Shown: positions 1 through 27,582 of the stretch, piece by piece | How the letters are laid out: each line of letters opens with the position of its first letter | Position numbering within the stretch: the stretch's first letter is position 1 | From: Coriobacteriales bacterium | Lineage (GTDB): Bacteria; Actinomycetota; Coriobacteriia; Coriobacteriales; UBA8131 | Direction: 5' to 3' | Length of the DNA stretch: 27,582 bases | Assembly (NCBI GenBank): GCA_031276475.1 | Contig: JAISMZ010000027.1 | Location: 1 to 27,582 of the forward strand | Notes under the pieces: model-generated | Databases searched by the model: none | Seen by the model: only the letters and a program-made list of their open reading frames with translations | What the model was told of the DNA's origin: nothing | Made by a program: the position numbers and the translations under genes

Positions 1-17
1 CGTCCCTCTGTGCTGCC
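1..17 (-). repeat. Partial copy of the GGGACGG-core REP-like unit, cut by the window edge
   Basis: Bases 1-17 (CGTCCCTCTGTGCTGCC) are the exact reverse complement of 13132-13148 inside the queA palindrome. Confidence 0.6.
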
Positions 18-250
18 TGCCTGTCACACCGTGTGCGAGACCGCACCTCCTTGCGCCGCGCAAAAAGCCCCGTCAGCCAGAGCACGATGAGCAGGGTCAC
101 GGCGCCAAACAGCATCCGCAGGGCAACGAAGAGAAAAGGACCGATATAGTCCATGCCAAAGCGCTGGGCAACAAAGGCCAGGCCCCAGATCAGGGCCGTC
201 AGCAGCAAAAGCAGTGATGAACGCAGGCGGCGCGCGGAAGGTATGGGCAC
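1..250 (-). CDS. DMT/EamA family transporter, 5' part only (runs off the left edge)
   Basis: Not in the ORF track because no stop lies in the window. Manual translation from GTG at 250 gives MPIPSARRLRSSLLLLLTALIWGLAFVAQRFGMDYIGPFLFVALRMLFGAVTLLIVLWLTGLF..., with the typical EamA TM1-TM2 pattern (IWG.AFVAQ, GPF.F.ALR). It starts 4 nt after the nadE stop. Confidence 0.85.
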   Translation of the reverse strand, partial: MPIPSARRLRSSLLLLLTALIWGLAFVAQRFGMDYIGPFLFVALRMLFGAVTLLIVLWLTGLFARRKEVRSRTRCDRQAAQRD

Positions 251-253
251 TGC

Positions 254-1960
254 TCAGTTCCTCATGATTCCCGCACCGCGCGGGCCATGTGAGCCGTAGA
301 GGTTGCCGAGGAAGTCAAAGACCTCAAAGGCCGTGGGGATGTTGCGGTTGCGGTCGTTAAAGCCGTTGGTCACCGGCCAGGCTCGCTCGTTGGTGATGTC
401 CACCGAAGCCAGACTGGGCGCCAGGGGCTCCTGACGGCGCTTGAACTCCGCGCGACGCACGCGGCCAAGAATCTCTAAGACCAGCTCCGGCGTAATATCG
501 CCGTCCTCACCGGAGGCGCGCAGCAGGGTGATTATCTGGTCGGCGCCCAGGTCGCGGTCGATGTGCAGGCGCAAAACGCGATCGAGGAGCTGGTAGTCGG
601 GCAGGGCGTCGCTGTCTTTTTGCCCCTCGTAAAGTTCAGCCGAAGGCGGCTTTTCCAGGGTCGTACGGGGAATCACCGCAGATTGCTGGTTGCGCCATTC
701 GGCCAGACCGTAAACGTCGGTCTTGTAGGTGTTGCCCAGCGGCGCCAAGGCCCCTGCCGTGTCACCGTAGAGCGTGGAGTAGCCCATGGCGGCCTCCGAT
801 TTGTTGCCGGTGTTTAGCAATAACCAATCGTAGCTGTTGGCAAGATGCATCAGGTGGATGGTGCGGATACGGGCCTGGATATTTTGCAGGGCGATGTCGC
901 TGCCGGGCGAGCCAAGCTCGCGCTGATACTGCTCCACAAATCCATCGTAGGCGCCGGTGATGGGCAGGTGCAGCGTAGCGATGCCGAGGTTTTTCGCCAA
1001 CTCCGTGGCGTCGCTGATGGAGCCCGGCGAGGAGTTGTGGCTGGGCATCAGCACGCCGTGAACATGCTCGGCACCGAGAGCGTCGCAGGCCAGAGCAGCA
1101 GTTACCGAAGAATCGATGCCGCCGGAAAGCCCAATGACGCAGTCGCTGAAGCCGTTTTTGCCCAGATAGTCGCGGATGCTCAAAGTTAGGGCCCGCCAGT
1201 CGGCCTCGTAGGGCAAAAGCGGCCGCACCTTGACCTCTTCGCTGTTCGCGGCCAGATTGACCAGCAGCGAGTGCTCCTCAAAAGGCTGTGCTGAGGCGAT
1301 GACCTGGCCGCTCGGCGCTATCACGATGCTGGCACCGTCAAAGACCAGGTCGTCCTGACCGCCCACCAGATTGACGCAGACTATCCAGATTGAATTGCGC
1401 ACAGCACTCTGGCTCAGCGACTCAATCTGCAGCGAGGCGGTGAACATCTCGTCGGTGCTGTGATAATCCTTGGCCAGCATCACCACGAGGACGTCGGTCT
1501 CCAAAAAATCCTCATCGCTTTCGGGCAGCCCGTCAAAGAGAACGGTCACCTTCTCGCCGGCAATCTGCAAAAACGGCAGCGACGCGCCCTGCTCGTCAAG
1601 CATCCGCTCAAAAAGATTGGAGAAGTGCAGTATCTCGCCTTTGCCACCCTCACAGTAGACAACCTCGGGCAGATTGATGAAGCTGGTGTCGGGGTGGCGC
1701 TGGGGAAACAGCGTGCCGACGAGCGTGGGCAACTTGGCGCGAGCGCAGAAGTCGTTGAGAACATCGAGGCACTCGGCAGAAAAGGCGTCGTGGCTCTGCA
1801 AGCCGGCCACCGGCGCGCCGGTCAGAGCAAAAGCTGGAAAAACCACCAGGTCAGGCGGATAGGGGACACTTGCCAAAGCGTCGATTCTGGCCAGCGCCCG
1901 CTTGCTGTTCTCCCTCAGGGCTCCGACCGTGGGATTAAATTGCTCTATGGCGATATACAT
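254..1960 (-). CDS. nadE: NAD+ synthetase with an N-terminal nitrilase/CN-hydrolase-fold domain (apparently catalytically degenerate)
   Basis: PP-loop GLSGGIDSS, plus NIQARIR, NTGNKSE, GYSTLYGD, PPSAEL and EFKRRQ. N-domain retains NLVGGQDDLVFDGAS. ATG at 1960 has AAGGAG 5 nt upstream. Confidence 0.93.
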   Translation of the reverse strand: MYIAIEQFNPTVGALRENSKRALARIDALASVPYPPDLVVFPAFALTGAPVAGLQSHDAFSAECLDVLNDFCARAKLPTLVGTLFPQRHPDTSFINLPEVVYCEGGKGEILHFSNLFERMLDEQGASLPFLQIAGEKVTVLFDGLPESDEDFLETDVLVVMLAKDYHSTDEMFTASLQIESLSQSAVRNSIWIVCVNLVGGQDDLVFDGASIVIAPSGQVIASAQPFEEHSLLVNLAANSEEVKVRPLLPYEADWRALTLSIRDYLGKNGFSDCVIGLSGGIDSSVTAALACDALGAEHVHGVLMPSHNSSPGSISDATELAKNLGIATLHLPITGAYDGFVEQYQRELGSPGSDIALQNIQARIRTIHLMHLANSYDWLLLNTGNKSEAAMGYSTLYGDTAGALAPLGNTYKTDVYGLAEWRNQQSAVIPRTTLEKPPSAELYEGQKDSDALPDYQLLDRVLRLHIDRDLGADQIITLLRASGEDGDITPELVLEILGRVRRAEFKRRQEPLAPSLASVDITNERAWPVTNGFNDRNRNIPTAFEVFDFLGNLYGSHGPRGAGIMRN

Positions 1961-2005
1961 CACAGCTCCTTTATACTCAGGTTAAACGACTGGGTAAGGC
2001 ACCGG

Positions 2006-2659
2006 TTAATACTCAATCAGTGCCCGATGGCGCTCTGCGGCGATTGTCGTCGACTGGTCATGACCGGGATAGACGCGCACGCAGTCGGGCAGCGCAGAAA
2101 GCCGCACCAGCGAATCATGCATCGCCGCGGCATCACCTGTGGGCAGGTCGGTGCGGCCGGTGGTACCATAAAACAAGGTGTCGCCGCTGAACAGTGCCTC
2201 GGCTGCGGCGACGTAAAGACAGATGCTGCCAACCGAGTGCCCTGGCGTATGCAAGACCTCAAAGGCGATATCGGCTAACTCGATGCGATCCCTGTCGTGG
2301 AGAAGGACGTCCACTTTGGGTGGCTGGCGGCTCTCCCGCGAAAAGTGCGGGTAGTGGCCCTCAGGCTGTTGGATGGCCGGGGCGTCCAACTCGTGGGCGT
2401 AGACCACAGCCCCGGTGGCCTGCACCAGTTCAGCCGCAGCGGCCGTATGATCGGCGTGGCGATGGGTCAGTATGATGGCGTCAACCTTGCGGCCGGACAC
2501 CGCCTTGAGTATTCGCTGAACACCGTCGGCCGGGTCGATGACCACCAGGCTTTGCGCCTCGGAACCGGCCGCGAGCAAATAGCAGTTGGTGATAAATCCA
2601 AAAATCCGCCCGATCTGCAAGGGCAGGGTCTGAATCTTTAGAGTTGCGGCTTCGCTCAT
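2006..2659 (-). CDS. MBL-fold metallo-hydrolase (glyoxalase II-like / YcbL-like)
   Basis: THRHADH (HxHxDH), HTPGHS, FSGDTLF and YPGH motifs. RBS GAGGAAG. Typical neighbour downstream of rel. Confidence 0.9.
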   Translation of the reverse strand: MSEAATLKIQTLPLQIGRIFGFITNCYLLAAGSEAQSLVVIDPADGVQRILKAVSGRKVDAIILTHRHADHTAAAAELVQATGAVVYAHELDAPAIQQPEGHYPHFSRESRQPPKVDVLLHDRDRIELADIAFEVLHTPGHSVGSICLYVAAAEALFSGDTLFYGTTGRTDLPTGDAAAMHDSLVRLSALPDCVRVYPGHDQSTTIAAERHRALIEY

Positions 2660-2675
2660 CGTCTCACTTCCTCAC

Positions 2676-4988
2676 TCACTTTGACATCTCCGGCGACCTG
2701 AAGTCTCGGTGCTTGCGAATCGATTCGCCGGGCATCATCCTGCGAGCATCGATGATACCTTCAATCTGCACCAGCTGCGCCAGTATCTTATCTATTGCAT
2801 TTATCTCGGCCAACTCAAAGAGAAAGCGCATCTCGACGATGCCGTCGCGGTGCGATGTTGAGTTGGCACCGATGATGTTCACGCCGCTGTTGGCCAACAC
2901 CAGGGTCACATCCTGAAGCAGACGCAGTCGGTCGACAGCCTCGATGAATATCTCAACATTATAGACGCCGGTGGTTGGGGCATCGGCCCAGGAGACCTCG
3001 ATGATCCGCTCCGGGGTAAGCATCAGCTCACGGGCGTTGGGGCAGTTTGTACGGTGCACCGAGACGCCGCGCCCGCGCGTCACAAAGCCGATGATCTCGT
3101 CGCCGGGCACGGGGTTGCAGCAATGCGAGAGCCGCACCAAAACGCCGTCGAGCCCTTTAACCCGCACGTTTGACCCCGGCCGATCGGCAGAGCGGCTCTT
3201 GCGCTCAGCCGGAGCGGGCAACATCGCCGAGGTCAGCTCGTCAAGGCTGGCTGAGCCGTCCTTCTCCACAGCTTTTTGATCCGCAGGAAGCACCAGATGC
3301 TTTAACAGTTTATTGGCGATCTGGGCGGCCTTCAGCTTGCCGGCGCCAATCTGAGCAAAGAGGTCGTCAGGGTTGTTCAGGCGCAGTTCAACAGCGATTG
3401 CCTTGAGCGCCTGAGCAGAGCGCTGGGCGGAGAGGCCCAGGCCGTGTTTGCGCACCTCGCGGGCCAGGATCTCGCGGCCCTTGAGGATGTCGTCGGAGCG
3501 CGTGATGCGCGAGAGGTAGCTGCGGATCTTCTGGCGCGCCGAGGGCGTCTTGACGATTGCCAGCCAGTCGCGCGAAGGCCCCGAAGACTTCTGCGTGAGT
3601 ATCTCTACACGGTCACCCATCTGCAACTCATGGGACAGCGGCACGATCTTGCCGTTGATCTTGGCGCCAACACAGTGGTTGCCCACCTCGGTGTGAATGG
3701 CATAGGCAAAGTCGATCGGCGTCGAGCCGGAACGCAGGCTGATCACCTCGCCTTTGGGCGTAAAGACGAAGACCTCGGTATAGTTAAGGTCGCGTTTAAA
3801 GGAGTCGAGGAACTCCTTGGGGTCGTCAGCATCGTCAACCCAGTCCAGCATCTGGCGCAACCACATCAGCTGCTCATCAAACTCCGCGTCAAAGCCCTCG
3901 CCGCGACCGCCCTTATAGCGCCAGTGCGCAGCGACACCGTACTCACTGGTATGGTGCATGTCACGGGTGCGAATCTGAATCTCCAGCGGCCGGGCGGCAG
4001 GGCCAATGACCGTGGTGTGCAGCGACTGATAGCGGTTGAACTTGGGCATCGCGATGTAGTCCTTAAAGCGCCCGGGCATCGGCCGCCAAAGCGTATGCAC
4101 CGCCCCCAGACAGGTGTAGCACTCCCCTATCGTCTCAACTATCAGGCGCAGCGCGATAAGATCGTATATCTCGGAGAAGTCCTTGCCCTTCTCGGTCATC
4201 TTCAGGTAGATGGAATAGAGATGTTTGGGGCGACCGGTTATCTTGGCCTCAACGCCGATTTTCTCCAGTTCGGCATGGATCTCGGCAATCGTTGAATCGA
4301 GGTATTCCTCGCGGGCCATCCGCGATTCAGCGACCATTCGCTGAATCTGGCCAAAGCGCACGGGATCGAGGTAGTAAAACGAGAGGTCCTCAAGCTCCCA
4401 TTTTATCGAGTTGATGCCCAGACGATGGGCCAGCGGCGCGTAGATCTCCATCGTCTCGCGGGCCTTGAAGATCCGCCGATCCTCGCGCAGCGCCTGTAGC
4501 GTGCGCATATTGTGCAGCCGGTCGGCGAGCTTGATAACGATCACGCGAATGTCGCGCGACATCGCCACCAGCATCTTGCGAACGTTGTTGGCCTGCTGTT
4601 CGCTTAAGGACACGATCTCCAGGCGGGTGATCTTGGTAACGCCGTCAACCAGTTTCATGACGTCGGCAGAAAAGGTCGCCTCAACCTCCTCTAAGGTCAG
4701 CGAGCAGTCCTCAACGGTGTCGTGGAGCAAAGCCGCCGTGATGGTATCCACATCCATCCGCAGCTCGGCAAGGATCAACGCCACCTGCACCGGGTGGTTG
4801 ATGAAGGGTTCGCCGGATTTACGCAGCTGGCCAGCATGGGCGCGCTCGGCAAAACGGTAGGCCTGACGCAGCTGGGCGAGCTCGTCTGCACCCATGTAGT
4901 CGCCAGCCTGCTCGTAGAGCCGCTCCAGAACCTGATCAGAAAGCTCGGCAGTTTTTTTATCGCTTTGTGCCATTTGCACTCTCGTCAT
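2676..4988 (-). CDS. relA: Bifunctional long RSH (p)ppGpp synthetase/hydrolase (HD-SYNTH-TGS-ZFD-ACT)
   Basis: RKSGEPFINHP, LLHDTVED, KLADRLHNMRT, RPKH, YQSLHT, EIQIRT, TGS (TPIDFAYAIHT), CCNPVPGD and a C-terminal ACT domain. The start could instead be ATG 4973. Confidence 0.96.
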   Translation of the reverse strand: MTRVQMAQSDKKTAELSDQVLERLYEQAGDYMGADELAQLRQAYRFAERAHAGQLRKSGEPFINHPVQVALILAELRMDVDTITAALLHDTVEDCSLTLEEVEATFSADVMKLVDGVTKITRLEIVSLSEQQANNVRKMLVAMSRDIRVIVIKLADRLHNMRTLQALREDRRIFKARETMEIYAPLAHRLGINSIKWELEDLSFYYLDPVRFGQIQRMVAESRMAREEYLDSTIAEIHAELEKIGVEAKITGRPKHLYSIYLKMTEKGKDFSEIYDLIALRLIVETIGECYTCLGAVHTLWRPMPGRFKDYIAMPKFNRYQSLHTTVIGPAARPLEIQIRTRDMHHTSEYGVAAHWRYKGGRGEGFDAEFDEQLMWLRQMLDWVDDADDPKEFLDSFKRDLNYTEVFVFTPKGEVISLRSGSTPIDFAYAIHTEVGNHCVGAKINGKIVPLSHELQMGDRVEILTQKSSGPSRDWLAIVKTPSARQKIRSYLSRITRSDDILKGREILAREVRKHGLGLSAQRSAQALKAIAVELRLNNPDDLFAQIGAGKLKAAQIANKLLKHLVLPADQKAVEKDGSASLDELTSAMLPAPAERKSRSADRPGSNVRVKGLDGVLVRLSHCCNPVPGDEIIGFVTRGRGVSVHRTNCPNARELMLTPERIIEVSWADAPTTGVYNVEIFIEAVDRLRLLQDVTLVLANSGVNIIGANSTSHRDGIVEMRFLFELAEINAIDKILAQLVQIEGIIDARRMMPGESIRKHRDFRSPEMSK

Positions 4989-7900
4989 TCATTCGTCGCC
5001 CGGGCAAAATGGGCCCGCGGATCATCTGCTCGATGCGTTGCGCCTTAGCCTCCAGTGCCCAGAGCTGAAAGTTCTCAAAGATGTTGAGGATAGCCTGGGC
5101 TTCGGCCTTCGCCTCCTCGTCCTGGGCATCTTCCAGGGCTGCCTCCAGTATAGCGCGATTGATAGCGACATCATCGGCACCGTAGAGCAGGTGCACGCCG
5201 CTGTCCTGACCGTCGCGACCGGCCCGACCGCTCATCTGATTGAGGTCGACGGCGGCAAAGGGCAGATGAAAGAGGAAGACATCGCGGACGTCGGGGATGT
5301 TCACGCCCTCGCCAAAGGCGCTGGTGGCAACGATCGTACTGGCCTGGCGCTGGCGATAGGCCTGCTCGATGCGCAGGCGGTCGGCGCGCTCCATACCAGC
5401 ATGATAGAATACTATCTTATCTGCGAAATCCGGCAGTTCCCTGCGCAGGGATTTACACAGCTCAATGGCGCTCGCTCGCGCGTTGACGTAGATCAGCGAG
5501 CGCACCCCGTCGCTCAGGCGCTCGGCCAGATAGGCTACCCGCTCGCGCTGGCCACGGGCGTCAAAGAGCTTTAAATTGGGCCGCGTGGTTGCGTCCCGAA
5601 CCAGGGCTGCAATGCCCAGCTCGGCGCAGATCCGCTGTGCGTGGGCATCCCCGGCAGTTGCCGAGAGCGCCAGCACGGTGGCCTCGGGAAACAGCGCGCG
5701 CAGCTCACCGGCACGAGCGTAGACCGGGCGATGGGCGCTGCCGGAGGTGGCAATGTGGTGCGCCTCGTCAAAGACCAGAAGACCGGTCCGGTCGCCTTGA
5801 ACAAACTGGCGGCGGTTGAAGGCCAGGTACTCGGGGGTGGTCAGCAGGACGCTTACTTCGCCGCTGCGGTAGGCGTTGAGAATACGTCCGCGCTCGGGGC
5901 CGGGTGTCTGGCCGCTCAGGCGCTCGACCTTCAGCCCCAGCGATGAGAGGCTTTCGCTGAGGTGGAAGTACTGGTCGTTGAGCAATGCCCGCAGCGGAAA
6001 GACGATGATCGTGCCGCGTTGCTGCTCGCATGCCAGCCAGGCGGCGGCGATCTGAAAGATCAGTGACTTGCCCCGGCCGGTGGCCATCACCGTCAGCGTA
6101 GAGCGCCTGTTGGCGAGGTTGGCAATGGAGCGGGCCTGGGCGGCGTGCAGGCTGGCGTCAGGGCCAAGAGTGCGCTCCAGAAAGGCTTTGGCAAAGGTTT
6201 GGATGTCGGTGCCGGAGGCGATGGTAGGGGTTGCCGCAGCGGGCGCCGGTGCGGCTGAAGCACTGGCTGTTGCCGCAGCGGGCGCCTGCGAAGCACAGCC
6301 GGTCGCCAGGCGTACTCCACGGATGTGTAGTTTAACGCTGCGCCGGCCCCGCCACTCGTTGATCTCGGGTGTGAAGGCCAAATCGAAGCGCCCCTCGCCG
6401 GACGCGAGTGCGACATAGAGGGGGTCATCCACACCTGGGCAGTTAAACCAGATCGCCTCCAGGGTCTGGGGGCGTGCGGCGGAGTTGCTCGAACGCGCCA
6501 GAAAGCTGAGGTGGTTTTGCTGAGCACCGATGCGCTGCACGCGGTAGACGCCCACGTCCGCGAGCATGAAATGGGGCTGAGGATTGTCTTTGCCAAAAGG
6601 CTCGGCCATCTCCAACTCTTCGATTGCCTGAATCGTAAAATCGGCGAAGTCTGCCTCGGAGTCTATCACCAGCGGCGTCAGAAACTGCTCGGCGGGCAGA
6701 GCCGCAACATAGTCTTGCATCTGCCGGGTGAAGGCCTCGAGCTTATCAGCGGGCAGAGAGACGCCAACAGCGGCGGCATGGCCTCCAAAGCGGGTCAGCA
6801 TTGGTGCACAGGACTCCACCGCCTTAAAGAGATTGACCGTACCGACGCTACGGCCAGAGCCGGTGGCCATGCCGTCTTCAAGGGAGAAGACTATCGCCGG
6901 CAGGGCGCGGCTGTGAGCCAGGCGCGAGGCGGCGATGCCACGCACCCCGTCGTGCCAATTCTCGCCGGCGGCAATGATCACTCGTGCATCATCGCTGACC
7001 TCCGCCGTCTGGGCCAGCGCCGCCTGACTGAGTTCCTGCTCGGTGCCGCGACGCAGCGTGTTCAATGCGTCCAGACGCTCAGCCAGAGTCGCGGCAACAC
7101 CCGCATTGTCGCAAAGCAGCAGATCCAGTGCCAGGGCGGCGTCGTCCATCCGCCCGGCCGCGTTCAGACGCGGAATCAGGCCAAAGGAGAGATCGAGGGC
7201 CTTCAGGGGCGCAGGCATTGCAGTGGCGCCGGACGCCGGGCCAGCAGACGTGGCGGCAGTAGCGGGCGCTGAGCCGTTACCGTTGCCTGCGCGCCTGCTA
7301 ACGAGGCGCAGCAGAGCCTCGATGCCCGGACGCGGCGAGCGGACAAGGCGCAGCAGCCCCTCCTGCACGAGGGCGCGGTTGGCGCCGCGCAGCGACATCA
7401 CGTCGGCTATTGTACCCAGAGCCGCCAGATCGGTATACTCCAGCCAAGACGTTGGCTGCCCGAGCAGGGCGCCGGTGGCCTGAACTAGCTTTAAAGCCAC
7501 GCCGGCGCCCGCGAGGATGCCAAACTCACACTGCGGGTCGAGCTTTGGGTCGGTTACCGCCAGCGCCTGTGGTAAGACGCCGGTTGGCTCGTGATGGTCG
7601 GTGACGATCGTCTCCACGCCGTGTTCTTTGAGCTGCCGAACCTCTTCTATTGAGGTAATGCCGCTGTCCACCGTGATGACCAGCTCGGGCTCCAGCTGAT
7701 AAACCCGCTCCAGGGCCGCCTCGGTAAGGCCGTAGCCCTCGTCCAGACGGTGCGGGATCACGGCCTCCACCACAGCGCCGAGGCGACGCAGAAATAACAG
7801 CATGATGGCGGAGGAAACCAGCCCGTCAACGTCGTAGTCGCCAAAGACCGCCAGCCGGCGTTTGTCGCGCACCGCCTGGGCCAGGGCCGCGGCCGCCTCC

Positions 7901-8124
7901 GTCATTCCCGGTATCGCCTCTGGCGCTCCCCAATCGCGTTGCAATGAGGGCGTTAGGAAGTCGCGGGCGGCCGCGTAGTCGCCCATCCCGCGGGCAATCA
8001 GCAGGCGCGGCAGAAGCGCCGCGCACTCCAACTTCTGCTGGAGCGCGCGGACGGCATCTTTATCTGGATGTTGAATATCCCAGATCGCTGGTACCTTCTT
8101 CCCAGGGAGGTGCCGATTAATCAT
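4957..8124 (-). CDS. recJ: RecJ ssDNA exonuclease fused to a C-terminal SF2 (RecQ-like DEAH) helicase core
   Basis: RecJ motifs GDYDVDG, ITVDSG, TDHH, GTIADV, GSGRS and FGGHAAA. After an Ala-rich linker come helicase motifs ATGRGKS, DEAH, SAT, YHAGM, ATSAFGEGVN and QMSGRAGRDG. Confidence 0.92.
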   Translation of the reverse strand: MINRHLPGKKVPAIWDIQHPDKDAVRALQQKLECAALLPRLLIARGMGDYAAARDFLTPSLQRDWGAPEAIPGMTEAAAALAQAVRDKRRLAVFGDYDVDGLVSSAIMLLFLRRLGAVVEAVIPHRLDEGYGLTEAALERVYQLEPELVITVDSGITSIEEVRQLKEHGVETIVTDHHEPTGVLPQALAVTDPKLDPQCEFGILAGAGVALKLVQATGALLGQPTSWLEYTDLAALGTIADVMSLRGANRALVQEGLLRLVRSPRPGIEALLRLVSRRAGNGNGSAPATAATSAGPASGATAMPAPLKALDLSFGLIPRLNAAGRMDDAALALDLLLCDNAGVAATLAERLDALNTLRRGTEQELSQAALAQTAEVSDDARVIIAAGENWHDGVRGIAASRLAHSRALPAIVFSLEDGMATGSGRSVGTVNLFKAVESCAPMLTRFGGHAAAVGVSLPADKLEAFTRQMQDYVAALPAEQFLTPLVIDSEADFADFTIQAIEELEMAEPFGKDNPQPHFMLADVGVYRVQRIGAQQNHLSFLARSSNSAARPQTLEAIWFNCPGVDDPLYVALASGEGRFDLAFTPEINEWRGRRSVKLHIRGVRLATGCASQAPAAATASASAAPAPAAATPTIASGTDIQTFAKAFLERTLGPDASLHAAQARSIANLANRRSTLTVMATGRGKSLIFQIAAAWLACEQQRGTIIVFPLRALLNDQYFHLSESLSSLGLKVERLSGQTPGPERGRILNAYRSGEVSVLLTTPEYLAFNRRQFVQGDRTGLLVFDEAHHIATSGSAHRPVYARAGELRALFPEATVLALSATAGDAHAQRICAELGIAALVRDATTRPNLKLFDARGQRERVAYLAERLSDGVRSLIYVNARASAIELCKSLRRELPDFADKIVFYHAGMERADRLRIEQAYRQRQASTIVATSAFGEGVNIPDVRDVFLFHLPFAAVDLNQMSGRAGRDGQDSGVHLLYGADDVAINRAILEAALEDAQDEEAKAEAQAILNIFENFQLWALEAKAQRIEQMIRGPILPGRRMNDESANGTKR
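6230..6286. repeat. 18-nt direct repeat pair (39-nt period) in the RecJ-helicase linker
   Basis: GTTGCCGCAGCGGGCGCC at 6230-6247 and 6269-6286, encoding APAAAT twice. Confidence 0.75.
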
Positions 8125-8261
8125 TGCACAGCCATCTTCCGGCTAGGTAGCACTAAATCGAGGGCAAACGGAATCACTGCACAGCAACCCGATGCACACC
8201 CACGATTTAGTGCTGCCTGACTCGGAATCTGGCGCACAGGCATTAATCGGCACCTCCCTAG
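8102..8261. mobile_element. Non-autonomous IS5-like MITE (152 bp) between secF and recJ
   Basis: Perfect 16-bp terminal inverted repeats GGAGGTGCCGATTAAT (8106-8121 / 8242-8257). Inner inverted repeat 15/16 (8145-8160 / 8203-8218). Flanks CCAG (8102-8105) and CTAG (8258-8261) resemble a 4-bp target duplication. No transposase in the window. Confidence 0.65.
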
Positions 8262-9214
8262 TCCTGTAGGTTCTCCGCGGTCGTGAAGGTGCCCACGCCC
8301 TCGCCGTATTTCTCGTAGAGCTTCTTATATTTGGGCTCGCGCTGCTTCCAAAGGGCATAGAGCGGGCTGGCGATGCCGATTGAGGAATAGGCGCCGAGCA
8401 CCAATCCGATGGTCATAGCAAAAGCGAAGTCCTTAAGCGTCTCGCCGCCGAAGAAAAGCATCGCCACCACGGGCACCAGGGAGGTCAGCGTGGTGTTGAA
8501 GGTACGGATGAATACCTGATTGATGGAGTGGTTGGCCACCGTGATGAAAGAGTGGTGCGCCGTGGTTGCCACGTTGTCGTTGATCCGGTGGAAGACGACG
8601 ACGGTGTCATAGAGCGAATAGCCCATGATCGTCAGCAGGGCGGCAATCACGTTGGGGGTCACCTCGCGTCCGAAGACCGCATAGACGCCGATGATGATCA
8701 GCAGGTCGTGGAGCAAAGCGATAACCGCCACAACACCCATTTTGTACTCAAAGCGAATCGCGATGTAGATGATGATCAGGGCGAGGGCGACCGCAAAGGC
8801 GATCAGCGAAGTGCGGGTGACCTCGTCGCCCCAGGCCGCTCCGATGGTGGTCACCTCGGCGGAGTTGTCGCTTAAGGACAGCGCGCTGACCACCTCGTCG
8901 CCAAGTTTGGAGGCCTCGGCGGCGTCGGTGATGGCGACGCGGACGATGAAGCCGTTGGATCCGCCGGCGTCGCTGGTGCTTTGAACTATCGGTGTCTCGC
9001 CACCAGCAGCCTCCACCGCGCTGCGCATCTGCTCGGTGGTTATCTCGCCGGTGTTGGAGAAGGCGATTGACGTGCCGCCGACGAACTCGATGCCAAAGTT
9101 CAGCCCGCGCAGCGGCAAAGCGATAAGCGAGATGACCATCAAGACCAGCGAGACGATGAAGAAGATCCGACGCTTGGAGAGGAAATCGATGTCTTTTTTA
9201 AACGGCCTAACCAT
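8258..9214 (-). CDS. secF: Protein translocase subunit SecF
   Basis: GLNFGIEFVGGT, IAIRFEYK, ALLHD, GYSLYDTVVVFHRI, RTFNTTLT and GAYSSIGIASP. ATG 9214 overlaps the secD end, with GAGGTG 6 nt upstream. Confidence 0.95.
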   Translation of the reverse strand: MVRPFKKDIDFLSKRRIFFIVSLVLMVISLIALPLRGLNFGIEFVGGTSIAFSNTGEITTEQMRSAVEAAGGETPIVQSTSDAGGSNGFIVRVAITDAAEASKLGDEVVSALSLSDNSAEVTTIGAAWGDEVTRTSLIAFAVALALIIIYIAIRFEYKMGVVAVIALLHDLLIIIGVYAVFGREVTPNVIAALLTIMGYSLYDTVVVFHRINDNVATTAHHSFITVANHSINQVFIRTFNTTLTSLVPVVAMLFFGGETLKDFAFAMTIGLVLGAYSSIGIASPLYALWKQREPKYKKLYEKYGEGVGTFTTAENLQD

Positions 9215-11006
9215 GAACGGCACCTCGATTCAACTCGCCGGCCTCAAGCGCGACGCGCTGGTCCTCCTCCACACCCCAAAAAGCGGGATGACGGGTGATC
9301 GCACGGGGAGCGAGCAGGCGGATCAGAGGGGCCTTGAAGATCAGCATCGTGACGATGTCGCAGATCACGCCGAGGGCCAGCGTCAGGCCGAAGCCCTTAA
9401 CCGAGCCGACGCCGATGAAGAACAGTGCCAGCGCCGAGACCAGCGTTACCAGGTCGGCGTCGATGGAGGTGATGATCGCGTGTTTGACGCCGGTCACCGA
9501 GGAGGCGCGCACCGAGCGGCCCATCCGGATCTCCTCCTTAAAGCGCTCGAGCACAAGGATAGAGGAGTCGGCCGCCACGCCGATGGCCAAGACGATGCCG
9601 GCGATGCCCGCCAGCGACAGCGCGAACTGGCCAAAGTAGGAAAGCGTCGCCAGAATGCCGAGGTAGAGCAGGGCAAAGACGCCGACCGCGCCGGCGGTCA
9701 GCAGGCCGATGCCGCGATAGAAGACAAGCAGGTAGATGGCCACCAGAGCCAGGCCGATCAGGGCGACCGTCACGCCGCGGGCGAGCGACTCCTGGCCTAG
9801 CGTCGGGCCGATGACCTGGGAGTTGATGACCTGGAGGCTGACCGGCAGCGAGCCTGACTCGAGCACCGTCTTTAAGGCGGTGGCCGATTGCAGATTGTAA
9901 TCGCCGGTGATCGCGGTGTCGCCGGTAGTGATCGCGCTTTGCACGGCCGGTGTGGACTGGATGACGCCGTCGAGGACGATGGCGACCTTACCCTTGGTCG
10001 GGTAGAGTCGCGTGGTGGCGTCGGCCCAGGCCTGGGTGGCTGTGGCGTTGAGCTTGAGGTTCACCGAGTAGTAGGCGCTGGTCTCGCTTTGTTTGCCGAG
10101 GCTTACCGAGGTGATCTCGGAGCCGGAGAATATCGGGGTGTAGCTGCCCGCGGGAAGGGTCAGTGGCTGGTAGCGGGTGGTGGGGGTGGCTGGTGTTTCG
10201 GGAGTGGTGTCGGGGGCGGGGGCGGGAGCATCATCGGTGGCGGCAGCAGGATCGATTACGGCGGAGTCGCTGGTGGCTGCGGCAGCCGCGGCCGCCGCGG
10301 CAGCCGCGGGGTCGGGTGCGACGGCAGGATCGGCCGCGGCGGAGTCGCTGGCAGTGGCCGGGTCGCTGGCAGTGGCCGGGTCGCTGGCTGAAGCCGCGGG
10401 GTCGGTTGCCGCGGGGTCGGGAGCGGTGGTAATCTCTTGCGTCGCCGCGCTCTCCGTGACCTGGGTGTACATGCCCGCCGGCGCCCGTCCGTTGGCCAGT
10501 GGCACGGTTATCTGCTCGGCGGTGATATTGCCAAAGGCCAACATCTCGTTGAGCTCCTGGTCAGAGATCAGAGCTCCCGAGTTAAGGGCCTCGGTAACGG
10601 CAGGATCGTTGACCGCTGAAAGGTCGACGAACTCCAAAACACCGGTCTGACCGATGGTCTGCAGGGCCTGGGTCTGATCGACGACGCCGGGGATCTGCAC
10701 CAGCAGCTGGTTGGTACCCTGGATCTGGACGCTGGCCTCACTGGCACCCAGCGCGTTTACGCGGCGCTCGACTATCTGCTGCGACGACTGCATCTCCTCG
10801 TTCGTCGGCGTTGAGTCGTCGGTCTTGTTTGCCTGCAAGACGACGGAAAGGCCGCCTTGAACATCGAGGCCCTGGGTGATCTTTTCGCCCGGTGGCACAA
10901 ACATGAACACCGAACCGGCCAGCAATACCGCCAGCAGTATCAACAACACGATATGGTTGCGGGCCTGCGAAGGCCGCTTTTTCGGCGTGAATCTCCTATC
11001 CGCCAT
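9207..11006 (-). CDS. secD: Protein translocase subunit SecD with a long Ala/Pro/Asp/Thr insertion in the P1 domain
   Basis: GLDVQGG, ERRVNALGASE, VQIPG, GVLEF, IVLDG, ESGSLP, IGPTLG, GVAADSSILVLERFKEE and VKGFGLTL. ATG 11006 follows AGAGGGGAAGCT. Confidence 0.95.
   Translation of the reverse strand: MADRRFTPKKRPSQARNHIVLLILLAVLLAGSVFMFVPPGEKITQGLDVQGGLSVVLQANKTDDSTPTNEEMQSSQQIVERRVNALGASEASVQIQGTNQLLVQIPGVVDQTQALQTIGQTGVLEFVDLSAVNDPAVTEALNSGALISDQELNEMLAFGNITAEQITVPLANGRAPAGMYTQVTESAATQEITTAPDPAATDPAASASDPATASDPATASDSAAADPAVAPDPAAAAAAAAAAATSDSAVIDPAAATDDAPAPAPDTTPETPATPTTRYQPLTLPAGSYTPIFSGSEITSVSLGKQSETSAYYSVNLKLNATATQAWADATTRLYPTKGKVAIVLDGVIQSTPAVQSAITTGDTAITGDYNLQSATALKTVLESGSLPVSLQVINSQVIGPTLGQESLARGVTVALIGLALVAIYLLVFYRGIGLLTAGAVGVFALLYLGILATLSYFGQFALSLAGIAGIVLAIGVAADSSILVLERFKEEIRMGRSVRASSVTGVKHAIITSIDADLVTLVSALALFFIGVGSVKGFGLTLALGVICDIVTMLIFKAPLIRLLAPRAITRHPAFWGVEEDQRVALEAGELNRGAVHG
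10344..10388. repeat. 18-nt tandem repeat (2.5 copies) in the secD insertion
   Basis: GTCGCTGGCAGTGGCCGG x2 plus GTCGCTGGC, encoding DPATAS repeats. Confidence 0.8.
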
Positions 11007-11066
11007 AGCTTCCCCTCTGTAGTGGACGGCAGCGGTAAGCCGCGCCCGTGGGTTAACATCCTCGTT

Positions 11067-11072
11067 AGTATA
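11067..11072 (-). promoter_or_regulatory. Putative sigma-A -10 element for secD
   Basis: TATACT on the minus strand in the tgt-secD gap, about 60 nt upstream of the ATG. No convincing -35 at 17 nt. Confidence 0.4.
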
Positions 11073-11097
11073 ACGGTTTATGACGCCAACACAGCCC

Positions 11098-11132
11098 AAA
11101 AAAAGCGGCGTCTTCGGTCACCGAGCAGCTGC
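11098..11132 (-). terminator. Weak putative intrinsic terminator after tgt
   Basis: Imperfect stem (GCAGC...TCGG-TGA-CCGA...GCCGC) followed by T7, directly after the tgt stop. Confidence 0.4.
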
Positions 11133-11134
11133 CC

Positions 11135-13437
<2,303 letters not shown>

Positions 13438-13451
<14 letters not shown>

Positions 13452-14289
13452 CGCCGCTCCCCTGCTCGTGCAGATACAGGGACGGTTCATCTGAAAGCGG
13501 ACACGGGGACGGTTCATCTGTCCTGTTTTCCTGCAAGACACCTGCTGCAGCAGTAAGTTTTTCAGAAAACAGGACAGATGAACCATCCCCGTGTCCGCTT
13601 TCAGATGACTCCCGTCCTTCGGTATCGCGCTTTGTGTTGCTGCGCTGTTCGCGTCGGGCCGCACGTCGGGCAACGCGTTCCAGCTCGGCCTCCTGCGCGG
13701 AAAAGCGGCAACCGCAGTAGTTCTGGCGATAGAGGCCGGCCTGGCGGGAAAGGGCCACCGCCTCGGAGTAAAAAGCGCGAAAATCGTCCTCGCGGGTGCT
13801 CAGCCCGCAGGTCGCAGCCGCACGGGCCAGTTCGGCATTGATCGTCTCCACAAACTGATAGGGGCTGATGGTCAGGGTGCTGGCGATGCAGGCAATGCCC
13901 CGCTCGGCCGCCACCCGGGCCGCAGCTTCAAAGCGCAGGCGATAGCAGGCACTGCAGCGCCGCAGGCGGGCGGCGCGATTGGCTGCGTAATCGGGGCTGT
14001 TAGCGATCAGCGGGTAGGGCCCGCCAAAGACTGCGACGTCCTCCTCCCAAAGTAAGCCCTGATAGTCGGGCGCACTGAAAGGCAGCCCGAGGGAGCTTGC
14101 CCAGGCCACAAAAGTCTCCAACCGGCGCTGGTACTCGTCCTGTGGTTGAATATTCGGGTTAAAGTAAAAGGCGTGTACGCGCAAACCATCGCGCGCCAGA
14201 AACGACAGCGGAATGATGGAGCAGGGGGCACAGCAGACGTGAAGCAGGAGATCGGGTGTACCGGTTTTACTCAGCGAATCAGCCCTCAT
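13438..14289 (-). CDS. queH: Epoxyqueuosine reductase QueH with an element-derived C-terminal extension
   Basis: LLLHVCCAPCS, FYFNPNIQP..EY.RR, CSACYRLR, STLTISPYQ and LYRQNYCGCRFS. Directly upstream of queA-tgt. Confidence 0.92.
13470..13628. repeat. Composite ~160-bp palindrome (BIME-like, four GGGA(C/T)GG-core units) in the queH 3' end
   Basis: 44-bp arms at 13487-13530 / 13565-13608 (43/44). Outer pairing GGACGG/CCGTCC and GATAC/GTATC. A 15-nt direct repeat GGGACGGTTCATCTG at 13479 and 13506. A central 12-bp palindrome CTGCTGCAGCAG (13542-13553) lies exactly on the symmetry axis. Confidence 0.88.
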
Positions 14290-14328
14290 GGTATTTGTCA
14301 GAATCGCCCATGCCGGGCACACCGACAG

Positions 14329-14359
14329 AAAAAGGCGACCGACCTGTCAGCCGCCTTTT
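14329..14359 (-). terminator. Intrinsic terminator after the cold-shock gene
   Basis: Minus strand AAAAGGCGGCTGA-CAGG-TCGGTCGCCTTTTT, with G-U pairs only on this strand and a U-tract after the stem. Confidence 0.8.
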
Positions 14360-14378
14360 CCCGCCTATCGTGCAACTC

Positions 14379-14582
14379 TCAGATGATGTGGACGTTGCTG
14401 GCCTGTGGCTTGCCGTCCTTGCCAGGCGTGATGTCAAACTCGACGGGAGTGTCCTCCTCCAGAGTCTTAAACCCGTCCATCGCAATCGCTGAGAAGTGGA
14501 CGAAGAGATCGTCACCGTCGTCGCGTGAGATGAAGCCGTAGCCTTTTTCGGAACTGAACCACTTAACCTTACCTTCTGCCAT
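14379..14582 (-). CDS. cspA: Cold-shock protein (CSD), 67 aa
   Basis: [15 protein letters not shown] (RNP1), DLFVHFSAI (RNP2), GFKTLEE and QASNV. RBS AGAAAGG. The paralog name is nominal. Confidence 0.93.
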
Positions 14583-14684
14583 GTCTTGCCTTTCTATCTG
14601 CCCAACGTGGGCCCATACCAACGACGTGACCGCAACCAAACGAAACACGCCGCGAAACCAGTGTCCCAAAACGGGACAACCGTA

Positions 14685-14693
14685 AGTCTAGCA
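14685..14693 (-). promoter_or_regulatory. Putative extended -10 promoter of the csp gene
   Basis: TG-C-TAGACT on the minus strand about 100 nt upstream of the ATG, followed by the hairpin TGTCCC-GTTTT-GGGACA (14662-14678). Confidence 0.5.
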
Positions 14694-14777
14694 CAATCTG
14701 TTGCCGATGTGCCGTGGAAGTGTTACTTTGTCGAAAATTTTACCGATTGCTGGTGTTCTGACGGTAGCTGGACGGCT

Positions 14778-15257
14778 TCAGAACCGCTCACGCAGGGCAT
14801 TTTGGACCAAAGGTGTAACCCAGGTGGAAACATCGCCGCCGAGCGCGGCGATCTCCTTGACCATCGAGGAGGAGAGGTACATATTGCCGGGATTGGCCAT
14901 GATGAACAGTGTCTCCAGCGCCGGGTTGAGCTGAAAGTTGAGTTCCGCCTGTTGAAACTCCAATTCAAAGTCGGTAACGGCCCGCAATCCCTTGACGATG
15001 GCGGTCGCGGCCACTTCCTCGGCAAAGTCGACCAACAAGGTGGAGAAGGGCCGAACCTGGCAATTAGCAAGCGCCCTGGTCGCGTCGCGTAAGAAAGCAA
15101 CGCGCTCGTCGACGTTGAACAAAGGGCCGGCGCCTTTTTTGGGCGAAGCGGCAACCCCAACGATGACCTCGTCGAATATCTGTGCCGAACGCTCAATGAC
15201 GTCGATGTGGCCGATGGTCACAGGGTCGTAGGTGCCGGGAACCAACGCACGCGTCAT
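14778..15257 (-). CDS. coaD: Pantetheine-phosphate adenylyltransferase
   Basis: PGTYDPVTIGHIDVI, LFNVDERV, IVKGLRAVTDFELE and LSSSMVKEIA. Confidence 0.96.
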   Translation of the reverse strand: MTRALVPGTYDPVTIGHIDVIERSAQIFDEVIVGVAASPKKGAGPLFNVDERVAFLRDATRALANCQVRPFSTLLVDFAEEVAATAIVKGLRAVTDFELEFQQAELNFQLNPALETLFIMANPGNMYLSSSMVKEIAALGGDVSTWVTPLVQNALRERF

Positions 15258-15939
15258 GGTCTTGTCCTTCCGTCTGGAGCTGGGGCCTTGCGCGGCCCGC
15301 GTTGCTCAGACCATGATACTCCAACACGCTGTTGCCGTAGCGCTTGTAAGCCAGCGGCTCCAGTTGGGGCAGCGCGGAAATGGCGGGAACGGCACCTGCG
15401 GCAAGGGCGGCCGGTTCGCATTGGAGTAAAGCGTAGCCATCGGCGGAGCTGGCGCGGTGTTCATAGGAGATCAGGGCCGTATCGCTGAGCAGCTCCTGGC
15501 CCAGCAGCCTCTGGATTAAAGCGGCGACGTCGCATGCGGGCAGATCGTAGGGCGGGTCGAGGATCAGGAGATCGAAGACTGCCGCTCGCCGGTTGATAAA
15601 GGCCGTTTCGCGGCTGGCACGGGTGATGTCTGCCTGCCGCAGAGCCAGCCGCGTCTCCCGTGGCGTGATGAAGGCGGTGTTGGCGCTCAGGATCTGAAAG
15701 GCACGCCGATCGCGCTCGAAGAAGGTGCAGGTCGCGGCTCCCCGGGAAAGCGCCTCGATGCCCAGCGCACCGCTACCGGCAAAGGCGTCGAGTACCTGCT
15801 TGCCTGCAAAGCCGCCGGGCAGAAGCGAGCCGAGCGTGGAGGCCCAGGCTTCCTTAACGCGGTCGGTGGTCGGCCGGGTGCCCGTACCCGGGATCGGCTT
15901 CAGGGCGCGGCCTTTATATTCTCCGGCTATCACACGCAA
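15193..15939 (-). CDS. rsmD: 16S rRNA m2G966 methyltransferase RsmD-like
   Basis: RVIAGEYKGR, TRPTTDRVKEA, LDAFAGSGALGIEALSRGA, LDPPY and KRYG. TTG start has AAGGAG 9 nt upstream. Usual position upstream of coaD. Confidence 0.9.
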   Translation of the reverse strand: MRVIAGEYKGRALKPIPGTGTRPTTDRVKEAWASTLGSLLPGGFAGKQVLDAFAGSGALGIEALSRGAATCTFFERDRRAFQILSANTAFITPRETRLALRQADITRASRETAFINRRAAVFDLLILDPPYDLPACDVAALIQRLLGQELLSDTALISYEHRASSADGYALLQCEPAALAAGAVPAISALPQLEPLAYKRYGNSVLEYHGLSNAGRARPQLQTEGQDHDACVGSRHLRPCDHRPHRRH

Positions 15940-15968
15940 AGTCTCTGGCTCCTTTTGGGTGGCGGCGC

Positions 15969-15997
15969 TTGCAATCCGAACAGGTGTTCGCTATCAT
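15969..15997 (+). promoter_or_regulatory. Sigma-A-type promoter of ruvCAB (probably leaderless transcript)
   Basis: TTGCAA (15969-15974), 17-nt spacer, TATCAT (15992-15997). The expected +1 falls on the A of ATG 16004. Confidence 0.75.
15977..15990. promoter_or_regulatory. LexA (SOS) operator
   Basis: CGAAC-AGGT-GTTCG is a perfect Gram-positive/actinobacterial SOS-box palindrome lying in the promoter spacer, upstream of DNA-repair genes. Confidence 0.85.
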
Positions 15998-16003
15998 GTT
16001 ACC

Positions 16004-16549
16004 ATGGCAACAGCGAGAACAACAACGACGACAGCAGCGACGGTGCCCGCGGCTCAGGCGATGACCCTCGTGCGCATCCTCGGCATCGATCCCGGGCTGG
16101 CCAACTGCGGCTGGGGCGTCATTGAATCCCACGGCTCCCGCCTGCGGCCCGTTGCCTACGGCTGCATCTCAACGGTGGCGGCAGAGGAACTGCCCGCCCG
16201 CCTGAGAACCATCGCCCACGAGCTGCGCGACGTGGTTCGCCGCTACCAGCCAACAGATCTTGGTATAGAGACAGTCTACCAAAAAGGCAATCAGAAAAGC
16301 GCGATCGCCACCGCACAGGCCCGAGGAGCAGCTCTGACGGCTGCCGCTGAGTTGGAGATGTGCATTGGAGAATATTCTCCTTCAACAATAAAAAATGCTG
16401 TGGTCGGCAGCGGCTCCGCCAGCAAGGAACAGGTTCAGTACATGGTGCAGGTGCTGCTGCGGCTCGACCACCTGCCCAACCCCGACCACGCCGCCGATGC
16501 CCTGGCAGCCGCGATCTGCCACGCCCACCTGAGGCGTGCACCACGATGA
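16004..16549 (+). CDS. ruvC: Holliday junction resolvase RuvC
   Basis: ILGIDPG, LGIETVY, EYSPSTIKNAVVGSG.A.KEQV and PDHAADALAAAICH. Start taken at ATG 16004 (ATG 16061 is an alternative). Confidence 0.94.
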   Translation: MATARTTTTTAATVPAAQAMTLVRILGIDPGLANCGWGVIESHGSRLRPVAYGCISTVAAEELPARLRTIAHELRDVVRRYQPTDLGIETVYQKGNQKSAIATAQARGAALTAAAELEMCIGEYSPSTIKNAVVGSGSASKEQVQYMVQVLLRLDHLPNPDHAADALAAAICHAHLRRAPR

Positions 16550-16677
16550 GCGCAGCCCCCGAGCGCTCGGTAACAGTCCCTGCGCGGCGCGAGCGAGTCC
16601 TCAAGCCGAGTCGCATACTGGCCCTCAGGCCGAGTCGCAAGTCGGCCCACACAGCACAAAGAAAGGTGATCAGATGA
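16546..16677 (+). CDS. Possible 43-aa basic bridging peptide between ruvC and ruvA
   Basis: The ATG overlaps the ruvC TGA (ATGA) and its TGA overlaps the ruvA ATG (ATGA). No recognisable homology. Confidence 0.3.
   Translation: MSAAPERSVTVPARRERVLKPSRILALRPSRKSAHTAQRKVIR
16599..16639. repeat. 17-nt imperfect direct repeat, 24-nt period
   Basis: CCTCAAGCCGAGTCGCA (16599) and CCTCAGGCCGAGTCGCA (16623). Confidence 0.7.
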
Positions 16678-17249
16678 TCGCACAACTCAAGGGTACCGTC
16701 GTTGCCCTGACCGAGAGTTCCGTCGTGATAGACGTCGGCGGCGTCGGTTTTGCTATCACGGCTTCCACTCCGACCCTGGCCTCGCTGCATGGGGGCAAAG
16801 AAGTCCTGTTGCAGACGATGCTCGTCGTTCGCGACGATGCGCTGACGCTTTACGGCTTTATCTCGCCAGCCGAACGTCGGCTCTTCGAGCAGTTGATCGC
16901 CATCTCCGGCGTGGGCCCCAAGGCTGCCCTGTCGCTGCTTTCCAGTCTGCAGGTAGACGATTTGAGACTGGCCATCGCTCAAGGTGATGTGAATCTGATA
17001 GCGACCGCTCCCGGCATCGGCAAAAAGACCGCCCAGCGGGTAATCGTCGAGTTAAAGGGCGCCTTTGAGCAGGCGATTGCCGAGGCTGGCAGAGCAGTGC
17101 CGCTCCAAAGCAATCGTGAGGTTACCGAAGCCCTGCTGACGATGGGATTTACCACGCAGGAGGCGACGCTGGCCGTTAAGGGTTATGATGGTGACCCGGC
17201 AGACAGCAACGGCCTGTTGCGCTACGCACTCAAACGATTGGGGAAGTGA
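16674..17249 (+). CDS. ruvA: Holliday junction branch migration protein RuvA
   Basis: [41 protein letters not shown] and [27 protein letters not shown]. Confidence 0.95.
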
Positions 17250-18349
17250 GCTTGGTTACCTGGGAAGCCAACGACGGTGGCGGCAATGTAGCCGTGCCTC
17301 TGAGCCCCCAGATCGTCGAGGACGACCTGGGGATCGATCGCAGCCTGCGCCCGCAGATGCTCGGCGACTACCTCGGCCAGAGCCGGGTCAAAGAAAACCT
17401 CTCGGTGCTCATCGAGGCGGCCCGAACCCGTGGCGAAGCCCTCGACCACCTGCTCTTCTCCGGCCCGCCGGGGCTGGGCAAGACGACGCTGGCCGGTGTC
17501 GTTGCCAACGAGTTAGGTGTGGCCGTTAAGGCCACCAGCGGCCCGGCCATCGAGCGCACGGGCGATCTGGCGGCAATACTCACCAATCTGGAGCCGGGCG
17601 ACGTCTTTTTCATCGACGAGATCCATCGTCTGAACCGGGCTGTGGAGGAGGTCCTCTATCCGGTGATGGAGGACTTTGTCTTAGACATCGTGATTGGCAA
17701 AGGTCCTTCGGCCCGCTCGCTGCGCCTGGAGGTGCCGCACTTCACGCTGATCGGCGCAACCACTCGCACGGGGCTTTTAACCGGGCCTCTGCGCGACCGC
17801 TTTGGCATCTCCTTTCGCCTCGATTATTACACGCCAGAAGAACTGCGCGACATCGTCGTACGCTCGGCGACGATCCTCGAAGTCAGCATCGACGAGGGCG
17901 GCGCCCGCGAGATCGCCGGCCGCTCGCGCGGCACTCCCCGCCTGGCCAACCGCCTGCTCAAACGTGTGCGCGACTTTGCCGAGGTGCGCGCCGACGGCCA
18001 GATCCGCGCCGGCACGGCGCGGGAGGCCTTAAGCTTCTTTGAGGTGGACGAGCTGGGGCTGGACAGCATGGACAACAAGATTCTCGGCCTGCTGACCGAG
18101 ACCTTCTCCGGCCGCGCCATCGGCCTGAACACGCTGGCCAGCGCGCTTGGCGAGGACGCGGAGAGCATCGAGGACGTCTACGAGCCCTATCTGTTGCAGC
18201 AAGGTCTTATCGTGCGTACCCCCAAGGGGCGAATGGCGACTGAGCGCGCCTTTCTCCACAGGGGCCTGCCCTGCCCGCAGAGCGCCGAGGGTTTTGTGGC
18301 CGCCGCTGGGGCAGTGGCTGCCAGCGATGCTGCTCAGACACCGGATTGA
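17246..18349 (+). CDS. ruvB: Holliday junction branch migration ATPase RuvB
   Basis: [53 protein letters not shown] and EPYLLQQG...RTPKGR. GTGA overlap with ruvA. Confidence 0.97.
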
Positions 18350-18360
18350 GTGCAGCTGCC

Positions 18361-18396
18361 GATGGAGGGACTGATGGATGGACTGACGGAGGGACT
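18361..18396 (+). repeat. Three imperfect 12-nt tandem units containing SD-like cores
   Basis: GATGGAGGGACT-GATGGATGGACT-GACGGAGGGACT. The last GGAGG is 9 nt before ATG 18402. Confidence 0.7.
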
Positions 18397-18401
18397 CACC
18401 G

Positions 18402-18860
18402 ATGTTTCAAAATGACTATATCATGCGGATGATACTTCAGCTGGTGGAGGCGATCCGCCGCTCGATGGAGCAGGGCTATGCGACCCGCGAAGATGAGATT
18501 GAAAGCATCGAGGCCGCGCTTGGGGACGCCTTGGATCTCGACCCCGGCCTGGCCTTGAACCTGGAGCCAACCTCGCTGGTCTCGGTGCTGGAGGTGGGTA
18601 ACTTTGACCGTAAGCTGGGCGGCTATGTGACGCGTTCGCTGTATTACGAGGCCGAGCTGTTGCAAACGGCGAACCGGCCGCAGACCGCCGCGCTGCGCCG
18701 CGCTCAGGCCGACGCGATAGCGGCACATTTTGATGTGGAAGTGACACGCGAGGCCCTCAGCGGCGAAGAGTTGGAGGCCTTCTTTGCCGCCGAGGAGGCT
18801 GAGGCGAGCGCAGCGTCCGAGGCAGGCGCAGAGCGCGAGGCACGGCACGAGGCACAATAA
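18402..18860 (+). CDS. Conserved hypothetical helical protein (N-terminus resembles the DUF6483 family, unverified)
   Basis: MFQNDYIMRMILQL start, good RBS and an acidic tail. Family name is from recall only. Confidence 0.75.
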   Translation: MFQNDYIMRMILQLVEAIRRSMEQGYATREDEIESIEAALGDALDLDPGLALNLEPTSLVSVLEVGNFDRKLGGYVTRSLYYEAELLQTANRPQTAALRRAQADAIAAHFDVEVTREALSGEELEAFFAAEEAEASAASEAGAEREARHEAQ

Positions 18861-18900
18861 AATCGAACCCGCGGCGCCAGAGGACGCGGCGGGTTCGGTT
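18856..18900 (-). terminator. Intrinsic terminator between convergent genes (possibly bidirectional)
   Basis: 9-bp perfect stem CGAACCCGC / GCGGGTTCG (18864-18872 / 18889-18897), followed on the minus strand by ATTTTATT. Confidence 0.75.
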
Positions 18901-18919
18901 GGGCAGGTGCCTCCCTGGC

Positions 18920-19294
18920 TCAGACGCGAGCTTCCCAGAGCCCATGTAGATTACAGAGCGCCTGCACGATGATCTGATCGGAGCTACGCTTGACCTCAAA
19001 GGTGGCCTCAGGGGTGTCAGTGGGGCCAAAGCTCACCGAACCCACCGGCTCGCTGCCGTCAAAGACGCGGATCCACTCGATGAGATGCTCCTCGGTCTGG
19101 GGGTGGCTGATACCCTTCAGGCCAATGGTCACCTTTACCCGCTGGCCAGAAGAGAGCTCTTCGATCACCACATTGGGCGTATGCTTGAGCTCAAAGTCTG
19201 AGGCGGTATCGATGTCTTCGATGGAGTGCACTTCCTGCACCACACCCTGGTTGAATTCCTCAACCGCATTGTCAAATTTTACGTCGTCGGTCAT
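18920..19294 (-). CDS. 1Fe superoxide reductase (neelaredoxin-type, desulfoferrodoxin ferrous-iron domain only)
   Basis: ELKHTP, HPQTEEHLIEWI and CNLHGLW supply four His plus one Cys ligands. No N-terminal desulforedoxin CxxC...CC domain. RBS AGAAGGG. Confidence 0.88.
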   Translation of the reverse strand: MTDDVKFDNAVEEFNQGVVQEVHSIEDIDTASDFELKHTPNVVIEELSSGQRVKVTIGLKGISHPQTEEHLIEWIRVFDGSEPVGSVSFGPTDTPEATFEVKRSSDQIIVQALCNLHGLWEARV

Positions 19295-19342
19295 GGTTCT
19301 ATCCCTTCTTACAAATTGATGGTCATTTAAGCGAACGCTGTG

Positions 19343-19348
19343 ATTATA
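19343..19348 (-). promoter_or_regulatory. Putative -10 element for the superoxide reductase gene
   Basis: Perfect TATAAT in the AT-rich 66-nt gap. No matching -35 at 17 nt. Confidence 0.45.
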
Positions 19349-19360
19349 ACCGAAGTTTTG

Positions 19361-22300
19361 TCACAGGCTGTTGCTCGGCTCTGCCGGTTTGGCTTTCAGC
19401 CTGCGCCTGACCACCAGGTTGGTGGTGGCGACCGAGGCAACTACGAGGACAACGGCCAGGGCAACGATCATCAAGACGAACTGTTCCGTGAACAGGGTGG
19501 CGGACGCGCTTAGTGGCTGAACGGGCTCGTGAGCGGCCGACTGGGAAGCACTGCTGGCGAGAGGAGGCTTGGCGTCGCGTATCGTCAGACCGCTGTTTGT
19601 TGCGGTGTTACTGGCCGTCCCAGTATCTGTGGTCGTGGTTCCGCCGCCGGTAGCACTACCGCCGTCACTGCCGCCTGCGTTGCTGCCAGTGGTGTTGTTA
19701 CTGCCAACGGCATTGTTGTTATTGCTCGTCGCCTCGCCGTCCTGCTCGTCATCATCTTGAACTGGTTTGTCGGGCGGAACCGGGATGAACTTCCAGACAT
19801 TGGTTCCCGTTGCATCTTTCATGTCGTACAGAGAGCAGGCGCCATCAAGAAAACGGGCGTAGGCCACAAGCGCATAGGTCGCCTGCTCCGTTGCCATGGG
19901 GCTGTAGGCACCGGTTGCTTCATGCCGGAAGCTGCCATCGGCGTTGCGATAGGTTAAAAGCGCATCGATCAGGCTTTTGCCACCCTTTATGAAGCGCTCA
20001 TCCGTCGCAGGATCGATCCCCAGAGCCGTGAGTGCGACTATCGCCTGAGTTACGGCTTCTGCATTGCCGTAATCTGCCGTTTGCGACTGCCGGGCCGAGA
20101 GCAGATCCACCGCACGCTGCACCGCAATGCGAATCTCCGCATAAGTAGGAGCTGTAACGGCCAGAGGCGCAAATGGGAATGCCGCCGGATCATCGGGGGC
20201 GGTTGTTACCTCTGTTCCGGTTGTCTCAGGTGAGTTGCCGGCGGCAGTCGCGGCAGTGGTCGCCGGTGCTGCTGGCGTCGCCGCCTGCTCAGATACCGCC
20301 TGAACTGCAAGCGCGACGGAGAGGCCCAGGGCGTTATACTGGCTCTCATCCATATTATAATAATAAGCTAATGCCTGAAGTGCCATCGCCGTGATGTCAA
20401 CCTCGGCCTTGGCAGCACTGCCAGAAAGCGCCCAGCCGCCTTCTGCGCCATCGCCAGCGCTGCTTTGATTGGCGATCAGGTGTGCAAGGGCCTGGGCGCG
20501 GACGGCCTTGCCGCGCTGATCGGGGAAATACCCGCCCGCGTCAAGGCTGATCAGGATAAATATCGGGTCGTTTATCCCCTGCGCCGCAAACTGAAAATCG
20601 CTGCCCTCACCCCGCGTCTCAAGTAGCGCGGAGACCAAGTCGAACCTGGGCCCGTTGAGCCCGCTGGGCCGCCAGTTGGAGGCATCTATCCCCAGCGCCG
20701 TGAGCGCGAGGACGACGCGCTCGTTTTCGGTATACTTTCGCCTGTCCAAAACCACCCTGCCGGTCTTGGCGTCATAGGAATCGGCCTCCTTCAGGATATA
20801 CTCCTCGAGGTTTTTTAGATAGGCGGCTTTGGCAGTATCGTCCAGCAGGCCGGCGCGGGCCCGCCCAACAACGGCCCACTCGCCACCCGTGGTACCCACC
20901 CCAGGCGCAGCCACACTGCCTTTGAGGTAATCGAGCGCATCGGTAAGGGCGCGTTCAACATCCTTTACCGGTTCAGGGGTGGCAGGCTCCTCGGGATTGC
21001 CGGGTTTCACAGGCTCCTCGGGGTCGCCAGGCTCGCCGGGCTCTTCCGGCTCCGCGGGCGGCGCAACACCATCGGGCGGAATCAGCCAGCCACCAGGATA
21101 GGGCGGTTGTGCGCCCTCAAAATCGCCGACCTCAAGGGCAAAGTCGTCCGCGTAATGCCAGATTACCTCATCGCCCGTCCTGACCTTCATATCGCGCAGG
21201 CCAGAGCCAGGATGGACGCCGTTTACCGAATAGGTCCAGCCCGAAAACGCGCCGTTGTCCAACTCGGAGAGCATGCCGCCGCCAAAGCGCGCCGGAATCT
21301 TTATGCCCGAGATGTAATTGGGCTGCTCGCTCCAACTTAAGCCCGCTCCCTTAAGCGCCCAGGCAAAGACCTCATACACCGAGACCTGCGATTTGCCCGC
21401 CATGGGGTAGCTGACGGGGTTTATCCAGTTCTGATAGCTCGTCCGCTCGCCGTAGCCGGGCTTGTCGCTGTGCTTTGCGGCACCCACCAGGCGAAAACTG
21501 ACGCTGTCGCTGTCTGCGGGCGCGGCGGGCTTGCTCACGGTAAGCAGCGCCCGGTCCCAGGTCAGCGCGTTGGGCTCGCCGCGCGTGGCGGTTACCACGT
21601 GGGTGCCCAGGGCAAGACTAGAGGTGTTGAGGAGGACTTTGCCGTCCGCGCCGGTAACCGCCCCGCTGTCCTGAGCACCAACCAGCAGCCTGGCACCCGC
21701 GAGTGGCGCGAGCCCGCCGTCTGAGCCCGCCGGCTTGCCGAGCAGCGTGAACTCCGCCTGCTGGCCGCGCTCGACGGCGACGGCGTCTTCTACAAAGCGG
21801 GCGTAGCGCTGGTCGGCGATGGCAGGGTTGTAATAATAGATGAGACTGTCGCCGTCTGTAAGCAGCGTCGTCTGAAGCTTGTCGGCAGGCAACACCTCGC
21901 CGTTCAGCTCGCAGACCCAACCGGCACCGGCCGCGTCAGATGCGGCCTTTAAGACCCCGGTTGGGGTGATCAGGCCGTGCTCGGCCGTAAAGGCGACGGC
22001 CGGCGTGCCGTTTCTAAACGACTGGACGAGCGCGTGCAGCACGGTATAACCGCCCGGCTCACAGTCCACCATCGCCTCGAGGTTGGAGAAGTCATCGGCG
22101 TCCCAGGCGATCTGCACGCCGTCGCGCAAGAGTTGCCAGTCGCTTGTCACGCTGAGCGTGGCCGTGCCGTCTTCCTGATAGGTGCTGTCCGTCGCGGCAA
22201 AGGCTGGCAGCGCAATCTCTGCGCCCGTCTCAGCTACGCCAAAGGTCCCCGTCTTGGTGATGAAGCCGGGCCTGGAGTACTGCCAACTGTGCGGCCCGCC

Positions 22301-24841
22301 AACAGGAAGCTCCTGTACAGCGATCGTGCCGGCATCCGTCTCTGTTGTCTCCGGACGATATTCGCTGCCCCCGGCGCTCTTAACGACCAACGTCGCGGCT
22401 GGGTCGAGCCCCGTGAAGGTAACCGGAGCCTTTACGCCTTCTTCCGGTGCGGTGTAGAAGCGGAACTCGGGGAGCATGGAGTATTTGGCGGAACCCGAGG
22501 GTCGGTCTACGGCATTCGTATTGGGGGTATATCCCGAGGTGGGAATGTTGCGGTGGCTGCCCCAGGGAGAGCCATACCAGCCCTCGATAAGGTGTCCGTC
22601 GATGAGGCTGGTCTCGCCTGCCGCGGATATCTTGAACTTGATGCCCTGACCCAACTGAAATGTTCCATAATACGATGCGGCGCTACCGTTAAGCGTGTTG
22701 TCGCCAAAGCCGTTACCGTAGTCATAGCTGCTCTGAAGTGTCCCGTTGTCTGGCAGCATGGTGTAGACGGTGCGAGCCATGTTCAGATTATATATCCCGG
22801 CCAGTTTGGGAACCGGCGCGTTCATCTGCGTAAGACGGATATATATCTCATCGCCGACCTCAACAGGTTCCCCATATTCCCAGCCTAGTTTGCTCATGTT
22901 GGTGATGCTCACAGGGATTGCCTCGGCAAATATAACGTGGTATTTTACCGCATTGCCGGAGCGCATCTCTATAACGTTGTTGCCGGTGCGTAATTCTACG
23001 TTAAAGACCGTGCCACTGGGTTTGGTGCCGTAGACCGTCCAGCCGCTCTCCCAGACAGCACCGGCGGTGGCACTGAAGTCCGTGTTCCAGACCGGCTGAT
23101 GCACACGCACACTGACATCGCCATAGGTGGAAGTTGGTGAGAAGCTGTAGAGCGCGGATTCCTGCGTGTCAGGAAAGTAGAACGTATCGCACTGATCACC
23201 TGCGCTGGGCTCAGTATAGTTGACGACCTGCGGGTCGATGCCGGAGTTATCCGCCCCACCAACCAGAACGGGGATTATCGCGATGTTTTTCGGTTCGATT
23301 GGATTGTGATAATACGCTGTGTAATCGGTATTCCGTTGCACATTCTGTGGGCTTTGGCCTATGGGGTTACGATATGTAACGGCATCATAGCTGATTTTGA
23401 TAAAAGCAATGCCGGCCTTCTCCCCTTTGATGCGAAACTCGGTTCTGCCCATGCCACCGATATTTGTAAGCGTGATGGCGCCAAAACTGGTACTGATACC
23501 ACCAAATGAGTCGAAAGCGGCAATCTTATCTCTCTCTGGGTCGATGATCTGCAGGTGATAGTCCGGCTCCGCATAGTCATTGCCTAGTGTGCCAATACCG
23601 ATCGCCTGCCAAAAGCGGTGGGGCATCAGGTCGAAGGTTTCGCCTACTCCCAAGTGTACACTACGGCTGGCATCGGTATTGAGCAGGAGATTTGCCTCCC
23701 ACTCAAGGTTGTTGTCATCGGTGGCCACGACATTCTCTAAAGGCTCGAGCGCTACATCAATGGCAAAGGTATCATGCTCTGACCTGATGTAAAAGTTCTG
23801 TTGTTCTTTTTCAAAGTCCCCACCACCGGCCACGTAATGGAAATATACCTGCCGTGGCACGCGAAAACGGTAAATCCAACGCCCTTCAACCGTCTCTTTA
23901 TCTATCTCGCCATATCGCGGAAAGCTGGTAAATACCTTGTAGTGCCTCTCTTTTGTTGCAAGTTGGAGCGCAGCTCCTGCAGGAACGGATATGCTTAGCT
24001 CTGACGGCGGGTATGTTTCCACAGTGATGGATTTAGCTGATGACAGAGGAAGTGCTGGAGACATTCCGACAGTAACGTTATCCTGCACTCCCAGATCAGA
24101 CTGTGCCCAATAGGCATAACCATCGGCAACAGCATAGGACTCCTCACGTGGCGTAATGACATAGTGGTAGGCTTGTCCTACGTAGGCTAGATCCCCTGTA
24201 TTAAAATACATGCTCTCATCCGCGAGCGACCGCATTATGACCAGATAGGTACAGTCTGTTGCACCAAGCGCAGGATCTTTTTTCTTGTAGTTGACTACAC
24301 TGGGCTCTATCTTATTGCCCAGATAGTCAAATAACTCAAAGTCAGAACCCTGACCCATTGAGTCAGCGTTTGAGACTTTGATATTAAGACGATCAATCTT
24401 GAAGCGCTGAGGCTTTTGCGCCTGTTCCTTGTCGATTGGCTCCTCAACGACAAAGACCCCCATACCAACCGGCTTTCCCACAGCCTCATAGCCTCTCCAA
24501 GTATAATTGCCTGGCGCAAGTCGCCACTTGGCAGTTTGTGGGTAAAGCAATTTTGAGCCAAGAGTCCCATGTCTAGCGGGGTCGGTCACAGGGTCTTTTT
24601 TCATACCATCACTATCATAGACCTCGATCAGGTTGTTCTTGATAAGTGCTTTTTGAGCTGTAGAGGACGCCTGACCCCAATACAGCTCGACATCAATAAG
24701 TGTCTCAGCCGCCTCGGCAGACTCGCCACCGGTACCATCGCCATCCTCGGCCAGAGCACTTACCGGAAGCAAAGTGAGCGTCAGGCAAAGTGTCAGGCAA
24801 AGTGTCAGGAACAGGATAGTAATCCGTCTTAATTGCTTCAT
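19361..24841 (-). CDS. 1826-aa secreted, C-terminally membrane-anchored multidomain surface protein; predicted cobalamin/corrinoid-binding (two DUF4430-like domains plus a transcobalamin-like alpha barrel)
   Basis: Signal peptide MKQLRRITILFLTLCLTLCLTLTLLPVSALA with RBS AGAAAGG. SGWTYSVNGVHPGSG...VRTGDEVIWHY (~21135-21510) and GWVCELNGE...LTDGDSLIYYY (~21825-22170). Helical repeats YTENERVVLALTALG, VDITAMALQALA, AVTQAIVALTALGIDP and ATEQATYALVAY (~19815-20965). C-terminal TM segment followed by RRRLK. Second gene after a cobalamin riboswitch. Confidence 0.8.
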   Translation of the reverse strand: MKQLRRITILFLTLCLTLCLTLTLLPVSALAEDGDGTGGESAEAAETLIDVELYWGQASSTAQKALIKNNLIEVYDSDGMKKDPVTDPARHGTLGSKLLYPQTAKWRLAPGNYTWRGYEAVGKPVGMGVFVVEEPIDKEQAQKPQRFKIDRLNIKVSNADSMGQGSDFELFDYLGNKIEPSVVNYKKKDPALGATDCTYLVIMRSLADESMYFNTGDLAYVGQAYHYVITPREESYAVADGYAYWAQSDLGVQDNVTVGMSPALPLSSAKSITVETYPPSELSISVPAGAALQLATKERHYKVFTSFPRYGEIDKETVEGRWIYRFRVPRQVYFHYVAGGGDFEKEQQNFYIRSEHDTFAIDVALEPLENVVATDDNNLEWEANLLLNTDASRSVHLGVGETFDLMPHRFWQAIGIGTLGNDYAEPDYHLQIIDPERDKIAAFDSFGGISTSFGAITLTNIGGMGRTEFRIKGEKAGIAFIKISYDAVTYRNPIGQSPQNVQRNTDYTAYYHNPIEPKNIAIIPVLVGGADNSGIDPQVVNYTEPSAGDQCDTFYFPDTQESALYSFSPTSTYGDVSVRVHQPVWNTDFSATAGAVWESGWTVYGTKPSGTVFNVELRTGNNVIEMRSGNAVKYHVIFAEAIPVSITNMSKLGWEYGEPVEVGDEIYIRLTQMNAPVPKLAGIYNLNMARTVYTMLPDNGTLQSSYDYGNGFGDNTLNGSAASYYGTFQLGQGIKFKISAAGETSLIDGHLIEGWYGSPWGSHRNIPTSGYTPNTNAVDRPSGSAKYSMLPEFRFYTAPEEGVKAPVTFTGLDPAATLVVKSAGGSEYRPETTETDAGTIAVQELPVGGPHSWQYSRPGFITKTGTFGVAETGAEIALPAFAATDSTYQEDGTATLSVTSDWQLLRDGVQIAWDADDFSNLEAMVDCEPGGYTVLHALVQSFRNGTPAVAFTAEHGLITPTGVLKAASDAAGAGWVCELNGEVLPADKLQTTLLTDGDSLIYYYNPAIADQRYARFVEDAVAVERGQQAEFTLLGKPAGSDGGLAPLAGARLLVGAQDSGAVTGADGKVLLNTSSLALGTHVVTATRGEPNALTWDRALLTVSKPAAPADSDSVSFRLVGAAKHSDKPGYGERTSYQNWINPVSYPMAGKSQVSVYEVFAWALKGAGLSWSEQPNYISGIKIPARFGGGMLSELDNGAFSGWTYSVNGVHPGSGLRDMKVRTGDEVIWHYADDFALEVGDFEGAQPPYPGGWLIPPDGVAPPAEPEEPGEPGDPEEPVKPGNPEEPATPEPVKDVERALTDALDYLKGSVAAPGVGTTGGEWAVVGRARAGLLDDTAKAAYLKNLEEYILKEADSYDAKTGRVVLDRRKYTENERVVLALTALGIDASNWRPSGLNGPRFDLVSALLETRGEGSDFQFAAQGINDPIFILISLDAGGYFPDQRGKAVRAQALAHLIANQSSAGDGAEGGWALSGSAAKAEVDITAMALQALAYYYNMDESQYNALGLSVALAVQAVSEQAATPAAPATTAATAAGNSPETTGTEVTTAPDDPAAFPFAPLAVTAPTYAEIRIAVQRAVDLLSARQSQTADYGNAEAVTQAIVALTALGIDPATDERFIKGGKSLIDALLTYRNADGSFRHEATGAYSPMATEQATYALVAYARFLDGACSLYDMKDATGTNVWKFIPVPPDKPVQDDDEQDGEATSNNNNAVGSNNTTGSNAGGSDGGSATGGGTTTTDTGTASNTATNSGLTIRDAKPPLASSASQSAAHEPVQPLSASATLFTEQFVLMIVALAVVLVVASVATTNLVVRRRLKAKPAEPSNSL
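24781..24809. repeat. 12-nt tandem repeat in the signal peptide coding region
   Basis: TCAGGCAAAGTG x2 plus TCAGG, encoding LTLC-LTLC-LT. Confidence 0.75.
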
Positions 24842-24900
24842 CTTACTGCCTTTCTCGGCCAATGCGTACAGGCGCCGGGAGCAACCCGGGCTTTTGCTGT

Positions 24901-24942
24901 GATCACCCTCCCCGGCACTGAGTTGCGTCGGAGAGGGTGATC
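24901..24942 (-). other. Strong intergenic hairpin without a U-tract
   Basis: Minus strand GATCACCCTCTCCGACGC-AACTCA-GTGCCGGGGAGGGTGATC: about 17 of 18 positions pair, including G-U. It lies 13 nt after the stop at 24955. Confidence 0.7.
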
Positions 24943-24954
24943 GTCCTTAAAGAC

Positions 24955-25845
24955 TTACAGGTACTGCTGGAAGTTCATGTTGTAAATCAGATCGTAAGCG
25001 GCGATATCCATGTCGAAATATTTCCAGACGATAATGTCTCCCGGCATGACCCGATAGCTGTCGCCGCCGATGCGTTTGCCGAGACCAACACGCTGGTAAC
25101 TACTGTCTACATTGCGATAGACGGCGGAAAACCAAGCCTTGTAGCTGGTACTTGAGGTCTGCTCCGTAGCCCACTCATTACCGGCGAGCGTCATAGACTC
25201 AATGGTCTCGCCGGTCCACGGGACAGCATCTTGGTTGGTCACAACATTGGTCAACTCAGAGATGTACGTGCTATACCACGATGCGAACAAGGTGTCAAAG
25301 TTGGTTGGAAAGGTTCTTCCCAACTTCTCGTCGTATGTGCTGCTCAAAATCGTTTGCGCCCCTGAGTCGTAATAGAGGGCACCGGTCTTATCGTTAGGAT
25401 CATATATCCGTAGGTCAATATTCACCACTTCGTCAGGTGTGGGCGGGTTCGCCTCGTTGCGCACGATGGTGATGTTGGTGTAGTTGTTTGGGGTAGGCGC
25501 GGACGGGTTTGTTATCTGAACGCTGAGTGCACCGTAACTACCGTCATCAGGCAATTCGATAATTGCCTCAACAGCCCAGTCTCCGGGGCTTACTTCGTAG
25601 GCACCCGCAACCACCACCGTACCAGCAGAAAGTCCGTCATCATCGATAAACTCAATGTAGGCCGGATCGTTCAGCTCCAGATTAGCCGCGATGGAAGCCG
25701 GCGGGCAGAGACGAGTTTGAGCCGCATTAAACTTAAAAGCGTGTAAATGGAATGTGCCAAAAAGGCAGACTGCCGTCGCGCTGCCGCAGGGCAGACACAC
25801 GGGACGATAGAACTTGAACAGCCGGCCGACGGCGTCCTTCTCCAA
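24955..25845 (-). CDS. Hypothetical protein, first gene of the cobalamin-riboswitch locus; possible divergent DUF4430-like C-terminal domain
   Basis: 296-codon ORF. TTG 25845 has AGAAAGGA 8 nt upstream. C-terminal AWFSAVYR...YRVMPGDIIVWKY resembles the GW.Y...GD.I.W.Y signature. No canonical signal peptide, so the start is uncertain. Confidence 0.65.
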   Translation of the reverse strand: MEKDAVGRLFKFYRPVCLPCGSATAVCLFGTFHLHAFKFNAAQTRLCPPASIAANLELNDPAYIEFIDDDGLSAGTVVVAGAYEVSPGDWAVEAIIELPDDGSYGALSVQITNPSAPTPNNYTNITIVRNEANPPTPDEVVNIDLRIYDPNDKTGALYYDSGAQTILSSTYDEKLGRTFPTNFDTLFASWYSTYISELTNVVTNQDAVPWTGETIESMTLAGNEWATEQTSSTSYKAWFSAVYRNVDSSYQRVGLGKRIGGDSYRVMPGDIIVWKYFDMDIAAYDLIYNMNFQQYL

Positions 25846-25867
25846 CCCAAGGATCCTTTCTCAACAC

Positions 25868-26100
25868 TGCTGTCGGCCGGTATCCTGACTCCCGCTTCAT
25901 CCTCCAAGGCGCCTTCTCATCCGTCCACTACAGACGGACAATGGCATCTGCCTCTTTGTCAGCGGTCACAGTTGTGGTTTACAGTCCGGTTACGATGCCC
26001 CGCTCCTGGCGACATCGCCCTGGTTCCGTAGGAGGCTCGTGACGCTCTTCGTCACGCGTAAGCCTCGCTCTAGTTCGGCGGTTTTCGCCACCGACAGCAA
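25868..26100 (-). ncRNA. Cobalamin (AdoCbl-class) riboswitch
   Basis: Minus strand shows P1 TGCTGTCGG/CCGACAGCA, CTACGGAA, CCGGACTGTAAACCACAACTGTGA, CCGCT/AGCGG, the B12-box GCCATTG-TCCGTC...GACGGA-TGAGAAGGC and GAGTCAGGATACCGGCC. Confidence 0.92.
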
Positions 26101-26122
26101 CCCTGTATTGAGTTCGTGGCTG

Positions 26123-26133
26123 AGCATAGCACA
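26123..26133 (-). promoter_or_regulatory. Putative extended -10 promoter of the riboswitch transcript
   Basis: TGTGC-TATGCT about 20 nt upstream of P1, with the same TGTGCTA..CT pattern as the csp promoter. Confidence 0.55.
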
Positions 26134-26260
26134 GAGCAAACGAAAATGTGTTGGGAATGTGAAGTCATCTTGCACCCGATTTTGGCGATCGCTTGTGCGG
26201 AGGTGTACAGGAAAGGCTGTTGGAATCGCCGGAGCGGCGACCGGATGAGAAGCTGAAAAC

Positions 26261-26557
26261 TCAGGCCTGACCGGCAGCTTTTTTCAGGGGCGCACGTGAG
26301 TTTGTTGGGCGGTTGAGCGCCAAGTCTCGGTTTGCCTGCAAATTGAGCCAGAATTCCGGCGTTGACTCAAAGGCCTCGGCAAGCAACCACGCCGTTGCTG
26401 GCGTGATGCCGCGCTTGCCGTTAACGATCTCATTTATCCTTTGAACAGACACCTGCAAATGCTTTGCCAGCTCAACCTGAGTTATTCCCAGAGGGAGCAG
26501 GAACTCCTCCAAAAGAACAACACCGGGATGCGTGGGTATGCGGTTTTCTGGAATCAT
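26261..26557 (-). CDS. higA: HigA-family antitoxin (HTH-XRE)
   Basis: PTHPGVVLLEEFLLPLGITQVELA, RINEIVNGKRGIT and PEFWLNLQ. ATG 26557 has TAAGGAG 9 nt upstream. Confidence 0.92.
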   Translation of the reverse strand: MIPENRIPTHPGVVLLEEFLLPLGITQVELAKHLQVSVQRINEIVNGKRGITPATAWLLAEAFESTPEFWLNLQANRDLALNRPTNSRAPLKKAAGQA

Positions 26558-26570
26558 GGCCAACAGCTCC

Positions 26571-26666
26571 TTAATGGTAGTCGAGTATCCGCACGTCGTG
26601 AGCACCTGAATCCCTGTAGCGGAAAACAAGGCGCCATTTATCGTGAAACTGCAAGCATCGCAGGGG
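26571..26666 (-). pseudogene. higB: 3' remnant of a HigB/RelE-family toxin gene
   Basis: Manual translation PLRCLQFHDKWRLVFRYRDSGAHDVRILDYH* matches the HigB C-terminal pattern (ND.WR..F.W....A.DV.I.DYH). Its TAA overlaps the higA RBS. The 5' two-thirds are absent. Confidence 0.8.
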
Positions 26667-27582
26667 CTAAAATAGCTCCCCAAGATCCTCAACGCGCAGA
26701 AAATCCTGCCAGCGCAGGCCGCTGTCGCCAATCAACAGGGTCTTGGCATCGGGGAAGTGCTTCCTGAATGCCGCAAGGTTCTCGGGCGCGGGGTCGCTGA
26801 GCCTGCTCTTGACCTCGATGGCCAACGTCTGTTCGGCCAGTTGGACGACAAAATCCACCTCCAGATCGGCCTTACGCCAGTAAAAAAGCCTGCCCAGTGA
26901 GTTCTTGCCCACCAGGTTCAGCAGCCTGGCACCAACAGCGCTCTCCACCACCCTGCCCCAGTAGGCAAAGTCGGCCTGCGCCTGCTCAAAGGTCAGCAGC
27001 CGCAAAGAGGACAGCAGCGCCGGGTCAAAGACCTGGAACTTTGGACTGCTCGCCTTGGTCTTAATTACCTTGTTGCTGTACTCCTCAAGACCCGCCACCA
27101 ACGACTCCTGTCTTAATAGCTCGGCATAAATAGCCAAGGTGGAGGAGTTCCCCGCCTCCTGGAGTTGCCCGAGTATCTTGTTATAGGATAATATCTGGCC
27201 GCTGTACGCCGATCCCAGCTCAAAGAGCTGGCGCAGCAGGGCCGGTTTATTGACCTGCGTCAGCATCAGGATGTCCCTGCTGATGCTCGGCTCGACGATG
27301 GCATCCCTGACGTAGTCCTTGAACAGGCTCTCTTCTTTGATGAACTGGATGGCCCGAGGGTATCCACCAAACCAGACGTATTGTTCCGGACTCAGATTAA
27401 ATGCAGCGTGCATCTCCTCGTATGACCATTGCCCGACGTAATGGAGGAAGAAGCGGCCGGTCAGCGATTCGCTGAGGCCTTTTTGGAGCAACAGGCGCGA
27501 TGAGCCGAGAATTATCACTTTCAGGTTGAGGCCATCCCAGTCGTCCCTGTCCCAGTTCTTTTTTACCGCCTGACTCCAATCA
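26667..27582 (-). CDS. AAA_14/DUF4143-type ATP-binding protein, 3' part (open through the right edge)
   Basis: Frame is open from 27581: DWSQAVKK.WD..., IILGSS, ESLTGRF, FGGYP, SPKFQVFDPAL, GRVVESAVG and EVDFVV...AIEVKS. Confidence 0.88.
   Translation of the reverse strand, partial: DWSQAVKKNWDRDDWDGLNLKVIILGSSRLLLQKGLSESLTGRFFLHYVGQWSYEEMHAAFNLSPEQYVWFGGYPRAIQFIKEESLFKDYVRDAIVEPSISRDILMLTQVNKPALLRQLFELGSAYSGQILSYNKILGQLQEAGNSSTLAIYAELLRQESLVAGLEEYSNKVIKTKASSPKFQVFDPALLSSLRLLTFEQAQADFAYWGRVVESAVGARLLNLVGKNSLGRLFYWRKADLEVDFVVQLAEQTLAIEVKSRLSDPAPENLAAFRKHFPDAKTLLIGDSGLRWQDFLRVEDLGELF

Follow-up and report, generated by a model that had tools for sequence, protein, structure and literature searches.

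A palindromic mobile repeat at a secF stop codon that probably supplies the start codon of recJ in an uncultured Coriobacteriales bacterium

Where does translation of a gene begin when the only start codon upstream in its frame lies inside a mobile repeat, and where did it begin before the repeat arrived? The question is posed by one gene junction in the window (the whole stretch of DNA analysed, 27,582 nt), which comes from an uncultured Coriobacteriia metagenome bin (G000: 2.07 Mb, 82% complete, 299 contigs). On the minus strand, secF (8258-9223; Pfam SecD_SecF_C, E = 4e-56; the identities of SecD and SecF are both confirmed by Pfam) is followed by recJ (4957-8124), which encodes a RecJ exonuclease fused to an SF2 helicase (PF01368, PF02272, PF17768, PF00270 and PF00271), 1055 aa long if read from the ATG at 8124. 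The secF frame terminates at a TAG (8260-8258, minus strand) that directly touches a palindromic mobile element of 152 bp (8106-8257, or 8105-8258 if its fixed outer G and C are counted), which runs on the minus strand from its "B-end", on the secF side, to its "A-end", on the recJ side. The stop codon is shared: its T and A are the TA that flanks the element (8260-8259), and its G (8258) is the element's outermost base.

The arm GGAGGTGCCGATTAAT (8106-8121) has its exact reverse complement at 8242-8257, just as an earlier note on this DNA, which had described a 152-bp element with perfect 16-bp ends, would have it; together with the adjoining AG/CT, the terminal inverted repeats extend to 18 nt (A-end, 8104-8121; B-end, 8242-8259) and are 100% complementary to each other. 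At up to 3 mismatches the 16-mer has just two sites in the window, against 0.13 expected from shuffles. An inner inverted repeat (8145-8164 and 8199-8218) forms the apical part of what is predicted to be a single long hairpin comprising the whole element (-99.2 kcal/mol, z = -10.9), and compensatory changes are seen in 22 of 64 stem pairs in a 12-copy alignment. On the plus strand the left flank is CCAG and the right flank CTAG, as the earlier note had them; the second flanking dinucleotide (8103-8104; CA on the plus strand, TG on the minus) is read as a decayed TA. With its 152 bp, its perfect ends of 16-18 nt and its lack of a transposase gene, the element has the properties by which MITEs are recognized (a length below some 300 bp and terminal inverted repeats, with transposase genes lacking). 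It has no match in Rfam, and a scan for promoters and terminators found none within it. The four-codon upstream frame that had been pointed out here (ATG 8135, MAVQ, with an ATGA overlap with recJ) exists, but it is the tail of a 40-codon frame (8121-8243, minus strand) that is open from an ATG at 8243 to a TGA at 8123-8121, overlapping the recJ ATG. This longer frame starts 9 nt behind a GGAGG (8257-8253) in the B-end; its translation is only predicted, and it has no Pfam match.

Traced upstream, the recJ frame is closed within the element by an in-frame TAG (8143-8145). Between that codon and Trp15 (8080-8082), the first RecJ position conserved with relatives, the sole ATG, GTG or TTG in frame is the ATG at 8122-8124, which lies in the A-end, 17 nt inside the element's end, and is surrounded by a motif (CAATGATTAATCGG) that is conserved across the element family. 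The element now probably supplies the recJ start codon, as far as this can be read from the DNA. The predicted N-terminal peptide, MINRHLPGKKVPAIW, would begin MINRHLPGKK, with MINRHLP coming from the element (MINRHL had been assigned to it at the outset) and GKK from GGGAAGAAG (8095-8103), the old secF-recJ spacer and likely former ribosome-binding site, now Gly-Lys-Lys. The next codon, a GTA (8092-8094, Val11) four codons ahead of Trp15, is very plausibly a decayed GTG, the ancestral recJ start, because its position matches the TTG or ATG starts of relatives: the same codon is TTG in the relative G010, the NCBI protein P0010, whose W5 aligns ungapped to W15, begins MRQKW, and two further RecJ sequences read MTQDW (L035) and MTQSW (L050), with ATG four codons ahead of the Trp. 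These correspondences lend support to what had been offered as a conjecture, that the GTA is a former GTG. More generally, the RecJ proteins of relatives start 2-12 residues ahead of the conserved Trp, and RecJ alignments to 19 relatives mostly open at query residue 13-17 (range 3-27). An ancestral start at an ATG 36 codons upstream, within secF, was rejected: it would need a 108-nt overlap, and recJ of G010 starts 5 nt past the secF stop.

The state before insertion can be viewed in G010, in which the junction has no element and reads secF ...CAGGACTAG ATTCT TTG-CGA-CAA-AAA-TGG, with CTAG intact and the TTG start placed four codons ahead of the conserved Trp. The secF 3' end of G010 aligns at the DNA level to the window up to CAGGACTAG, where the element begins, and SecF can be aligned with relatives' SecF up to its final residues; the empty site rebuilt from the window itself is TAG-GAAGAAG-GTA. 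The element does sit exactly at the secF stop, as had been proposed, and an empty site in the corresponding junction of a relative, which had been suggested as a check, is found. The end motif is present in none of the recJ loci of the 19 relatives. The empty site comes from another genus, because the nearest RecJ found is 62% identical: a search of 5.8 billion proteins yielded none of higher identity, a scan of a genome collection with the RecJ N-terminal domain (best identity 45%, swamped by conserved motifs) yielded no close relative, and a metagenome scan with RecJ residues 11-70 gave one irrelevant match only. A look-up of public sequencing runs for 7700-8700 turned up none. Might the junction instead be an artefact of assembly, two contigs joined through a shared repeat? 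The bin is in 299 pieces, and among the relatives several contigs break off within the repeat, but secF and recJ are also neighbours in G010 (which has the same secF 3' end) and in four further relatives, so that the junction is not chimeric, and repeat copies that are 11-14% divergent make poor bridges for misassembly; we consider an artefact highly improbable.

The history that we think likely is one of insertion at the secF stop, capture of the recJ start and silent decay of the old start. Some of its steps are seen directly: a dispersed multicopy family, a relative's element-free junction, and TA flanks in a YTAR/CTAG-like site. The element would have inserted in the TA of the secF stop (CTAG), and its first base, G, would have rebuilt the TAG, leaving SecF unchanged for that reason. 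The start of recJ, previously an NTG 7 nt behind the secF stop, would have been pushed 156 nt away from secF. At one of its ends the element has CAATGATTAAT, which, read outward, presents an ATG in one frame and TGA and TAA in the others, and this ATG would by chance have come to lie in frame with recJ. Translation from it would add ten residues, seven of them from the element and three from the old spacer, and the old start, having become an internal codon, could then have changed silently from GTG to GTA. The capture of the ATG would have come first and the loss of the GTG second.

The insertion could be real and the ATG at 8124 nevertheless unused, RecJ being started from GTA 8094, ATC 8085 or ATT 8076 by way of the old GGGAAGAAG, or else from TTG 8031. 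The old spacer is, after all, intact, an AAGG lies 8 nt ahead of the ATC (8085-8083), and the hairpin that encloses the element's ATG is very stable, while the Shine-Dalgarno sequence is poor (a weak and distant GGAAG, 11 nt upstream). In the modelled structure the surroundings of the recJ AUG (-15 to +15) have a mean P(unpaired) of 0.20, rising to no more than 0.37 with a ribosome held at the secF UAG; the AUG is itself predicted to be unpaired, in a 3x3 internal loop. TTG 8031 was favoured by a crude codon-usage gene caller, but starting there would delete conserved sequence, because conservation with relatives begins near residue 15: the 31 residues removed include W15 to L32, which align with relatives. 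GTA and ATC are very weak start codons at best, and a silent change from GTG to GTA is expected only once the codon is no longer a start. On balance we regard an unused ATG as unlikely.

If the element's AUG is indeed used, how would ribosomes reach it inside a hairpin? Most likely either by coupling with ribosomes that finish secF, whose UAG lies at the base of this stem, or by translation of the 40-codon frame, which ends in AUGA. The 20-bp perfect stem is a likely target of RNase III, and cleavage could remove the first codons of recJ.

The element belongs to a family. A search for further copies, which the earlier note had suggested in proposing a MITE, gave 74 BLAST matches in the element's own genome, the best full copies being 86-89% identical, and a multicopy, non-coding mobile repeat of the MITE type is well supported. 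Among the matches listed, terminal inverted repeats form 36 pairs; apart from 2 odd ones, set aside, these are 25 full copies, of 107-218 bp, and 9 palindromes of a bare 26 nt. Recognizable element ends in G000 come to about 100. The end motif is present in 14 of 33 genomes of the host's taxonomic family (its reversed control has 0 matches) and in 0 of 300 other Coriobacteriia, and viral contigs gave one chance match only. Taken as a whole, the best explanation, which we hold with fair confidence, is of small non-coding, hairpin-forming, MITE-like mobile repeats confined to one uncultured Coriobacteriales family. At least seven copies lie in frame within real genes, encoding an [FeFe]-hydrogenase, a class-I GATase, CcmF, a DinG-like helicase, a BcrAD-type activase, an Na/H exchanger and a CCA-adding enzyme; Pfam and PDB alignments break exactly at in-gene copies, and in the [FeFe]-hydrogenase and the CCA-adding enzyme it is the catalytic domain that is hit. 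Of 101 ends, 27 are entered in the stop frame by a reading frame that has been open for 100 codons or more, and 25 of these abut or supply the stop (13 at a flanking TAG/TAA, 12 at a TAA inside the end). A second case of start-codon donation is likely at atpF (C101:6058-6696): its frame begins MINRRLP at the element's ATG, and its sole alternative start would cut the first hydrophobic segment.

Is the family, then, merely tolerated, or has it been shaped for gene boundaries and for life within genes, with insertion re-coupling translation as the hairpin brings an upstream stop beside a downstream start? The seven size classes are all 2 mod 3 (26, 107, 152, 161, 209 and 218 in G000; 119, 161 and 218 in relatives), and every one of them contributes whole codons. 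Each end has two in-frame stops; the A-end combines stops in two of the frames with an ATG in the remaining one, and this outward AUG in its 3x3 loop is, like the asymmetry between the A- and B-ends, conserved in the family. The 25 ends on or supplying stop codons, and the compensatory changes that maintain the hairpin, point the same way. But the orientation of copies between co-directional genes is unbiased (7 with, 5 against), several copies, the one at atpF among them, have the 40-codon relay frame interrupted, and a terminating ribosome opens the AUG region only modestly in the model. Proximity to stops follows from TA/CTAG targeting combined with purifying selection, and the survival of in-gene copies can account for whole-codon length. 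Such shaping is a rather doubtful proposition.

What moved the repeat? The earlier note had assigned it to IS5, with a 4-bp CTAG duplication, and had taken its ends to be similar to those of the IS5 subgroup (GGAAGGTGCGAA). The flanks of 34 paired copies speak against a duplication of this kind. The base adjoining the ends hardly varies (a left-hand G in 32 of 34, a right-hand C in 30 of 34), and the supposed repeat partners do not covary: of the 11 copies with T at left position 1, only 1 has T at right position 1; of the 8 with A at right position 4, none has A at left position 4; and direct-repeat mismatches at the four positions number 12, 16, 22 and 11 of 34. Because the adjoining G and C are fixed independently of these partners, they belong to the ends (GGGAGG...CCTCCC), which leaves TA as the flank, often in the decayed form CA or TG. 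What the flanks match is a TA within a YTAR/CTAG target, not a repeat of 4 bp. TA, or CA/TG, stands at both ends, but TA is self-complementary and so may extend the inverted repeat instead of being a duplication. Nor did a cognate IS5 transposase turn up in G000 (82% complete), where the best match to DDE_Tnp_1 (PF01609) scores 16.8 bits, under the cut-off of 23, and DDE_Tnp_1_2 (PF13586) and DDE_3 (PF13358) have no match. A full-length IS with the same ends was found neither in G000 nor in five repeat-carrying relatives, which, these being draft bins, is weak evidence.

A wholly different mode of movement would make these repeats REP/REPIN-like hairpins, mobilized as single-stranded DNA by a Y1 enzyme (RAYT or IS200/IS605-type) and not relics of a DDE element. 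The complete element is palindromic, its two arms evolve together (14.68 of 16 positions identical within copies vs 13.32 between copies; permutation p < 5e-5), there are 9 copies of a 26-nt minimal hairpin, and the searches of G000 found no DDE partner. They also found no Y1_Tnp (PF01797) at E <= 0.01, however, in this 82% complete genome; the ends do not have the GTAG/CGTC heads of REPs (PMC3733652); terminal repeats of 17-18 nt with TA in YTAR are a signature of TA-duplicating DDE elements (PMC2170065); and the 26-mers may be scars of deletion between two ATTAAT repeats. We think movement by a Y1 enzyme quite unlikely. Dispersed palindromes, compensatory evolution of the stem and the 26-nt minimal form are nonetheless features common to this family and REP/REPINs.

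Among DDE elements, IS630 reportedly prefers TA in 5'-CTAG-3' (so the title of a 1991 paper by Tenzen and Ohtsubo). MITEs of the IS630/Tc1-mariner family, which duplicates TA (PMC2170065), are likewise short elements that encode nothing, are bounded by defined terminal inverted repeats and have TA in a CTAG-like site, the pneumococcal RUP being one example. In RUP each of the six frames contains stops (PMC2229807), while the Coriobacteriales repeat keeps two frames open; G000 has no IS630-type transposase, and the two DDE_3 (IS630-like) elements found in relatives (G007 and G018), tried as partners, have unrelated ends. IS5-family MITEs have in common with this repeat, whose outer ends are GGGAGGCGCCGATTAAT, a YTAR/CTAG-like target and ends starting GG; IS5 proper differs in its 4-bp duplication and in the transposase families already mentioned. 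An element of the TA-duplicating, IS427-like subgroup of IS5 occurs with TA flanks in G007, and its ends (GGTCCTGTCGTCAATAG) do not match.

The element clearly exemplifies a phenomenon already known and does not stand for a new type of system. It resembles the Rickettsia palindromic elements, palindromes of about 150 bp that lie in frame in unrelated genes and are translated (PMC10969869): at least seven Coriobacteriales copies are likewise inserted in frame in genes unrelated to one another, and the reading frame stays open across them; the sequences are unrelated and the phylum is a different one, and the Coriobacteriales repeat adds terminal repeats with TA flanks, and sites at stop codons. 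The Rickettsia type of "translated palindromic repeat" is thus extended to uncultured Coriobacteriia. The short form of the Neisseria Correia element occurs in fusion with open reading frames (PMC2229807), and Coxiella QMITEs lie across the 3' ends of functional genes, to which they can contribute C-terminal residues and stop codons (PMC5896051); both are also hairpin-forming MITEs of 100-160 bp, of unrelated sequence. Donation of start codons is not mentioned in the papers on such elements that were searched for the term. The secF-recJ junction offers a clean, datable case of a selfish repeat rewriting the "punctuation" of genes, its before-state visible in an orthologous empty site: the upstream gene retains its stop, the downstream DNA-repair gene would gain a start and ten N-terminal residues, and the old start would then decay silently. 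For annotation, calls of starts and stops beside such repeats should take the repeat into account: in G000 about 25 stops and, if recJ and atpF are read correctly, at least 2 starts depend on this one family. The window also holds other palindromic families (13111-13185 and 13470-13628), which are unrelated to the element in sequence.

On the minus strand, secD (9207-11099; Pfam SecD), secF (8258-9223; Pfam SecF) and recJ (4957-8124) lie in a row, and the secF-recJ junction is occupied by a 152-bp palindromic repeat (8106-8257). Its terminal inverted repeats (TIRs) are GGAGGTGCCGATTAAT (8106-8121) and the exact complement (8242-8257), 18 nt long if the adjoining AG/CT is counted, and they enclose an inner inverted repeat (8145-8164/8199-8218). 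The TIR 16-mer has no further site in the window at up to three mismatches (0.13 matches expected by chance). The element is predicted to fold as a single hairpin of -99.2 kcal/mol, versus -55 ± 4 in shuffled sequences (z = -10.9). The secF stop TAG (8260-8258, minus) adjoins it; another TAG inside it (8145-8143, minus) closes the recJ frame upstream; and the recJ-frame ATG (8124-8122, minus) is 17 nt from its recJ-side end. Inspection of the sequence bore out every detail of the element, arms and frames as first described, including a short upstream frame (MAVQ) and its ATGA overlap with the recJ start: the former is the tail of a 40-codon frame, open from an ATG at 8243 that is placed 9 nt after the GGAGG of the secF-side end.

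Where does recJ start? Alignments of RecJ with 19 relatives begin mostly at query residue 13-17 (range 3-27), Trp15 pairs without gaps with Trp5 of the protein of G010 (one of these relatives), and the relatives' proteins start 2-12 residues ahead of this conserved Trp. ATG 8124 is the only ATG, GTG or TTG between the in-element TAG and Trp15, and the element very probably supplies the recJ start, as the earlier note proposed. The next start, TTG 8031, is unlikely: conserved sequence would be lost. (The product is a 1055-aa RecJ-helicase fusion with precomputed domains DHH, DHHA1, RecJ_OB, DEAD and Helicase_C. Coriobacteriia usually have RecJ fused to an SF2 helicase, as at 4957-8124. At E ≤ 1e-30, 2200 database proteins match; nearly all of the 120 listed have RecJ and helicase Pfam domains, and most of the homologues among the matches listed carry the plain name RecJ. 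Going by the homologues' names, the organism belongs to Coriobacteriales.)

With the element and a single copy of the flank taken out, 156 nt or 52 codons, the junction reads TAG-GAAGAAG-GTA-CCA-GCG-ATC-TGG. The GTA, which had been suspected of being a decayed GTG start, aligns with start codons of relatives: TTG in G010 and ATG at two other loci, L035 (MTQDW) and L050 (MTQSW). The relatives compared at recJ all belong to other genera, their RecJ proteins being about 50% identical, and the end motif of the repeat is absent from the recJ loci of all 19. An empty site, which the earlier note had suggested seeking, is present in G010: the secF-recJ junction is equally tight, and the secF 3' ends align at the DNA level up to a common CAGGACTAG, beyond which G010 continues ATTCT-TTG-CGA-CAA-AAA-TGG and the window continues with the element. 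Judged from this alignment, the G010 junction is the orthologous empty site, its CTAG intact. (secF and recJ are adjacent in the source genome, G000, and in G010; a stretch of about 0.9-1.0 kb, probably a single gene, separates them in six same-family relatives (L033, L036, L043, L044, L047, L048).)

The most parsimonious history runs through four steps: 1) An ancestral recJ would have started at an NTG 7 nt past the secF stop. 2) The element would have inserted at the TA of that stop. 3) The in-frame ATG of the element end would have become the recJ start. 4) The old start would have drifted from GTG to GTA, silently because the codon was internal by then. An ATG within secF, 36 codons upstream, is an unlikely ancestral start. 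The secF-recJ junction is a well-documented case of probable start-codon capture with its before-state. A likely second donation, as read from the sequence, is at atpF (G000 C101:6058-6784, L154), which has a 107-bp copy upstream: the frame opens with MINRRLP from the ATG of the element, and there is no other plausible start ahead of the first hydrophobic segment. The papers on comparable repeats that were searched for start-codon donation do not mention it.

The element belongs to a dispersed family, as a BLAST search of its own genome (2.07 Mb, 299 contigs, 82% complete) established: 74 matches, the best full copies 86-89% identical. A motif scan of G000 yielded 36 paired TIR matches: 25 full copies (107, 151-152, 157, 160-163, 209 and 218 bp), nine bare 26-nt palindromes and two odd pairs (60 and 163 bp; excluded from later counts). 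Recognisable ends number about 100, with the consensus GGAGGCRCCGATTAAT. The end motif (at most one mismatch) is present in 14 of 33 other same-family genomes, with up to 20-23 ends in any one and almost none for a reversed control, and in 0 of 300 other Coriobacteriia genomes. The nine palindromes, GGAGGCRCCG-ATTAAT-CGGYGCCTCC (contigs C13, C41, C49, C101, C153, C267, C272, C294 and C299), have flanks identical in kind to those of full copies; one is in frame within a 629-aa open frame. They resemble scars of a deletion between the paired ATTAAT repeats of a complete element.

What kind of element is this? The main line of the earlier interpretation holds; its assignment to IS5 with a 4-bp CTAG duplication does not. 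Among 34 paired copies G adjoins the left end in 32 and C the right end in 30, and neither tracks its supposed repeat partner: T at left position 1 is accompanied by T at right position 1 in only one of 11 copies, and A at right position 4 by A at left position 4 in none of eight. Near-fixed and independent of partners, the G and C therefore belong to the ends, GGGAGG...CCTCCC. What flanks these is TA in a Y-TA-R context, often decayed (CA on the left, TG on the right), as is typical of DDE elements that duplicate TA; being self-complementary, the TA may be a target duplication or belong to the inverted repeat. TA is duplicated by some IS5-family subgroups, and IS630 reportedly prefers the TA within CTAG (so a title of Tenzen and Ohtsubo). 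Duplication of TA is a property of IS630/Tc1-mariner elements (PMC2170065). The cognate IS5 transposase that the earlier note had suggested seeking was not found: G000 (82% complete) has no DDE_Tnp_1, DDE_Tnp_1_2, DDE_3 or Y1_Tnp match, and on the features tested the family lies outside IS5 proper. The ends of IS630-like elements of two relatives (G007 and G018) and of an IS427-like element of G007 are unrelated. This last element (C11:1-2007, L162; IS5 family, DDE_Tnp_1_2) has GGTCCTGTCGTCAATAG ends and TA-containing flanks and is unrelated to the repeats; IS5-type elements that target TA are thereby shown to exist in the same bacterial family.

Arms match better within a copy than between copies (14.68 versus 13.32 of 16; permutation p < 5e-5), private variants occur in both arms of a copy (AACCAAT/ATTGGTT, GACTAAT/ATTAGTC, GGCCCC/GGGGCC), and compensatory change is seen at 22 of 64 stem pairs in a 12-copy alignment. 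The likeness of arms speaks against a plain DDE relic; with the compensatory changes, it makes concerted arm evolution, rather than youth, the reason why the ends of the window copy are perfect. We file the family as MITE-like (that is, with small non-autonomous mobile elements), with no parent element assigned.

Read inward, each end offers two stops in one frame: TAG, made up of the flank and the end's first base, and the TAA of GATTAAT. An open reading of at least 100 codons enters 27 of 101 ends in this frame; 13 stop at a flank TAG/TAA and 12 at the in-end TAA. These 25 stops at repeat ends make the secF case typical, and the stop-adjoining position follows from target choice and selection. 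The 12 long frames lacking a flank TAG (e.g., in C174, C135, C294, C299 and C76) run five codons into the element before its TAA, so that the element supplies the stop and the proteins get a ...GGAD-type tail. Read outward, the recJ-side end, CAATGATTAAT, offers ATG, TGA and TAA, one per frame; of 32 ATGs of this kind, 13 begin an open frame of 100 codons or more, most of them in in-gene copies or with a better start downstream. Between co-directional genes, seven elements are oriented with and five against transcription, which argues against an orientation-dependent function.

From GGAGG to CCTCC all size classes are 2 mod 3 (26, 107, 152, 161, 209 and 218 in G000; 119, 161 and 218 among the relatives). 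Once the G, C and TA are counted, insertion thus adds whole codons. Usually two of six frames per copy are open, and at least seven copies are in frame inside real genes. In the CCA-adding enzyme (G000 C202:1-720, minus; L158), two element-derived inserts stand side by side, together about 80 residues, in a frame that remains open; they separate GGCVRDALCG from the catalytic DWDIATSA motif. An [FeFe]-hydrogenase (G000 C281:4640-4800; L146, aa 540-594) has a 161-bp copy in frame in its H-cluster domain. The Pfam Fe_hyd_lg_C match of the C281 protein covers 341 residues versus a 245-position profile, and PDB hydrogenases give two-part alignments that omit query residues 102-161, the position of the element; in the best PDB alignment, to 2n0s_A (Fe-hydrogenase), the insert region instead pairs loosely with a gapped stretch of that chain. 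By these alignments such in-gene copies provide additional empty sites at the protein level.

How recJ is initiated is inferred only. Its AUG is unpaired in a predicted 3x3 internal loop that is conserved family-wide, in paired surroundings (mean modelled P(unpaired) 0.20); this rises to 0.37 when the model places a ribosome on the secF UAG, which lies at the base of the same hairpin. A ribosome there would partly open the AUG region. Alternatively, restart at AUG 8243 would translate the 40-codon frame and melt the hairpin, and its ribosomes would terminate at the UGA overlapping the recJ AUG; this frame is not retained in all copies and is accordingly not regarded as a built-in device.

In its behaviour the family is comparable with bacterial MITEs already described: in its TA/CTAG signature it is like IS630-derived elements (RUP, for example), in its in-frame translation like Rickettsia RPEs (PMC10969869) and short-form Correia elements (PMC2229807), and in its overlap of gene 3' ends like Coxiella QMITEs (PMC5896051). 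It is outside all these sequence families. Palindromic repeats in queA and queH (13111-13185 and 13470-13628) have no sequence in common with it; they are two other, unrelated families, and translated. At least two or three distinct families of hairpin repeats thus occur in G000.

Follow-up and report, generated by a model that had tools for sequence, protein, structure and literature searches.

A probable RAYT-associated REP cluster translated at the end of queH in an uncultured Coriobacteriia lineage

The large palindrome at the 3' end of queH is very probably (at about 85%) a REPIN/BIME-like cluster of REP units which belongs to a RAYT-associated family, was inserted in frame into the dispensable tail of queH, and is passively tolerated there. 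It was studied in a window of 27,582 nucleotides, the whole stretch of DNA that was analysed. The reading is based on the structure of the element, its membership in a repeat family, the association of this family with RAYT genes in relatives, the ancestral overlap of the queH stop with the queA start, and a read-through layout which recurs at other gene junctions.

The REP units would represent selfish or domesticated mobile DNA which arrived by single-strand transposition of the RAYT type. The insertion would have hit the 3' part of queH, coding for a non-conserved and probably disordered C-terminal tail, at a point just upstream of the ancestral overlap. Because the units are almost devoid of stop codons and the insert does not shift the frame, ribosomes would read through the element, add about 53 unselected residues and terminate at the old stop within queA. 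The existing translational coupling of queA to queH would thereby be retained. Only in-frame copies would survive selection at such a site, and the tail would tolerate the insert.

The palindrome and the junction of queH with queA

An earlier note on this DNA had described a hairpin of about 160 nucleotides with core arms of 43/44 bp at the end of queH. A repeat finder recovered this near-perfect palindrome at 13470-13628, with two arms of 44 nucleotides (13487-13530 and 13565-13608) which are 98% complementary and separated by 34 nucleotides. It also reported two direct units on the left arm, 13470-13493 and 13497-13520, which are 88% alike and have a spacing of 27 nucleotides. Folded as RNA of the gene (-) strand, the element forms 64 base pairs around the axis, from 13626:13473 inward to 13550:13545, only two of which are G-U pairs, and the 159 nucleotides from 13470 to 13628 yield -111.8 kcal/mol. 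RNA folding had been named as a check, and a context of 221 nucleotides gave -128.8 kcal/mol as compared to -67.4 +/- 4.4 kcal/mol for dinucleotide shuffles (z = -14.0), with none of 200 shuffled sequences as stable as the native one. The arms consist of REP units as had been stated, but not of two good units each: the outer unit on the right is degenerate, and the make-up is 2 + about 1.5 units, that is about 3.5 instead of four, in a sequence taken from a short-read MAG contig. The motif CTGCTGCAGCAG (13543-13554), which had been placed on the axis, is displaced by one nucleotide from the long-arm axis. The features of the region are collected in Table 1.

Table 1. Features around the queH-queA junction (positions in the window)
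Feature	Position	Strand	Basis or remark
Presumed tgt, follows queA in the operon; approximate start	11135..12292	-	ORF list
queA	12285..13451	-	ATG 13449-13451, SD GGGGAG 13457-13462; PF02547 E 1.4e-118
Second superfamily element, A-type unit within a 25-bp hairpin, in frame in queA	13111..13185	-	-69.7 kcal/mol, z -10
queH (epoxyqueuosine reductase)	14289/14322..13438	-	PF02677 E 7.7e-47; PDB 7lc5/9dco
Giant hairpin, probable REPIN/BIME-like cluster of B-type REP units	13470..13628	-	structure and unit family; copies on 33 contigs
Outer left REP unit, GCAGATACAGGGACGGTTCATCTG + AAA	13470..13496	+	27-nt spacing within direct repeat family D1
Inner left REP unit, GGACACGGGGACGGTTCATCTGTCC at 13499-13523, with TGTTTTC arm extension	13497..13530	+	25-mer match at G000:C183:13499-13523
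Central spacer, asymmetric, contains CTGCTGCAGCAG	13531..13564	.	comparable spacers on C25 and C269 (also B-type)
Inner right REP unit, inverted, core GGGATGGTTC with one mismatch	13565..13598	-	13572-13596 with 2 mismatches to consensus
Outer right unit, degenerate, indels versus left outer unit	13599..13628	-	partial pairing: 13612-13617 and 13622-13626 only

The geometry of the junction proved to be as the earlier note had it. The queH frame passes through the palindrome without a stop and ends with TGA at 13438-13440, which results in an overlap of 14 nucleotides between the queH stop and the queA start, and 7 nucleotides lie between the base of the hairpin and the queA Shine-Dalgarno sequence. 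The C-terminal tail had been put at about 60 residues, mostly encoded by the repeat. The repeat does code for about 53 residues (approximately 232-285), but the tail which follows the catalytic domain is longer, about 80 amino acids. The catalytic domain itself occupies about 13684-14250. In the frame of 294 amino acids (a form of 283 amino acids is on record) the Pfam match of QueH ends at residue 211, and the alignment to the Thermotoga maritima structure 7lc5 ends at residue 213. The frame which follows queA is, judged by its sequence, presumably tgt.

On its own the open queH frame is poor evidence; the palindrome lacks stops in three of its six frames. In the consensus units five of six frames are free of stops for the B-type and all six for the A-type, and as the units are thus nearly stop-free in all frames, read-through is an expected property of the family and not special to the queH copy. 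The codon log-odds in the queH frame amounted to -5.4 for 13460-13630 versus +47.5 for the body of the gene. The repeat part of queH bears no codon-usage signature, i.e., it is not shaped as a coding sequence.

The repeat family, its transposase and the sites of its copies

The element is not specific to the junction of queH and queA but is one of more than 100 dispersed copies of a REP family. The MAG to which the window belongs (G000) has 2.07 Mb in 299 contigs, is 82% complete, and its shortest contig measures 2.55 kb. The core of ten nucleotides, GGGACGGTTC, occurs in it in 178 exact copies as compared to 2 in a reversed-genome control; used as a query string for the literature, it returned unrelated primer matches only. 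Two main types of unit, A and B, share this core and differ in their flanks, which are complementary to each other within each type, the stems on either side of the constant core covarying. The 25-mer of the B-type, GGACACRGGGACGGTTCATCYGTCC, which builds the queH palindrome, was found 51 times in G000, 57 times in the related genome G010 and never in controls. For the 23-mer of the A-type, CACAGAGGGACGGTTCTTTTGTG, there were 73 copies in G000, 22 in G007, 7 in G002 and again none in controls. Inverted pairs are joined head to head ('+-' in 13 cases, '-+' in 0), and nested palindromes of two, four and seven units occur, with central spacers specific to the family. A CRISPR array was ruled out: spacings of 27-40 nucleotides leave spacers of about 2-15 nucleotides, and the units occur inverted.

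The largest palindrome observed is one of seven nested units with 282 nucleotides (C108 2216-2497, locus L021, G000:C108:240-4118), for which a context of 362 nucleotides folds with -284 kcal/mol as RNA. It lies in frame within an open frame of 1293 amino acids with RNase_T exonuclease and DinG-type helicase domains. Another observation concerns the assembly: 87 of the 178 exact cores are located within 200 nucleotides of a contig end, where only 6% of the genome are found. That half of the core copies lie at contig ends accounts for the fragmentation into 299 contigs, and the REP family is probably its main cause. The window, too, begins inside an A-type unit, its positions 1-17 being identical to the core of the queA element on the reverse strand.

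Units with the same or a nearly identical core flank a RAYT gene in four related genera. In G010 (contig C103) B-type units are located on both sides of a Y1_Tnp gene. In G002 (C35) the units are of the A-type, with one unit about 40 nucleotides before the ATG of the RAYT gene and three inverted units from the stop codon on, and in G017 (C183, A-type) and G007 (C191, a variant) a Y1_Tnp gene is flanked in the same layout. The RAYT of G010 passes the NCBIfam equivalog NF047646 'REP-associated tyrosine transposase' with 86 bits at a cut-off of 80, the score of the G002 protein is just under the cut-off, and both proteins carry the HUH (GNHVH) and YIHxNP motifs. As units flanking a RAYT gene are the classical REPtron arrangement, the family is, judged by its sequences, a REP/REPIN-RAYT system.

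The units recur letter for letter in other genera of the same family, the A-type in G007, G002 and G017 and the B-type in G010, where the 25-mer of the inner left unit of the queH element, GGACACGGGGACGGTTCATCTGTCC, is present on contigs C26, C36, C103 and C138. Units of 23-25 nucleotides were thus seen to be identical across G000, G002, G007, G010 and G017, although the QueH proteins share only 45-48% identity. Identical units, each type with its own RAYT, point either to horizontal spread or to a transposase which constrains them strongly. In the 82%-complete MAG of the window there was neither a PF01797 match nor a tblastn match to the RAYTs of the four relatives. A RAYT gene of about 0.8 kb between REP arrays could easily have been lost from an assembly of 82% completeness which lacks contigs shorter than 2.5 kb.

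The positions of the copies were classified with a codon-usage classifier and compared to random positions of the genome. Same-strand junctions hold 14 of the 76 interior clusters versus 4% of the random positions. Another 14 of the 76 lie in frame within genes, as compared to 48% of the random positions, so that this class is depleted but far from absent. Single-unit 'in-frame' matches on C110, C201, C22 and C281 proved to be chance matches with one mismatch and without REP flanks and were dropped. In a strict recount after removal of such chance single-unit matches, 45 interior clusters remained: nine in frame within a gene, nine at a same-strand junction, 25 with at least one non-coding flank, and two in other positions. 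The upstream gene reads through 6 of the 14 junction copies, with its stop 8-43 nucleotides past the unit, and in five of these six it overlaps a candidate start codon of the gene downstream, which is the layout of queH/queA.

Two of the copies inside genes lie at gaps in alignments with known structures. The queA element (Table 1) coincides with a gap of 42 amino acids (query 90-133) versus the T. maritima QueA structure 1vky. A two-unit element is translated in the Zn-binding region of RecQ, at residues of about 421-454 (locus L032, G000:C89:1630-3804), where the alignment to PDB 4q47 shows a gap of about 38 residues. More in-frame elements were found in open frames with Pfam domains of a DinG-like helicase/exonuclease, AIR synthase (PurL/PurM-type), MFS and NAD(P)H-hydrate dehydratase. 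At a further locus (L026, G000:C221:3703-5187) a B-type unit at C221 4231-4264 is located between the HPPK (folK) and TP_methylase domains of one open frame of 495 amino acids, which may be a fusion bridged by the repeat or the read-through of two genes.

The junction in relatives and the weighing of alternative explanations

According to the earlier note the hairpin carries the queH stop into the overlap with queA. This could not be upheld, since in most repeat-free relatives the stop and the start already overlap, by 4, 7 or 14 nucleotides. In one of them (L013) QueH ends with ...GTRDADG* at an overlap of 14 nucleotides, whereas QueH of the window ends with ...GSGDADR*. A comparison of QueH C-termini in relatives, which the note had recommended, yielded repeat-free tails which vary from 25 to 90 amino acids after the conserved YCGC motif and are non-conserved, charged or of low complexity. 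Because repeat-free relatives have the same overlaps or even fusions, the overlap is, on this comparison of genomes, ancestral, and the in-frame insertion would merely have kept it; queA was presumably translationally coupled to queH from before. A search of 5.8 billion proteins for an empty-site allele or a close relative returned only the QueH of the window itself and matches of at most 56% identity. Fusions of QueH with QueA in a single open frame were seen in two genomes of the same order (L016, G028:C42, and L018, G020:C2), with more than 400 amino acids, cut by the end of the locus, in the former and about 563 amino acids in the latter. These fusions suggest that the group favours a link, physical or through expression, of the two queuosine enzymes.

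Such a link might also be what the tail serves for. The tail including the repeat-encoded peptide would then be a selected feature of the protein, e.g., a flexible linker which tethers QueH to QueA, and the presence of QueH tails throughout the family and the two fusions are in line with it. The tail sequences are not conserved, however, the repeat part bears no coding signature, and copies in unrelated frames on C92, C25 and C221 give near-identical peptides, which makes selection on the tail scarcely credible. Highly improbable, too, is an assembly artefact, in which short metagenome reads were wrongly joined at a repeat and gave rise to the inverted duplication or to the unit number. The assembler evidently struggled with this family in a MAG of 299 contigs with half of the core copies at contig ends, but the queH element lies 13 kb from either end of a contig of 27.6 kb, the unique sequence on either side is what synteny predicts, the tail of queH and the start of queA, and the reading frame is kept. 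Furthermore, the same '+-' architecture with similar spacers is found at more than 20 interior loci in this and other genomes, and the arms of about 45-60 nucleotides are below a typical read length.

More thought has to be given to the idea that the hairpin was co-opted as a post-transcriptional control element of the queH-queA-tgt operon. It might refold behind ribosomes and become an RNase III site or a roadblock which sets the ratio of QueH to QueA and Tgt, or it might act as a 3' stabiliser of a processed queH message. With about 45 continuous bp and -112 kcal/mol the helix is very stable as RNA, it is positioned exactly at a gene junction within an operon, and copies of the family are enriched at same-strand junctions. 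In E. coli, REPs stabilise the mRNA upstream of them. REPs near a stop codon are also said to lower translation via ribosome stalling, as Liang, Rudd and Deutscher reportedly found in 2015. On the other hand, the same units are present at more than 100 unrelated places, including the interior of enzymes, and relatives handle the same junction without a repeat. The earlier note had proposed a ribosome-dependent gate on the initiation of queA. The Shine-Dalgarno sequence and the AUG lie outside the hairpin, and their predicted unpaired probabilities were essentially unchanged when the repeat was removed in silico, so that such a gate finds no structural support. There was also no Rfam 15 match to the element at gathering score, the sole match in the window being a cobalamin riboswitch at 25858-26110, and no sign of an intrinsic terminator, as the hairpin is followed on the - strand by ACGAGCAGGGGAG / ACGAGCAGGGGAGCGGCGAUG and not by a U-tract. 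All in all, a co-opted control element is considered unlikely.

The queA start region is predicted to form a local helix of its own (window 13405-13462, - strand), in which the Shine-Dalgarno sequence and AUG pair with queA codons 11-17 (GGAGCGGCGAUG with CAUCGCCGCCGCUCC). As a candidate gate this helix was rejected with a z of -0.2, no better than shuffled sequence, and the predicted pairing is probably a by-product of GC richness.

A bolder proposal would be that the family as such is adapted to translation, with units which contain no stops in 5-6 of 6 frames and encode disordered peptides rich in Gly, Ser, Pro and Asp, and that the translated helix of 45 bp at queH-queA works as a ribosome-dependent valve. 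The odds for this are small. If it were true, the helix would be melted only by ribosomes translating queH, the refolded helix would be cut or would stall the ribosomes that follow, and the output of QueH would be tuned against that of QueA and Tgt.

With the hairpin read as a passively tolerated REP cluster, some effect on expression is still probable for a hairpin of such strength in a translated region. Slower passage of ribosomes, cutting by RNase III or 3' protection of the message of queH would then count among the generic side-effects of REPs and not as a designed switch. RNase processing, mRNA stabilisation and formation of a cruciform, which the earlier note had raised, are possibilities that apply to any REP.

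Known repeats compared and significance

REPINs and RAYTs have been described (PMC3116915, PMC3337134), and the Coriobacteriia family resembles the REP/REPIN/BIME sequences with RAYT (TnpA-REP) of Pseudomonas, E. coli and Stenotrophomonas (PMC3116915, PMC3337134, PMC3479197) in several respects. Its short, palindromic unit reaches copy numbers from tens to hundreds, inverted doublets give long hairpins, arrays occur, a single RAYT-type gene is flanked by units in related genomes, and positions between genes of the same direction are preferred. In contrast to classical REPs, the consensus of the Coriobacteriia units lacks the 5' GTAG tag, an invariant 10-mer, GGGACGGTTC, occupies the loop between covarying stems, the units nest into palindromes of up to 282 nucleotides (seven units), and about 15-20% of the interior clusters are translated. 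The host also differs, being an uncultured Coriobacteriia lineage with no RAYT found in the 82%-complete assembly.

Intragenic REPs, often in repair and helicase genes, have been catalogued in several species; some are located at the COOH terminus, clusters encode 43-82 amino acids, and they were read as tolerated passengers (PMC3733652). To these and to the Rickettsia palindromic elements (RPE) of the same paper the present units are alike in that palindromic repeats are in frame in real genes. The definition given there places a GTAG or CGTC tetranucleotide at the end of the stem; neither was found in this position, and CGTC lies inside the invariant core. Unlike the RPE, the units are of unrelated sequence, their CGTC is part of the core (GAACCGTCCC) and not an end tag, and they flank a RAYT gene in relatives, whereas the Rickettsia-type (CGTC) repeats have no dedicated transposase (PMC3733652).

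A third comparison is with the mycobacterial interspersed repetitive units (MIRU), for which the behaviour at operon junctions is similar. The MIRU are direct tandem repeats; their reading frames extend over the stop of one gene and the start of the next, by which translational coupling is kept. They were reportedly described in 1997 by Supply et al. as operon-junction repeats which are open in frame. The queH/queA copy and five further junction copies behave in the same way, being open in frame and overlapping a stop and a start. The Coriobacteriia units are, unlike the MIRU, palindromic, of unrelated sequence and RAYT-associated, so that the behaviour is shared but not the membership.

The palindrome clearly adds a new case to a known phenomenon. 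Translated REPs, C-terminal ones included, have already been published, no purpose-built switch for queA was seen, and no new regulatory principle is revealed. What is gained is an explanation of the odd C-terminus of this QueH, in which about 50 residues are derived from a repeat, as are stretches of other proteins of this organism, and this calls for caution on the side of annotators. In addition, a REP-RAYT system is documented in uncultured Coriobacteriia, the copies of which often survive in coding sequence and at overlaps of stop and start. This makes the family useful for studying the spread of REPINs and how they are tolerated by proteins and by coupled operons.
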